64,000 bases of DNA, taken from a candidate division FCPU426 bacterium (GTDB lineage Bacteria > Oederibacteriota > Muellerivitia > Muellerivitales > Muellerivitaceae). The notes under the pieces were generated by a model. That model saw nothing but the letters and a program-made list of their open reading frames with translations, made no database searches and had not been told where the DNA came from. This document shows positions 1-64,000 of this stretch, piece after piece. The stretch spans positions 23,649 through 87,648 of the forward strand of contig CAVYSE010000019.1 in the NCBI GenBank assembly GCA_963771075.1, written 5' to 3'. Each line of letters begins with the position of its first letter. Within the stretch, counting starts at the first letter, position 1. Both the position numbers and the translations under genes were made by a program.

Positions 1-772
1 TGGGTCCGTAAAGCTTGTGTCCCGAGAAAGCGTAAAAGTCGCAATCCAGCGCGCGCACATCCACCGGCATATGGGAAACGGCCTGGGCGCCATCCACCAA
101 CACCTTCGCTCCCTTTTCATGGGCCAGGCGGATCAAGTCCGCCACCGGGTTCACCGTTCCCAGGGCATTCGACACCTGGGTGATGGCCAGCATCTTGGTT
201 TTCGCATTCAACAGTTCCGAGATATTTTTCAGGTCCAGGTCGCCCTCATCGGTGATGGGGATGACCTTCAGCTTCGCGCCCTTTTCATCGCAAACCATCT
301 GCCAGGGCACGATGTTGGAATGGTGTTCCATGCCGGTGATGAGCACCTCATCCCCGGTTTTCAAATGGGCCCTTCCCCAGGTCTGGGCCACCAGGTTGAT
401 GCCCTCGGTGGTTCCACGGGTAAAGATGATTTCTTTGGCATCCGCCGCGTTGATAAATTTTTGAACGTTGGTCCGAACGCCCTCATAAACCTGAGTGGCC
501 TGTTCGCTCAGGAAGTGCACACCCCGGTGGATGTTGGCATTCTGCTTGCGGTAATAGTTGTCCAAAGCCTTGATCACAGTCAGGGGCTTCTGCGTGGTCG
601 CGGCGTTGTCTAAATAAACCAGAGGCTTGTCGTGCACGGTCGAGGACAGGATGGGAAATTCCTGTCGGATTTTAACTAAATCAAAAGGTTTCGTTGTTTC
701 ACTGTTGATTTCATTTTGGTCTTTCTTGGTGTCTTGGTGTCTTGGTGGTGGATTCGGGTTTGTAACGTTCAT
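1..772 (-). CDS. sufS: Cysteine desulfurase SufS (runs off window start)
   Basis: Manual minus-strand translation gives IRQEFPILS...LVYLDNAATTQKP; ATGA overlap with sufD stop; follows sufBCD. Confidence 0.92.
   Translation of the reverse strand, partial: MNVTNPNPPPRHQDTKKDQNEINSETTKPFDLVKIRQEFPILSSTVHDKPLVYLDNAATTQKPLTVIKALDNYYRKQNANIHRGVHFLSEQATQVYEGVRTNVQKFINAADAKEIIFTRGTTEGINLVAQTWGRAHLKTGDEVLITGMEHHSNIVPWQMVCDEKGAKLKVIPITDEGDLDLKNISELLNAKTKMLAITQVSNALGTVNPVADLIRLAHEKGAKVLVDGAQAVSHMPVDVRALDCDFYAFSGHKLYGP
724..750. repeat. (TCTTGGTG)x3 short-period repeat inside sufS 5' end
   Basis: Direct 8-nt repeat; related to intergenic CCAC/AACAC-AAG repeats elsewhere in window. Confidence 0.7.
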
Positions 773-2092
773 GGCTTCTTCTCCCCCATCCAATCCTGGA
801 TCATTTTCTCGATGGGCATCTGCAGATAATCGGAAGGCACCCTCCCCACCATCTCGCCCGCAAAGGCGTAGACCAATAGTTCCTTGGCCTCTTTCGCTCC
901 AATTCCCCGGGAGCGCAGGTAGAAGAGGGCTTCCTCGTCCAACTGACCCGTGGCCGATCCGTGGGAACACTTCACGTCGTCCGCGTAAATCTGAAGCTGG
1001 GGTTTGGCATACACGGTAGCCGTATCGGAAAGTTGGAGGTTCTTATTTGCCTGTCGGGCATCGGTTTTCTGGGCGTTCTCCCGCACCAGCACCCGGCCGT
1101 CAAAGACTCCCCCCGCGTGGCCGTCCACCACCGTCTTGAAAAGCTGTTCGCTTTGTCCCTGTTCCACCGCGTGGTCCACGAAGGTGCGCACATCCAGATG
1201 CTGTTTGCCCCTTCCCAGCGCTAGACCCTCGAACACGCAATGGGCATGGGGCTCGGCCAGGAACGATTCCATCTCGCTTCGACCCAGGATTCCCCCGAGC
1301 GAGAAGACCCGCGCGGTGAACTGGCTTCCCTGCGCCTGGTGCGCCGCCAGTGAACCCAGGTGGAAACTCAAAAGGCTTTCTTGTTGGATCTTGGTGTGAT
1401 CCAAACGGGCGTCTTTTTCTAGCGCCACCTTGGTGACGGCGTTGGTAAAATAGGGCTTCAGGTTGTTGCCCCAATAGTGCTCAATGACCGAAGCCGAGGA
1501 CCCCTCTTCAAGTAGACAGCAGGTTCCGAATATGCGATTGGGTCGCCAGACCGGCATTGCTAGAAAGGAAAACCAGGTGAAGGGGCTTGTTCATTTGAAC
1601 GCCCGGGCCCAGGTGCAAAAAGACCCCGTCTGTAAAAAAGGCGTAATTAAGCGAAACAAAAGGCCGGTTTTCGAAGGGGAGAATGTGTGAGAAATAGCGT
1701 TTCAGGGGGCCGTCCGCCAGGCTTTCAATCAAGCTTCGCATCTTGGCGCCCCGGGGCAATTCGCCCACCGAGGAATGTTCGGGGTTGAAATGGCCGTTCA
1801 CAAAGACCATCAAATGAGCCTTCGAAGTCTCAAATCCCTGCGACTCCAGCTCAGCCTTCACCGCGTCCCGCACCGTACCTTCCTGGGTCAGGTTGAAGCT
1901 GTTCTTGTAAAACTCATCCAGGCTGGTGTGTTTCCACGATTCGTCTTCCGGGGTGGGAAATCCGGTTTCTTTGAAGGATTCCAGGGTCTTCTCACGGGTA
2001 TCCTTCAGCCAGAAAGGGTCCTTGACCAGGGCGGTCTTTTCCCAGTCGGGGAAGAGAGAGAGGTAGTTTTCTTTCGCTTGGATGGTTTCCAT
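769..2092 (-). CDS. sufD: Fe-S assembly protein SufD (frameshift near 1520)
   Basis: ORFs 1508-2092 (GFPTPEDESWKHT) and 769-1557 (KPQLQIYADDVKCSHGSATG) join. Confidence 0.9.
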
Positions 2093-2854
2093 TACGCTTT
2101 CACTTCTTCCTTGGCCTCGGGGATCCAGCCATAGCCGCTCTTTTCGAGTTCCAGGGCCAGTTCCTTGCCGCCCGATTTCACGATGCGTCCCTGGGCCAGC
2201 ACATGGATCTGGTCGGGCACGATGTATTCCAGCAACCTCTGATAGTGGGTCACGAGCAGGAAAGCCCGGTCCTTCCGGCGCAGGGCGTTCACGCCGTCCG
2301 CTACCACCTTGAGGGCGTCGATATCCAGCCCCGAATCGGTCTCATCCAAGATGGCCAGCTTGGGTTCCAGCACGGCCATCTGGAGAATTTCATTCTTTTT
2401 CTTTTCCCCGCCCGAAAAACCCTCGTTTACCGCGCGGGAGAGCATGGATTCGTCCATTTTGAGGGGTTTTAGCTTGGCCTTGACCAGCTCCAGAAAATCC
2501 ATGGCGTCCAGTTCTTCCTCGCCCCGGCTCTTGCGAAGCGCGTTCAGGGCCGCCTTGAGGAAATAGGTGTTATTCACGCCCGGAATCTCGACCGGATACT
2601 GGAAAGCCAAAAAGATGCCCGCCCGGGCCCGGTCTTCCGGGGACCAATGGCAAAAGGTCTTTACCCTCGTAGAGCACCGACCCGCCGTTTACTTCGTAAC
2701 CTTCCCGGCCCGAAAGGACATGCGCCAGGGTGCTTTTGCCCGAACCGTTAGGCCCCATAATGGCGTGCACTTCCCCGGGCTTCAGGGTAAGGTTGATCCC
2801 CTTGAGGATCTGCTTATCTTCGACTTTGACCTGCAAATTTTTGATCTCTAACAT
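2092..2854 (-). CDS. sufC: SufC ATPase (frameshift near 2640)
   Basis: GPNGSGKST Walker [34 protein letters not shown]. Confidence 0.93.
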
Positions 2855-2876
2855 TTTGATTTCCTCGGTTATTGCG

Positions 2877-2911
2877 GTTCACTAAAAGCTAACAGCCAAC
2901 CGCTAATGGCT
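2877..2911. repeat. Degenerate heptamer (GCTAAxx-like) repeat between sufB and sufC
   Basis: CACTAAAAGCTAACAGCCAACCGCTAATGGCT. Confidence 0.5.
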
Positions 2912-2921
2912 GTATTTGGAT

Positions 2922-4372
2922 TTATCCGACCGACCCTTCCAGACTCACCGCCAGTAATTTTTGCGCCTCGACCGCGAACTCCATGGGGAGCTTGCGGAAT
3001 ACTTCCTTACAGAACCCGTTCACGATCAGGTTCACCGCGTCCTCGCTGGAAAGCCCACGTTGGCGGCAGTAGAAAACCTGGTCCTCGCTGATCTTCGAGG
3101 TGGAGGCCTCATGGCCCACCTTGGCGCTGTTGTTGCGCACGTCGATATAGGGCACCGTATGGGCCCCGCACTCCGAGCCCATCAAGAGCGAGTCGCACTG
3201 GGTGTAATTTTGCGCCCCCTCCGCCTTGGGGAGTATTCGGACCAATCCCCGGTATGTGTTCTGACCCTTCCCCGCCGAGATTCCCTTGGAAATGATGGTG
3301 CTTTTGGTGTTCTTGCCCACGTGGATCATCTTGGTGCCCGTGTCGGCTTGCTGGCGGTTGTTGACCACCGCCACGGAATAGAACTCGCCCACCGAGTTGT
3401 CGCCCTGCAGAATGCAGCTGGGGTATTTCCAGGTGATGGCCGAGCCGGTCTCTACCTGGGTCCAGGAGATCTTGGAGCCGTTGCCCCTGCATGCCCCGCG
3501 CTTAGTCACGAAGTTGTATACCCCGCCCTTGCCTTCCTTGTCGCCCGGGTACCAGTTCTGCACGGTGGAATACTTGATCTCGGCGTTCCCTAAGGCTACC
3601 AGTTCTACTACCGCGGCGTGCAGTTGGTTCTCATCCCGCATGGGGGCGGTACAGCCTTCCAGGTAGCTCACATAAGAACCCTCGTCGGCGATTAGAAGCG
3701 TACGCTCAAACTGTCCCGTCTTGGCGGCGTTGATGCGGAAGTAGGTGGAAAGTTCCATCGGGCAGCGAACACCCTTGGGGATGTAGCAGAAAGACCCGTC
3801 GGTAAAGACCGCGCTGTTCAGGGTTGCGAAGAAGTTGTCGTTATAGGGCACCACCGTGCCCAGGTATTTCTCGACCAGGTCCGGGTGTTCCAGTACCGCC
3901 TCAGAGAAGGAGCAAAAGATCACGCCCATCTCGCCAAGTTTCTTCTTGAAGGTCGTTCCGACCGACACGCTGTCGAAGACCGCGTCCACGGCCACCCCGG
4001 CCAGCATTTCCCGTTCTTGCAGGGGCACACCCAGCTTCTCGAAAGTCTTGAGGATTTCCGGGTCCACCTCGGCCAGGCTCTTGGGGCCGTTGGTCTTGGG
4101 GGCGGAGTAATAAACGATGTCCTGGTAGTCGATGGCCGGGTAATGCACCGAGGGCCACTTGGGTTCTTTCATCTTGGTCCAATGGCGGAAGCTTTTCAGC
4201 CGCCATTGCAAAAGAAAATCGGGTTCTTTTTTCTTATGCGAGATGAAGCGAATGATGTCTTCGTTCAACCCCGGCGGGGCGCTATCGGCCTCGATATTGG
4301 TGACGAACCCAAACTTGTAGTCTTCTTGGGTGACTTTATCGACAGCGCTATTTTGGTATCGGCGGCGGCCAT
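2922..4372 (-). CDS. sufB: Fe-S assembly protein SufB (1-nt indel in first codons)
   Basis: [41 protein letters not shown] at 4372 is out of frame by one base at an A run. Confidence 0.95.
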
Positions 4373-4408
4373 GACTTTAAACCGTTCTGGGCTGGCAAGC
4401 CCTGGGAT

Positions 4409-4902
4409 TCAGTTGGGGAGGCTGCGGAAGTCCGAACGAGCGCCGGTGGTTTTCTGCAGATATTTTTGCATTTGCGGCTCGGTTTGCACTAAATCCGAAA
4501 GCTTGCACTTTTTCAGGTAGCTGGAAACCGACATGTCCAACCCCATCCAGAGGGACCGGATGGCGCAATCCATGTTGTGGATGCATCCCAGGTGGTCGCT
4601 CGCGGGGACGGAAGGCGTATCGCAATAGTCCTCGTGCTTGAAAAACTTGCCGGCCATGGCTTCCATCACTTCATGCACGTTGATCTCTTGGGGAGGCTTA
4701 CTGAGCTGGTATCCCCCGCTTTGGCCCCGGATGCTTTGCACCAACCCGCTTTGCGCAAGATGCTCATGATCTTGGCTACATAGGCCGTGGTGAGGGCTTC
4801 CTTTTGGGCCAATTCCACAATGGTGGTATTGCCCTCAATGCCCTTTTTGGCCATTTGAAGCATGCAGCGAAGGCCATATTCCTCGGTGGATGTGAATTTC
4901 AT
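4409..4902 (-). CDS. Rrf2-family regulator (IscR/SufR-like), frameshift near 4745
   Basis: MKFTSTEEYGLRC; VQSIRGQSGGYQL; three C-terminal Cys; heads the suf operon. Confidence 0.85.
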
Positions 4903-5003
4903 TTCCTCTGCCTTAAAACCAAGATTTAACCTCAATTTCCGCAATCTTTACTAAAAAGTCAAGTATAGAGGTAAAGATTGATGATTTAAGGGTTTTTTAA
5001 AGT

Positions 5004-5204
5004 TTAGGGTGTTTGGTTTGATCCGAAATGATTGCTAATAAAAGTATGAGCCTTGTCAATCCAAGGGTGGGTATTAATGACCGCTAAATCCCATAAAAAC
5101 CTTAAAACAAACAGGGTATGGTGCCAATTATAAATGGCGATGGCCAGCAAAATAGCCAGCAGAATCCCTAAAACCGCTTTACCGGTTCCTTCATCACTTT
5201 TCAT
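5004..5204 (-). CDS. Small membrane protein
   Basis: 66 aa, one TM segment, ATGA overlap with upstream gene. Confidence 0.55.
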   Translation of the reverse strand: MKSDEGTGKAVLGILLAILLAIAIYNWHHTLFVLRFLWDLAVINTHPWIDKAHTFISNHFGSNQTP

Positions 5205-5689
5205 TTCAACTCCAAATTCAATCGATCACGAATGATACCCGCTATTCTACCGGGTGGCAGGATATTTTCTACCTTTAGGGCCTTATCGGGTTCTTCCAAA
5301 TCCCGAAACTGGCTCTCCAGTAGCCCCACCGGAAAATAATGGCCCTTCCTTTTCGCGAGTCTTGCCCAGGCCAGCTTAAAACTGCTGTTTAAATAAACCC
5401 AACGGATAGGTCCGCTGTTTTCAAGGATCGAACGGTACTTCGCTTTTAAGGCCGAGCAAGACAGTACAAACAGGGGGTTTTGCCTCCGCCATTCGACCAT
5501 CTTTTCGCTTAAAATCTTGAGCCAAGGCTCCCGGTCCTGGTCCATCAAAGCCCTTCCCTCCTTCATTTTTTCAATATTCCGGGGCGGGTGGAAATCATCC
5601 CCTTCATAAAAAGGGCATTCCAATAACTCCGCCAATATTTTCCCCACGGTGGTTTTGCCGCTTCCCGCGACGCCCATCAGAACGATCAT
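5201..5689 (-). CDS. Gluconokinase (GntK/IdnK type)
   Basis: MGVAGSGKTT, EGDDFHP, SCSALK, LLESQF. Confidence 0.9.
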   Translation of the reverse strand: MIVLMGVAGSGKTTVGKILAELLECPFYEGDDFHPPRNIEKMKEGRALMDQDREPWLKILSEKMVEWRRQNPLFVLSCSALKAKYRSILENSGPIRWVYLNSSFKLAWARLAKRKGHYFPVGLLESQFRDLEEPDKALKVENILPPGRIAGIIRDRLNLELK

Positions 5690-6465
5690 TTCTTGTCTCC
5701 TCCCAAATCATGGGAAGGAAGCGCGAGGTAATAATCCAATGTCTTTAAGGGTTTCTCAAAAGTGAGTTGAAGGTATTCCAGTGTAGTCAGAAAAATCGAG
5801 CGCGCCTGAGCGGGAGTCAATTTCAAAACCGAAGTTCGGGAAAGGGGCAGTTCCAGAAGTTTCTTGATCCATTCTATGGATTGGGGGGTGGCATGAAGAC
5901 GGGACGGCACCGAACCGCCGCAACTCAAGCAAAGCGCCCCGCCCCGGTGGGGCACTAGAACGGATTTCTTCCCCTTTAGGGATTCCCCGCATTCGGCGCA
6001 TTCGGACAACTCCAGCGGGTTACCGCTGTCCTTGAGAAAGTGAAGGATAAATGCAGCCAGGTGTTGTTCCCTTTGCGCGGAGTTATTTTCCCAGGCGGTC
6101 AACAGTTCCCCTACCTCGTCGTAAAGCTCCGCGTAGGGTTCCCCCTCGGGCAGGCATCCCAGAAGGATATCGGCGAGCAGTTGGAGCAGGGAGATGGCTT
6201 GCAGGTCTTTCTTGAGGCCGGGATGGCCGTTGAGAATCTTGGCTTGGGAAAGGCTAAAGGCTTCGCCCCTGGCCTGGGGGTGAAGCACAAATGCGGATTC
6301 GGTGAAAAACTCGAGGGAGGAAGCCATGCGGCTCTTGGGTTTGCGCACGCCCCGGGCGAAGGCCCGGATCTTGCCATTCCCCCGGGTCAGGAGCCGTATC
6401 CTCTTGTCCGCCTCACCCACGGCCGAGGCGGTAAGAACAAACCCCCGGTCCGTTTTTAGTTTCAA
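5686..6465 (-). CDS. recO: DNA repair protein RecO
   Basis: GEADKRIRLLT, ARGVRKPKSR, C4 zinc finger. Confidence 0.9.
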   Translation of the reverse strand: MKLKTDRGFVLTASAVGEADKRIRLLTRGNGKIRAFARGVRKPKSRMASSLEFFTESAFVLHPQARGEAFSLSQAKILNGHPGLKKDLQAISLLQLLADILLGCLPEGEPYAELYDEVGELLTAWENNSAQREQHLAAFILHFLKDSGNPLELSECAECGESLKGKKSVLVPHRGGALCLSCGGSVPSRLHATPQSIEWIKKLLELPLSRTSVLKLTPAQARSIFLTTLEYLQLTFEKPLKTLDYYLALPSHDLGGDKK

Positions 6466-7523
6466 GCTTGGCTTTCCCTTTCATCCAACAGACCGACCGA
6501 AAGGGCTGGGAAAAAGAGGGACATGAAGATCAGGAAAAAGACCGTCGTAAAAATCATCCCGAAAAAGCTCAAAAATCCGATCAAGGGAAGGAACAAGGTT
6601 AAAAGAAGGAAAAACTCGAACGCCATGAAGACCGCCGCGAGGCCCAAGAAGGAAAGAAGGTTTCCCTTCGTGAAATGCCACCCCTTCGCCCGGCAAGTTG
6701 CCCATCCCAAGGAGAGGGAGGCCAGTACGCCCCTTCCATTTCCCACCCACGCCTTGACCGCGAGGGAGTAAACCATCAGGAAAATCATGAGACAAAAATA
6801 GAGGATGAAAAAGGGAATCCCTGCCACCACTAGGATCACCATCGTGATTCCATCGCCCAGGTGCAAGGATTTCACCAGGTAGTTTCCCGCCCAACCCGCC
6901 AAGCGGTACACCCCGACAACTCCCAAGTAGATCATCGCCAGTATAAGAAGGGCTCCCAGGAAATCGAGAAAATGGCTCACGGAATCTTTGGCCATATCAC
7001 CCAGGGAAAAACCCTTTTCCTCCCGTTTGTGACGCCAAAAACCGCCATAAATCGCCCCGTTGGCCAAGGCTTCCAATAATAGGGCCCAGACGAAATAAAT
7101 GAACAACAGGCCCAGGAAAATCCCGATCCAAGAGGAATCGCTCGATGTATAAGAAAGAAGTTTATTGGTGAGTTCCTGCGGATCGTAACTCTCGGGATTT
7201 TGAAAGATATCCCCAAAAGATTGGGCCAAAGAACTGATCAGGGGCCAACAACCGATCAACAATACCACTCCCAGCATGGCCAGGTTCAAAAGGGCCACGA
7301 AGAGCTGGACAAAAAACAGGGGCCACATCTTCATGCAGGCTTGAAAAGCGGCCTGTAAATGCCCCCAAAAAGAAATTTCCGGGACAGACGCCACGGGTCC
7401 AGGCGCGGGAATAGGCGGAATCGATTGGGAAAGGGCTTCAACCGCAGCTGTTGGGGACGGTTTTCTCCGGCGCACTGACGGGCGGGGAACTTTCTTCCCG
7501 GTCTTCTTGATGGGCCTGGGCAT
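6462..7523 (-). CDS. Multi-pass membrane protein
   Basis: Basic/Pro-rich N-terminus then several TM segments. Confidence 0.7.
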   Translation of the reverse strand: MPRPIKKTGKKVPRPSVRRRKPSPTAAVEALSQSIPPIPAPGPVASVPEISFWGHLQAAFQACMKMWPLFFVQLFVALLNLAMLGVVLLIGCWPLISSLAQSFGDIFQNPESYDPQELTNKLLSYTSSDSSWIGIFLGLLFIYFVWALLLEALANGAIYGGFWRHKREEKGFSLGDMAKDSVSHFLDFLGALLILAMIYLGVVGVYRLAGWAGNYLVKSLHLGDGITMVILVVAGIPFFILYFCLMIFLMVYSLAVKAWVGNGRGVLASLSLGWATCRAKGWHFTKGNLLSFLGLAAVFMAFEFFLLLTLFLPLIGFLSFFGMIFTTVFFLIFMSLFFPALSVGLLDERESQA

Positions 7524-7569
7524 TCGTGTCTCCAATTACAAAAATAACAATTAAATTACAAAAGTTTTT

Positions 7570-7872
7570 ACCACCGAGGCACGGAAACACAGAGAGAAAA
7601 TAAAAGAGAATGATTTTAGCCACAGATTCATGGGATACAATTGATTTTAAAACCTTAGTTGCCTTTAGGGCACCTTTAAAAATTTGTTTTTGAGGGTTGT
7701 CTAAATCAAAAAATAAGCCTTACTCGGTACCTCTACCCCCCTTTGACCAAAGAGCCAAAGAAATCGGGACTATACCGACCTCCTTAATTGCCTTCAAAGA
7801 GATTCGGCATGTGGTGATTTTTTAGACTTTTCCTTTAGCTTATCCGCGTGCATCCAACATAACTGTAGCTAA
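7570..7872. repeat. Two interleaved degenerate inverted-repeat elements
   Basis: ACCACCGAGGCACGGAAACACAGAG ... CTCGGTACCTCT/GTGGTG; TTAGCCACAGATT ... ATCCGCGTGCATCC..CTGTAGCTAA. Confidence 0.5.
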
Positions 7873-7963
7873 TATAAGTTTTGCCATCCGTATTTTTGTA
7901 GTCCGGCTTTAAGTCTTAACCGGATCACCCTGTGAATTAATCTCGATTTCGTCGGCCCGGTTC

Positions 7964-8464
7964 CTAGCGGTAATTATTGAATTGTAATGGAACCTTGATG
8001 TCCTGTGCGGACCTTAAGAGCTGCATCACCGCCTGCAAGTCATCCTTGTTTTTGCCCGAAACCCTCACCTTTTCATCCACGATGGACACTTGTACCTTCA
8101 GTTTGGAATCCTTGATCCGCTTGACAATGTCCTTGGAAGCTTCCATGGGCATGCCGCTGACGATCTTGACTTTCTGGTTGACCGTTCCGCTGAAAGCCGC
8201 TTCCGCCTTTTGGAAATCCATGGCTTTGGGGGAAATGTTGCGCTTGATAAGCTTTCCTTTCAGGACATCCTCGACTGCCTTGAGGCGGGAATCATCGTCG
8301 GAAACGATTTCCAGTTCCTTGGCGGTTTTATTCAAGGTGATTTTGCTGATACTGTTCTTGAAATCGTACCGCTGGGAGATTTCCTTCATGGCTTGGTTGA
8401 CCGCGTTGTCCACCTCCTGAAGATCCACCTCGGAAACGACGTCGAAAGAATATTGGTCAGCCAT
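7964..8464 (-). CDS. yajQ: YajQ-family nucleotide/c-di-GMP-binding protein
   Basis: SFDVVSEVDLQEVDNAVNQA ... PLQFNNYR. Confidence 0.95.
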   Translation of the reverse strand: MADQYSFDVVSEVDLQEVDNAVNQAMKEISQRYDFKNSISKITLNKTAKELEIVSDDDSRLKAVEDVLKGKLIKRNISPKAMDFQKAEAAFSGTVNQKVKIVSGMPMEASKDIVKRIKDSKLKVQVSIVDEKVRVSGKNKDDLQAVMQLLRSAQDIKVPLQFNNYR

Positions 8465-8528
8465 GGGTCACCTCCAGTTTATGTCCAAACCGCAAAGATA
8501 TTTTTGTTGTTAAATTCCAACTAACGGG

Positions 8529-9491
8529 TCAAGGGCCCCCGTCGGATTTGGGTTGGGAGTCGGACCCTGCGGGGAGGGTGATTTCCACCACCTGTCCGGT
8601 GGTGCCCAACACCCCAAGGGGCTTGCCGTTGAGTTGGATATCCACCCCGCCGGCGTTGCCGATGCGCAATTTGAATGATCTCTCCGCCTGAAAGGACCTT
8701 GTATCGCCCTGGGAAAGATCCAGTTCCTTGCTGAGTTTTCCGTCATCCAAGGTGACCAATATCCAAGATTTATCCAATGCCTTAAGCGTGAGATGTTGCC
8801 ATTTGTCCGCCACTTCACGCGAAGAATCTTGGGAAGCCACCGGAGCCGGAGCCATTGGAGCGGAAGTCGCGGGAACGGCCGGAACCGGGTTTGAAGACTG
8901 GGGTGCGGACGGTGCCGACGCAGTGGCTGAGGCGGTTTTGGAAAACTGCCCCACTAATTTTGAAACCACGGGGGATAACTTTTGCCAGCCCAGCCAAAGC
9001 AGACCCAAAAAGGCCAGCGCGATGACCATTTGGCCCACCCAGGTATAAAAGGACCGCCATTTCAACCTGCGACGGCTCGGCGCGGTGTGGTGCCTGATCG
9101 GTTCATGAAGCTCGGGTAAATCCTCCCCCTCTTCGAGGGCCTCGGCTTGGCCGGCGTCGGAGGGCCGGATGACCGCGGGCAGGACAGGCCTTGCGCCCAA
9201 GAAGGGGCTGTTCTTTTCCATCTCGACTTCCGCGTTCATGGGTTCGATCTTGACGGGAGGCTCGGGAACCTGCGCTTTGAATTCCCTGGTCATCTTCTGG
9301 GCGTCGAGCCCAACCACTTTGCAATAGGCCCGGATAAAACCCTTGGCGTAGGTGTGCGAGGGAAATAAGTCGTAATGGTCCTCTTCCAGGGCTTCCAGGT
9401 ACTTTACTGGGATGCGGGTCTTCTGGGAAATGACCTCAAGCGGGATTTGCTTGGATTCCCTCGCCTGTTTCAGGTCCGAGCCGACACTCAT
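8529..9491 (-). CDS. RodZ-like HTH-TM-DUF4115 protein
   Basis: VGSDLKQARESK HTH, YAKGFIRAY, TM, LRIGNAGG. Confidence 0.85.
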   Translation of the reverse strand: MSVGSDLKQARESKQIPLEVISQKTRIPVKYLEALEEDHYDLFPSHTYAKGFIRAYCKVVGLDAQKMTREFKAQVPEPPVKIEPMNAEVEMEKNSPFLGARPVLPAVIRPSDAGQAEALEEGEDLPELHEPIRHHTAPSRRRLKWRSFYTWVGQMVIALAFLGLLWLGWQKLSPVVSKLVGQFSKTASATASAPSAPQSSNPVPAVPATSAPMAPAPVASQDSSREVADKWQHLTLKALDKSWILVTLDDGKLSKELDLSQGDTRSFQAERSFKLRIGNAGGVDIQLNGKPLGVLGTTGQVVEITLPAGSDSQPKSDGGP

Positions 9492-10210
9492 TGGAATATG
9501 TCTCCTTGAACCACTTGCGTGTCTTTGGGCGGACGGAACTCGAAAAGATCGTCCTTCAAACCCTTATTGAGCGCCAGGTTGTTAAACCGGGCCTTGTTCA
9601 CCATGGCGGGCGTGGTGATTTCCACCTGGGTGGGCCACCAGTCTTTCTTGCGGACGTCACTTTCATGTGGTCGAACCCGGAATTGTCCTTGTCCAGGGGC
9701 GTGAAATCCAGCACCACCTCATCCCCGTTTTCCGAGGCAATTTTGACCTTGCTGATATCGATGTAGTGTTTAAGTTCTTGGCCCACGCCCAGGTAAACGG
9801 GCCTGGCGTTCTTGCCCTTGGCGCCCTTTTGAATATAGTCCATTTTCTCGGAAGGTTGGTACATTTGGGAGCCCTGGCCCCACGTAAAGGAACTGTTCCT
9901 CCGGTTTGGTGTAATGTACATAAACTTTGCCCGGGGACTTGGTGAATACCTTGCCCTCGTAATTTTGGGTCTGACCCGAGAGGGAATCCTTCATTTCCAT
10001 TCTTAGGTCCATCTGGGCGTCCAGGGCCGCCAATTGGGCCGCTTCCACCAGGTCGGAAACATCCTTCACGCTCAGGACTTTCTTGTCTTGCGCCCGAAGA
10101 AGGCTTCCAAAAGCCATGAGTGCTAGTACCATGCCGATTTGGGTTAATTGCTTGCTTTTCCTGCCAACGGTGGACTGCCGACTGCCAACTGGTTTATTGG
10201 AGATTTTCAT
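9488..10210 (-). CDS. LolA-family lipoprotein carrier (two frameshifts)
   Basis: KSPGKVYVHYTKPEEQ; C-terminal NKGLKDDLFEFRPPKDTQVV; follows ftsK. Confidence 0.7.
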
Positions 10211-12630
10211 TCATTTCCTCTTCATCGTCATAGCCGGGGGGACCGGAACCATCCATATTTTGGACGAGGATCTTACGGGGTTTGTTTCCATCGGCCGGCC
10301 CCACAATACCCCTCACCTGCATGTCATCCAGCAATCGGGCCGCCCGGCCGTAACCGATCTTCAACCGGCGCTGTAAAAGGGAGGTCGAGGCCTGTTTGGC
10401 CCGCATGACGATCTCCACCGCGCTGTCGTAAAGCTCATCCTCACTATCGCCGGTAACCAGGTCGTTGTTCTTGGCGGGGGTGAGATCGGCCGAAAACTGG
10501 GGGCCGCCCTGCGAGGTCCAGAAATCCACCAACCGCTCGATCTCTTCCATCGTAACGAAGGCCCCCTGAAGCCGCAAGGGTTTGGGCGCGCCGGAGGCCA
10601 GGTAAAGCATGTCGCCGCGCCCCAACAGGGCCTCCGCACCGTTCATGTCGAGGATGGTTCGTGAATCCACCTTTGAGAAAACCTGGAAGGCAATGCGGGA
10701 TGGGAAGTTGGCCTTGATGATTCCCGTGATGACCTCGACCGAGGGCCGCTGCGTGGCCAGGACCAGGTGGATACCCACCGCTCGGGCCATCTGGGCCAGG
10801 CGCGTGATGGAATCTTCCACCTGGTCTTTCGCCGTCATCATTAAATCGGCCAGTTCGTCCACCAGCACCACGATGTAGTACATGGGGTACTTATCCTTCT
10901 CACCCGCTTCCCGTTTGACCGCCATTTTCTGGTTGAAGCTGTCGATGTCGCGTGCGCCCACATGCGCCAGTTGTTGGTAGCGGTCCTCCATTTCTCGCAC
11001 CAGCCATTTGAGGGCCAGGTGGGCTTCCTTGGGGTCGTTCACGACCGGAAGGGCCAGATGAGGCAGGCCCTTGTAGATGGTCAGCTCCACCCTTTTGGGA
11101 TCGACCAAAACCATCCTCAACTCCTCGGGGTTGTACTTGAAGATCAGGCTAGCGATGAAAGTGTTCACGCATACCGATTTACCGGAGCCGGTTGAGCCCG
11201 CGACCAACACGTGGGGCATTTCCTTGATGCTTCCGTAAACCACCTCGCCCGCGATGTCCTTCCCCAGGGCCACGGTGAGTTTTTTCGAGGAGCCGAGGAA
11301 GTTATCGTTCGCGATGAGTTCCTTCAGGGTCACCACCCGGCCCTGGCTATTGGGGACCTCGATACCGACCGCCGCCTTGCCTGGAATCGGCGCCACGATG
11401 CGAAGGTGACCGCACTTCAGGGCAAGCGCCAGGTCGTTTTCAAGGGAGGCGATGCGGGTGATCTTGACGCCCGCGGCGGGCTGGACTTCGTACTGGGTAA
11501 CCGTCGGGCCCGGGTTCACGCCCACCACCTTGGCTTCCACCCCGAAGTTGGCCAGGGTTTCGGTCAGGGTGCGGCTGACGGTCTCAAAATCATCGACGAT
11601 CTTGTCCTTGGATTCTTCAAGGGTCTTCAAAATGTGCACAGTCGGCAATTGCCATTGGCGGATGACGCGCTTGGGCGCTTCGTCCTCCACCGTCTCTTCC
11701 GCCTCCTGTTCTTCTTCGCCCACCTCGATGCTGGCCGCCTCCATTTTCTGCTTCGTGGTCATGGAATTGGAGGATCCCTTCGCCTCGGCGAGTGCGACCG
11801 AAACCATGTCCACATTCTCCTCGGCGGGAGCGCTTTGGACCGGCTTCACTTCCTCATCCGCTTCCCCGGTAAAAAGTGGCCGAACAGGACTCAAGGGACG
11901 CTCCGGGGCCTTTGAAATGGGCTTGGAAACGGGAGGAACGGTCTTTTCAGAAAGAGCCGCCGATCTTTCGGCTTTTCTCAAGCTTTTCATTGGCCTTTTC
12001 GGCGACCTTTTTGGCAGCCCGGCTGTTTTGGAAGTCCTTCAGTCCCTTTGCCATACGTTCTTTTAATTGGGCGAAGGCTTCGAAACCCCTCTCCTCCAAA
12101 TACTTCCCACCCCTGAGGAATCCCTCCCCAACCCTTTTGGCGGCCTTGACCAGGTAATCCTCTTTTTCCAAAAACCAGGCGGATAACACCAGGATCATCA
12201 GGCAAATCACCACCGTGCCGAAACGGGTCAGCGTGGATTCCATCCGGGTCCCCACCTGGAGCCCCAATTGGCCCGACCATTCCACGCCCTCGCGCATCTG
12301 CGAGGGTGAAAACATCTGGACTCCCGGGAAAAAAACATGCAGGCCAGGACGCAGATGGAAGGATCGCCAATAAAAGCCCCAGCAATTTCAGGCCCGGTTT
12401 GTTCAGGGGTTCATCCTTGTAGCGGGAATAGCCGAACCGAAAAAGGATGAGCGGGAAAACCCAGGCGCAAAGACCGAATCCCGCGTAAAGGAAATAGGCC
12501 AGGTAGGAACCGGGAGTGCCCAGCAAATTAGGGTTGGCGGCCGTAGGGATCAGGCGAGAAGAAGGATGAGGATCCCAAGACAGAAGACAATAAAAACCAC
12601 CAGGAAATGGTGGCGGTCATTTTTGGACAT
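10194..12630 (-). CDS. ftsK: DNA translocase FtsK/SpoIIIE (several frameshifts in N-terminal TM region)
   Basis: MPHVLVAGSTGSGKS, VDELADLMM, ATQRPS, gamma domain LLQRRLKIGYGRAARL. Confidence 0.92.
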
Positions 12631-12854
12631 CGGTCCTCGAATGGGGGAAATCCATGCCCCGGAGACCGGGAATGGGCGGGAAATGAAAAGAAAAACCATG
12701 GCGGAAACAAAGTATAGCTGAGGCTCAGGTGCCATTTGAAGCAAATACTTGTCCCCGTTCGGGGTCCGCACATGAAAAACAAACCTGATTGTTGTGAGTG
12801 AGTCATTTTGTGATAAAAAGGTTGGGCTTTAACCCACGTTTTCCAGGCGGAACC

Positions 12855-13776
12855 ATGTTCACCTTCATTTCTTCACGTTGCCTTCAACGTCGTACTGCCC
12901 ATCTTCCTCGTCATGGCCCTCGGTTATACCCTGGCGAAAAAATTCAAGCTGGACTTGAACACCCTATCCAAGCTGAACTTCTATGTGTTCATCCCGGTTT
13001 ACATGTTCTATAGCCTTCTCTGGTTCAAGCCCAACCCTCAGGACATGGAATGGTCGGTGGTCTTCAACATCGTTTTCGTCGGGCTTTCCTTCTTGCTTAT
13101 GGCGGTCATCGCCAAGGTCTTCCGGTTTCATCCCTCGCTGGTTCCCATGTCCATGTTGACTGCGGTCATTTTCAACTCGGCCAATTACGGGATCCCCGTC
13201 GTGGAGCAGGCTTTTCATGACGAGGGAATCCCGATCCAGATCATCACCATCACCATCATGAACGTTTTGACCTATACGGCGGGCGTCCTGGTCACTGGCG
13301 GCCTGGGCGAGTGGCGGGAGGGCTTCAAGACCATCCTGAAACTGCCCATTCTTTACGCCCTTTTGGGGGCGCTCCTCCTTCGGGCCTTGACCATTCCCGT
13401 TCCGGACGCCTTGATGTCCGCGCTTAAGTGGACCTCGGACGGGATGCTTTCCATCGCCCTCCTCACCCTGGGCGCCCAGTTGGCCCAGGGCGGTTTGTCC
13501 ATGAAACACCCAAAAGAACTTTGGCTGACCGTCTTCGTAAGGCTGATCCTGGGGCCGATCCTCGCCCTGTTGATCCTGAAACTCTTCGGGCTCACCGGCC
13601 TCGCGGCCAAGGTTCTCTTCGTTTCCAGCGCCTTCCCCACGGCGGTCATTACCGTGATGTTCGGAATTGAATACAAGCGGTCTCCCCTCTTCGCGGCCGA
13701 CGTGGTCTTTTTGACCACCCTGCTATCCGCCGTGACGGTCACCCTGACCATCGGGTTGGCAAACTATCTCTTCTGA
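12855..13776 (+). CDS. AEC-family transporter (probable 1-nt indel near start)
   Basis: NSANYGIP, ALLTLGAQL, PTAV motif, about 10 TM. Confidence 0.85.
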
Positions 13777-13784
13777 GGCGCGAA

Positions 13785-13949
13785 GTGAAGAAATCGGTCA
13801 ACCCATTCAACCGCAAGGACCAGTCCCTTCTCAAAAACCCCGCCTACAAAAACATGGTCAGCCCTTATGAAAGCAAATATCCGCAAACCAAGGAGGCCCG
13901 GAAAAAACCCATCCCCGGTCTTTACGGCTTCAGGGGTAAGGTCAAATGA
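13785..13949 (+). CDS. Small basic 54-aa ORF
   Basis: GTG start after GAGG; fills the gap; TGA overlaps next ATG. Confidence 0.45.
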   Translation: MKKSVNPFNRKDQSLLKNPAYKNMVSPYESKYPQTKEARKKPIPGLYGFRGKVK

Positions 13950-15692
13950 TCACGCCCCAGCAAAATCCTTTTCGTTCCATTCAAGGTCTTTCCGGTCCCT
14001 GGGCTTTCCAAATGGACCCCAAGGGAGTGGGCATTTCCAAGAAATGGTTCCTGGGGCTTCCCCAAAAACGGCCGATACGGGTACCCGCCAGTTGGAACGT
14101 CCAGTTCGAGGACACGGCCCATTACCTGGGCGACGCCTGGTATCAAACCCGGTTTGATCTTCCCGAAAGGTTCAACGGACAAAAGCAATATATCCGCTTC
14201 GGCTCGGTCAATTACCGGGCGGAGGTTTGGTTTAACGGCAAGCGTCTGGGCCATCACGAAGGGGGGCATCTTCCCTTCGAATTCGAGGTCTCAACCCATT
14301 CCCGCCCCCGAAACAACCTTTTGATCATTCGGGTGAACGGAAGCTTGGCGCCGGACCGGGTGCCTCCAGGAAACGTTTCTTTCGATCCGAGGGACGCCTT
14401 CGCCAACAGCTTCAACCCGCCCGCCTCTTTCGACTTTTTTCCCTACTGCGGCGTTCAAAGACCAGTCCAGATCATTGGCCTGCCAAACCATTTCATTGAG
14501 GATTTGACGGTCATCCCCGAAGTAACGGGCAAAAATGGTAAGGTTCGAGTGGTCGTTCAAACCCAACATTCCCCCCATATCACCTGCCGGGTCGCGCTAA
14601 GGGGTTTTGGTTTGGAGATCCGATTGGGTGGGCCCGTTCCGGGCGAACCTTTTCAAGGGAGAGATGACTGTCCCCAACGCCAAGCTTTGGGCGCCTGGAG
14701 CCCCGAACCTCTATGACCTGCGCGTGGAATTATTAAAGGGTAGGAAAAAAATCGATGAGGTTCGAATTCCCGTTGGGATCCGAACGGTCCAAGTAGATGG
14801 CGGGAAGCTTCTTCTAAATGGAAAGCCCGTTTTCCTCAAGGGATTCGGCCGGCATGAGGATGACCCCAAACATGGGCGTTACCTCCCCCCCGCCACCCTG
14901 AAAAAAGACTATCAAAACATGAAATGGGTCGGTGCCAATTCCTTCCGAACCAGCCATTACCCCTACTCGGAGGAGGACATGGCCCTCGCCGACAAGCTGG
15001 GTTTCCTGGTCATCGACGAAACTCCCGCGGTCGGGCTTTTCTTTCATCCCGCTGGTCTCAAGAAACGCCGAAAAGCTTTGTCAACAATTCACCGGGAACT
15101 CATCCAGAGGGACAAGAACCATCCCAGCGTCATCCTTTGGAGTATCGCCAACGAACCCCATTCTAAAAGACCGGCGGCGGTTCCCTTTTTCAAAAGACTC
15201 GCCCAACAAGCGAGGCGATTGGACCCTTCCCGGCCTATCACCCTCGCGAGTTATTTGGGGGCGGCCGAGGAATCCTTCAAGTTCTTGGACGTGGTTTGCG
15301 TGAATCGGTATATGGGCTGGTATAGCGAACCGGGCGACCTGGATTTGGCCATTCCCCGTTTATCGAAGGACTTGGATGCTATCCACCGGAAATTCAAGAA
15401 ACCGGTTTTAATGACCGAATTCGGGGCCGATGCCATGCCCGGAAGCCATTCCCGCCCGCCCATCATGTTTTCCGAGGAATACCAGGCCGACCTGATCACC
15501 CGCTACTGGGAAGTCATTCGGAAGAAGCCCTTCATGCAAGGCGCTCATATTTGGAATCTGAACGATTTCAAGACCGCCCAGGCCACCCATCGGCCCAATG
15601 GCATGAACTATAAAGGGGTCTTTTCAAGGGAACGAAAACCCAAAAAGGCTGCCCATGCCCTTCGAAAGCTTTGGGCTAAGAATTCGCGTTAA
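13946..15692 (+). CDS. uidA: GH2 beta-glucuronidase (frameshift near 14620-14650)
   Basis: GFGRHED, ANSFRTSHYPY, WSIANEP, TEFGAD, NYKG. Confidence 0.88.
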
Positions 15693-15705
15693 CAGGGAAC
15701 CGCCG

Positions 15706-16068
15706 TTAAAGAGCTTCGTACTTTCGTTTGCCGGTTGAATAAGAAACGACCAGCCTTGCCTCGGTCGCGCCGAGATTCTTGTATCGGTGGGCCTTTCCGG
15801 ACGGGCAAAGCACCGAATCCCCCTCATTCAGGATGAGCCGCTCTTTATCCAGGGTGATCTCCACCTTCCCCTCGACAAGATAGATCAGCTCGTGGCAATT
15901 GGAATGGACATGCAGGGGTGATGTCTTGCCCTTACTGATGGTCATGGCGGCGACGCTGATGCCCACTCCCGGGACCAAACTGTCGTCGACAACCCATTCG
16001 GTTTTTCCCCAATCCTCTTCGGTCAATTTGGGCCGCAAGGGGTTGATGACGTTAAAATGAAGCTTCAT
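15706..16068 (-). CDS. Cupin-domain protein
   Basis: HVHSNCHE ... PSGKAH. Confidence 0.85.
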   Translation of the reverse strand: MKLHFNVINPLRPKLTEEDWGKTEWVVDDSLVPGVGISVAAMTISKGKTSPLHVHSNCHELIYLVEGKVEITLDKERLILNEGDSVLCPSGKAHRYKNLGATEARLVVSYSTGKRKYEAL

Positions 16069-16146
16069 GGGGCTTCCCCTAAAGGAATTCCAGCGGTGAA
16101 TTTTCTGTTAAACTCTACCCCGTTATAACATTTTTTTGGGGCAATT

Positions 16147-16989
16147 ATGAAACAGTGGAAGATCATTTTAATACCTGTGATTTTAGCCTACATCACCATT
16201 CTCGGCGGTTTTTTGCTGGCCCAAAGAAGCCTCATTTTCCTGCCCACCCCCTTGAACGGGGACAACCCCCAGAAGGTTGGGCTTTCTTACCAAAATGTTT
16301 CTTTCCCTTCTTCCGATGGCACCACCCTCACTGGCTGGTGGATCCACCATCGATCGGGACCATCCCCCCGACCTGTTCTTTTATATTGCCACGGGAACGG
16401 CGCTAATCTTTCCCTTTTATCGGAAGTAACGAAGATTTTTTATGAATTCGGTTTCGACGAACTTCTATTCGATTACCGTTCATATGGGGCAAGCCAAAGG
16501 GCCCCCTTAAGCGAGAAAGCCGTGGACCAGGACTCCCTGGCGGCTTACCGCTGGTTACAGGCAAGGGGGGAGCCTGAAAGCCGGATCCTGATTTGGGGCC
16601 ATTCCTTAGGCTCCTCAGTCGCGGCCTGGCTGGCCACCCAAACCCACCCCGCGGGTTTGATCCTGGAGGGGGCTTTTCCATCCACCCTAGCCATCAGCCG
16701 CCAACGCTATCCTTGGCTCTGGGTGCCGCCTTTTTTGATTAAAGACCCCTTCAATACCGGGGATTACGTTCAAAAACGGACCTGCCCGCTTTTGGAATTC
16801 CACGCCGAGAAGGATACGATCATCCCCATTCAATTAGGGCGGAGTGTTTTTGAAAAAGCGGCAGAACCCAAACAATGGGTGGTGATCAAGGGGATCGACC
16901 ACAATGACTTTCCCAGCGTGGCCAATCAATACAAGGACAGGGTCATGAACTTCGCGGATTACTGTCTTCGACAGACTTTGAAACCCTAA
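16147..16989 (+). CDS. Alpha/beta hydrolase with N-terminal anchor
   Basis: HGNGAN, GHSLG, D and H of triad. Confidence 0.88.
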   Translation: MKQWKIILIPVILAYITILGGFLLAQRSLIFLPTPLNGDNPQKVGLSYQNVSFPSSDGTTLTGWWIHHRSGPSPRPVLLYCHGNGANLSLLSEVTKIFYEFGFDELLFDYRSYGASQRAPLSEKAVDQDSLAAYRWLQARGEPESRILIWGHSLGSSVAAWLATQTHPAGLILEGAFPSTLAISRQRYPWLWVPPFLIKDPFNTGDYVQKRTCPLLEFHAEKDTIIPIQLGRSVFEKAAEPKQWVVIKGIDHNDFPSVANQYKDRVMNFADYCLRQTLKP

Positions 16990-17567
16990 CGGGGGACGAA
17001 TGTCCCCTTTTTCATGCGGTCTAGGTCTTCCAACAAATGAAGAATGGGCCGTTCTAAGAATGAATTCAAAATATAATCCCCCGAAGGATTTGAAGTGGGG
17101 GAAACGCAGAAGATACCCGCCGCCTTGGACCCCGCCACACCCTCCGGGCTGACCTCGAAGGAGATGGCCTTGGGGGCTTTGATCCCGAGTGTATCGAGCG
17201 TAATTTGATAAAGCTCGACCCCGGGTTTCAAGGTCTTCACATCCTCCCTGCAACGAATGCTGTCGAAATCGTGAGCAAGATCCAACACCGAAAGTTCTTT
17301 CACAACCTCCGGGGAGGAAAGATTTGAGGTGAGGGCGATGCGGACCTCGTACCGGCGCAGGTTAAGAAAGGTTTCCTTGAGTCCCTCAACAGTGGATCGC
17401 AGTTCGGTGTGGTCGGGCATTTTACGCTCTGCCTGGGCCATTTCCCGTTGAATCCATTCCAGATCAAAAATGAGCGCCTTGGTGATCCAAAAACTCTCGG
17501 GCACATGGGCGTAATAAAGATTGTGGGGATTATTGACGTCGGAGGGGCCGAAATTGATGGGGCTCAT
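16986..17567 (-). CDS. HAD-like protein, degenerate motifs
   Basis: LIFDLE, LTSN, KP, FEVSPEGVAGSKAAG. Confidence 0.7.
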   Translation of the reverse strand: MSPINFGPSDVNNPHNLYYAHVPESFWITKALIFDLEWIQREMAQAERKMPDHTELRSTVEGLKETFLNLRRYEVRIALTSNLSSPEVVKELSVLDLAHDFDSIRCREDVKTLKPGVELYQITLDTLGIKAPKAISFEVSPEGVAGSKAAGIFCVSPTSNPSGDYILNSFLERPILHLLEDLDRMKKGTFVPR

Positions 17568-17572
17568 AGGTT

Positions 17573-19030
17573 CTAGGCGTCCAACTTCTTCTTAAGAACC
17601 TCGTTTACTAATTTGGGGTTGGCCTTTCCCTGGCTGGCCTGCATGACCTTGCCCACCAGGAAGCCAATAACGCCCTGCTTGCCGCCCTTGTAGTCAGCCA
17701 CGACGCTGGGGTTCTCGGCCAGCACCTTATCGACCGCGCCCTCGATGGCCTTGGGGTCGGAAACCTGGGCCATGCCCCGGCTCTTCACCACCTCGGCGGG
17801 CGAGATGCCGGAGTCGAACATTTCTGCGAAAATTTCCTTGGCCTGCTTGCTGTTGATGGTTCCCGCCTCGACCAGGTCCACCAGTTCGCACAGCTTTTTC
17901 TGGTCGAATTTGAGGTCTTTTAGTTCTTTCTCTTGTTCCTTCATCTTGGCGGCCATGTCGCCCATCATCCAGTTGGCCAGGCCCTTCGGGCTCTTGGTGT
18001 GATTGGCCCCTTCCTCGAACCAATGGGCCAGTTCCTGCTCGGCAGTCAAAACGCCCGCGTCATAGGGGGTCAAACCATACTTGGTGGCGAACCGGGCGCG
18101 CTTGGCGCCGGGCAATTCGGGCAGGCTGTCCTTGATCTTCTGGACATAGTCGGCGCTCAAGACGATGGGCACCAGGTCGGGCTCGGGGAAATAGCGGTAA
18201 TCGTGGGCTTCTTCCTTGGAACGCATGGGCTTGGTCTTGTTCTCGGTCACATCCCACAGGCGGGATTCCTGAATCACCCGCTCGCCCTTTTCCAACAAGG
18301 CGATCTGGCGCTTGATCTCATATTCGATGGCCTGTTTGGCGAAACGGAAGCTGTTCATGTTCTTGATCTCGGCCTTGGTGCCGAACTGGGCCTGGCCCTT
18401 GGGCCGCACGGAAACGTTGGCGTCACAGCGGAGCGACCCTTCCTCCATGTTGCAGTCGGACACGTCGATATAGAGAAGGATGTTCTTGAGTTCGGTCAGA
18501 TAGGCATAGGCCTCCTCCGCGCTGCGAAGGTCGGGTTCGGACACGATCTCGACCAGGGGGATGCCGCCCCGGTTGTAATCGGCCAGGGAGTAATCGGATG
18601 AATCGAGCCGACCTGCCTTGCCGCCCGCGTGCACCAGCTTTCCCGCGTCCTCTTCCAGATGGGCCCTGGTAATGCCGATGCGTTTGGTACCCTCTTTCAG
18701 GGTGATCTCAAGGTGGCCGTCATAGTTTAGGGGTTTGTCGTACTGGGATATCTGGTAGGCCTTGGGCAAGTCCGGATAGTAGTAATTCTTCCGGTCCATC
18801 TTGGAATATTTGGAAATGGTGCAGTTCAGGGCATGGCCGATCTTGACCGCGTATTCGACCGCCTTGGCGTTCATGACCGGCAGGGTGCCGGGCAACCCCA
18901 AGCAAAGGGGACAGACCTGGGTATTGGCTTCATTGCCGAAGGTGGTTTTACAGCCGCAAAAAAGTTTGGTGGCCGTCTTAAGCTCACAATGAACCTCTAA
19001 CCCGATGACCGGTTCGTATTCGATGGCCAT
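17573..19030 (-). CDS. gatB: Asp/Glu-tRNA amidotransferase subunit B
   Basis: VIGLEVH, YPDLPKAYQISQ, EEGSLRCDANVS. Confidence 0.97.
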   Translation of the reverse strand: MAIEYEPVIGLEVHCELKTATKLFCGCKTTFGNEANTQVCPLCLGLPGTLPVMNAKAVEYAVKIGHALNCTISKYSKMDRKNYYYPDLPKAYQISQYDKPLNYDGHLEITLKEGTKRIGITRAHLEEDAGKLVHAGGKAGRLDSSDYSLADYNRGGIPLVEIVSEPDLRSAEEAYAYLTELKNILLYIDVSDCNMEEGSLRCDANVSVRPKGQAQFGTKAEIKNMNSFRFAKQAIEYEIKRQIALLEKGERVIQESRLWDVTENKTKPMRSKEEAHDYRYFPEPDLVPIVLSADYVQKIKDSLPELPGAKRARFATKYGLTPYDAGVLTAEQELAHWFEEGANHTKSPKGLANWMMGDMAAKMKEQEKELKDLKFDQKKLCELVDLVEAGTINSKQAKEIFAEMFDSGISPAEVVKSRGMAQVSDPKAIEGAVDKVLAENPSVVADYKGGKQGVIGFLVGKVMQASQGKANPKLVNEVLKKKLDA

Positions 19031-19032
19031 GA

Positions 19033-20499
19033 TCAGGCCTCCCTTAGGGAAGGTTTTTGTTTGTGCCACTCGGTGGCCCGCTCGTAGGCATAGGCCGTGC
19101 GAAGCAGGATCGCCTCGTCGAAGGCCTTGCCGATCAACTGCAACCCGATGGGCAACCCGGTCTTGGATAGGCCGCAGGGCACGGACAAACCGGGCAATCC
19201 GGTGATGTTGATGGAAACGGTGAAGACGTCTTCGAGATACATGGAAAGGGGGTCGCCGGTCTTTTCGCCGAAACGGAAGGCCGGGTTGGGAGCGGTGGGA
19301 GTAGCGATGACATCCACCTTCTCGAAGGCCTTATCGTAATCCTGTTTGATCAAACGGCGGACCTTCAAGGCTTTTAAATAGTAAGCGTCGTAATAGCCGG
19401 ATGAGAGGGCATAGGTTCCCAGCATGATGCGGCGCTTGACTTCGGAACCAAACCCGGCGGCCCGGGTCTTGGAATACATTTCCACGATGTTCTCACCCGG
19501 CACCCGCAAACCATAACGGACCCCGTCGTAACGGGCCAGGTTGGAAGAGGCCTCGGACGGCGCCAGAACATAGTAGGCGGCCAAACCATAAGGGGAGGCG
19601 GGGAGGGAAACCTCAACGACCTCGGCTCCCTGCTTTTCCAGCTCAGCGATGGCTGTTTTGACCGTCTCCGCCACTTCCTTGTTCAAACCCTCGGGGAAAA
19701 ACTCCTTCGGGATGCCGATGCGCAGACCCTTCACGGATTTCTTGGCTTCGGCGACGTAATCGGGAACCGGCAGATCGGCGGAAGTGGAATCCTTGGGGTC
19801 ATGTCCCGCGATGGCGCCCATCATGATCGCGCAATCCTCCACGTCCTTGCCGAATGGCCCCACCTGGTCCAGGGAGGAAGCGAAGGCGATCAGCCCATAA
19901 CGGGAAACCCGGCCATAGGTGGGTTTTAGCCCTACGATGCCGCAGAGGGCGGCGGGCTGGCGGATGGATCCACCCGTATCGGAACCCAGCGAGGCGAAGG
20001 CCTGGTCAGCGGAAACGCTGGCGGCGGACCCGCCCGAGGAGCCTCCCGGCACGCAGGCCAGGTTCCAGGGATTTCTGGTTTTCTTGTAATAGGAAGTCTC
20101 CGTCGATGACCCCATGGCGTACTCATCCATGTTTGTCTTCCCCACCGACACCGCGCCCATGCCATAAAGCTTCTCGACGACCGTGGCGTTGTAAGGGGGG
20201 ACGAAAGTTTCGAGCATCTTAGATGCGCAGGTAGTGCGGACGCCCTTGGTGCAAAGCAGGTCCTTGATGGCCACCGGCACACCGGTGAGGGGAGTGAGGT
20301 CCTTGCCGGAAGCCAGGCGCTGGTCCGCCTCGGCGGCCTGTTTTAAAGCCGCGTCCCGGGTAATGGTGATGAAAGCCTGGACTTTAGGCTCCACCTTTTC
20401 CAGGTGGTCCATGACGGCCTTGGTCAACTCGACCGAGGAAACTTTCTTAGTCCTAAGGTCAGCGGAAACTTCGTGGATGGTTTTCTGATACAGTTCCAT
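19033..20499 (-). CDS. gatA: Asp/Glu-tRNA amidotransferase subunit A
   Basis: [20 protein letters not shown]. Confidence 0.97.
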
Positions 20500-20507
20500 G
20501 GTGGGCC

Positions 20508-20804
20508 CTACATGATCTTGGGCACTTTGAAATGCCCCGATTGGATTTCCGGCCCGTTGGAAAGTACTTCCTGCTGGGTCAAGGAGGGTCGAACCACGTC
20601 TTCCCGGAACACGTTTTTCACGTCCAGGGGATGGGTGAGGGGTTCCACGTTAGCGGTATCGAGCTTGTTCAACTGTTCGACATACTCGAGGATGTTGGCT
20701 AACTGCAGGGTGTACTTGGCCACTTCCTCATTAGTCACTTCCAGGCGCGCCAACTTGGCCACATATTGCACGTCTTTTTCCGATAGGGGCAAATTAAACT
20801 CCAA
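20508..20804 (-). CDS. gatC: Asp/Glu-tRNA amidotransferase subunit C
   Basis: VAKLARL, FREDVV, FKVPKI. Confidence 0.93.
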
Positions 20805-20907
20805 AAGGAGGGATAAGGCCGTTTATATTGCCAGAAGAAGGGGTAAAGCTCAATCACTTCACCTATTCCAACCTTTTCTTTGATACTCCGCATAAATGGT
20901 AAGCCAC

Positions 20908-21040
20908 ATCCAACACAAAACCACGAGGACGCAAAGAAAGTATAATCCTTTTGAAGGAATTGAACCCTCAAGGGAAAAAACTTTGACCCCTTTCAAAAAA
21001 ACAATTGTTTTTGAGTGGCTGGGTGTCTTCGTGTTGGATT
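20908..21040. repeat. Degenerate inverted-repeat element
   Basis: ATCCAACACAAAACCACGAGGACGCAAAG ... GGTGTCTTCGTGTTGGAT. Confidence 0.55.
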
Positions 21041-21090
21041 TTGGTTTGTCGTTCCTGGGCAGTAAATACCCAGGTCGGATAAAATGAGCT

Positions 21091-22191
21091 ATGTTCCAAA
21101 CCCGAATCTTTAGGTTTTTGCCAATACTAATAGCGGTTATTTTCCTCACAGGTTGCGCCACCTCCCGCCCATCTCTTTACATCATCCCCTCCGATTCCAA
21201 AAAGCGCACTTTTGAACCCCCTCCCGCAACGGTTATTCGTCTGCCTGTTGTCGTTACCCTTCCCCGCCTAAAGGATCTGCCCAAAACTCTCCTTACCTTT
21301 CTCAATGAACAATTCAAACCGATCCAAAAAACGATTCTCAACCCATTCCATAAAATGGAAATGGATATGTCTTTTGGGGAAATTACCAACTTTTGGGATT
21401 TGGCCCAGGAGCCTATTTTCATCGACAAGGGAATCTGGCTCTTGATCCAGCCCCAGTCCCTCAGCAGCGGCCTGGCCCAGTCCCATAACAAGAACCCATT
21501 CAAGTGGAAGATAAACCTGGAAATGACGGCCTATCCCATCCTGGTTTTCGGAAAGGAACCCGGGTTCGTGAAGAAAAACATGCCTCCGATCGAGGTTTAC
21601 AAACCCGGCCCCTCCGGTTTCCACGCCATCAGCAACACCGTGATCAGTTTCGCGGAAGCAGACAACCAATTGGCGGACCTCCGCTTTGGGTTAATCGGCC
21701 GGGTCATCCCGGGAAGCGGCGATTACAAGCTTCGAATCAAGGGTATCCACCTTTACGGTTCGGGAGGGCAAGTCATTGCCGAGGTCAAAATTCAATACAA
21801 CCCCTTGATCAATTTTGGAAGCAAGCCCGCCCACATGACGGTTTATTTCCGGGGAATCCCCCATTACAACCCGGAAAATGAAACCTTCACACTGCGGCAC
21901 CTGGATTTCGATCTGAAAACAGGGGATTTCCTCATGCAAGTCGCCAATTGGATCTTCAAGTCGGATATTTTGAAGATTCTACGGGAAAAGGCCCGCATCC
22001 CCATCGGTCCCAAGCTGAATCAACTCAAAGACCGCATGAACGTAGTGTTGAACCTGCCGGTGGGAAAACACAGCCGACTTCAAACTCAGGTGGAATCATT
22101 TCGGGTTTTGGACGCCTTCGTGGACCGGGACGGCATCCAGGCCCAGATTTCGCTGGATGGCGATGCGCAATTAAATCTATTCAGCCGTTAA
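21091..22191 (+). CDS. Lipoprotein, DUF4403-like
   Basis: Lipobox LTGC; beta-rich; LYGSGGQV, GIPHYN. Confidence 0.6.
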   Translation: MFQTRIFRFLPILIAVIFLTGCATSRPSLYIIPSDSKKRTFEPPPATVIRLPVVVTLPRLKDLPKTLLTFLNEQFKPIQKTILNPFHKMEMDMSFGEITNFWDLAQEPIFIDKGIWLLIQPQSLSSGLAQSHNKNPFKWKINLEMTAYPILVFGKEPGFVKKNMPPIEVYKPGPSGFHAISNTVISFAEADNQLADLRFGLIGRVIPGSGDYKLRIKGIHLYGSGGQVIAEVKIQYNPLINFGSKPAHMTVYFRGIPHYNPENETFTLRHLDFDLKTGDFLMQVANWIFKSDILKILREKARIPIGPKLNQLKDRMNVVLNLPVGKHSRLQTQVESFRVLDAFVDRDGIQAQISLDGDAQLNLFSR

Positions 22192-22201
22192 GCGGAAACC
22201 C

Positions 22202-24403
22202 TCAATCGATCTTTTCCAAATTCGCCAGCTTCACAAGCAATTGCTTCTTGCCGTGATTCGGGAAGGACACCGTGACCTTCAAGTCTTCCCCCGAGCCCAT
22301 CAGGGCGATGACCATTCCCCGCCCAAAGGCCTTGTGCTTCACAGTGTCGCCCAGGGCAAAGGGGATGACCGCTTCCTCGTCCCATTCCGGGTCTTTCAAC
22401 TCGTCAAACTCTTTCTTCAGGGTATTGGCCACTTCATATAAACCGCCGTGGGTAGCGACGATATTGGCCGCTTTGCCCGTAACCTGGATCATATCCTTGG
22501 GAATCTCGGAGAGGAACCGGGAGGGTGCCCGCCATTGGGGCGTGCCGTAAACATAACGGCAGGCCGCGCCCGTGAGATAGAGGATGTCCATGGCCCTCGT
22601 CATTCCCACGTAGCACAAGCGTCGCTCTTCCTGAACCTCTTTGTCCTCCTCCATCGAGTTGTTATGGGGAAAGAGCCCTTCTTCCATTCCCGTTATAAAA
22701 ACGATGGGAAATTCCAGACCCTTGGCGTTATGCATGGTCATAAGGGTCACGCAGTTTTTCTTGTCCTCCAGTTTGTCCACGTCAGCCACCAGGGAAACCT
22801 GGTCCAGGTAACCCCCCAGCGTCGGGGTTTCGGCGGTGGATTCGTAATCGACCACCGAGTTAACTAGTTCTTTTAGGTTTTCGGCACGCATTTTCGATTC
22901 AAGTGTGTCATCCGTTGCCAGGTCGGTCAGGTACCCCGAACGCTCCAAAACCTTTCTCACGAATTCGGAAGGTTTGAGCCCGTCCCTTTCGGCGATCAAG
23001 CCATCCATCATGGAAACAAATTGCCCCAAGGCCTGGGAGGCCTTCTTCGGAAACTCACCGTTTGAGGCACAATCCCTCGCGGCTTCCAATAGGGTCATAT
23101 CCCTCGCCTTGGCGATCTCCTCCAACTTGGCCACCGTGCCCGAGCCAATGCCCCGGATGGGCACATTGATCATCCGGCGGAGGGATACGGAATCCTTCGG
23201 ATTCACCAGCACATGCAGGTAGGCCAGCATGTCCTTCACTTCCTTGCGATCGTAGAACTTCAGTCCCCCCACGATGATGTAGGGAATATTGTGGCGCCGG
23301 CAGGCGTCTTCCAAAACCCGGGATTGGGCGTTGGTACGGTATAAAAGGGCGACGTGCCGGAAACTTCGGCCCGGCTGGCCCAACCGCTCGTAGAGGGTTC
23401 GGATCACGAACTCGGCCTCGTCCTTGTCATCCTCCGCCTGGTAATAGATGGGGGATTCCCCCATTTCACGAAGCGAAAAGAGCTCTTTTTCCTTTCGCTG
23501 GGAATTATTGCGGATGACGGCCTGGGCGGCTTGGATGATCGCCTTGGTGGAACGGTAGTTCTGCTGGAGCTTGAAGACCTTGGCGCCAGGGAAATCATGT
23601 TCAAACCGGAGGATATTCCGAATATCCGCCCCCCGCCATCCGTAGATAGACTGGTCCGGGTCCCCGACCACGCAAAGGTTATTCTCAGGGTGGGCGATCA
23701 TGGAGATCATCTGGTATTGGGCTGTGTTGATGTCCTGGTACTCGTCCACGGAGAGGTATTGGAACCTCCGCTGATAGCCCGCCAAAAGTTCCGGATGGTT
23801 TTTCAAGAGGGTCACGGTATTAAACAACAGGTCGTCAAAGTCCATCCCGTTGTTTTGCTTGAGCTTGGTTTGGTAGAGGGGATAGATCTTGGCCACCCGC
23901 TCCATGAACACCCCCGCGGCCATTTCCTGGTACTCTTTAGGATTCTTGAGCTCGTTCTTCGCGGCGCTGATATAGCTGTGCACCGCATAGGGGTGCACCT
24001 GCTTTTCATCCCACTTGAGTTCCCAAAGGCATTCCTTGATGACCGCCTTCTGGTCGGAATCGTCATAGATGGTAAAGTTGGGCTGGTACCCCAGCTTATC
24101 CGCATGGGCTTTCAAGATGCGCAGGCAAAGGGAATGGAAAGTGCCGATGAAAAGATCCCGAGCCTTGGTTCCGCCCGCAAGGACAGAGACGCGGTCCCGC
24201 ATTTCCTGAGCGGCCTTGTTGGTAAAGGTGACCGCCAAAAGGTTAAAAGCTGAAACATTTAATTCATCCAACAGGCGGATCAAACGGTAGGTCACTACCC
24301 GAGTCTTGCCCGAACCCGCGCCAGCCAGGATCAGGGCAGGACCCTGGTGATGTAGGACCGCCTCACGCTGTTCGTCATTCAAATCGAGGTAAGTTTTCTT
24401 CAT
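22202..24403 (-). CDS. pcrA: PcrA/UvrD helicase
   Basis: AGAGSGKT, VDEYQD, QNYRST, EERRLCYVG, C-terminal Tudor-like domain. Confidence 0.92.
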   Translation of the reverse strand: MKKTYLDLNDEQREAVLHHQGPALILAGAGSGKTRVVTYRLIRLLDELNVSAFNLLAVTFTNKAAQEMRDRVSVLAGGTKARDLFIGTFHSLCLRILKAHADKLGYQPNFTIYDDSDQKAVIKECLWELKWDEKQVHPYAVHSYISAAKNELKNPKEYQEMAAGVFMERVAKIYPLYQTKLKQNNGMDFDDLLFNTVTLLKNHPELLAGYQRRFQYLSVDEYQDINTAQYQMISMIAHPENNLCVVGDPDQSIYGWRGADIRNILRFEHDFPGAKVFKLQQNYRSTKAIIQAAQAVIRNNSQRKEKELFSLREMGESPIYYQAEDDKDEAEFVIRTLYERLGQPGRSFRHVALLYRTNAQSRVLEDACRRHNIPYIIVGGLKFYDRKEVKDMLAYLHVLVNPKDSVSLRRMINVPIRGIGSGTVAKLEEIAKARDMTLLEAARDCASNGEFPKKASQALGQFVSMMDGLIAERDGLKPSEFVRKVLERSGYLTDLATDDTLESKMRAENLKELVNSVVDYESTAETPTLGGYLDQVSLVADVDKLEDKKNCVTLMTMHNAKGLEFPIVFITGMEEGLFPHNNSMEEDKEVQEERRLCYVGMTRAMDILYLTGAACRYVYGTPQWRAPSRFLSEIPKDMIQVTGKAANIVATHGGLYEVANTLKKEFDELKDPEWDEEAVIPFALGDTVKHKAFGRGMVIALMGSGEDLKVTVSFPNHGKKQLLVKLANLEKID

Positions 24404-24450
24404 TGTTTCCGTTAATAGATAAGGATGGGCCCCAAAAAAGCGATGGCTTG

Positions 24451-24487
24451 AAAATAAAAATCCCTCCAGGGCAAGCCCTTGAGGGAT
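24451..24487 (-). terminator. Intrinsic terminator after PilZ gene
   Basis: ATCCCTC..GGG/CCC..GAGGGAT hairpin followed by T tract on minus strand. Confidence 0.65.
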
Positions 24488-24536
24488 GGGGATTTTCCAA
24501 TAAAGCCTGTCAAATTGCTACCTAGTAATCGGCGGA

Positions 24537-24893
24537 TTAAACCAACTTTTTCAACAATTCCCTTATCACTTGCTGGGCTTCCTCATCTACCACGATGAAT
24601 TGGTAGCCCAGGAACTTGTCCGAAACCCAAACCAATTTGCTGTAAACATCCACGCTTTTATCCTTATGGATGCGGAAGTTGACCTTGAGGATATGGCTGG
24701 GCGGCCTTGGAATACCCAACTCCAACCGAATACCGCCCTCACTCAAGTCGAAAGCTTTTACGGTTAAAGGATTTCCTTGGACTTCGAAAACATTTCCCGA
24801 TTTTGACACAACGACAGGATGAATCTTTATGTGTTCTTCAAATTTGACTCTGGAATGTTTACGACGTTCTTCCTTGTGGGTAGTCGCGGGCAT
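24537..24893 (-). CDS. PilZ-domain protein
   Basis: RRKHSR and DLSEGG motifs. Confidence 0.85.
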   Translation of the reverse strand: MPATTHKEERRKHSRVKFEEHIKIHPVVVSKSGNVFEVQGNPLTVKAFDLSEGGIRLELGIPRPPSHILKVNFRIHKDKSVDVYSKLVWVSDKFLGYQFIVVDEEAQQVIRELLKKLV

Positions 24894-25027
24894 GGAGTCT
24901 CCATGAAGTTGTTATTGACTAAAACGGTAAACTAAAGCGATTTAACCGTCAATTGAAAGATACATGGATAAATCTTTTTACTCATTTTGGGTAAATTTAA
25001 TACGGGGGGATCAACGAAAGAAAAAGC

Positions 25028-26923
25028 TTATTTTTTAAATAGTTCAATGTAAAAAATTTCAGGCACCCAAGAGAAAGTTAAATTATTCCCAACCCACCGG
25101 GTGGAAACGGAAACTTTCATGGGTTTTCCGTTTTGATCCAAAGCGCGAACCCTCAAATGGGAATCCTTCCGGTACCGGTAGAGCACGAATTTCGCGCGAA
25201 TGGGTTCCATCAAGACCGGATACCTTCCGAAATCCAATACCTTGGTTCTCTTTTCGTTGTAAATCTCACCTGTGTTCTCACAACGCGCGACAGCCGAAAG
25301 GATCAAGTGATCGGAAGAGGTGATCGCCTTCGGCGTAAGGGAGACCAGGGCAAAGGATGCGTAAGGATTGGATGTTTCCAATGCCCAAGTCGAATTATTG
25401 AATTTCCGATGGGCCAGGAACCCAATCAAAGATTGGAAACGGGGGCTTTCAACCTTCACCACACCCACATTCCCTTGCCAGGTCAATTGGCCGGTATCGG
25501 AAACAAGAGTTTTGGTCTTGGGGTCGATCTTGGCTTTCAGCTTTCCTGAGATGTCCGTTTGGTCAGGGTCATCGGAAAGTCCGGAGCGATGGGCCTGTGC
25601 CGCAAGGGCGCTTTCCAGGTCCAGGGTTTGGCCCTGGGAAAGCGTGGGAAGGACGAAAACTTTTCCTTCTTTTATGTCGCCTCTCCATACCGCCAGTGCG
25701 GCCAGCGGCCATTGGCTGGAGATCAAAGGGTTTCCCGAAAAACTATTGGGATCAGGCAAGTTCGGGGTCTTAGAGCTGGGATATCCTTTCCCCAAACAAA
25801 CCGACCAGCCTTGCAGACATTGCTGGGCCGCCATCCAAAGGGGCAAACCGGCTATATATTCATTGGGCCAATTTGACGACCACCGGACACCAAAGGGATG
25901 TCCCAAAAATCGTTGACGTATCAATTGAATCGATAGGCTGGTTTCAGGAGAAAGAACCCAGGGTTTGTCCGAGAAGGAAACTGGAGCGGTTGTGGAAGGT
26001 ACCTGCTCAATAGTTTCAGCCCATTGGGTCGCTGACTGGGAGTCTGCCGGCGTGGGAACAGGGGTTGGGCCGAAAGGCGTCGCCGTTTCTTCTTGGCCTT
26101 GATCCATACCCCAATATTCCCCATTCACAGGAGCTTGGACCAGGGTCGACGTATCCAGGGGCGTCCCCCTGAAATCCGGTAATCCCGCCTTGATGGGAAA
26201 CCATCCCGTGGTGTCGGTGGTGGATGTTTTCTCGGGCTTAGGGGAGAGGGCGGTCACAGGAACCTGCGTATCCGAGGCGGTCACGGCGAAAAGCATGGGA
26301 ACCGGCGCCTTGCCTTCCGACTTAAAGAGGATGGTTTGAATGGGAACATTGGGCCGGGGATTGGTCCAGGCCAATAGGTTCAAGCCGGTCTCGGCACCCT
26401 TGTCCTTGTGCCACCAAGCCAGATAACTCTCGGCGGTATCATCCGCGCCCCAAAAATTGACCAATTCCCTCCCGACTCTTAAGGGGATCATTTCCACCTT
26501 TGAGTCAGCGTAAACCACATCATATTCCGCCACCTTGTAATCCAGTCCAGTCGAAGCCCAACGGCATTCTTGGAGAAAAAATAATTCCGCGGCGGTTTGA
26601 TTGCCGAAGGGGATGGTCAAACCCTGCGGGTATTGGGGAAGGGATTTCCCCTTTAGAACGACAAAGGAACGTCCAGGGTTTTGAACCGGGTCTAAAACCC
26701 GGAAAGGAATGCTGCGAAAGAAAGGATTGCCCGTTGGAAGGTCTTTCAAGGACTTGATTTGTTCCTCGTCCCCAGGGCCCGGTTCCTTTCCCTCGAATGA
26801 ATCCAGGAACCCGTGGTTGGCGATGGGCGCGAGGTCCAGAAACCAGAAACGGGCGTGGCTGGGTGCGGCGCCCAAAAGAAATAACGCGACGCTCCAGCCC
26901 GCCAGCGACCGCTGAAAAGACAT
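25028..26923 (-). CDS. Secreted protein with glycoside-hydrolase-associated beta domains
   Basis: Signal peptide; LDLAPIAN..IPFRVLDP, WTNPRP; SDTGQLTW; P/T linker. Confidence 0.55.
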   Translation of the reverse strand: MSFQRSLAGWSVALFLLGAAPSHARFWFLDLAPIANHGFLDSFEGKEPGPGDEEQIKSLKDLPTGNPFFRSIPFRVLDPVQNPGRSFVVLKGKSLPQYPQGLTIPFGNQTAAELFFLQECRWASTGLDYKVAEYDVVYADSKVEMIPLRVGRELVNFWGADDTAESYLAWWHKDKGAETGLNLLAWTNPRPNVPIQTILFKSEGKAPVPMLFAVTASDTQVPVTALSPKPEKTSTTDTTGWFPIKAGLPDFRGTPLDTSTLVQAPVNGEYWGMDQGQEETATPFGPTPVPTPADSQSATQWAETIEQVPSTTAPVSFSDKPWVLSPETSLSIQLIRQRFLGHPFGVRWSSNWPNEYIAGLPLWMAAQQCLQGWSVCLGKGYPSSKTPNLPDPNSFSGNPLISSQWPLAALAVWRGDIKEGKVFVLPTLSQGQTLDLESALAAQAHRSGLSDDPDQTDISGKLKAKIDPKTKTLVSDTGQLTWQGNVGVVKVESPRFQSLIGFLAHRKFNNSTWALETSNPYASFALVSLTPKAITSSDHLILSAVARCENTGEIYNEKRTKVLDFGRYPVLMEPIRAKFVLYRYRKDSHLRVRALDQNGKPMKVSVSTRWVGNNLTFSWVPEIFYIELFKK

Positions 26924-26927
26924 GGGT

Positions 26928-27653
26928 TTATTTCACTTTTTTATATCGGTAGTAATCCAAGATAATCTTTACCACCTCGGCGGGTTTATCCACGATGTGA
27001 AATAGATCCAAATCCTCGGCATTGATGTATTTCCTGTCCCGCAGGATCGTTTTCTTGATCCACTCCATCCCCCCAGCCCAATACTCCCGGTCTACCAGGA
27101 TTACGGGAACGGTCTCGATTTTCCGGGTCTGGACCAGGGTCAGAAGCTCGAATAGCTCGTCCATCGTGCCGAAACCGCCCGGCATGACCACCACCGCCGC
27201 GGCATAGCGCAAAAACATGACCTTGCGGATGAAAAAATAATGGAAGTTGATGGGCAGGTTCACGTAGGGGTTCCCTTTTTGCTCGAAGGGCAGCTCGATA
27301 TTACAGCCCACCGACCGACCTCCCGCGTCATGAGCCCCCCGGTTGGCGGCTTCCATGATTCCGGGCCCCCCCCCGGTCACGATGCTGTAACCCTTTTTCG
27401 ATAATTGGTAAGCGATTTCGTGCGCCAGCTTGTAATCGGGGGATTCGGGCTCGGTTCGGGCGGAACCGAACATGGTGATGGCGGGCCGGATATTGCGCAA
27501 GGCCTCGAACCCTTCCACGAACTCCGAAATGATGCGGAACATTCGCCAGGTGTCCTGGTCCTTGAAATCATTGGCGATCATGGGATCATAAACCGCCGGG
27601 CGGTGATTTCCCCCGTTGGATTTTCTTTTAACTTGTTTTTTTCGGATCGGCAT
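26928..27653 (-). CDS. LOG/TIGR00730 Rossmann-fold nucleotide phosphoribohydrolase
   Basis: GGGPGIME, PGGFGTMDE. Confidence 0.9.
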   Translation of the reverse strand: MPIRKKQVKRKSNGGNHRPAVYDPMIANDFKDQDTWRMFRIISEFVEGFEALRNIRPAITMFGSARTEPESPDYKLAHEIAYQLSKKGYSIVTGGGPGIMEAANRGAHDAGGRSVGCNIELPFEQKGNPYVNLPINFHYFFIRKVMFLRYAAAVVVMPGGFGTMDELFELLTLVQTRKIETVPVILVDREYWAGGMEWIKKTILRDRKYINAEDLDLFHIVDKPAEVVKIILDYYRYKKVK

Positions 27654-27676
27654 GGACTTTCCTTTCGAATCCTAAA

Positions 27677-28114
27677 TCAGACGATGACCGCCCCCGGCAA
27701 TCCCTCCAGGGCGTCCATCACCCTGCGAGGATGGTCGGTGATCATGGGAGGCAGGGCGTCCACCGAAAAATAACGCAGGTCACTGGTTTCCGGGCTTAAT
27801 TTTAAGCCGCCGCCCGTCGCTCGGCAGAGAAAAGAAACCCTCACCGTGTGCCACTCTTTTCCCTGGGAGTAATGAAGGGAGCCCGCCGTGTCCGAATAGA
27901 TCCCGACGAGGCGGACCACCTCCGCTTGGAGGCCCGTTTCTTCCCTTAATTCCCGCGAACAGCACTGGGCGAGGGTCTCGCCCAGCTCCATGTGGCCCCC
28001 GGGGATGCACCAGAGACCGTTATCCGTGCGTTTCGCCAGGAGTACTTCCCCCTGGTCGTTGAACAACAGAGCGTTTACGGCGACCTTCGGGGTGATCTGT
28101 GGTGGGTGGGCCAT
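27677..28114 (-). CDS. NUDIX hydrolase
   Basis: PGGHMELGETLAQCCSRELREETG. Confidence 0.9.
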   Translation of the reverse strand: MAHPPQITPKVAVNALLFNDQGEVLLAKRTDNGLWCIPGGHMELGETLAQCCSRELREETGLQAEVVRLVGIYSDTAGSLHYSQGKEWHTVRVSFLCRATGGGLKLSPETSDLRYFSVDALPPMITDHPRRVMDALEGLPGAVIV

Positions 28115-28145
28115 CGTTTGCCTTTTCGGATTAAGATGTCAGACC

Positions 28146-28182
28146 AAAAAAAATCCCGCGTCCCGAAAGGGGAACGCGGGAT
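28146..28182 (-). terminator. rplM-rpsI terminator
   Basis: ATCCCGCGT..ACGCGGGAT hairpin plus T tract on minus strand. Confidence 0.85.
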
Positions 28183-28225
28183 GTCGTAAAGATTCCGCCT
28201 CGAATTGGGGTCCAACCCCCAAGGA

Positions 28226-28621
28226 TTAACGTTTCGAGAACTGGAAGCGTTTGCGGGCCTTCTTGCGGCCGTACTTTTTGCGTTCCACCATCCGGGGATC
28301 GCGTGTCAGGAAACCAGCCGCCTTTAAGGGCTTGCGCATCTCAATGTCGACTTTCAGCAAAGCTCGGGAAATGGCGTGCCGCAGGGCTTCCGCCTGGCCC
28401 GTCACTCCACCACCGGTCAGGTTGGCGTAAACATCGTATTTATTCAGGGCCGAGACCAGCTCCAAGGGAGACTTGACGGTGGGAACCTTAGCGAAGGGGA
28501 AGAATTTTTCCAGCGGAAGGCCGTTGATTACAAATAGCCCCTTTCCGGGGCGAAGAATAACGCGGGCGACGGAGGTCTTGCGGCGTCCGGTAGCGGTGAA
28601 TTGTTCTTTGGAAGCGGTCAC
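28226..28621 (-). CDS. rpsI: 30S ribosomal protein S9
   Basis: [11 protein letters not shown] ... FQFSKR. Confidence 0.98.
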
Positions 28622-29079
28622 TTTTTCTCTCCTCTTTTAGCGGGATGGGGCAGGCTCAGGGGTTGGGGTTTCTGGGCGGTATGGGGATGGGTGTCGCCCT
28701 TGTAGATCTGGACCCGGCCGAACATCTTGTCCCCTTGGCTGGTCTTGGGCAGCATACCCTTGATCGCGTATTCCAGGATCCGTTCGGGATGGGTCACCCG
28801 GATGACTTTGTATTCTTCCGTGGATAATCCTCCCGGCCGACCCGAAGTGCGGTGATGGGCTTTCGTATCCCATTTTTTGCCCGTCAAAACAATTTTATCG
28901 GCGTTAATGATGACCACATGGTCGCCGTTCTCGACATGAGGAGTGAAATTCACCTTGTGTTTCCCGCGAAGAATGGCGGCGACCTGGCTAGTCAGGCGGC
29001 CCAGAACCATGTCCTTGGCGTCTACGATCCACCACTTCCGGTTGATTTCTTTTAAAGTCGGCAAATGAGTTTTTTGCAT
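28618..29079 (-). CDS. rplM: 50S ribosomal protein L13
   Basis: [25 protein letters not shown]. Confidence 0.98.
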
Positions 29080-29151
29080 ATTTCCTAACCTGTAGCTTTT
29101 CAAAAGGGCTTAAAAAGGCCTAAAAAGGCCCCTTCCTTAACAAGGGGTTGA

Positions 29152-29179
29152 ATTATAAGGGTTTAAAGGAGAGTGTCAA
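29152..29179 (-). promoter_or_regulatory. Sigma70 promoter of rplM
   Basis: TTGACA-16-TATAAT on minus strand. Confidence 0.8.
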
Positions 29180-29384
29180 GGAGAAGTAACAATTCCGCCC
29201 TTTACCGCCAAGATACAAAGATACCGATTTAAAGGTTTAAAGTCGCCGCCTTGAAATCCCCGGCTTTAACGGGGAATGAAAGGCCTCTCATCCGAAGCCC
29301 GGGCAAGCGTAACTTGTGCCGATTACCATTGAAAGTCGATTTTTATAGAAATCGGTTCTATACCGAGGGTGAAATCGTTGTTCT

Positions 29385-30656
29385 TTATGAAATAGAAAGT
29401 CGAAGACGCGGTTCCCCCTGGATCATGGCAAAAGAAACAGGTCCCCGGTGCCTGATGACCCATTCTTCCAATGACAAAGACCCCAACGACTTACGGGGAA
29501 AAGGAATACCGATCAGGTCGGCCCAGAAACCCGGTTTGATCCGGCCCAATTGATTTCCCAGGCCCAAAGCTCGGGCGGGTTTCGTTGTGACCATGGCGAG
29601 AATCTCACTGGCCTGCACATGGGGATGGCTTTTTTGAAACAACCTCATTTCCCGAAATAAGGACAGGGATGTGTTGCTCGCCAAACTGTCCGTTCCCAAG
29701 CAAACGGGAATCCGAAGCCGGTTCATCCGCGCGTATGGAATGGAAGCGTGTCCGAAAAAAGCGTGACTGCCCGGGCAATGCACTACCGTGATACGATTCT
29801 TAGCCAGCAGCTGGAGATCTTTTTCATCCGCATAGTTGACGTGGACCGCCAGATTGAGCTTGGGAAGCCAGCCGCACTGGTTCAAGTATTGAACAGGCGT
29901 GGTCCCACGGGGAAGGTTCCAATCGGGGTTCAGAGTCATGATACGGTCGGCCATGGGGCCCTTTCCCTTTTTAAAGTAATTCCATTCCTCCCGGCTTTCG
30001 GCCAGGTGCAGGGTCGTGGGATGGCCCTTATGGGTTGATAAAAACTTTCCAAGGAAACCCAGGGTTTCCTTGGAGACCGTGAAAAGGGTGTGGGGGGAAA
30101 AGCCCTCCTGGACCAATCCCGAAAGATGCGCCACGGAGGTCAATTCCCTCCATTTATCCACCGTCTGATTCCAATAGACCCGAGGGAAGCGCTGTCCCAG
30201 GTCCAGGATTTCCCAGAACCAAAATGCCCTGAGTCCTGACTGCCGAAGCAAGGGCAGGCTTTCTCCGCTGGTCGACACATCACAGAGGGTGGTCGTTCCA
30301 AAAGCCAGGCTTTGGCGGATCCCTTCCCGAACCGAACTCCTGAACTCCGAACGGGTGGTGTCGCGGGTCTTTGCCCCCATTTCCTGAAGCCACTTCCTAA
30401 AGGTTTTCCGCCGCGGAACTTTTCCCTTTAGGCGCGTATAGTCCAGGTGGCAATGACCGTTGATCAATCCGGGCAGCAGGACCGTATTCCCCAGGTCCAG
30501 GATCCGAAACGAGGGAAGAAAGGCCAGGTCCTTCCGCCGGCCGATTTGGAGGATCCGTCCGCCCTGAATCAACACGAAAGCGTCTTCAATCGGCTGGGGC
30601 CGGTCGAGGGTAAGAAGATATTTGGCAAAAAGGACCAGCCGTTGGGTCGAACTCAC
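29385..30656 (-). CDS. Metal-dependent amidohydrolase (possible aminofutalosine deaminase)
   Basis: PGLINGHCHL, HLAES, GTDSLASN. Confidence 0.8.
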   Translation of the reverse strand: MSSTQRLVLFAKYLLTLDRPQPIEDAFVLIQGGRILQIGRRKDLAFLPSFRILDLGNTVLLPGLINGHCHLDYTRLKGKVPRRKTFRKWLQEMGAKTRDTTRSEFRSSVREGIRQSLAFGTTTLCDVSTSGESLPLLRQSGLRAFWFWEILDLGQRFPRVYWNQTVDKWRELTSVAHLSGLVQEGFSPHTLFTVSKETLGFLGKFLSTHKGHPTTLHLAESREEWNYFKKGKGPMADRIMTLNPDWNLPRGTTPVQYLNQCGWLPKLNLAVHVNYADEKDLQLLAKNRITVVHCPGSHAFFGHASIPYARMNRLRIPVCLGTDSLASNTSLSLFREMRLFQKSHPHVQASEILAMVTTKPARALGLGNQLGRIKPGFWADLIGIPFPRKSLGSLSLEEWVIRHRGPVSFAMIQGEPRLRLSIS

Positions 30657-30769
30657 CGACCTAGGTTACCAGCCGGACCCTTTCGTTTATAGTCCCCTGG
30701 CGGAAGGTCCTAGTCCCGACCCCTCTTCTGGGTTGACCCCAATCCTTGGGTCGAATAGATTAAGCCCGC

Positions 30770-32059
30770 ATGCTCGACAATAAAATTTCCAACACATTCT
30801 TCGATTTCACCAGCAAGGTCACGACCCTTTTTCCCAAAGGGGGAGCTTGGTTTTTTGACCATACTCTTATCCCCGCGGTCGGAAACCCACTAGTGAGGCG
30901 GCTCACGGGAAGGTACAACCGAAGCATTCTTCAATCCATCCATGCGTTCCAACGGATCTTGGTGGTTTCGGACATCCATATCGGCGACGCCATATTGGCG
31001 GCTGGGGGAGTGGCGGTTTTCAGGGACTTCTTTCCGGAGGCGAGGATCGATTACGTGATCAAAAATTCCGTGGCCTGCCTATTCGAGGGCAATCCGGCCA
31101 TCTCGAACCTGTATCCGGTGTTTACGGGGGGCCAATTCCCCAATGATTCGGACCTCGCATCGGTGAAAAAGTTGTCATTCGAGAACGATTATGACCTTTG
31201 TTTGAACTGCTGCCCCTTCATCGAGGACGGGGAAATCTTTCCCCCGGGGCAAAAAGTGCTCAACGCGGTTACCTTCGCGCCGAAGGCATTGATGAACCTG
31301 ACCGGCAAGACCGGTTCCTGCCATTTCATGTACAACACCTATGACCTACCGGGTGAGTTTCTCCCCCAAATCACGGGCCGGCAACCAGCCCGCCCTTTCA
31401 AGGGCTTTCCGGTCACCCTCTCCGACGAGGCTTTCGACCAAGCCCAGTTGTTTTTCAAGGAAAAAGGCCTCACCCAAGACAAAAAAATATACTTCCTTAA
31501 CCCCGATACCGCCTCCCCCTTTAACCGTATCCCCTTTAAAAGCCAGCTCATCCTGTTAAAAGGTCTGATTTCCCTCCCCGGGCAAGTTTTACTGGGTTCG
31601 GGTTTTACAGCGAAGGATATCGAGAAACAACTCATGGGGGAATTAACCGCAGGTGAGAGGGAACGCCTGACCCTGGTGCCCAAGACCATGAACCTGGACG
31701 CCTACGCGGCCTTGATCGATTGCGCGGATATTTTCATTTCGGGCGACACCGGGCCCCTGCATATCGGGGCGGCCCGCAAGGTGTCAAGAACAGGGAATCG
31801 CAAGTTCCGCAATAAAACCTACGTGGTCTCCGTGTTTGGCGCCACCAACGCCCGCATGTCGGGTTACGACTCAACCAACCCGCTTTTTCCACCCGCCGAC
31901 CAGGACGTCCCCTCGCGCTGTTATGTTTCCGAAAGCCCCTGCCGAAACATCACCTGCATGAACAAGATGTCCAAAACTTGCAAGACCGTCCGCTGTTTCG
32001 AGTTCCTGGACATCGAGAAGATCCTGGCCGACATCCGGGCCCATCTACAAACTGTTTAA
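30770..32059 (+). CDS. Glycosyltransferase family 9
   Basis: HIGDAIL, ISGDTGPLHIG, SVFGAT. Confidence 0.85.
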   Translation: MLDNKISNTFFDFTSKVTTLFPKGGAWFFDHTLIPAVGNPLVRRLTGRYNRSILQSIHAFQRILVVSDIHIGDAILAAGGVAVFRDFFPEARIDYVIKNSVACLFEGNPAISNLYPVFTGGQFPNDSDLASVKKLSFENDYDLCLNCCPFIEDGEIFPPGQKVLNAVTFAPKALMNLTGKTGSCHFMYNTYDLPGEFLPQITGRQPARPFKGFPVTLSDEAFDQAQLFFKEKGLTQDKKIYFLNPDTASPFNRIPFKSQLILLKGLISLPGQVLLGSGFTAKDIEKQLMGELTAGERERLTLVPKTMNLDAYAALIDCADIFISGDTGPLHIGAARKVSRTGNRKFRNKTYVVSVFGATNARMSGYDSTNPLFPPADQDVPSRCYVSESPCRNITCMNKMSKTCKTVRCFEFLDIEKILADIRAHLQTV

Positions 32060-32077
32060 ACGCCTGAACCCGTCCGC

Positions 32078-32608
32078 TTAGGGCCCACCCCCCGCGGGTC
32101 CTTGAGAGTAGCCCAGGGCAAAGGTGGGCGTCGGCGTTGGTTGCAGGAATTTTCGATTGGCATCCGGGTCCAGCACGAAAAAGCTCAGGTGCCATTTTCC
32201 ACCGCTTAAGGCGGTCTCAAGAACGATCTTATTGTTTCCCTTTTCAAAATCGGCGTCCACCACGTAGCCTTTCACGAGGAGGTTTTCCTTGTTCGGAATT
32301 TCCGCCTGGCCTTCCACGCATCCCCGGTAGGTTTTCATGGCCCCAACGGTCTCTTTCATGATCTGCAGGTGGGACAAGAACAACTCCGGGTTATTCCCCA
32401 CATACTCCTTCAAACGGGGGTCCGCTTCCCGGAGGATCAAGGTGGGGTCCCAATCCTTAAAAACGACCGGTACGACCCGATCCAGGTAAGCCTTGCTATC
32501 CCTGTCCGGATCAGGCCTACAGCCCATTTCTCCCGGGCCCATACAAAGCGCGATCAATAGGATTGAGAACATTTGGAATCGTTTGGTCGGGCGTGGATGA
32601 GAATTCAT
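32078..32608 (-). CDS. Hypothetical exported protein
   Basis: Hydrophobic N-terminus, PTPTPT tail. Confidence 0.55.
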   Translation of the reverse strand: MNSHPRPTKRFQMFSILLIALCMGPGEMGCRPDPDRDSKAYLDRVVPVVFKDWDPTLILREADPRLKEYVGNNPELFLSHLQIMKETVGAMKTYRGCVEGQAEIPNKENLLVKGYVVDADFEKGNNKIVLETALSGGKWHLSFFVLDPDANRKFLQPTPTPTFALGYSQGPAGGGP

Positions 32609-32624
32609 CAGAATGGCCTCATCC

Positions 32625-33533
32625 CTATTTGGGGAGGGTTTTGGGCGGTTCGGGCTTGGGAGCCGGCGGAGGAGGGGCGGTGGACCGGCGCACCATCAAC
32701 TCGGGCTCGATCAAGATATGCTGGCGGGCTTTCATTGGATCCTGCACGATGGAATCAAGCATTTCGACGGCGATCCGGCCCATCTCGTAAAAAGGCTGAT
32801 GAATGGTCGTCAAGGGCGGGCTATGGAGGGCGGCCTGGTCGTAATTATCGAAGCCCACCACGGAGAGGTTGCCGGGAATGCGAATGCCCATTTCATTGGC
32901 GATCTCCATGGCGCCGAAGGCGATCATATCGCTGGCGCAAACCAGGGCCGTGGGCCGGACCATTTCAGGGAGGACCATCAGTTCACCGGCCGCTTCCTTT
33001 CCAAAATCATAGGAAAAGACCCCGTGTTTGACCCAGTCCAGATTTTCCACCAAACCTTTTTCTTTTAAGGCGGAGCGAAAACCCTCATACCGGTCACGGG
33101 CGTTCGAAGAAAGCTCGATCTCTCCCCCAATGTAGCCAATGCGATTATGGCCCAAATGGATCAAATGCTCCGTGGCCTTTCGGGATCCCTCCAGGTTATC
33201 CATGTCCACCCAGGAAAACTCATCCCCCGGATCCCGGTGGAACAACAAAACGATGGGAAGTTTCAAATTCTTGAGTATCCCCAGGTCCTGGTTCCGGGTT
33301 CGCGGCGCCATGATGACTGCCCCGGACAGCTCCTCTTTTTGGAGAAACTCGGCTTCCTTGCCGAGGATGCCCACCACGTTTTTCAAGAGGAGTGGAAACT
33401 CGGAGCGGGTAATGCCGTCGATGATTCCCGTCAAGGTCTGCTGGTAATAGGTCTCCGAAAGGTGGGGAGAACATTCCCAGAAGGAAAGCAGCCCCAATGA
33501 ATGGTGGGATTTGGGTTTGGAATTATGAGCCAT
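32625..33533 (-). CDS. LacI-family ligand-binding domain without HTH
   Basis: EHLIHLGHNRIGYI, PTALVCASD, LSVVGFDN, PPLTTIHQP. Confidence 0.85.
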   Translation of the reverse strand: MAHNSKPKSHHSLGLLSFWECSPHLSETYYQQTLTGIIDGITRSEFPLLLKNVVGILGKEAEFLQKEELSGAVIMAPRTRNQDLGILKNLKLPIVLLFHRDPGDEFSWVDMDNLEGSRKATEHLIHLGHNRIGYIGGEIELSSNARDRYEGFRSALKEKGLVENLDWVKHGVFSYDFGKEAAGELMVLPEMVRPTALVCASDMIAFGAMEIANEMGIRIPGNLSVVGFDNYDQAALHSPPLTTIHQPFYEMGRIAVEMLDSIVQDPMKARQHILIEPELMVRRSTAPPPPAPKPEPPKTLPK

Positions 33534-33728
33534 ACTTCGCCTCGGTTCTAAGGACTAAACCCGACCTTGGTTTAAAAAACTCTTTGCCCCCGGCGAAAGG
33601 CAGGGACGGGGTCACGGGATAAATACCATTATCTCTTTTAAATGTATCCTATGCATCCAAGGTCAAAATGATTTTCGTTTTACCCTTAAGGTCTTACCCC
33701 AAGCTCCCGGCGGCGAAAAACTTTTACC

Positions 33729-34628
33729 TTATTTCGTGACGTAATCTTCCATCGATTCGAACTTGTCGAAGGGTTTCTTGTCCGTGGAGATCCGGCCCCT
33801 CGTCTTCAGAACCTGCAATTCCTCACGGGTCGGCTCCACCCGGTAGGTCGAAGGCGTGAAACAATCGAATGTCACGCCCTTTTGCTTCATTTTCCGCACG
33901 TTATGCTCCATCACCCGTAGGGAGATCGGGGAGGACGAGGCCATTCGGTAGGTCCATCCCATGCCGAAACAGGGCATCTCCACCCGGGCGGTGAGAATAT
34001 TTGAGAAAACCGAATGAAAGGTCTTGTAGATGGTGGCGAAGGAATCGGGGAAAAGATAATAGTTGTCCGTGTGGATGCCGACCAACCCGCCCCTTTTGAC
34101 CCGCTTTTTGCAAAGTTGGTAGAACTCTTTCGTGTAGAGCATCTTGGAGGGTCCGTGGGGTTCGGTCAGGTCGATGATGAGAACATCGTATTTTTCCGGA
34201 TTCTTTTCCATGCGTTTTCGGGCGTCCTCATAAATAATCTCCACCCTTGGATCCCGCAGGCACTTCTCGATCTCGGGGTAATTTTTCCGGCAAAAATCCA
34301 CCACCCCCTTGTCGATCTCGACCATCAAGATTCGCTTCAGGCTTTTGAACTTGACCGTCTCCTCCAAGGCGAAACAGTCGCCGCCGCCGATAACGCAAAT
34401 GCTTTCGGGCTTGCGGTGGGCCAATAGCGGGGCGGCCACCAGATACTGGTGGTACCGGTTCTCATCTCCCCGGCTTATCTGGATTTTCCCATCCAGGAAA
34501 AGCAATGTGCCAAAGGTATCGTTCTCGAATATTTCCATCGATTGGTAGGGCGTCTGCCCCTTGTACAGGGATTGGCCTTTGTAGACATGGCCGAATGTGT
34601 TGGTGGTCCATTCCGTTTTAATATCCAT
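33729..34628 (-). CDS. speE: Polyamine aminopropyltransferase
   Basis: TPYQ, LFLDGKIQ, VIGGGD, VEID, IIDLTEP. Confidence 0.88.
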   Translation of the reverse strand: MDIKTEWTTNTFGHVYKGQSLYKGQTPYQSMEIFENDTFGTLLFLDGKIQISRGDENRYHQYLVAAPLLAHRKPESICVIGGGDCFALEETVKFKSLKRILMVEIDKGVVDFCRKNYPEIEKCLRDPRVEIIYEDARKRMEKNPEKYDVLIIDLTEPHGPSKMLYTKEFYQLCKKRVKRGGLVGIHTDNYYLFPDSFATIYKTFHSVFSNILTARVEMPCFGMGWTYRMASSSPISLRVMEHNVRKMKQKGVTFDCFTPSTYRVEPTREELQVLKTRGRISTDKKPFDKFESMEDYVTK

Positions 34629-34726
34629 CAAAAGCTCCTGGGGGAAGGTTGCCGGGGATTATATCGGAATTCGGGGGCGTGGCTTGTAAAAACCTTGGTA
34701 ACAAAGCGATTCGGGGTTAGAAAACC

Positions 34727-35926
34727 CTAAAATAAATAGAGGTCCGTGGAAAGCCTGAGATCAAAACCCGTATAGTCGATGGAGGCATAGTCCCCGTTGC
34801 CTTGGCTTAGGCTTTCGCTGGATTGCACCCCCAAGGTGCCGTTCCGTAAAACCGCCAAGGCCGAAGTGGTCCCGGAGGCCTGGTTCGAGACATTGCCCTG
34901 GACCTGGTTGATCTTGGCGTAGCGAAACCTTCCAGAAATTTCTAACCCAACTTCCCGGGTGAGGTACCATTCATTCCCGATCCCGATCACGCCGCCCAAG
35001 GTTCCTCCCGAGAGATTGCCGGCGACCGGACTCTCCGGGTCGGATTGGTAGTATCGGACCTGGGTAAAGTAATAACCCACCCCACCCATGGCGTACAACC
35101 GGCTCCTTCCCCCGGTCAGATTGCGGTAATAATTGACCCCCATCGAGTAGGTGTCGGGAGTGACCGATTGGAGAAGCTGGGAACTGGAAGAAACCACCGA
35201 GACCTGGTACCCCTCCCCTCCCAAGTATTCCAGTCCGAATGAGAAAACATTCGCGGAATCCAGGTTGTACCCGCTCTCCACGCCCAACTCCACGCCTGAG
35301 TTTCGGACGGAGGCCACCGCGCCTTGGTTGTTCGTAGTAAGGGATTTGTTCCAGGATTGGGCACCCGATTCAAAATCCTGCATGTTAGCGAAGCCGAAGC
35401 AGGAATTTAACTTTACCCACAGGGGGAAACGCGGCGTTGCGGGCTTAAGGGAATGGATCGGGTAAGGCATGCCGTAACCCGAAACCTGCGCCAACAAATC
35501 GAAAGGCACCGTGACGGGGGGATGCTTGGCCTCCACCGCCGTGATTTCATCGATTGGATGGAGCTTCAAGGAAGGGGTGGACGACAGGGATGACTGGAGT
35601 TTTTTGAAATGATCGAGAAGGCTCGTATTCTTGGGGTTGATCCTCAGGCTTTCCCGATAGGCACCCAAGGCGGCATCCCTGTTCTGCAACACAAAATAGC
35701 AATTGCCGATCATGTGGTAGGTTTGCCAGGAATCCAGGTTTTCATCGGCGGACAGGTAGAAATGGTGGAGCGCCTCTTGGTATTTCCCCGATTGATAGAG
35801 GTTGAAGCCCGTTTGAAATTCCAGATCGCCGGGTTGGGAGGAGGCCGCATGACAAGGACGAACCCAACAGAGGGTCATGGCCGCCAAAGCGATCCAACGA
35901 TGTAATTTAAGGTTCGAGAAGCTCAA
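34727..35926 (-). CDS. TPR plus outer-membrane beta-barrel protein
   Basis: Signal peptide, TPR repeats, amphipathic strands, terminal Phe. Confidence 0.65.
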   Translation of the reverse strand: MSFSNLKLHRWIALAAMTLCWVRPCHAASSQPGDLEFQTGFNLYQSGKYQEALHHFYLSADENLDSWQTYHMIGNCYFVLQNRDAALGAYRESLRINPKNTSLLDHFKKLQSSLSSTPSLKLHPIDEITAVEAKHPPVTVPFDLLAQVSGYGMPYPIHSLKPATPRFPLWVKLNSCFGFANMQDFESGAQSWNKSLTTNNQGAVASVRNSGVELGVESGYNLDSANVFSFGLEYLGGEGYQVSVVSSSSQLLQSVTPDTYSMGVNYYRNLTGGRSRLYAMGGVGYYFTQVRYYQSDPESPVAGNLSGGTLGGVIGIGNEWYLTREVGLEISGRFRYAKINQVQGNVSNQASGTTSALAVLRNGTLGVQSSESLSQGNGDYASIDYTGFDLRLSTDLYLF

Positions 35927-36205
35927 GTCATCCCTTTCTCGAAGGTTCCATGGAGGAAATGGGTTGGGTAAGTTTTAGGGGCCCTTCCCATTAACCTTTT
36001 AATTTTACCCTCAATAAGTCATACCCTCGATGATTTATCTTTTTCTTTTTTTCCCAAGGCAAGAAATTCAGCTGGGAAAATCGTTAAAACGACAAATTAA
36101 ACCGTTCTTGCTTGAACTATAGACGGTTTTTGGAGGCTTTTATTTCAAACTTATTTGGGGGGAATTAGGCGGTAAAAACAGGGGGTCTGGACGTGAAAAG
36201 TGGTT

Positions 36206-36598
36206 TTATCGGGCGGGCGGCTTACCAAACTGGGCCGTGATGGTGGAATGCATTCCCCCGCGGGTATTGAATAAACCGGTCACGCGGCACCATTTGGGCT
36301 TGGCGGCGGCAGTGAAATCCCGAAGCATCCGATTGACCGCGTTTTCATAAAAAATTCCGACGTTGCGATAGGCCAGGATGTAGCTTTTCAGGGATTTCAG
36401 CTCAAGAACATGCTTCACCGGCTCATATTCAAGAACAATGGTCCCAAAATCGGGCAAGCCGGTCTTGGGGCAAACCGCCGTGTACTCGGGGATTTCGATT
36501 CGGATGATGTATCCCGTATATTGGTTGGGGAACACCTCAATCGGGGGCAATTTGATCTTGATGCCCGACTTCGCGTGGGTCTCGTTGTAGTCGCTCAT
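36206..36598 (-). CDS. queF: preQ0 reductase QueF (type I)
   Basis: CPKTGLPDFG, ELKSLK, RGG. Confidence 0.93.
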   Translation of the reverse strand: MSDYNETHAKSGIKIKLPPIEVFPNQYTGYIIRIEIPEYTAVCPKTGLPDFGTIVLEYEPVKHVLELKSLKSYILAYRNVGIFYENAVNRMLRDFTAAAKPKWCRVTGLFNTRGGMHSTITAQFGKPPAR

Positions 36599-36618
36599 TT
36601 ATTATTCCTTCCACATAA

Positions 36619-36895
36619 ATCCAACGCAAAGCCGCAAAGTTTCGATGAAAGGCATTTCGAAAATTAAGACCAACAAAATGGCAAGGGATGTTAGCCGTAA
36701 ATGAAGAATTTTCTTTTCTTAGCGTTTTGGCGTCTTTGCGTTAGAAGTTGTTTTAAGAATCTCGAACAAAACCCAATATTTACCACAGAGACACTGAGAC
36801 ACAGAGTAAACCCGGACAATTGGTTTAAGATTCCTTGAATTTAGAAATTTTTTTTCTGTGCCTCTGTGGCCGCCAAAGGCGGCCTGTGGTGAAAT
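36619..36895. repeat. Two tandem degenerate inverted-repeat elements
   Basis: CCAACGCAAAGCCGCAAAG..CTTAGCGTTTTGGCGTCTTTGCGTTAG; ACCACAGAGACACTGAGACACAGAG..TCTGTGCCTCTGTGG..CTGTGGT. Confidence 0.65.
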
Positions 36896-36921
36896 TAGGT
36901 TTTGTTATAATCTTTAAGTTA

Positions 36922-37999
36922 TTAATTTACCAAATTGTAAAGGGTATCGCGCTGGTGGGGTTCGAAACCCATCTCGCTAATGAGCCGCCGCATCTCGTTG
37001 AGTTCCATGGTGTAGTGGGTGCCGGTGGAGGAGACCACATTCTCCTCCAGCATGATGCTTCCCAAGTCGTTGGCCCCGTACTTCAGGCCCAAGCTGTCCG
37101 ATCTTCTTTCCCGGCGTCACCCAGGAGGCCTGCAGGTTGGGAAGGGTATGGTTCAGGATGATCCGGCAAAGGGCCAGGGTCTTCAGGTATTCCAGCCCGC
37201 TGGCGCTCTTTAGCCCCAAGGCCTCATTTCCCGGCTGATAGAGCCAGGGGATGAAACCCAAAAAACCCCCGGTCTCTTCCTGCAGTTCCCTCACGCGGAA
37301 AACATGCTCGATGCGGTCCTCGATGGTTTCCACATGTCCGAACATCATGGTGGCGGTGGAGCGCATGCCGAGGGAATGCAGGTCGCGCATGACCCCCAGC
37401 CACTCGTCGGTCGAGGCCTTGAGGGGGGCGATTTCCTTACGCACCCGGTCCACCAAAATCTCGGCGCCGCCCCCGGGCATTGAATCCATCCCCGCCTTGC
37501 GGAACTCCTTGAGAATATCAATGACCGGCATGCTGAATACGGACGAGAAGTGGACCAATTCGGGGGGCGAGAAGGCGTGCAAGGTGACATCGGGATGGGC
37601 CCGTTTGACCTTGGAGAGCATGTCGAGATACCACTCCAACTTCAGGTCGGGGTTGTGACCGCCCTGGAGGAGAATCTGGGTGGCGCCCAGGGCCTTTGCC
37701 TCGGCGACCTTATGGATGATCTTGTCCGCCTCGTTGACGTAACCCTCCTTCACGTCCCCCGGTTCCCGGTAAAAGGCGCAGAACTTGCAATAGGTCACGC
37801 AAACATTGGTGTAATTGATGTTTCGGTCGATCAGGTAGGTGGCGATCTGATCGCCCTTGGTCCGGGTTTTGAGGGTATCGGCGATGGCGCCCAGTTCGTT
37901 CAACGGCGTCCCTTGGTACAAATCCAAGGCTTCCAGCCGGTTCACCACGTGGCCGTCCAAGACTTTTTCTTGGAGGGTCTCAACACTCGCAACTGGCAT
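36922..37999 (-). CDS. mqnC: Cyclic dehypoxanthine futalosine synthase (frameshift near 37090)
   Basis: DRNINYTNVCVTYCKFCAF, LLQGG, ANDLGSIMLEENVV. Confidence 0.88.
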
Positions 38000-38022
38000 G
38001 GTTTTATACCTTTCTTCGTCTT

Positions 38023-38085
38023 CAGCAATTAGCAGTTGGCTTTTAGCCGTTAGCTAACTGCCAAAAGCTAAACACTAACGGCTAA
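38023..38085. repeat. Palindromic heptamer (TTAGC/GCTAA) repeat
   Basis: TTAGCAGTTGGCTTTTAGCCGTTAGC-TAACTGCCAAAAGCTAAACACTAACGGCTAA. Confidence 0.65.
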
Positions 38086-39050
38086 AAAATCAGTCCTTCT
38101 TCTTTCAAGAGCCGTTTGAACTCATTGTGGCCCTTCACTTCCTCCGGGCCGTACTCGTACCGGATATTCTTTTCGAGATATTCCTTGGCCTGGTTGCGGT
38201 GGAACACCCAGATGCCGGAGTAACCGTCGACGATCTCCTGGTAATGTTTCACGCCCTCGTTGCGGCAGGCCAGTAGGTCTTGCTCGATTTCTCGGGCGAC
38301 CGGCACGGATTGGGTCATCCAGGCGGCGAACACAAATGGCTTTTGGGTGCGCAGGTACCACTCCTCGCCCAAATCGGTCACGGTCATGCCCGATGGCGCT
38401 GATTCCAGGGCGATGTCCCCGAATTGGAGGACCACTTCCCAGGGTTTGACCTGGCCTGGATTGAAATGTTCCATATCCACCGGAACCACCTTCAGATCCC
38501 TGACCCCATACCATTTTTTCAGGATCAAGCGGGAGAGCAATACCGACGTTTCAGACCGGTCATCCACATAAAGCCTTTGGGTCTTCCCCAACGGATCGTT
38601 GGAGAGCAGACGCACGCTTCTGACGGGCCCTTTGCAACCCACCGCGGCCACGGGAACAATCTGCAGGCTGGGATCTTTCACCCAGGCCCCGATGGGGGCG
38701 ATAGCCACATCCAACCGCCCTTCCTTCAAAAGCTTGGCCATCTGGTTGGGCGCCACCTCAACGACCTTGTGGTGCTTGGCCATGTCCCATGCAAGGGGTT
38801 GCACATTCAGGAAGTGGTAAACCCCGATGCGCATGGGTTTGGACGTGAACTTCACCGGCACCGCGGGTTTAGGCGTTGGTGCGGGGGCCATTGCCGGGGT
38901 CGGGGCGGCTGCGGGTTTGGGAATTGGGGCGACAGCGGGCGGGGCAAGGGGTGCCGCTGGGGCGGAAGCGGCTGCCGCTGGGGTTGCCGATTTTTCCCCT
39001 GAGGGGGTAACGCTCGGCGCCGGGGTGGAATTCGCGGGTGTTTCGCTCAT
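38082..39050 (-). CDS. mqnA: Chorismate dehydratase with Pro/Ala-rich N-terminal extension
   Basis: FLNVQPL, GPVRSV, SETSV, DLGEEW, PFVFAAW. Confidence 0.85.
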   Translation of the reverse strand: MSETPANSTPAPSVTPSGEKSATPAAAASAPAAPLAPPAVAPIPKPAAAPTPAMAPAPTPKPAVPVKFTSKPMRIGVYHFLNVQPLAWDMAKHHKVVEVAPNQMAKLLKEGRLDVAIAPIGAWVKDPSLQIVPVAAVGCKGPVRSVRLLSNDPLGKTQRLYVDDRSETSVLLSRLILKKWYGVRDLKVVPVDMEHFNPGQVKPWEVVLQFGDIALESAPSGMTVTDLGEEWYLRTQKPFVFAAWMTQSVPVAREIEQDLLACRNEGVKHYQEIVDGYSGIWVFHRNQAKEYLEKNIRYEYGPEEVKGHNEFKRLLKEEGLIF

Positions 39051-39076
39051 GGTTTTTCCTTTATTCTAATCGCCTG

Positions 39077-40201
39077 TTAACCGACCGACGCGGCGACGGA
39101 TTGGGGTTTCAATTCCTTGTAAAGCGTATCCCGCTCCACTGGAATCCTACCCGCCTCACGTATCAGGTTACGCAACTGGGTGACCGTCATCACCTCGGGT
39201 GTTTCGGACCCAGCCATGTGGTAAATCTTTTCTTCGATCACGGTACCGTCGATGTCATCCACGCCATAGGAAAGGGACAGTTGGGCTAACCTCGCGCCCA
39301 GGGTAATCCAATAAGCCTTGATATGAGGAAAGTTATCGAGGTAAACCCGGCCCACGGCCAGGGTTTTAAGGTCTTCCAATCCGCTGGGACGGGCAAACTG
39401 GTCCATGGCGGTATGGTCGGGGTGGAAGGCGAGGGGGATAAAGGTCTGGAAGCCGCCCGTCTCGTCCTGAAGTTCCCTTAAACGCCGCATGTGGTCCACG
39501 CGATGGTGGTATTTCTCAATGTGGCCGAAAAGCATGGTGGCGTTGGTACGCAGGCCCAACTGATGGGCGGCCCGGTGGATCTTGATCCACTCCTCCGCGT
39601 CGGCCTTACCGGGGCAAATTTGCTCCCGAACCTCGGGATGGAAGATTTCCGCGCCCCCTCCGGGCATGGAATCCAACCCCGCGTCTTTCAGGGCCGAAAG
39701 CACCTCATGGTAGCTCATGTTGAACTTATTGGCGAAATAGTAGATCTCGACGGCGGTGAAGCACTTCAAATGGACGGAAGGAATCTCTTTTTTCAGCGTC
39801 CGAAGCAGGGTCAGATACCAATCCAACTCGTACTTGGGGTGCAAGCCTCCGACGATATGGAGTTCGGTGATATGTTCCTTCTCGAAAGCCGACTTGCCCT
39901 TTTCCAAAATTTGCTGGAGGGTGAACTCGAAAGCGCCATCCTCCCCCTCGAAACGGGAAAAGGCGCAGAATTTACAGGTGGTGTCGCAGACGTTGGTGTA
40001 ATCGATGTGGCGGTTGATGTTGTAGTAGGTGAAATTGCCGTTCTTGCGTTCCCGGACGAGGTTGGCCATGGCCCCCAGGAGGTATAGGTCGTTCGTCTCA
40101 AAGAGCCGGAGGGCGTCCGCGTCGGTCAGGCGGGTGCCCGCCTCGACTTTCTCGTAAAGGTCCTTGACCGGCGACTGCTTCAGGCGATGTTTCAAAACCA
40201 C
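39077..40201 (-). CDS. mqnE: Aminofutalosine synthase
   Basis: NRHIDYTNVCDTTCKFCAF, ELHIVGGLHP, HIKAYW, DGTVIEEKIYHMAG. Confidence 0.92.
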   Translation of the reverse strand: MVLKHRLKQSPVKDLYEKVEAGTRLTDADALRLFETNDLYLLGAMANLVRERKNGNFTYYNINRHIDYTNVCDTTCKFCAFSRFEGEDGAFEFTLQQILEKGKSAFEKEHITELHIVGGLHPKYELDWYLTLLRTLKKEIPSVHLKCFTAVEIYYFANKFNMSYHEVLSALKDAGLDSMPGGGAEIFHPEVREQICPGKADAEEWIKIHRAAHQLGLRTNATMLFGHIEKYHHRVDHMRRLRELQDETGGFQTFIPLAFHPDHTAMDQFARPSGLEDLKTLAVGRVYLDNFPHIKAYWITLGARLAQLSLSYGVDDIDGTVIEEKIYHMAGSETPEVMTVTQLRNLIREAGRIPVERDTLYKELKPQSVAASVG

Positions 40202-41061
40202 AAAGTGACTCCCACAACCAGGAAGTAGAGAACGGCGATCCAGCCGTTGTAACCCATCATGGCGGGGGAAAGACTGAACCGGATGTCTCCCCCATCCTTT
40301 TCAAGCCGGTAGGCCAGGCGGTGCTGGACCAAAAGAACAAAGCCAACCAGGGCGATGCCCCAAAAGTAAATGGGGCGAAAGCCAACCTGGGCCCCGAAAC
40401 CAGCGAGGAATCCTAACATAAGGAAATGGAACAATCGAGAGGCCATTAGGCTCCTCGGGATTCCCCACCGCACCACCCAGGATTGAAGCCCCTCCCGCTT
40501 GTCGAATGACAAATCCTGCGTGGCGTAGAGGATATCGAAACCCGCCAGGAAACAAATAACCGCGCCGAGAAGCCAGAGGGGTTGAATTCCCAATTTCCCA
40601 GTCCCCGCGATCCAGGCGCCCACCGGCGCCACTCCCAAGGCCAGGCCCAGGAAAAGATGGGAGGTCCAGGTGAACCGTTTCGTGTGGGAGTAAAAAAAGA
40701 CGATGGCCAACGCCAAGGGTGAAAGTTTGAAAGCCAGGGGGTTGATGAAGTAGGTGGCCCCCACCAAACCTAAAGCGGTGAGCCATACGATCAGGCGTAC
40801 CTGCCCTATCTTGATCCGGCCCGCCGGGAGATCCCGGTTTTGGGTGCGGGGGTTTTTCGCGTCCAGGTCGGCGTCCACCAGCCGGTTGTAGGCCATGGCC
40901 GAGGTACGGGCTAAAACCATGCAAAGAATGACGAGCAATAGCAATCTCAACGAGGGTTTTCCGTGAGTGGCGGTCAGCAGGCTCGCCAGGGCGAAGGGCA
41001 GGGCGAAAACCGAATGGGGCAACACGACCAAATTGGAAAAGGTTTTAATGAATTTGATCAT
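40192..41061 (-). CDS. UbiA-like prenyltransferase (MqnP)
   Basis: HSVFALPFA, NRLVDADLDAKNPRT, FDILYATQD. Confidence 0.9.
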   Translation of the reverse strand: MIKFIKTFSNLVVLPHSVFALPFALASLLTATHGKPSLRLLLLVILCMVLARTSAMAYNRLVDADLDAKNPRTQNRDLPAGRIKIGQVRLIVWLTALGLVGATYFINPLAFKLSPLALAIVFFYSHTKRFTWTSHLFLGLALGVAPVGAWIAGTGKLGIQPLWLLGAVICFLAGFDILYATQDLSFDKREGLQSWVVRWGIPRSLMASRLFHFLMLGFLAGFGAQVGFRPIYFWGIALVGFVLLVQHRLAYRLEKDGGDIRFSLSPAMMGYNGWIAVLYFLVVGVTLWF

Positions 41062-41062
41062 C

Positions 41063-41638
41063 TTAGGGATGGGCAGCCGTTTGAATGGAAGGAGTAGGCG
41101 TTGAAAGAACCGCTGCCGTAGGCGATGGGGCAATCGTCGGGGTGCGCGAGGGCTTGGCGGGTTGAACCGTGGGCGTCGGGTCCAAGTCAAACGCCGCCTT
41201 TTCGGAGAATAGGGTCAGGAAGCTGAGCGGAAAATGTTCCTTTTCCCCCGTGGATTCATCCATTCGCCAGATCATGGTATTTCGGTCCCGATCCTCGAGA
41301 TGGCCCTCCACCAAGATCACGTCGCCCGATTGGGGGACCTTATTCAGGGAATCCCATAAAAGGTTGATCCATAGCATCACATAGGCATGGTCATGGGGAT
41401 AGGGAGATAATCCGCAGAGAATCCGGTCGGGAGATCCGGATTCGGGGTAGATCGGCTCATACACATAAAGCTTCCAGATGACATGGTTCTTATCGTTCGG
41501 GACGCCGGTTTTCACGCATTGGACATATTCCTTCAAGGCTTGGGTAAGAGGTTCGGGTTGTAACAGTTCACCCGCGCTGAGAGGGCAGACTGCCAAGAGC
41601 GCGATCCAAAGGAGGTTTTGTCTCAAGACCTGTTTCAT
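41063..41638 (-). CDS. Secreted hypothetical protein, paralog A
   Basis: Signal peptide; NHVIWKLYV; GDVILVEG; P/T tail. Confidence 0.65.
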   Translation of the reverse strand: MKQVLRQNLLWIALLAVCPLSAGELLQPEPLTQALKEYVQCVKTGVPNDKNHVIWKLYVYEPIYPESGSPDRILCGLSPYPHDHAYVMLWINLLWDSLNKVPQSGDVILVEGHLEDRDRNTMIWRMDESTGEKEHFPLSFLTLFSEKAAFDLDPTPTVQPAKPSRTPTIAPSPTAAVLSTPTPSIQTAAHP

Positions 41639-42258
41639 CGCTGACCCTTATCCGGGATGTAAGGCTGGTTTTGATTGACAGGGTTTACGGTCACTACCGG
41701 AAGTATCGTCCCAGCCGTCGCTGGAACCGGTTGGACCGGCAGGGCGGCGGGAGTGATGGTCTGGGAGGACGGGGATACCGAGGTTCCGTTCCCCGATTCA
41801 ACTGGAAGTTCAAAATGCGCGCCTGGAAGCAATTTCGCATTCGAGGGATAAAGATAAAGGTTTTTCAAAACGTGATACGCCTTATCGTTCCACATATGGG
41901 TTTTAGTATGAACCACAATTCGTCCTTCCACCACGATCACATCTCCTGTTTTGGGTGATGAGCTCAAAAAGTTCCAGAGTTGGTTGAGCCCGACGATCAC
42001 GAAATAATTCTTCTTGTTAGTTGGAAGCAAACCGGCCAGGATCGCCTGGGTGGATCTGTTCAGGCCCGCATTAGGAACAAGCTGGGAAAAAACATAGAGT
42101 TTCCAAACCACATGGTTCATGGGGTCGGGTTTATCCGTCTTTGCAAACTCCAAATACTCCTTGATTTCTTGATCCTGCGGTTCGGGGGTCAAATCGTCGT
42201 CGGCCCAAAGTGGAACTGCCCATAAAAGCAAACATAGCACCGCAAAATATTTTTTCAT
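41635..42258 (-). CDS. Secreted hypothetical protein, paralog B
   Basis: Signal peptide; NHVVWKLYV; GDVIVVEG; P/T tail. Confidence 0.65.
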   Translation of the reverse strand: MKKYFAVLCLLLWAVPLWADDDLTPEPQDQEIKEYLEFAKTDKPDPMNHVVWKLYVFSQLVPNAGLNRSTQAILAGLLPTNKKNYFVIVGLNQLWNFLSSSPKTGDVIVVEGRIVVHTKTHMWNDKAYHVLKNLYLYPSNAKLLPGAHFELPVESGNGTSVSPSSQTITPAALPVQPVPATAGTILPVVTVNPVNQNQPYIPDKGQR

Positions 42259-42291
42259 AACCATCTCCTTCAACTAATTTTCAAAATATTT

Positions 42292-42867
42292 TCAGACCTT
42301 ATTCCCTTCCCTCCATCTTTTCGTCACTTCTGCCTGGATGCCCGCATGGTCGTAAACCCGGGCCACCACCGTATCCACCAATTCCTCGATGGTTGACGGA
42401 TTACCATAAAAACTGGGCGTGGCGGGGATCACATGGGCGCCCGCCAGGGTCAAAAGCTCCATGTTCTTGATTTGAACGAGGGAAAGGGGCGTTTCCCTGG
42501 GAACCAGGATCAACGTCCTCCTTTCCTTTAAGAACACTTCCCCGGAACGGGTGATGAGATTGTCGGCGATTCCATGGGCCAACTTGCCCAGGGTCGTGGT
42601 GGAGCAGGGTATGACCACCATGGCTTCGAATTTATTCGACCCGCTGGCCGAGGGTGCGGTCAGGTCCTTCTCGTCCCATTCCTTGACGCGGGGGGGCAGG
42701 TTTAACCCGCCCTCATGGGTCGCCACGAGCCGGGCGGATTCGGACACCACCGCGTGCACTTCCCAATCGTCATAGGGAAAATGCTGGAAGAACCTCCGGG
42801 CATAGAGGATGCCCGAGGCTCCCGTGACGGCGACCAGTATCTTTTTCACGGCTCCCCTGTCGGGCAT
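42292..42867 (-). CDS. ubiX: Flavin prenyltransferase UbiX
   Basis: VTGASG, ASGS, PCS, LKERR, PRETP. Confidence 0.93.
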   Translation of the reverse strand: MPDRGAVKKILVAVTGASGILYARRFFQHFPYDDWEVHAVVSESARLVATHEGGLNLPPRVKEWDEKDLTAPSASGSNKFEAMVVIPCSTTTLGKLAHGIADNLITRSGEVFLKERRTLILVPRETPLSLVQIKNMELLTLAGAHVIPATPSFYGNPSTIEELVDTVVARVYDHAGIQAEVTKRWREGNKV

Positions 42868-43077
42868 TTACTTTTTATCCTTTCGGCTCGGCCGGATTCG
42901 ATAAACCGAAGATTTTTCATGAACTGCCATCACGGGTTCTGAGTTGGGAACAGACTTGCTTTCCTCATAAAGGGTGTCTGGACAAAGGTCTTGGCCGCCC
43001 TTCCGTTGAACGGTCCCCAAAACGGCCCGAACTGGTTTGAAAGCCGCCTTTTCCTTTATTTGACGGAAAACACCTTT
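42868..43077 (-). pseudogene. 5'-truncated DUF2442-like gene remnant
   Basis: Start-less frame KGVFRQIKEKAAFKPVRAVLGTVQRKGGQDLCPDTLY. Confidence 0.55.
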
Positions 43078-43081
43078 GCAC

Positions 43082-43405
43082 TTAGCCCAATCGTTTCAGT
43101 TGTGCCTTTAAAGAAGGTATATCTTTCTCCAGGATGTCTCAAACGACATCCAAATCCACTCCCCAATACTCATGGACGATAAGATTGCGGAAAGAAGCGA
43201 TGTTTTTCCAGGGAATGTCAGGATTTTTATGGGCATAGGACTCGGAAAGAACTCGCAAAGCCTCGGCTAAAACCTGGAGATTCCGAAGGACCGCATCCTG
43301 CGTTTTGCGGTCCTTTTTGAAATTTTCTTTGCCTTCAGACGCATACTTTTCAAGCCAATCGATGCCGTCCAACGCATGGGCAAGATAAAGCCTGGGCTCC
43401 TTCAA
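43082..43405 (-). pseudogene. HepT/DUF86 RNase toxin with in-frame TGA at 43139-43141
   Basis: RNLIVHEY (RX4HXY); frame continues VV*DILEKDIPSLK. Confidence 0.8.
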
Positions 43406-43692
43406 AGGGGGGTTGCCTCTTTTAAAACCTTTTCGCGCAAATAAGGATGCAAACCCTTTTCGGTGACCACGTCCACGTGACGTTCCAGCAATTCCTCCAG
43501 ATCCGCCACCAACCCGCCCGGGAACCAGGGAGTCACTTTTGGCCCGGTTTGAATGAGGAAATCCACATCACTTTGGTCAGTCGCTTCGCCACGGGCCACG
43601 GAACCAAACACGCGAATGTTTTCCGCACCATGCTTTTTTGCGATTTGAAGGATTTCAGATCGCTTGGTTTGAAGAATTTCTTGGATACCCAT
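43402..43692 (-). CDS. MntA-like minimal nucleotidyltransferase antitoxin
   Basis: VFGSVARGE..SDVD; paired with HepT. Confidence 0.9.
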   Translation of the reverse strand: MGIQEILQTKRSEILQIAKKHGAENIRVFGSVARGEATDQSDVDFLIQTGPKVTPWFPGGLVADLEELLERHVDVVTEKGLHPYLREKVLKEATPL

Positions 43693-43752
43693 TTTCTACC
43701 TCAATCCCATTTTATCAAACCCAGGTAGTAATACCTAAAGCTGGAAATTCCC

Positions 43753-44442
43753 TTATTTCCGAATTCCCAGCACGCTCACCGCGATGCCCATGGTTTTGAC
43801 CTCGGCGGAAACCTCTTTGAATCCGCACTTCCCCATCAATGCCTTGAACTCATCAAGCGCGGCGAAATTCTTGGCCGATTGCTGGAGGTAATCATAGGCT
43901 TCTTTGTTCTTGGAAACGGCTCCGCCCCGCATGGGGACGATGGTGCTGACATAAAAGGCATAGGCCATCTTCGCCAGGAACCCGGTGGGTTTGAAGAATT
44001 CCAGGATGACGGCCCGTCCACCAGGTTTTAAGACCCGGGCGATTTCCCGCAACCCCGCTTCCAGGTTGTCCAGGTTGCGCACGCCAAATCCGCATACCAC
44101 CGAGTCAAAGCTATAGTCTTGGAAGGGGAGTTTCAAGGCATCCGCCTGGACCATTTCCATTTTCGGCTTTCCCTTGGCCTTATCCTGGGCCAGTTTCAGC
44201 ATGGGTTTCGCGAAATCGGCCATCAAAACCTGGGCACCCGGCACCTGTTCCTTGACCGCCAGGCCGAAATCGCCCGTTCCTGCACAGAGGTCCAAGACCC
44301 GCGAGGGTTTGAAATCATCTTTCAATAATTGTTTCACCGCGTCCTTGCGCCATTGGATGTCCTTGTTGAACGACAAGGCGTGGTTGGCCTGGTCGTAGGT
44401 CGGCGCGATATTGGAAAACATGGTTTGGATCTTGGCACTCAT
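43753..44442 (-). CDS. menG: Menaquinone C-methyltransferase UbiE/MenG
   Basis: MFSNIAPTYD, LDLCAGTGD, FGVRN, RVLKPGG. Confidence 0.9.
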   Translation of the reverse strand: MSAKIQTMFSNIAPTYDQANHALSFNKDIQWRKDAVKQLLKDDFKPSRVLDLCAGTGDFGLAVKEQVPGAQVLMADFAKPMLKLAQDKAKGKPKMEMVQADALKLPFQDYSFDSVVCGFGVRNLDNLEAGLREIARVLKPGGRAVILEFFKPTGFLAKMAYAFYVSTIVPMRGGAVSKNKEAYDYLQQSAKNFAALDEFKALMGKCGFKEVSAEVKTMGIAVSVLGIRK

Positions 44443-44491
44443 GAAAAACCTTTCGTTCGCGAAATAATGAATGAATTAAAAAAACCTAAAT

Positions 44492-44719
44492 TCAACTTTC
44501 AAGAGCTTTCAGAAATTCATCAACCGTCAAACCCGAGGCGGAAATAAGGCTTCGCAGCGTCCCCCTCGCAACCTCGCGGTGGTTCGGAATGGAAAGGGAA
44601 GCGATATGGCCATCTTTAGTCATGATGATATGGCTTCCACGCTGGCGGACCACTTGCCAGCCAACCTTCTGGAAAGACTTAATGACTTCTCGGGGTTTTA
44701 AAACCGGAACCGGCGGCAT
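44492..44719 (-). CDS. HicA toxin
   Basis: RQRGSH, IPNHRE, GTLRSLI. Confidence 0.9.
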   Translation of the reverse strand: MPPVPVLKPREVIKSFQKVGWQVVRQRGSHIIMTKDGHIASLSIPNHREVARGTLRSLISASGLTVDEFLKALES

Positions 44720-44925
44720 CAAACATGTACTTCGACTTTGCGGGTCATGACCGTCAAGGGCATTCCTTTTTCAGCCCTTACTTCCAAGCATTCTTTTATG
44801 GCCTGTTTGATATTGCTTTCAGCTATCTTTGAGGTTTTTCCCTGGCTCACACAACCGGGTATGGCCGGGCATTCCGCAACAAAAACACCGTCCTCGTCCC
44901 GATTGATCGTTATGACAAATTGCAC
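44719..44925 (-). CDS. Short HicB antitoxin
   Basis: DEDGVFVAECPAIPGCVSQG. Confidence 0.9.
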   Translation of the reverse strand: MQFVITINRDEDGVFVAECPAIPGCVSQGKTSKIAESNIKQAIKECLEVRAEKGMPLTVMTRKVEVHV

Positions 44926-44991
44926 TCTTAACTCCTTTGACCCCGATTATATTCTAAAGAGGGCTTTCAAACGATGAACAAAAAACCCGGC

Positions 44992-46440
44992 CTAAATTAA
45001 GCCGTATTTCTTCAAGATAGGCCGAACTCGCTCCTCTACTTCCTTATCCATCCACAATTCATCGGGCCATTCCCGGGTGAAACCCTCTTCTTTCCATGTT
45101 CGGGTCGCGTCAATTCCCAACTTGCCACCCCAACCCGTCTGGATGGAATTATGGTCCAATACGTCCAGGGGTCCCTCCCCCAAAACCAAATCCCGTTTGG
45201 GATCGAAACAGTTCCCCACCCGCCACAGCACCTGGCCGTAATCATGCACGTTGGTATCCTCGTCCACGATCACCAGGCACTTGGTCAGCATCATCTGGCC
45301 CAGGCCCCAGAGTGCGTTCATGACCTTGCGTGCGTGGTGGGGATACTGCTTCTTGATGGATACGATCGCCAGGTTATGGAAGATGCCCTCGAAGGGCAGG
45401 TCCATATCCACCACTTCCGGCACGATCTTTTGGAGGATGGGAAGGAACAGCCTCTCGGTCGCCTTGCCCAAATAGTCGTCCTCCATGGGCGGCTTCCCCA
45501 CCACCGTGGCGGGGTAAACGGGGTTTTTGCGGTGGGTCAATGCGGTCAAATGGAAAACCGGATAGGGCTCGGCGAGGCTGTAATAACCCGTGTGGTCCCC
45601 GAAGGGGCCCTCCATCCGGCGTTCCCCCGGCTCCACGTAGCCCTCCAGAACGAAATCCGCGTCAGCGTTCACGAAAAGGTCCACGGTCTTGCATTTGACG
45701 ATCTCAACCGGCTTCCCTCTCAAGAACCCTGCGAGTAAAAGCTCATCCACCCCGTCCGGCAGGGGCGCCGTGGCCGAATAGGTCAAGGCCGGGTCTCCGC
45801 CCAGGGCAATCGCCACTTCAAGCCGCTTGCCCTGTTTCTCGGCGGCGCGATGGTGTGCCGCCCCGTGGTGGTGCACCTGCCAATGCATCCCGGTGGTCTT
45901 GGAATCGAAAAGTTGGATGCGGTACATACCGATGTTTCGTATGCCCGTTTCCGGGTCCACCGTATAGACCAGGGGAAGGGTGATGAACCGGCCCCCGTCC
46001 TGGGGCCAGCATTTCAAGACCGGCAGGGTGTTCAGGTCCGGGTCTTTTTCCACCACTTCCTGGCAGGCGCCCTTGGAAACTTCCACCGGGGGGAACTTGG
46101 CCACATCCGCCAGCTTGGGAAGAAACTTCACCTTTTCCAGGAACCCTTTGGGGGGTTTGAGTTCCATTAATTCCTTGATGGCCTTGGCGTGCTCTTCCAG
46201 GTCTTCCACACCCAGGGCCAGGCTCATTCGCTTGTAGGACCCGAATGCGTTGATGAGAAGAGGATAGGCACTGCCCTTGGTTTTCTCGAACAGGAGGGCT
46301 TTGCCCCCGCCGGGGGACTTGGAAACCCTGTCAATGATGGCGGTGATCTCCAATACCGGGTCCACTTCCTCTTGGATGCGGACCAATTCGCCGCGCTTTT
46401 CGAGAAACTCAATGAATTCGTGCAATGATGAATAAGCCAT
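44992..46440 (-). CDS. ubiD: UbiD-family menaquinone decarboxylase
   Basis: WPQDGGRFITLP, EGPFGDHTGYY, GKLGIDAT. Confidence 0.92.
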   Translation of the reverse strand: MAYSSLHEFIEFLEKRGELVRIQEEVDPVLEITAIIDRVSKSPGGGKALLFEKTKGSAYPLLINAFGSYKRMSLALGVEDLEEHAKAIKELMELKPPKGFLEKVKFLPKLADVAKFPPVEVSKGACQEVVEKDPDLNTLPVLKCWPQDGGRFITLPLVYTVDPETGIRNIGMYRIQLFDSKTTGMHWQVHHHGAAHHRAAEKQGKRLEVAIALGGDPALTYSATAPLPDGVDELLLAGFLRGKPVEIVKCKTVDLFVNADADFVLEGYVEPGERRMEGPFGDHTGYYSLAEPYPVFHLTALTHRKNPVYPATVVGKPPMEDDYLGKATERLFLPILQKIVPEVVDMDLPFEGIFHNLAIVSIKKQYPHHARKVMNALWGLGQMMLTKCLVIVDEDTNVHDYGQVLWRVGNCFDPKRDLVLGEGPLDVLDHNSIQTGWGGKLGIDATRTWKEEGFTREWPDELWMDKEVEERVRPILKKYGLI

Positions 46441-46516
46441 TTGGAACCTTTAAAACCTTGTTTTACTTGGCGTCCTTGGCGGTTAATCTTCGCCTTTGTC
46501 TTGAAAGGCCGACATT

Positions 46517-47113
46517 CTACGCCCTCGGGGAGGGGGTCTCAACCTTCGGCTTCAAGGAACGCGAAAGCCAATAAGCGGCGAAACAAAGCGTCAATCCCCC
46601 GATGGCGGGGCCCCAAAAAGCCGGAAGGGTGGGTTGAAGGAAGAGATTAAAAAGGGCGGTGTAGCTCGCGCCCCACCCGCAGGCCATCCAAAATCGGGCG
46701 GCCTTTTCACCGGGGGTGGCCGCCATGAACCCCGTGAAATAGGCCGCCATGGTAAACCCCACCCCGAAGAGATGCAGGTAGGCCATGTGCTTGATGAACA
46801 TTTCGGCCTTCTCGCCCATATTGGAGACGATCGCCAGCCATACGAAACACCAGAGCACGATCCAAAGCACGGTAAACAGGGCCATGGAGTGGGAGACGAT
46901 CCAGAGTGCCGACCCGGGCTTGTTCCACCGACGGGCCGAAAGGGCCAGGGCGGCCAACCCCAGCAAAACGGGGAAACCATAGAGGACGGTGACGGAGAGC
47001 CAGTTTTCCGGGTGCTGTCTCAAGGTCGAAGCCATGGGTTCCTCACCTATCACCAGGACCGTGAGCACCATCCCCGCGGCGCCCAACCGAAAAAGCCAAA
47101 TGGGAAACTTCAT
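46517..47113 (-). CDS. Membrane protein
   Basis: About 6 TM segments. Confidence 0.6.
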   Translation of the reverse strand: MKFPIWLFRLGAAGMVLTVLVIGEEPMASTLRQHPENWLSVTVLYGFPVLLGLAALALSARRWNKPGSALWIVSHSMALFTVLWIVLWCFVWLAIVSNMGEKAEMFIKHMAYLHLFGVGFTMAAYFTGFMAATPGEKAARFWMACGWGASYTALFNLFLQPTLPAFWGPAIGGLTLCFAAYWLSRSLKPKVETPSPRA

Positions 47114-47186
47114 ATCAAAAAGCCTTAAGGGAATGCTTTATTCCAAATAATAAAATTTTGTAACTGTTCAGCACGGCTAAAAAAAC

Positions 47187-47357
47187 ATCCAACACAAAGA
47201 CACGAAGACACAAAGAACGGAATAAAAGGATAGTTTTTGAAAAAAATATTAAATTGTGGCTCATTTTCTCTTTCTTTGTGGCTTTGTGTTGGCTGTGGGT
47301 TTGCCTGACCCGAACTATTAATAAATTTTTGGACTTCTTCGCGTCTTCGCGGTAAAT
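47187..47357. repeat. Degenerate inverted-repeat element
   Basis: ATCCAACACAAAGACACGAAGACACAAAG ... CTTTGTGGCTTTGTGTTGG; CTTCGCGTCTTCGCGGT. Confidence 0.6.
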
Positions 47358-47377
47358 ATTTCGAGGTTCATTTAGTT

Positions 47378-48172
47378 TCATTCTTCAACCGCCTGTTTAG
47401 CCTTCTTGGGCCTGACGGGCGGGAAGGTCTTGGGGTAATCCACCCGCACCAAAAACAGTCCCGTCGGCGGCAGGGTCGGCCCCGCCTTCCGGCGGTCCTT
47501 CGATTTCAAGATCGTCGTTATCTGTTCCGGCTTGAGCTTCCCCGTTCCCGCGTAAACCAGTGTCCCGGTCAGGATGCGGATCATCTGGTGCAAGAAGGAA
47601 ACCCCGTAATATTCGACCCGGATATCCTTCCCCTTGCGGGTGATCGTGATTTTATGGAGGGTGCGGTGCGGGTCCGCCCATTTACCCAGGGTTCCCCGGA
47701 AGGCGGTGAAATCGTGGGTTCCTTCCAGGCGCTTGGCCGCCTGCCGCATCAACTTCAAATCGAGAGGACGGCGGAAATGGTAATAGGTATTGCGGTCAAA
47801 GACGGTGTATTCGGAACTGTTCCGGATCACGTAGCGGTAAAGCTTGGCCTTGGCGTGGTAGGTGGCGTGAAAGGTGGAAGGCGCTTCCCTCAAGTCAACA
47901 AGCCGGATGTCATGGGGAAGAAGCTGGTTGGCCACTTCCTTCAGGCGGGATACCGGCATGGGGGAAGGGGTAAGGAAATTGGCGGTTTGGCCGAGGGCAT
48001 GCACTCCCGAATCGGTGCGGCCCGCCACCAACAGCTCGACCTTGTGGCCGCAGATAAAACCCAGTTTTTCCTCGAGGGTTCCCTGGATCGTGGGGGATTC
48101 GCGCTGTCTCTGCCAACCCGCGTAGGCGGTTCCGTCGTACTCCACCGTCAGCCGCAGGTTGCGTTCGCTCAA
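47378..48172 (-). CDS. truA: tRNA pseudouridine 38-40 synthase
   Basis: YDGTAYAGWQ, AGRTDSGVHA, GTHDF, FLHQMIR. Confidence 0.95.
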   Translation of the reverse strand: MSERNLRLTVEYDGTAYAGWQRQRESPTIQGTLEEKLGFICGHKVELLVAGRTDSGVHALGQTANFLTPSPMPVSRLKEVANQLLPHDIRLVDLREAPSTFHATYHAKAKLYRYVIRNSSEYTVFDRNTYYHFRRPLDLKLMRQAAKRLEGTHDFTAFRGTLGKWADPHRTLHKITITRKGKDIRVEYYGVSFLHQMIRILTGTLVYAGTGKLKPEQITTILKSKDRRKAGPTLPPTGLFLVRVDYPKTFPPVRPKKAKQAVEE

Positions 48173-50358
48173 TGGAAGGTGCCCGGCCCCACCGGCGTAC
48201 TGTGCGACAGCAGTTGGAGGCCGTCCAGCGCCTCTTTTTGCTGTGGATTGATGGCCAAGGCGGTACGGTAGGCCTGCTCCGCGTCGTTGGGGTCGTTCAT
48301 CCCGCGGAAGGCGTCGCCCATCTTCGCGAAGGCATAGGGGTTTCGAGCCTCCCGGCGGATGCATTCCTGGTAGGAATTCACCGCTTCCGAGTAATCGCCC
48401 AGGGCCAGGCGGGTTTCCGCCTGCATCAGGTAAATGCGGGAAAGGGTCTGGGGTTGGCGGTATCTCAGGGCGTTGTCGAAACACCAGAGAGCCAGGTCGA
48501 AATTCCGGTTCATGAAGGCGAAATAGCCGGTGAAGTCGTGCCCGATGCCGTAGGAATCCTTCATGACGTCGGTGTACTCGTCCCAATAGCCCCGGGTCTC
48601 GGGTTCCATGTTCCTCAACCGGTAGGTGGACCACAGCTCGTTCAGGCGCGCGGTGGTGAAGGGGTAATTCAGGTCCTTCGTGGCGGCAATGCGCCAGAGG
48701 AAACCATCCGGCAGGGAGGACTGGTTCTTTTCCCTCATCCATTGGGCCGTGAAGATGTTGGTGTAATAGAAGGAACGGTCCTGGGCGTGCTGTTCGATCA
48801 TGTCTTGGACCACCGTCTCGGGACGGATATCGACCCGGCCATAGGGGTCCGTCCGCATGGGCACGGAAAGGAATGGCCAGCGCGCCATGAGGGGTTCGCG
48901 GTACCAATCGTAGGGGATCAACTGCATGGTGAAGCTCACCACCTCGGGCCTTTTGCCTTCCACGAACTGCAGGTACCAAAGGGGCAGGATGTCGATGTCG
49001 CCGTTGCAAAGGATGACCCCGTTGCGGTTGACGGTCTTGAGCATGTTGATGCCCTCGTCGTAGGAACTGACGTAGCGGCTCTGGTCGTTCAGGGGGTAAT
49101 TGATCTGCAGGGGAAAGAGGGCCAGCCCCAGGCAAAAGGCGCCTGTGTAGATGGGAGCCCCGTTGACTTTCCAATTTTCGGAGATCCAAAGGCAGAACCA
49201 GGCGACCGCCGCGGCCGCGTAGATGGAAAACATCATGAAGACGGGGGTGAAGAAGTTGTCCAGCGTCCACTGGTACCCTTCCAAGGGATTGTTGAACACG
49301 ATGACCCCGCCGAAAACGCCCGCTCCGAACAGGAACACGCCCACGGCCGTGGCCTTGTTCCGCCGGAACATCCAATAGAGCCCCACGAGCGCCAGGATCC
49401 CGATCAGCACCGTGAAATAAAGGCCGAACTGGTCGTTGGCGTGGAACCAGAACCGCTTCAGGTTGCGGATCACAGTGGTCCAGGAACGGGTGTCTCCGAT
49501 TCCCTGGTAGCCCTTTCGGACCACCGTCCCCCAAAGCCGGTCCAGGTTGTTGGGATTCCACCAATTCACCAGCGGATGTTGGATCGACCGTAAGGGGAGA
49601 AACAGGTAAACCGAGAGCGAGAGGATCAGCACCGTGATGCCCCGAACCACGTTGAGCGCGCCCACCGCGGAAAGGACACTGGCCAGTTTTTCCATCAGGT
49701 CAAAGGGCCTCAGCAGGCTCTTGACGATCCCCCAAAAGGGCTCCCTCTTCTGGCTGGCCAGGAAAAACCACAGGTAGGCCGGGGCCATGACCATTTGGTT
49801 GGGCCAATGGTGGGCCAGGCTTAAGCCGTACAGGAAGCCCATCAGGAGGATGGATTTGATGAACCATCCCTTTTCCCGCATCTTGAAGAAGAGGTAGAGC
49901 ATGAAGACCGATAAGAAGGTGTTCAAGGTATAGATGCCGCCCTTGGCCCCGCAGGCCTGGAACCAGTGCTGGTAGGAAAAGGCGAAAACCAGGGCGCCGA
50001 AGAGGGCCGGCACCGAGTAGACCCAGGACTTGAGGAAGGACGAATCGTCGGCGCTATGGCCCACATCGATATTCAGGGCTTCCTTGAACATCATCTTTAA
50101 CACCGAATAGAGGATCGCCACCGACACGCTGCCGGTTAAAAGGGAGCAAAAGGTCACCCGGAACATGGGTTTTCCGAAGGGAAGAAGGCAATTCACCCGT
50201 CCCCAGAGGGTATGGAGGGGGTAGCCGGGGGAATGGCTGATGGTCAATAGGTCGCAAACCATGATGGTTTCGCCGGAATCGTTGATATTAAAGGTGGCGC
50301 AAACCGTGCGCAGGTAAATGTAGAAAACAAAAAGAAAAAGGCCCAAGGGGACGAACAT
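48169..50358 (-). CDS. DUF2723 (GT-C-like) membrane protein with C-terminal TPR
   Basis: DSGE, HSPGYPL, GLSLAHH, GDIDILPLWYLQFVEG, TPR. Confidence 0.8.
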   Translation of the reverse strand: MFVPLGLFLFVFYIYLRTVCATFNINDSGETIMVCDLLTISHSPGYPLHTLWGRVNCLLPFGKPMFRVTFCSLLTGSVSVAILYSVLKMMFKEALNIDVGHSADDSSFLKSWVYSVPALFGALVFAFSYQHWFQACGAKGGIYTLNTFLSVFMLYLFFKMREKGWFIKSILLMGFLYGLSLAHHWPNQMVMAPAYLWFFLASQKREPFWGIVKSLLRPFDLMEKLASVLSAVGALNVVRGITVLILSLSVYLFLPLRSIQHPLVNWWNPNNLDRLWGTVVRKGYQGIGDTRSWTTVIRNLKRFWFHANDQFGLYFTVLIGILALVGLYWMFRRNKATAVGVFLFGAGVFGGVIVFNNPLEGYQWTLDNFFTPVFMMFSIYAAAAVAWFCLWISENWKVNGAPIYTGAFCLGLALFPLQINYPLNDQSRYVSSYDEGINMLKTVNRNGVILCNGDIDILPLWYLQFVEGKRPEVVSFTMQLIPYDWYREPLMARWPFLSVPMRTDPYGRVDIRPETVVQDMIEQHAQDRSFYYTNIFTAQWMREKNQSSLPDGFLWRIAATKDLNYPFTTARLNELWSTYRLRNMEPETRGYWDEYTDVMKDSYGIGHDFTGYFAFMNRNFDLALWCFDNALRYRQPQTLSRIYLMQAETRLALGDYSEAVNSYQECIRREARNPYAFAKMGDAFRGMNDPNDAEQAYRTALAINPQQKEALDGLQLLSHSTPVGPGTFH

Positions 50359-50609
50359 TCAGGTTATTCCTAATAAATGGGGTTCCAAACCGAACTGGGA
50401 TTATATACAAGCCCGAACCATGTCAAAAGGGGTTTTTCCCGTGCGGACCAACCTTGGGGCTAAATGTCCGGAAGCAGGGCCTGATTAGGCGGTTTGTGAT
50501 TCGAAATTAAAACTCGAACCGCGCCTTAAACGTGAATTTGAAAGAGGACGGTATCGTACCGATTTCATTCATTCAAATTATTGGTAAATCGGCACAATCA
50601 GAGGTCTCG

Positions 50610-50770
50610 ACCCCATGCCGATTTCTATTGAAGCCTAAAAGAGATCGGCATAGTCCTGAATCCCATCGCGTTTTAACGCGATGGAGGACAAAGAATCCTG
50701 TACCCAAAGGGCACTGTACCGCCCTCCGTATACGGCTTATGGAAGGGCGGCACACAGGAAATCGTGGGGT
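50610..50770. ncRNA. Unclassified multi-stem structured element
   Basis: Closing stem plus three long internal stems. Confidence 0.35.
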
Positions 50771-50838
50771 TACTTATAAAACTTGCTGAAAAAGGCGGCG
50801 AAAGCCGACTATTTCAGAGGTTACAATTTATTTGGATA

Positions 50839-51225
50839 TCAACTCGCGAGCGGAACCTTTTTGAGACCGGAAGCGTTCAAGGCGCTTGCCGGATCGGGGA
50901 AACGGTGGATGAAACGATCCAGGCCCAGGTGATCGAAGCTTTGGTCCACCGGGTCGCTCATGCCCGTGATGACCAGTTCCCCGCCTTCTTCCTCGATCAT
51001 GAAATGCAGCGCGGTGATCAATGCCCATCCGACCCGGTCGAGGAAAAGGGTTTGGCTGAGGTCTAACAGGGTTTTCACCCCCGAACACTGGGGGACCAGG
51101 TCGAATAGGGCCCCTTCGATTTCTTTCACGCAGTTGTGGAAAAGGGACCCTCGCAACCGGATCACCATGACATTTTCCGAATCCATGTATTCGTAAGTCA
51201 GCTTGTCCATTTCGTTTTCGCCCAT
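50839..51225 (-). CDS. STAS-domain anti-anti-sigma-like protein
   Basis: LLDLSQTLFLDRVG, GGELVI, HLGLD. Confidence 0.75.
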   Translation of the reverse strand: MGENEMDKLTYEYMDSENVMVIRLRGSLFHNCVKEIEGALFDLVPQCSGVKTLLDLSQTLFLDRVGWALITALHFMIEEEGGELVITGMSDPVDQSFDHLGLDRFIHRFPDPASALNASGLKKVPLAS

Positions 51226-51983
51226 GCCCTGCCCCTGATCGAATGATGGAAGGTGCCCGCCTCTTGCTTCTTAACGCGCCGAATACCGCTTCGGCTTGGA
51301 GGAGGGCTGGCCCGGGAATGCAGGCCGGGGGTTAGCGTCTTTAAAAATCCCGTAGGATAGGGGGTCGATAAAATAAGGGGGAATGGATGCGGGGAAACCC
51401 CGCCCCTACCGGATATTTTGAGGATTTGTTTCCGGCGCTGGCGCATGGGTAGGCTCCTGTTCTCAACCGCGGGCGCGGTCCCTAAAGCCGGAAAAGGCCC
51501 GGAATCTGGATGGGGGCGGATATACGCGTAAGCAACTTTGTCCAATTAAAGGTAATTTAAAGGGTTTGCTACCGTAACGATCCGCCCTCATCCCGGTTCC
51601 AATCGGCCCCCGGCGGGTGATCCGACGCTTCCCTCCTTTACCCCGCCCGGGTTGCCCTTTTAAAGAGGGTCCCGGGCGTTTCCCGTTTTTTGGATTGCGG
51701 TTAGGGTTAATGCATAGGTCGTACCAATTTTAAAAAAATGAAAAAACGGATTGAACATGGCTTGGGTGGAAACAAAAAAAGCTTTTGGGTGGATTTTTCC
51801 GGCGTTTGAAATGTTATGAGGCGGTATTTTCGGATGAAAGCCCAAAAGCGCGCCTAAATTCACCCGCACATAATTGTAGAAGCGGACCAGCCCCGGACAA
51901 TCTTGTCAATCGGAACCCAAGCAAACAGGTAAAACTTCACGCAAAGAAAAGAAAGAGGAACATAGGGGCCAGTCACGTCGCGA

Positions 51984-52610
51984 TCAAACCAGGTTTTTCA
52001 TAATCGTGGAAAAATCCTCGACAACGAACATCTTTCCCATGTTTAACAGTGATCTTTCATGCGCGTCCTTGTCCATCGACGACACGCAGTCCGATAGGAC
52101 GACGGGATAAAAACCCCGGGCGGCCGCGTCCCGGGCCGAGGTTTCCACGCCGATCTCCGTGGCAATGCCGGTGAAAAGAATAGTCTGGATTTGGCGGTTC
52201 CGCATCAGGGACTCGAAATTGGTTCCCAGGAAGATGTTGGCCGTAGCCTTTTCCAGGACAATGTCTTCCGGCTTGGGTTTTACGGCGGGAGGAACTTCTC
52301 TCTCTTTCGACCCCGGAGGCATGAATACCGGTAATTTTGAGGGGTCATCCACCCGGAATCTTTTCATCATGGTGTAGAGCCCCCAGGAGGATTGGAATTT
52401 CTGGGGCAAGGGGGTGATGAGGGTGTAAACCACCGGCATCCTGCCCCCAATGGCTACCAGGAGGTTCTTTAACCGTTCCAGGAAAATCTCTTTATTGAAA
52501 ATCCGATCCACCAAACCGTTTTGAACGTCCCAGACCACCAGGCAGGAATGGCTTGGATCGACGATCTCCTGGAGGGTTTCAAAAACATGGGTCCCATTGA
52601 AATTCTTCAT
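51984..52610 (-). CDS. Isochorismatase-family hydrolase (YecD-like)
   Basis: VWDVQN, LEK, GIATEIGVETSARDA. Confidence 0.85.
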   Translation of the reverse strand: MKNFNGTHVFETLQEIVDPSHSCLVVWDVQNGLVDRIFNKEIFLERLKNLLVAIGGRMPVVYTLITPLPQKFQSSWGLYTMMKRFRVDDPSKLPVFMPPGSKEREVPPAVKPKPEDIVLEKATANIFLGTNFESLMRNRQIQTILFTGIATEIGVETSARDAAARGFYPVVLSDCVSSMDKDAHERSLLNMGKMFVVEDFSTIMKNLV

Positions 52611-52783
52611 GGCGCTTCCTTTTTCCGGGCCTCCCCAAACCCTTAGATGTTCTGTTCTATTCAGACATTCTTTCAATCCAAAAACGACCGGACCACAACT
52701 ACCTTGATAGGAATCTCGTAAACAAAACTTTTTAGATCCGGAATAAAGGGGCCAGCCTGTCCCCTTTGTTGCGCTTGGTTCCT

Positions 52784-54190
52784 TCACCAATCCTTGCACT
52801 TCGCCTGGGTGGCCCGGTAACTGCTGGGCAGGTCGATCTGGGCGTTGGCCAAGCCCTCCTCGGCCCAGAACTTCCTCACCACCTCCCCCACCACACCGGC
52901 CAGGTAATTCTTGACCATGTAACAGCCCTTCTTGAAGGTTTTGGCCTTCCAAGGGTGGGATTGGGTGGGGATATTAGGGTCGTTGCGCAGGGTCTCCTCC
53001 AGGATCTTCCGGTATTTGCGGTAAGTATCCTGGTTGATGGCCACGTGGGTGTTTTCGTGGTCGAGGATGACCTGGTAGGGGCAGCTGCCTTTCGGGTATT
53101 GGCTGGAGATATAAACGTCGAACTTCTTGATGGAGAAGTCGGCGGTGACGGTATTGCACCATATTTGCAGTTCCCCTTCCCGCGGGGGCGTAGATTCGAT
53201 GTTGGAGTCCGTACTCCACGAATAATACATTTCTGTCAGGCCCGGCTCGTTCTGGTTGCGGCTTGCCACCCACTGCTTGTTGACCTTCTCGATTCGAGCG
53301 GTGGGCAGGTCGAAATGGTAGGTCGGCTGGGCCTCCTGGCCTGTCACCTGGATGTCCGGCCGGTCGGAAGAGGCCAGGTTGATCTGGTAGTCGGAGAATG
53401 CGAGGGTGAACTGGTCCTCCTCGGCCAAGGCGCCGGGAATCAGGAAATCAAAATCCCACTTGGAGGGCAGGTAGTAACCCCCCGTGACGCTATAGGCAAT
53501 GGTTCCCTTGTAGCGGATGGGGCCGGCCTGGAAGGAACAACCGTCCTGCAGGTAGCCCTTCTGGGTGTAGACATAGTGGGGGGACATGTCGATCTGCTGG
53601 CCCTTCCCATTGTCACCGGACATATGGGTCGCGTTGCCGCCGGAGTCGAAGTTCATCGTGCCCGTGGTGCCGTCCGGGGCCGATTCCAGGATGTCGAATC
53701 CCTGGTCGGTGCGCTGAACCTTGAAGGTCTTTTCAACCAGGTCCTTCTCCTCGACGAAGGGGTCGTAGGTCATTCCCGCCCAGATCTGCACGACCGACTG
53801 GACCAGCTTGCCGAAGCCCATGCCCTCGTTCACAACGGCCTGGTCGGCCTGCTCGTCACCCACGGAGGGGGGATTTTGGAGATTGATATCCACCGCGTGG
53901 CCTTCCAATTTCACCATGTATCGCAGGCCATCCAGGGCCTCCAGGACGGCGTCGACCTGGGTGATATTCTGCCGCTTCAGGGTGTCCCGCAGGCGCTCGC
54001 GGCACCCTTCGGGCAGGGTCAGGGTCACCTGACATTGCAGGTTCTTCAGGCCCTCCCGTTGGAGGGAGTAAAAACGGGGAGCCATTTGGCGCAAGAAACG
54101 GGCGGTATCCGGGTCGGTTTTGGCGAACAGCGGGACGGCGAGGAGAAGGGCGAGGCCAAAGATAAAGGCGGTAATAGGGAATTTTTTCAT
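52784..54190 (-). CDS. Secreted protein with C-terminal HExxH (DUF922-like) domain
   Basis: Signal peptide; ILDHENTHV. Confidence 0.6.
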   Translation of the reverse strand: MKKFPITAFIFGLALLLAVPLFAKTDPDTARFLRQMAPRFYSLQREGLKNLQCQVTLTLPEGCRERLRDTLKRQNITQVDAVLEALDGLRYMVKLEGHAVDINLQNPPSVGDEQADQAVVNEGMGFGKLVQSVVQIWAGMTYDPFVEEKDLVEKTFKVQRTDQGFDILESAPDGTTGTMNFDSGGNATHMSGDNGKGQQIDMSPHYVYTQKGYLQDGCSFQAGPIRYKGTIAYSVTGGYYLPSKWDFDFLIPGALAEEDQFTLAFSDYQINLASSDRPDIQVTGQEAQPTYHFDLPTARIEKVNKQWVASRNQNEPGLTEMYYSWSTDSNIESTPPREGELQIWCNTVTADFSIKKFDVYISSQYPKGSCPYQVILDHENTHVAINQDTYRKYRKILEETLRNDPNIPTQSHPWKAKTFKKGCYMVKNYLAGVVGEVVRKFWAEEGLANAQIDLPSSYRATQAKCKDW

Positions 54191-54308
54191 ACCGTTCCTC
54201 ATGAGCAGGATAAAGGCTTTCAAAATAAAACTGTTTTACCTTTTCATTATAAGCCGGGGGCTTTGAGACACAAAAGCAGTAAAAGGGGTCAGGCCTGAAA
54301 AAAGAAAA

Positions 54309-54337
54309 TTGACATAAATAAAGAGCACGTTTATTCT
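54309..54337 (+). promoter_or_regulatory. Promoter of RAYT, near-leaderless
   Basis: TTGACA-17-TATTCT, 6 nt before ATG. Confidence 0.6.
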
Positions 54338-54343
54338 CCCTGC

Positions 54344-55279
54344 ATGAGAAAAACAAGGGTTCATTATCAAGGTGGCCTCTATCATGTGATCGCTCGGGGC
54401 AACCAAAGACAAAAGGTATTTCTTGGCAAAGAGGACTATTTAAAATATTTGAAGTTGATGGACGAATATTTAGAACACCACGGTATGGCCGTTTACGCTT
54501 ATTGCCTGATGCCCAACCATATACACATTTTGGTAGAACAAGTCGCTGACGACCCTTTGTCCCGCTATATGCAAAGACTCCAAAGCACCTACACCAGCTA
54601 CTTCAACCGAAAACACAAGAAGGTGGGGCACTTATTCCAGGGCCGGTATAAGGCCATTTTGGTGGACCGGGACGTTTATTTGCTTGAATTGATCCGGTAT
54701 ATTCACTTGAACCCCATTCGGGCGAAGCTAGAGGAAAAGGTGGGTGTTTATCCATGGTCGGGGCATGCTCAGTATTTGGGGACAGACAAGGGAAACACGG
54801 TTCGAATCCAGACGGCTATGGTTTTGCCAATGTTTGGAAAAGAAAATAAAGAGGCCAGAAAGTCCTATCAAAAGTTCGTTTGGGAAGGTATTGCGCAAGG
54901 CCATCGAGAAGATCTTTATGATCTCCGACAAGGGCATCTTCTGGGCGACGAGGACTTTGAAACGCATGTCCATGAAAATGTGCTAAAACAGAAAGTGAAG
55001 CCGAGCTTGAAGTTGAAATTGGAAATAAACCAAATATGGGAAAGGATTAAGAAGAGGGAAAGGCTGGAAGTGGAACCGTCGGGATGGAAAAGAAGCCGAT
55101 GGATCGGCGAAGCGGCTTATTTGGCGGTTGAGGGGCGCGGGAAAAAACAAAAAGAAGTTGCGTTATATTTTGAGGTGGAACCTACAACAATCAATAAAGC
55201 TTTAAAGCAGCTGAGGAAAAGGTGGGAAGAGAAACCGAATGAAGAGAAAGAGTTCATGCGATGGGCCAAGAGCCTATAA
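54344..55279 (+). CDS. REP-associated tyrosine (HUH/Y1) transposase with C-terminal HTH
   Basis: YHVIARGN, LMPNHIH, GHLFQGRY, YIHLNP. Confidence 0.92.
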   Translation: MRKTRVHYQGGLYHVIARGNQRQKVFLGKEDYLKYLKLMDEYLEHHGMAVYAYCLMPNHIHILVEQVADDPLSRYMQRLQSTYTSYFNRKHKKVGHLFQGRYKAILVDRDVYLLELIRYIHLNPIRAKLEEKVGVYPWSGHAQYLGTDKGNTVRIQTAMVLPMFGKENKEARKSYQKFVWEGIAQGHREDLYDLRQGHLLGDEDFETHVHENVLKQKVKPSLKLKLEINQIWERIKKRERLEVEPSGWKRSRWIGEAAYLAVEGRGKKQKEVALYFEVEPTTINKALKQLRKRWEEKPNEEKEFMRWAKSL

Positions 55280-55431
55280 TTTTCTTTTTTCAGGCCTGAT
55301 AACATGAAAAAGGCTGCAGAGCTCCAAGCGTAGAGCGTCTCCACTTAAGTGGGACGAGGCTCTAGGATAAACCCAGAGTCGAAAAGGCACTCACCTTTGC
55401 AGGTGGTGCAAAACGCTTAGGAGGTGCAGCC

Positions 55432-56454
55432 GTGGGACAGTATATCGGAGTAGACCTACACCAGAAAACATCCTACGTCACGAGAGTGAATGAGAAAGGA
55501 AAGGTGCTGGAACAAGTCGATCTGAAGAACGACGCGGATACTTTAAAGGCTTATTTCAAGAAGCAACCCGTGAGTAGCCAGGTCGTAGTAGAAGCCACAG
55601 GTCATTGGTATCACTTTTACGAACTCATCGAGGATCGATTCCCCAACCTGGTATTGGCCCACCCCCAAAAGGTCAAAGCCATAGCCTCGGCCAAGATCAA
55701 GACGGATAAAATTGATTCGGGAATCCTGGCTCAACTTTTGCGGGTGGATCTGCTGCCACGAGCCTATGTGCCACCCCGAGAGATCCGCGACTTACGGGAA
55801 ATCCTTAGGTACCGGGCTTCCCTGGTGCAATTGAGAACACAAGCCAAAAACCGGATGACTTCGGTCATGACCAAGGCGGGAATCGAACCCGTTACTAAAA
55901 ACCGATTCGGAATAAAGAACTTCCGCGAACTTGCCACGGTAGGTACCCGGCCTTGCTACCGTTTGGAACTGGACGGATATATGGAAGTAATCCGGGAACT
56001 AGGCCAAGAGATCGCCAAATCAGAAGAGGTGATCAAGAAAATGGCAGCAGAAAGCCCGGAAGCCCAGCTGATGATGACCATGCCAGGCGTGGGTGCCTTT
56101 TCGGCTTTATTAATTTTGAGCGAGATTGGGGATATTCGCCGGTTCCCGGACGCGGAACATCTATGTTCTTATGGTGGATTGGTCCCCAGTGTTCACGCAT
56201 CAGGGGGAAAAAGCCACAACGGCCACATCACCAAACAGGGTTCTAAATGGATTCGCTGGATATTGGTTGAGAACTCGCTTCATGCCATTCGCAAAACCCG
56301 ACGGTATGGGACCTTATACACGAGGGTGAAGAAGAAGCATGGGAATAACGCGGGACGAATAGCAGTAGCAAGGGCTATGCTGAAAAGCATCTTTCATATG
56401 TTACGAAAGAAGGAAGCTTTTGAGGACTGCCCGGCCAGCTCCGACGGGGTCTGA
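55432..56454 (+). CDS. IS110 DEDD recombinase
   Basis: GVDLH, VEATG, KTDKID, GLVPSVHASGG; RBS AGGAGG. Confidence 0.96.
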   Translation: MGQYIGVDLHQKTSYVTRVNEKGKVLEQVDLKNDADTLKAYFKKQPVSSQVVVEATGHWYHFYELIEDRFPNLVLAHPQKVKAIASAKIKTDKIDSGILAQLLRVDLLPRAYVPPREIRDLREILRYRASLVQLRTQAKNRMTSVMTKAGIEPVTKNRFGIKNFRELATVGTRPCYRLELDGYMEVIRELGQEIAKSEEVIKKMAAESPEAQLMMTMPGVGAFSALLILSEIGDIRRFPDAEHLCSYGGLVPSVHASGGKSHNGHITKQGSKWIRWILVENSLHAIRKTRRYGTLYTRVKKKHGNNAGRIAVARAMLKSIFHMLRKKEAFEDCPASSDGV

Positions 56455-56573
56455 CACAACCCGCAAGAGTTGAGGTCCTTGGCCTGATTGAGCGGCCGGG
56501 TCCAACGTTATCGTGCGGTGAAACAACCGCGAATAGGTGACTGACTTGTAGTCCTTTGAGACTCAGGTTGGAC
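56430..56573 (+). ncRNA. Bridge/seek RNA of the IS110 element
   Basis: Two stem-loops with internal loops matching target (GGGGTC, GGCCTGA) and donor junction (GTTATC, ATAGGTGA). Confidence 0.8.
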
Positions 56574-56620
56574 TTGGGGCCGTGATACTACGCTTTTGCC
56601 TGGACATTCTTTTTCATAGG

Positions 56621-56656
56621 TGACCCCTTTTGCTTTCATGACCCCTTTTGCTTTCA
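56621..56656. repeat. 18-bp tandem duplication at RAYT element right end
   Basis: TGACCCCTTTTGCTTTCA x2. Confidence 0.9.
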
Positions 56657-57045
56657 TTTAGCTCAACGATGCTCACCGACAGGTAGGCTCTGATCACATT
56701 CGGGGGATGGGCACCTGGTTCGAGGGGGCAAAGCCTGCGCCGAAGCTTCAAGTTGAGGCGCACGAATTGGCCTTACCGGCCCACAAGCTAAAAAGGGCCG
56801 GTACCGAGAACCATGTTTCGACGGTTTTTGTCGCCCTTGAGGTGAAGGCGCAACGGGTGGTTGTTCCTAACAAATGGTTATTTAAATACCATTCCATTAT
56901 CCATTTGTTGTGACGGGTGAATTTCCCGGCCAATGGCTAAAGGCCATTGGGTGTTCACGGGGGAGAAAAAGCCCGGACCCTTTGTTCATTAGAAATTTAA
57001 TAATTAATAACTGACCCTATTTTCACCAACCATTTTTTTACTCTA

Positions 57046-59358
57046 TTAGGCGTTTATCGATATCGGCCGGTACAAAAACTTCTGGAAACCGGTAAAAACA
57101 CGCCTAATTTCTTCCGGGTCCCCCAGGTCGGCAATGGCATCGGCTATCGCATCGTGATATTTGAGTTTCAAAAGCGGGGTCAGTTTGTCCTGGTTTAATT
57201 CTTCAACCCCCACACTAACATAGTGTGAAAGCACGAAATCGAGAAACACCTGCTGTTTGCTGTTGAAGGTATGGTCAATCTCTACCTTGGCGTTTTCGGC
57301 GCGTTCCTCGCGGGTTAAGGGGGCCAGGGCATAGGCCACGTGGGCCAAAACATCAAACAGATCGCTATTCTCCGCGTCGATAATTTTCTGCATCTCGGTA
57401 AGTTGTTCTTTCCCGAAGCCTTTTTCCGCCAAACCTTCCATCAGTCTTTTTCGGGTATCGGGCGCGCTCCAAATCGCGCGCAATTCGGCTTCGTTTTTGA
57501 AGAAATCTGGCAATTTGCCGAATAGCAGTTCCATGAATTGTTGGGCGCTCATGGGTTTGCCGTCCGGGTGCCAAAAGGTCGTGATCGCCATATCTTGAAT
57601 CGTTCGGGCCTTCCCATCAGCCAACTTTATTTTGATTTTCTGACGTTTAAAATCTTCACCTTCTTTTTCCCCGGTTTTAGGGGGGGATTTTGGCGGCACA
57701 GGATAACCAGGTCCAGGTTCTGGCGGGTCCGGTTCGCCATCCCATTCTTTATCTTGAAAGTGATGATGGGCTTTCACAAAGTCGTAAATCGTAAAGTAAT
57801 CCTTATTGTCATATAAACGGGTGCCGCGCCCAATGATCTGCTTGAATTCGATCATCGAATTGATAGGCCGCATCAAGACGATGTTTCGGATGTTTCGTGC
57901 ATCCACTCCCGTCGAGAGCTTTTGGGAAGTGGTCAAGATAGTCGGAATCGTTTTTTCATTATCCTGAAAATCCCTCAAATGCTGTTCACCCAGTTCCCCG
58001 TCATTGGCCGTCACCCTTTGGCAATAGTTCGGGTCAGTGCTAGTCTTGATCTGGTTAATCAGATCCCGAACCGCCAAGGCGTGGTCCTGGGTCGCGCAAA
58101 ACACCAGGGTCTTTTCGTTTTGGTTGATTTCGCCCATGAACTTCCTAACCCGATGGGCCTCACGTTCTTTGATTTCGATGATCCTGTTGAAATCGGGATC
58201 GGTATAAAGGCGGCCTTGTTCAACTTCGCCCTCAATTACTTTATCGTCAGAGGTATAGACATACTCATCAAGGGTTGTGGAAATCTGTCGAACCTTGAAG
58301 GGCGTCAGGAACCCATCATTAATACCCTCTTTGAGTGAATAGACATAAACGGGTTCCCCAAAATATTTATAGGTATCGGCATTCTCTTCCCGTTTGGGTG
58401 TGGCGGTTAAGCCCAACTGAACCGCCGGGGAAAAATAAGTCATAATGTCCCGCCAGTTGCTCTCGTCGTTCGCCCCGCCCCGGTGGCACTCGTCGATCAC
58501 GATAAAGTCAAAGAAGTCGGGCGGATATTCCCCGAAATAGGGTTCGTTATTGGGCCCGCTCATGAAGGTTTGGAAGATCGTGAAGAAGATGCTTCCGTTT
58601 TTGGGCACACGGCCTTTTTTGCGAATTTCATCTGGCTTTATCCGCACCAGGGCGTCCTCAGGGAACGACGAAAAGGCGTTATAGGCCTGGTTCGCCAGAA
58701 TGTTCCGGTCCGCCAGGAAAAGAATTCTTGGCCGGCGGGTCGGGTTGCCGCCCAAGTTCCAACGGCTGTGAAAGAGTTTCCAGGCGATCTGAAAGGCGAT
58801 CATGGTCTTGCCCGTTCCGGTGGCAAGGGTCAAAAGAATCCGTTGTTTCCCATCCGCTATGGCGTCCAAAACCTTTTCAATGGCGTTATCCCTGAAATAC
58901 CTTTCGCCCAGCGTGCCCCCCTTGTCGTCGAAAGGCACTTCGGCGAAACGGTCCCGCCAGGCGTTGGCCTCGGCGAAGGTCATGGCCCATAGTTGTTCGG
59001 GCGTTGGGAAGGCCGAAATTTCACCTTCTTTCCCCTTTTGCATGTCGATCTGGTAAATGCCATGGCCGTTCGCCGAGTAGGTGAACCGAATCCTCATTTT
59101 ACCGGCGTAATTCTTGGCCTGGCCCACCCCCTCGGTTAACAGCTCATCCCAGGCCTTCGCCTCCACCACGGCCAATTTGCGGTTGCGGTAAATGAGGACA
59201 TAGTCGGCCTTGAGCCCGTTGCGGGGGCGGCCCGCGCCTTCGATGCGGCCGGGGGTAATGGGATATTCCCGGAAGATCCGGCTGCCATCCGCCACGCCCC
59301 AGCCCGCCGCCTTCAAGGCGGGGTCGATATGTTCGGCTCTTGTTTCGGCTTCGTTCAT
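57046..59358 (-). CDS. hsdR: Type I restriction subunit R (EcoAI/EcoEI-like)
   Basis: ADY..VEAK, ATGTGKT, DECHR, TATP, QIIGRG. Confidence 0.93.
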   Translation of the reverse strand: MNEAETRAEHIDPALKAAGWGVADGSRIFREYPITPGRIEGAGRPRNGLKADYVLIYRNRKLAVVEAKAWDELLTEGVGQAKNYAGKMRIRFTYSANGHGIYQIDMQKGKEGEISAFPTPEQLWAMTFAEANAWRDRFAEVPFDDKGGTLGERYFRDNAIEKVLDAIADGKQRILLTLATGTGKTMIAFQIAWKLFHSRWNLGGNPTRRPRILFLADRNILANQAYNAFSSFPEDALVRIKPDEIRKKGRVPKNGSIFFTIFQTFMSGPNNEPYFGEYPPDFFDFIVIDECHRGGANDESNWRDIMTYFSPAVQLGLTATPKREENADTYKYFGEPVYVYSLKEGINDGFLTPFKVRQISTTLDEYVYTSDDKVIEGEVEQGRLYTDPDFNRIIEIKEREAHRVRKFMGEINQNEKTLVFCATQDHALAVRDLINQIKTSTDPNYCQRVTANDGELGEQHLRDFQDNEKTIPTILTTSQKLSTGVDARNIRNIVLMRPINSMIEFKQIIGRGTRLYDNKDYFTIYDFVKAHHHFQDKEWDGEPDPPEPGPGYPVPPKSPPKTGEKEGEDFKRQKIKIKLADGKARTIQDMAITTFWHPDGKPMSAQQFMELLFGKLPDFFKNEAELRAIWSAPDTRKRLMEGLAEKGFGKEQLTEMQKIIDAENSDLFDVLAHVAYALAPLTREERAENAKVEIDHTFNSKQQVFLDFVLSHYVSVGVEELNQDKLTPLLKLKYHDAIADAIADLGDPEEIRRVFTGFQKFLYRPISINA

Positions 59359-59428
59359 TGCGTTTAACTCTTCCGTTCGTTCAGTTTGAAATGTCGACAA
59401 TTTGTCGACGGTTCATAAATGGTTTTAT

Positions 59429-60472
59429 TCATGGCTTTCCCTTCTTGGGTTTCTTCCGCTTGGGCAGTTTCTTCACCACGGCCTCAAGCTGTTTAAGGGT
59501 GTCCGCTTCCGCCGCATCCTCAAGCTCAGCGCGGCGTCTTTGGGCGAATAGGTCGTATTCTTTTTCGGCGAGGGCTTCGGCCTTTTCATGGCTGATCTTC
59601 CCGGCCCCCGGCAAAACTGCGCGGTCGTTGAATTTCAGAAATTCATCCAGCCGGGTTTTCCAATCCTTCAAGAATACCTGCTTGCGCCGCCGGGCCTGGT
59701 CCTCGGCGAAATCGAGGAACATCACCACGATGCGGTTCAATTCGCTAATTTCCGGTTCGCGCAGGTAGTTCTTGGCGATGGTCACATCCCCCTTGCGGAC
59801 AGCCCCGCCCTTCCAGGCGGTCAACCCCATATTGGGCTTTTTAAAATCGGCCCTTTGCGCGATCAATTCGGAGGCGGTTTTGCCGGTGGCGGCGAAATGA
59901 AGCTTGTTTTGGATGGTTTGGTAGAAAACCTTGGTTTCCTCGCCGGTGGGCTTATAGTCGGCGGCCAAAGCCAGGATTTCCCGCACCCGCAGATAGACCC
60001 GCTTTTCGCTGGCCCTTATGTCCCGAATGCGTTCCAGCAACTCATCGAAATAATCCGCCAGGCCGTTGCCGGATGGGTTTTTGAGGCGTTCATCATCCAT
60101 CGTGAAGCCCTTGACCAGGTACTCCCTCAGCCGCTGGGTCGCCCAAACGCGGAATTGCGTACCCCGGATACTATTAACCCGATAACCGATAGAGATAATG
60201 ACGTCGAGATTGTAAAAACTTGTCTTGTAATTCTTTCCGTCTGAGGCAGTTGTCAAGGATTCCTTGACAACTGAATTAGGCGCCAATTCCCCTTCCGCGA
60301 AGATGTTCTTAAGGTGGAGACTCACGTTTTGCTTGGTGGATTGGAATAACTCTGCCATTTGCGCCTGGGTCAGCCAGATGGTTTCATTCTCAAACCGGCA
60401 TTGGATGCGCGTGCGGCCGTCTTCGGTTTGGTAGAGGGCGATGCTGGATTGGGACGGTTCATGGACGGACAT
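59429..60472 (-). CDS. RhuM-family DNA-binding protein
   Basis: TIWLTQAQMAELF, YNLDVIISIGYRV, GFTMDDERLK, IRDIRASE. Confidence 0.9.
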   Translation of the reverse strand: MSVHEPSQSSIALYQTEDGRTRIQCRFENETIWLTQAQMAELFQSTKQNVSLHLKNIFAEGELAPNSVVKESLTTASDGKNYKTSFYNLDVIISIGYRVNSIRGTQFRVWATQRLREYLVKGFTMDDERLKNPSGNGLADYFDELLERIRDIRASEKRVYLRVREILALAADYKPTGEETKVFYQTIQNKLHFAATGKTASELIAQRADFKKPNMGLTAWKGGAVRKGDVTIAKNYLREPEISELNRIVVMFLDFAEDQARRRKQVFLKDWKTRLDEFLKFNDRAVLPGAGKISHEKAEALAEKEYDLFAQRRRAELEDAAEADTLKQLEAVVKKLPKRKKPKKGKP

Positions 60473-60475
60473 GGA

Positions 60476-61636
60476 TTAGAGTTCTCCAGAGAAGGCTTTT
60501 TCCAACAACGACTTCTTAAAGAGTTCCAACTCAACTAACTTCTGTTGATAAATGGATCCTAGATGATTAGTTTCTACAGATAACATCTCGATTTTTTTTA
60601 CAACCTCTGCTTGCTCTTTAACCGTCGCCGGAATTGGAATTGGTATTGAATTTAGAGCTTTTTGATTTAATTTAGGTTGAGCAGCCCCAGTGATGTATTC
60701 ATCAAGCTTAATGCTCTTCAAATAAAACTCAACAAATCGTTGAGTAGCCATCTTTTCAAACTTCAAAATGTGTGCATGATTATTTACCCAGAATTGTCCG
60801 GATACTGAGAATGCAATAGGCGTTGATCTTGCCAACAAGTTCGCCCCATCCTCCGAGACAAGTAACACATCACCGTCGAAAATGTAGTCCGCAACATAAT
60901 CAACAATTCCCGATGCTCCGTAATAAGGATATTTCCCATTCTTTCTATCGCTTTTAGTAATGGGTACCCTTTTGTTATCAAGATTTTCAGATATCTGGTC
61001 TAGTGTTTTTTCTTGCCAGTCAACTCCACCATTCGCAAAAACAGAATTGGTATAACTTTCAAAGAGGGCGCGGGAGTTTTGGAGATTTTTTTCGGCATTG
61101 GCTTTGGCGGTGGCAATACCCTCAAACGCCTCATCGAGAATCCCGACAATTCGTTTTTGATCTGCAATGGGCGGCAAAGGTATTTTGTAATTTTCTATAA
61201 ATTCTTTCGGAACTCTTTGTTGACCAACAGCGCCACCCATTCGAGCAGAGCCTTCATTACGAAAATCCGGCCTTAAAAGGAAGTAATAAAGAAACTCTTT
61301 ATCCAAGAATTGATTTGGTCTGAAAACAATAAACTCACTAGAACCAAAACCTATTCCGTTTTTTAGATTATTTGCTATGCCAAGTTTTCCATTTTCAAAA
61401 CATGGGGTAATTTTTGCAAGAAGCACATCTCCTTCCCCAAAATAGGTATAACTACCATCTGCCTCTGATAATGTTTTGTTTTGGGTTGGATTTAAAAACT
61501 TCCGATCGATTCCAAGATTTTCCATTGGAGCGAACGAAACCAATGATTTTGGTGAGAGTTTTTCACGGGCTTCTGATTTAGGCGGTCTTATTTGGCAAAC
61601 CTCACCTAAAGAAGCATTTTTCCAATCAACCTTCAT
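60476..61636 (-). CDS. hsdS: Type I specificity subunit S
   Basis: Two AT-rich TRDs; IPLPPIADQKRIV; SLLEKAFSGEL. Confidence 0.92.
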   Translation of the reverse strand: MKVDWKNASLGEVCQIRPPKSEAREKLSPKSLVSFAPMENLGIDRKFLNPTQNKTLSEADGSYTYFGEGDVLLAKITPCFENGKLGIANNLKNGIGFGSSEFIVFRPNQFLDKEFLYYFLLRPDFRNEGSARMGGAVGQQRVPKEFIENYKIPLPPIADQKRIVGILDEAFEGIATAKANAEKNLQNSRALFESYTNSVFANGGVDWQEKTLDQISENLDNKRVPITKSDRKNGKYPYYGASGIVDYVADYIFDGDVLLVSEDGANLLARSTPIAFSVSGQFWVNNHAHILKFEKMATQRFVEFYLKSIKLDEYITGAAQPKLNQKALNSIPIPIPATVKEQAEVVKKIEMLSVETNHLGSIYQQKLVELELFKKSLLEKAFSGEL

Positions 61637-63089
61637 AGCAACGCCTTAATCTTTTCAAGCACCTTGGCGCTTTCGGCGTCCAGCTTCGCGATTTCTTCCA
61701 TGATTTCCTCGGACTGCGATGAACCACCTCTTCCCCACCATTAGGATTCTTCACCGACAGGTCAAAAGTTTCTTGATCCACCGTCTTCATATCCACCGAC
61801 CAAGATTTAGGTGAATCGGCGAAGGTCTTTTGCAGTTTCACGAATTCCGCCAGGTCGTCATCGTTTAGCGGGTTGGTCTTTCCCAGGCTTCGGCCCGGGT
61901 CAAGCTGGTAAAACCAGGTTTTGCGGGTGGGCGAACCCTTTTCAAAGAAAAGCACCACCGTTTTCACACCGGCACCCTGAAAGGTCCCGCCGGGACAATC
62001 CAAAACCGTGTGAAGGTTACAGCTTTCCAGTAGCAGTTTTCTCAATGAAACCGAGGCGTTATCGGTGTTGGAAAGAAAAGTGTTCTTAATTACCACGCCG
62101 CCCCGGCCGCCCGCTTTCATGATTTTGATGAAATGCTGAAGAAACAAGAAAGCCGTTTCGCCGGTACGGATGGGGAAGTTTTGTTGAACTTCCTCGCGTT
62201 CTTTGCCGCCAAAGGGCGGATTGGCCAGCACCACGTCATACCGGTCTCTTTCCTGGATATCCGCCAGGTTCTCCGAAAGGGTGTTGGTGTGGATGATGTT
62301 GGGGGCCTCAATGCCATGCAGAATCATGTTCATAATGGCGATCACATAGGCCAGCGACTTTTTCTCTTTGCCGTAAAAGGTTTTTTCCTGGAGGGCCTTA
62401 TCCTGGGCCGTCTTGCGGTCTGGGTTTTTATTTTTGAGGTAGTCATAGGCCTCGCACAAGAAGCCCGCTGACCCTACCGCCCCGTCATAGATGGTTTCAC
62501 CCAGTTTGGGTTTGACGACTTGAATGATGGCCCGAATGAGAGGACGCGGGGTGTAATATTCCCCGCCGTTGCGCCCGGCGTTGCCCATGTTCTTGATCTT
62601 GGCTTCGTAGAGGTGCGAAAGCTCGTGCTTTTCGGCTTGGGACCGGAATTCAAGCTCATCAACATGGTCTATGATTTCCCGTAAGTTGTAACCACTCTGG
62701 ATCTTGTTTTTAATTTCCCCGAAGATTTCTCCGATTTTGTATTCAATCGTATTGGGCCCGCTGGCCTTTTGTTTGAACCCCGCCATGTAGGGAAATAGCT
62801 TTTTATTCACAAATTCGGTTAGGTCATCACCCATCAAAGCTTTGTTATGGTCGATTTTGCCGTCTTTTCCTTTAGGTGTTGCCCACGATTCCCAACGATA
62901 TTGGCTTTCAAAGATATAGCTGTATCGCTTCCCCTCTAATTTGGCTTCAGTGGCCCGGTCTTCTTCCAGACCGTCCAGGTATTTGAGGAAAAGAAGCCAG
63001 GAGGATTGCTCGACATAATCCAGTTCGGTGGTGCAACCCGCTTCCTTCCAAAGAACATCGTCGATGTTTTTAAAGGCTTGTTCGAACAA
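61633..63089 (-). CDS. hsdM: Type I N6-adenine methyltransferase (frameshift near 61710)
   Basis: GEYYTPR, DGAVGSAGF, NPPF. Confidence 0.93.
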
Positions 63090-63294
63090 TTTTCTCTCCA
63101 ATCAGGGTTATCAATTCAGGCATCAATTATAAACAAAAGGGTTTACCCATACGGACCGAAGCCCGTGGTTTGCCAGGCTATTAAAACCCGATATGGAAAT
63201 AAATCTTCCCTTTTTTTGTTGTCTTTTTGTCCGATTTTGACACTTTAGGCCGGTTCCCCACCCAAAAATTCGCTTTCAGACGTTTTTCCAATTG

Positions 63295-63410
63295 ACGCTG
63301 AACAGCATAACTATTAGTTATTAGCTGTTAGCAACAACATCAGCTCTTAGTGATTGGCCGTTAGCTTTTAGCCATGGCCTAAACCAAGTGCAAATATCTA
63401 ACCGCTAAGG
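63295..63410. repeat. Degenerate heptamer TTAGC repeat upstream of parB-like gene
   Basis: CTATTAGTTATTAGCTGTTAGC..CTCTTAGTGATTGGCCGTTAGCTTTTAGC. Confidence 0.55.
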
Positions 63411-63433
63411 GCTTATTTTCTGGAGGTTCCGCT

Positions 63434-64000
63434 ATGTCGATCGATATTCAAGAACATTCAGCAAGCCAACCCGGAGTGCCTGACCCAAGTCAAAGCCTAT
63501 TCATTCCCCTGGGCGAACTGCTTGCGAATCCAAACCAACCCCGGCGTTCCTTCCGGAAAGGGTCCATTGGCGAGATAGCCGAATCCCTGAAGGCCATAGG
63601 TCAACAGACCGACATCAAGGTGAGGCCCTTGACCGAAGGGGAGAAGGCGGCAAATCCGGGGTTCCAATACCTGGTCATCGGCGGCCACCGCCGCCTGGAG
63701 GGGGCCAAGCTGGCCGGATTGCCGGGGCTCCGGGCTAAGGTCCTTAACCTGACCCCGGCCCAGACCCGGCGGGCTGCCTTGATGGACAACAACCAGGATG
63801 AGATGGACTGGTGGGATTGGGACCTAGCCATTGAGGTCGACTACCAGGACGAACCGGCCTCCCGGGAGGAAGTCGCGGCCCGGCTAGGTTTATCCAAGAC
63901 CCGGGTAAATGAGGCAATGAAGCGCACCAAAGCCTTAAACCCGGCGGCTCGGGCATTAGTAGACGAAAATCTTCAAAAAACCCTTAAAAACGATGGTCGC
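63434..64000 (+). CDS. ParB/RepB/Spo0J-family protein (partial)
   Basis: Manual translation: NPNQPRRSF, YLVIGGHRRLEGA, HTH EEVAARLGLSKTRV; RBS GGAGG. Confidence 0.85.
   Translation, partial: MSIDIQEHSASQPGVPDPSQSLFIPLGELLANPNQPRRSFRKGSIGEIAESLKAIGQQTDIKVRPLTEGEKAANPGFQYLVIGGHRRLEGAKLAGLPGLRAKVLNLTPAQTRRAALMDNNQDEMDWWDWDLAIEVDYQDEPASREEVAARLGLSKTRVNEAMKRTKALNPAARALVDENLQKTLKNDGR

Follow-up and report, generated by a model that had tools for sequence, protein, structure and literature searches.

The DNA analyzed here (the window) comprises 64,000 nt from a candidate division FCPU426 bacterium (GCA_963771075.1, contig CAVYSE010000019.1, positions 23,649 to 87,648, forward strand). It carries an IS110-family insertion sequence (IS) located in the right terminal repeat of an element with a Y1 (HUH) transposase gene (Table 1). 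Seven full copies of the IS, 99.85–100% identical and with differing flanks, were found in the same genome, which confirmed the boundaries of the element. It is flanked by TG on both sides (55297-98 and 56621-22). An earlier note on this DNA had described the locus without database searches, and every coordinate it gave proved correct.

Table 1. Features of the locus, with positions counted in the window
Feature	Position	Strand	Remark
Left terminal inverted repeat of the Y1 element	54278..54310	-	holds unoccupied target copy GGCCTGACCCC at 54295-54285
Y1 (HUH) transposase gene, RAYT-like, 311 aa	54344..55279	+	right terminal repeat is the insertion site
Left target half CAGGCC and core TG	55291..55298	+	compared with left flanks of the copies
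IS110-family (IS1111-type) insertion sequence	55299..56622	+	1,324 bp including one TG core copy
Left subterminal inverted repeat ATGAAAAAG	55304..55312	+	complementary to 56609-56617
Transposase/recombinase gene, 340 aa, GTG start	55432..56454	+	PF01548, PF02371, NF033542
Stem 1, 5' strand	56430..56441	+	closes the target-binding loop; inside coding sequence; pairs with 56490-56500
Conserved core of predicted bridge/seek RNA (covariance model R1)	56431..56564	+	compensatory pairs; R1 110.8 bits
Right-target guide GGGGTC	56446..56451	+	complementary to top strand G-ACCCC; equals the last two codons
Left-target guide GGCC and core TG, then ATT	56481..56489	+	ATT handshake-like; here AT agrees with the left IS end
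Stem 1, 3' strand	56490..56500	+	pairs with 56430..56441
Right-donor guide GTTATC	56507..56512	+	complementary to G-ATAAC, left IS end
Inner hairpin of donor-binding loop	56514..56531	+	five pairs, 98.8% paired; 4 compensatory
Left-donor guide ATAGG and core TG, then AC	56533..56541	+	handshake-like AC matches the right target
Third conserved hairpin (AGTC...GACT)	56550..56563	+	99.2% paired
-35-like hexamer TGGACA	56601..56606	+	14 nt from right end; predicted promoter only after circularization
Right subterminal inverted repeat CTTTTTCAT	56609..56617	+	pairs with 55304-12
Core TG and right target half ACCCC	56621..56627	+	compared with right flanks of the copies
Tandem duplication, 2 x 18 bp (TGACCCCTTTTGCTTTCA)	56621..56656	+	begins at the TG core

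The recombinase matched Pfam families PF01548 (81.5 bits, cut-off 29) and PF02371 (85.2 bits, cut-off 21.3), corresponding to an N-terminal RuvC-like DEDD domain and a C-terminal Tnp domain, and the NCBIfam model NF033542, 'IS110 family RNA-guided transposase' (237.9 bits, cut-off 140). It was aligned to IS621 (8wt6) at the YIGID, IEATG, KTDxxD, and ESG motifs. Residues D8, E54, D92, D95, and S257 were invariant among 35 homologues; the roles of the catalytic residues in IS621 are described by Hiraizumi 2024 (PMC11208158). With these matches and the catalytic D/E/D/D/S retained, the gene encodes an intact IS110-family DEDD/Ser recombinase, as proposed in the earlier note. The tblastn identity was ~22% to ISKpn4, the only one of ISEc11, ISPa11, ISKpn4, and ISPst6 encountered in the plasmid search, and 24% to IS4321 and IS5075, a level that other IS110-family entries also reached; the best plasmid match was 40.7% identical. 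Because the identity to these named members is only 22–24%, the IS1111 subgroup label rests on architecture. The layout is that of the IS1111 type: the inverted repeats are subterminal, the predicted RNA lies at the 3' end, and the guide complementary to the top strand is 5' of the one complementary to the bottom strand. The 9-bp subterminal inverted repeats, located 5 and 3 nt inside the ends, are within the IS1111-group range of 7–17 bp. In the family consensus the right repeat is lengthened to ~13 bp (CAGCCTTTTTCAT), and ATGAAAA of the left repeat is kept in relatives. Both non-coding ends are fairly long (166 nt at the 3' end and 132 nt at the 5' end).

All seven full copies had intact reading frames and were located in seven different unique contexts, each flanked by TG at a site resembling xxCC|TG|ACCCC rather than at unrelated sites. 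Their left flanks before TG were GGCC (three copies), GACC (three), and AGCC (one), and two partial copies likewise had GACC at the left junction. After TG, the right flank was ACCCC in 5/7 copies, ACTCC in one, and ATTGA in one, the last lying inside another IS copy. In 7/7 copies only TG(A) was shared between both junctions and the sites are alike, in keeping with site-specific insertion that duplicates no more of the target than the short core. The core had been read as TGA in the earlier note. It is shortened here to TG: in 12 relatives, the base that follows TG at the left junction is not the one found at the right junction. The longer core is an appearance, as the right target (ACCCC) happens to start with the same A as the left IS end (ATAAC). 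Contigs of four sequencing runs were compared with the locus and contained no joints, i.e., neither a circle junction nor a clean empty-site joint. At G000:C18:281537-283127, an odd head-to-head pair of partial copies was observed, which could be an assembly artefact.

The Y1 element carrying the target repeat

The Y1 protein matched Pfam Y1_Tnp (PF01797, 63.1 bits), and its HUH motif (HIH) is visible in the translation. In the C-terminal half, the searches gave only hints of a helix-turn-helix, all sub-threshold; this half may resemble the C-terminal domain of DnaA. The protein scored 76 bits on NCBIfam REP_Tyr_transpos (NF047646), below the cut-off of 80, yet much better than on the IS200 model (22.1 bits, cut-off 55). 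It had 20 tblastn matches in this genome, belonging to about four subfamilies; 15 of the matches span 180 residues or more. RAYT genes are typically found once per genome (Bertels et al. 2017). The owner of the target had been called a RAYT, which agrees with its Y1 HUH domain and flanking inverted repeats but not with its score below the RAYT-model cut-off or its copy number; it is a multi-copy RAYT-like Y1 transposase element, unlike a canonical RAYT, which is single-copy.

The Y1 gene lies between the arms of a perfect 22-nt inverted repeat (100% complementary to 55278-55299), which measures 33 nt in full across the IS. The left arm holds the target a second time without an insertion, as tcaGGCCTGACCCCtttt (54285-54295, minus strand), which again confirmed the element boundaries. 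A second Y1 subfamily carries GATAATATAAAATGAAGACCTGACCCC..TGTTC on both sides of its gene. A third end type, ATGAC-TG-ACCCC, was found at G000:C6, beside an IS end remnant.

Duplications similar to the tandem duplication at the right junction were seen at further Y1 ends, both those occupied by the IS and those lacking it. Slippage was rejected as their origin, as what follows the second unit is not a repeat of the unit's beginning, and a simple model of staggered nicks by analogy with IS621 was rejected, as no nick is placed where the duplications begin.

Predicted RNA scaffold and guide segments

When the outer helix proposed in the earlier note is included, the predicted RNA extends from 56430 to 56573. 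Stem 1, named in the same note, was present: its 10 counted pairs were 98.3% paired across relatives, and 8 of them showed changes on both sides. RNAalifold returned 21 pairs, 14 of them with compensatory changes. The named structure had 91–96% of cells paired compared to 80–85% in shuffles, a level reached by 0/500 shuffles, and pairing fell to 26–50% when the partners were slid out of register. The fold of 56428-56575 had an energy of -60.7 kcal/mol (z -3.2). Directly downstream of the gene, model R1 matched 90/160 related loci (62/80 from metagenomes and 28/80 from genomes; the relatives in genome contigs were found by an alignment query, as a single-protein query matched none). For the second loop, the proposed helix GTCCAAC 56500-06 / GTTGGAC 56567-73 is perfect here and conserved only in part: in the 32-sequence alignment, its first four pairs (of 7 bp) were paired in 81% of cells and the last two in 51%. 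An alternative 3-bp helix (56500-02 with 56543-45) was paired in 97.9% of cells, and in per-sequence helix searches against shuffled partners the short loop 2 helices were mostly not significant. Both pairings of the earlier note are present in the sequence; G56500 had been counted in both. The predicted length is about 135–145 nt (~145 nt in the earlier note), and the compactness attributed to the RNA there is not distinctive, as published short seekRNAs measure 82–96 nt (PMC11187229).

Searches of Rfam 15 at a permissive E-value returned no family, only five weak unrelated matches below gathering scores. Solo RNA copies sought with model R1 were not found, the sole extra match being a partial 3' fragment beside a full copy. 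Of the 20 sequencing runs that hold the window or part of it, a single run is RNA; it contains 6% of the sampled words. One 151-nt metatranscriptome contig (depth 3, 3 differences) was placed on 56412-56562 and is a weak hint of the predicted RNA, DNA carry-over being possible. A search of the linear element gave no sigma-70-like promoter. TAACAT at 55300-55305 is the predicted partner of TGGACA in the circle junction. TTGACA occurred at exactly 14 nt from the right end in 25/33 relatives, and a 5-of-6 match in 4 more.

The four short guides named in the earlier note, GGGGTC, GGCCTGA, GTTATC, and ATAGGTGA (56533-40), match the target and the donor as proposed. The transposase stop codon (56452-54) directly follows GGGGTC. 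The traits of a bridge/seekRNA were visible in the sequence, namely two internal loops with two guides each, for both strands, sharing the core. In mononucleotide shuffles of 56425-56600, both target matches were obtained in 78/2000 cases and both donor matches in 5/2000, so that the single-sequence matches are suggestive and not decisive. The decisive evidence for the guides is their covariation across the family, together with the compensatory base pairs.

Covariation of guides with flanks across homologs, the check suggested in the earlier note, was present in both the seed set and the independent loci (i.e., those not used in building the model). In the seed set, the mean match of guides to their own flanks exceeded the permuted mean for the right-target guide (6.48 vs 5.58), the left-target guide (6.12 vs 4.34), and the right-donor guide (4.68 vs 3.96, weaker than the others), each reached in 0/5000 permutations, and for the left-donor guide (7.33 vs 7.04, reached in 45/5000); because the relatives are kin, these counts overstate independence. 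With the same qualification, the independent loci gave 5.62 vs 4.07 for the right-target guide (n=16) and 6.28 vs 4.13 for the left-target guide (n=18), both reached in 0/5000. The right-donor guide was imperfect in most relatives, with 4–6 of 7 positions matching. Pairs of right-target guide and flank included GGAGCCA-TGGCTCC, GGGGACA-TGTCCCC, AGGGACA-TGTCCCT, and TTGTTTC-GAAACAA. Wholly different targets were found among the independent loci (TG-AAACAAGT, TG-GAACG, TG-GGATCAT, and TG-CCTAA), each mirrored by its guide, and the IS end variants AGG, ACG, AGA, and AAG were all mirrored in the left-donor guide. Transition mismatches were wobble-compatible in 14 cases and not in 4, the polarity expected for pairing by a plus-strand transcript. 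The base after TG in the left-donor guide was the first base of the right flank in 31/32 seed sequences and 14/18 independent loci. In the 3' guides, the base(s) following TG match the other substrate, a trait shared with the IS621 handshake guides.

Proposed mechanism and rival explanations

From these data, the 3' end of this IS110-family element with IS1111 layout very probably encodes a bridge/seek RNA of ~135–145 nt that would pair with the target and with the joined IS ends, on both strands. The steps of the mechanism are inferred by homology with IS621, ISEc11, ISPa11, and ISKpn4. The element would excise as a circle, its ends joining as CATAGG-TG-ATAAC. The circle junction would create a predicted promoter consisting of TGGACA, a 17-nt spacer, and TAACAT, in which the core TG would serve as the extended -10 element. 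The RNA, derived from the transposase transcript or from its own promoter, would bind the recombinase. In the target loop, the 3' guide would hold GGCC-TG of the bottom strand and the 5' guide G-ACCCC of the top strand, and the donor loop would likewise hold ATAGG-TG and G-ATAAC. Strand exchange may then occur at the TG dinucleotide, and in each 3' guide the stretch of one to three bases that follows TG and matches the other substrate may stabilize the exchanged strands, as handshake guides do in IS621.

Two readings differ on what this specificity means. It is possible, although we consider it doubtful, that an IS1111-type bridge recombinase clade (Nitrospirota, Methylomirabilota, Armatimonadota, and others) is a specialized hyperparasite of a RAYT-like Y1 transposon that is multi-copy and has a helix-turn-helix tail, entering always at the same TG of the ..GACC-TG-ACCCC.. 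terminal repeat, with a left-target guide that diversifies with the ends of the Y1 subfamilies (GGCC, GACC, TGAC, GACT). That the element instead recognizes the 11-nt motif GRCC-TG-ACCCC anywhere, its location in Y1 repeats being incidental and without specialization, seems to us unlikely. The earlier note had placed the insertion in the end of another mobile element, which holds for the Y1 terminal repeat at this locus; 4/7 full copies and both partial copies lie in Y1-end repeats, whereas the three full copies at G000:C21, C18, and C11 occupy motif-like sites outside recognizable Y1 repeats, two of them imperfect (AGCC, ACTCC), as recognition of the motif alone would allow. The unoccupied G[GA]CCTGACCCC sites divide similarly: 9 or 10 of 24 are in unrelated, mainly coding contexts, but 14/24, and one at the stop codon of a third Y1 gene type, are at Y1 ends, and by simple arithmetic only ~4 copies of the motif are expected by chance at this genome size. 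Relatives with 51–53% protein identity in two other assemblies (loci L121 and L050) are inserted at the same nucleotide of similar Y1 repeats, the flank caaGACC|TG|ACCCC is common to many relatives, and a relative with 88% identity has the left guide ATGAC, which fits the third Y1 end type. A Y1 gene was present within the fetched DNA in only 3/160 related loci, which would speak for the motif, but most fetched contigs are short, so that a missing Y1 gene says little. If the clade were indeed specialized on the Y1 transposon, the 11–20 bp tandem duplications starting at TG, at occupied and empty Y1 ends, would be cleavage scars, due either to the Y1 enzyme or to abortive bridge recombination.

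The proposal that the matches belong to an RNA can be weighed against their acting as DNA, either as repeated recombinase-binding sites or as single-stranded DNA guides like those of IS200/IS605. The matches are known here from DNA sequence, the RNA being predicted only. The sequence of the right end recurs in the left-donor guide, as would be expected of subterminal sites bound by protein, and a DNA hairpin would also account for the compensatory pairs and the G-T wobble. However, protein-binding sites would not covary with target flanks outside the element, and the guides follow the IS1111 seekRNA pattern in both order and strand. Moreover, the protein family is the one whose RNA from this region co-purifies with the transposase, is essential, and can be reprogrammed, as reported in PMC11187229 and PMC11208160 and with the IS621 structures. 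Action as DNA is therefore very improbable. We find it hardly credible that the copies are inert relics or assembly duplicates, not currently mobile. The genome is assembled in 28 contigs, the head-to-head partial pair on C18 may be an artefact, and the -35-like hexamer is TGGACA where the family has TTGACA, but the near-identical copies with intact reading frames are in seven unique contexts, and all guides match occupied sites. Furthermore, a search of 3 genomes of the same genus did not find the IS, and metagenome contigs join the IS ends to further, different flanks, one DNA contig of a metagenomic run showing the neighboring Y1 end without the IS. Guidance by a bridge/seek RNA in a mobile element is thus the reading we retain.

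Relation to known elements

The element is a clear new example of the RNA-guided IS110/IS1111 mechanism described in 2024 and not a new mechanism; as the mechanism is already known, its value is that of a natural data set. One scaffold of ~135 nt occurs with many naturally reprogrammed guide sets, comprising at least 12 left/right targets and four donor-end variants among the fetched loci. These sets indicate which positions tolerate wobble, where the core (TG) lies, and that handshake-type positions exist in the IS1111 layout too.

With ISEc11, ISPa11, ISKpn4, and ISPst6, as described in PMC11187229, the element shares a DEDD transposase of 330–350 aa and the GL-P----SG motif (here GLVPSVHASG). 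In common with the IS1111 seekRNA elements of that paper, it has subterminal inverted repeats, an RNA encoded 3' of the gene, a specific short target, and a top-strand-complementary guide located 5' of the bottom-strand one, the two overlapping at the crossover. ISPa11 likewise inserts in a genomic repeat (REP). In contrast to those elements as presented there, the RNA here would start inside the coding sequence, with the right-target guide formed by the last two codons, and the target is a Y1 terminal repeat of an uncultured soil or bog bacterium, known from sequence alone. This doubling of guide and codons would place a small constraint on retargeting and is not described in the available parts of the cited IS110/IS1111 papers.

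The predicted RNA resembles that of IS621 in having two loops with two guides each for both strands, and both systems have a dinucleotide core, CT in IS621 and TG here (PMC11208160). Core-adjacent guide bases match the non-cognate substrate in both (the handshake guides of PMC11208158), the catalytic D, E, D, D, and S are shared (8wt6), and a circle-junction promoter is predicted here as well. IS621 belongs to the IS110 group and encodes its RNA 5' of the gene, in the left end, whereas here the RNA is assigned to the 3' end; the strand roles relative to the gene are mirrored, and the two sequences share little similarity (E 1.8e-9 over two partial stretches).

ISPpu9 and ISPpu10 of Pseudomonas putida are similar in that several copies of IS110-family elements lie in repeated extragenic sequences and a small RNA gene is located 3' of the transposase (PMC12288879). 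According to the same source, ISPpu10 circles form a hybrid promoter, comparable to the junction promoter predicted here, and Ssr9 of ISPpu9 is dispensable for transposition and has solo copies, which R1 did not detect here. In the family studied here, the near-invariant TTGACA 14 nt from the right end and TG at the extended -10 position suggest that expression is coupled to circularization.

IS1111-family elements of Tn3-family ends also have a fixed insertion point in the terminal repeat of another transposon. Their host is a Tn3-family DDE transposon, compared to Y1/HUH here, and the protein identity is 24%. Here, one mobile element uses the terminal repeat of another as a landing pad, and landing there would limit the damage to the host.

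Family placement and predicted RNA scaffold

Re-reading of the sequence between 55000 and 56900 located every feature that the earlier note had listed there, each at its stated position. The recombinase encoded by the insertion sequence (IS) scored 237.9 bits against the NCBIfam model NF033542, "IS110 family RNA-guided transposase" (cut-off 140), and 4401 protein relatives were found at E ≤ 0.001, the nearest of them at 97, 85, and 84% identity. The best plasmid-borne relative shared 40.7% identity with the recombinase, and IS4321, IS5075, and ISKpn4 only 22–24%. The element has the defining features of the IS110 family and, in its architecture, those of the IS1111 group (9-bp subterminal repeat, 3′ RNA, guide order, and a 340-aa protein with GL-P----SG). 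It is a fresh example of a known IS1111-type system, not a new mechanism.

Features in and around the element and its relatives (window positions unless a contig or locus is named; G000, the window's own genome; C, its contigs; L, loci of relatives)
Feature	Position	Details
Recombinase ORF	55432-56454	340 aa; IS110-family transposase domains PF01548 (81.5 bits) and PF02371 (85.2 bits)
Y1/HUH transposase gene, upstream of the IS	54344-55279	PF01797 63.1 bits; REP_Tyr_transpos 76 bits, cut-off 80
Perfect 22-nt inverted repeat around the Y1 gene	54289-54310/55278-55299	
Tandem duplication with IS	56621-56656; G000:C26 right flank	
Tandem duplication without IS	G000:C26:77297; G000:C11:544976; L121:281-303	
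Tandem duplication	right flank of L110	
ORF just downstream of the element	57046-59400 (-)	784 aa

The RNA is predicted to carry two guide-bearing loops: loop 1 would bind the target (right-target guide GGGGTC, left-target guide GGCCTGA), and loop 2 would bind the donor (right-donor guide GTTATC and a left-donor guide). Its stems and guides are predicted from sequence comparison. The predicted RNA starts within the recombinase gene, whose last codons contain both the right-target guide and the 5′ strand of stem 1, and close relatives are alike in this respect. The region 56428-56575 folded at −60.7 kcal/mol (z −3.2), which was equalled by 1 of 200 shuffles, and the longer segment 56425-56623 was unremarkable (z −0.9). 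No Rfam family matched the RNA region.

DNA of relatives was fetched from 80 metagenome loci and 80 genome-contig loci, and the 3′ ends of 32 sequences were aligned (alignment A2). A conserved scaffold was visible in this alignment, for which RNAalifold gave 21 pairs, 14 of them with compensatory changes. Stem 1 was 98.3% paired over 10 counted pairs, with both-side changes in 8, and the loop 2 inner hairpin and the third hairpin were 98.8% and 99.2% paired. With the structure written out, none of 500 column shuffles of A2 matched the observed pairing, and pairing fell to 26–50% when the partners were slid by 1–3 columns. The helix previously proposed to close loop 2 (56501-06/56567-72) was fully paired in this element and its two closest relatives, but over the alignment its first four pairs were 81% and its last two 51% paired. 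An alternative 3-bp helix (56500-02/56543-45), directly beside the guides, was 97.9% paired with 7 GC-to-AU cells. Either of the two helices may close loop 2.

A covariance model of the RNA core at 56431-56564 (R1; 135 positions, 22 pairs) matched the + strand directly downstream of the gene in 62 of the 80 metagenome loci and 28 of the 80 genome-contig loci; 31 of these 90 matched loci were members of the seed alignment. In G000, the R1 search returned the seven full copies together with the partial copy on G000:C28; solo RNA genes were not among its hits.

Guide–site matching and the crossover core

From the single sequence alone, the evidence for the guides was moderate: both target matches were found in 78 of 2000 mononucleotide shuffles of 56425-56600, and both donor matches in 5 of 2000. 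The junctions are regular throughout the family, reading flank-TG-A-Tnnn-ATGAAAA on the left and TTTTCAT-AGG-TG-flank on the right. Covariation of guides with flanks across homologs, which the earlier note had suggested as a check, was borne out, as guides matched their own sites better than permuted ones both in the seed and in an independent set of loci outside model building. In the seed, the right-target guide matched 6.48 of 7 positions compared to 5.58 when permuted (23 pairs, 11 distinct sites), the left-target guide 6.12 compared to 4.34 (25 pairs, 17 sites), and the right-donor guide 4.68 compared to 3.96 (19 pairs, 11 sites), each with 0 of 5000 permutations reaching these values; the left-donor guide, which showed little variation, matched 7.33 of 8 compared to 7.04 (45/5000), and as the loci are kin, all such permutation counts, including those of the independent set, overstate independence. 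The independent values were 5.62 compared to 4.07 for the right-target guide (16 pairs, at least 6/7 matches in 11; 0/5000) and 6.28 compared to 4.13 for the left-target guide (18 pairs, at least 6/7 matches in 14; 0/5000). The right end was disrupted or replaced in three of the five independent loci where the right-target guide failed.

At independent loci, wholly different targets were mirrored in the guides (GATGC-TG-AAACAAGT, ACATT-TG-GAACG, GGGGG-TG-GGATCAT, and ACGATT-TG-CCTAA). All four right-end variants, CATAGG, CATACG, CATAGA, and CATAAG, were mirrored in the left-donor guide. Transition mismatches were wobble-compatible for a + strand guide in 14 cases and incompatible in 4. Given the number of distinct unrelated targets, a chance origin of the guide matches is untenable.

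The crossover core had been read as TGA in the earlier note, but it is TG: the base after TG differs between the two junctions in 12 loci, where it was G, T, or C on the right, whereas on the left it was always A (33/33). The A is therefore contributed by the left end of the IS, and the base on the right by the target. In the left-donor guide, the base that comes after TG tracks the right target and not the donor, as seen in 31 of 32 sequences of the seed and in 14 of the 18 independent loci. The left-target guide runs on as TG-ATT, and AT is how the left end of the IS invariably starts. For IS621, Hiraizumi et al. (PMC11208158) use the term handshake guides for bases that adjoin a guide and, once strands have been exchanged, pair with the non-cognate DNA; the two guide extensions correspond to them. 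Viewed from the RNA, the order is the same as in IS621 (5′ guide, hairpin, 3′ guide with core and handshake), whereas viewed from the gene the arrangement is mirrored. This mirrored layout agrees with Siddiquee 2024 (PMC11187229), where the order in IS1111 seekRNAs is described as reversed.

Insertion sites in Y1 transposon ends

The window corresponds to G000:C19:23649-87648. Seven full IS copies were found on seven contigs of G000 at 99.85–100% identity, together with fragments, and alignment of their flanks agreed with the element ends placed earlier. TG(A) brackets each full copy. The four bases before the left TG were GGCC (n = 3), GACC (n = 3), or AGCC (n = 1), and the right flank after TG was ACCCC (n = 5), ACTCC (n = 1), or ATTGA (n = 1). 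Copies at unrelated sites had been named as the finding that would speak against an RNA-guided reading; the seven full copies share alike TG-bracketed junctions and the two partial copies the left junction GACC-TG, and the reading is therefore not refuted on this point. The IS was present in 5 of 41 genomes, G000 included (E ≤ 1e-30), and a search with this protein did not find it in the three same-genus genomes covered.

In the window, the IS sits in the right terminal repeat of the Y1 element. The perfect inverted repeat around the Y1 gene continues on the far side of the IS, giving a total of about 33 nt with a single mismatch, and its left arm holds the empty target GGCCTGACCCC (54295-54285). 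One DNA contig of sequencing run X1 contained the same Y1 end without the IS, leading into sequence resembling the right flank. The Y1 protein had 20 tblastn matches in G000, which fall into about four subfamilies; 15 of them covered 180 residues or more. This gene and about 14 others in G000 make up a large Y1 family whose proteins are about 311–313 aa long, with a RAYT-like N-terminal half and weak hints of a helix-turn-helix in the C-terminal half. Each subfamily has its own ~33-nt inverted repeat with TGACCCC common to all, the second carrying GATAATATAAAATGAAGACCTGACCCC..TGTTC on both sides. The target had been described as a RAYT terminal repeat. It is indeed a terminal inverted repeat, but its owner, while RAYT-like in sequence, falls short of the REP_Tyr_transpos cut-off and is multi-copy, whereas canonical RAYTs are not, as stated in the portion of Bertels 2017 considered. 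Therefore, we refer to the target as the terminal inverted repeat of a RAYT-like Y1 transposon.

Four of the seven full copies (G000:C19, C26, C3, and C28) and both partial copies lie in Y1 repeats; no recognisable Y1 repeat was seen at those on G000:C21, C18, and C11. Unoccupied G[GA]CCTGACCCC sites numbered 24, compared to a chance expectation of about 4 by our arithmetic, with 14 inside the repeats of the window's Y1 type or of the second subfamily and one further site forming the end, stop codon included, of a third Y1 gene type. Among relatives in other assemblies, L121 (51% protein identity) splits the 3′ repeat TTCAAGTTTCAAGACT-TG of a Y1 gene with an intact 5′ repeat, and L050 (53% protein identity) lies in the repeat on the 5′ side of a Y1 gene that is truncated, adjoining a complete unoccupied Y1 element. 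The flank caaGACC-TG-ACCCC is common to many relatives. Partridge and Hall in 2003 and Tobes and Pareja in 2006 reportedly provided IS1111-family precedents in REPs or transposon terminal repeats. Landing of this family in such sequences is already known, ISPa11 being a precedent for REPs in the pertinent part of PMC11187229.

The copy with the ATTGA flank, on G000:C28, is located within another IS copy. At G000:C28:109620-111083, a full IS is followed by TG and the final 133 nt of a second copy (from ATTGAGC), and then by TG-ACCCC. The insertion point is the DNA encoding the left-target guide of the IS itself (GGCC-TG-ATTGAGC), and therefore the IS landed in, or recombined at, its own guide DNA; the outer flanks are an ordinary Y1-end target. 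At G000:C18:281537-283127, two partial copies, one of them ~94% identical, lie head to head with the junction inside the transposase gene. Both have the same Y1-end left junction, GACC-TG, and the pair reflects either faulty assembly or a palindromic rearrangement.

Tandem duplications of 11–20 bp with the unit TGACCCC... start precisely at the TG core in Y1 ends with and without the IS, their phase being unambiguous at two sites. Slippage, for which there was no explanatory microhomology, was rejected as their origin.

Several further junctions were observed. On the left of the G000:C11 copy, a stretch of 150 nt (540936-541085) is 100% identical to G000:C3:4428-4576, which ends ...GGCC-TG-GCCCC. 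The identity breaks off precisely at TG and the right sides are unrelated, which points to a rearrangement associated with the IS or to a duplicated segment that has the crossover site as its boundary. The terminal ~40 nt of the IS right end survive as a solo remnant at G000:C6:2700-2840, beside another Y1 gene. The end of this gene has the sequence AATGATGAC-TG-ACCCC and is also duplicated; the left-target guide ATGAC of L047, an 88% identical relative, would fit this end type. A contig of sequencing run X11, from a related population, continues from window position 55296 as ...GGCC and then CGACCCCTTTTACC, an IS-free Y1 end with the core CG and not TG. The left junction of L062 is likewise CG, and such variants might represent escape or imperfect targeting.

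Predicted junction promoter and possible transcripts

A search of the linear element for a sigma-70-like promoter was negative. Of 33 relatives, 25 carry TTGACA at a distance of exactly 14 nt from the right end, and four more, including this element (TGGACA at 56601-06), keep 5 of its 6 positions. Circularisation would bring this hexamer to 17 nt from the left-end TnnnAT (TAACAT, 55300-05), and the TG core of the joined ends would fall in the extended −10 position. Judged from these motifs, the circle would carry a junction promoter; circles of IS110-family elements are known to form hybrid promoters at their junctions (Pares-Guillen 2025, PMC12288879). One metatranscriptome run contained two matching contigs, one of 151 nt covering 56412-56562 (depth 3, 3 differences) and one of 378 nt covering 55292-55649 (15 differences), which together weakly hint at transcription of a close variant and at nothing more. 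On visual inspection, the 784-aa ORF that follows the element resembles the R (helicase/restriction) subunit of type I restriction systems.
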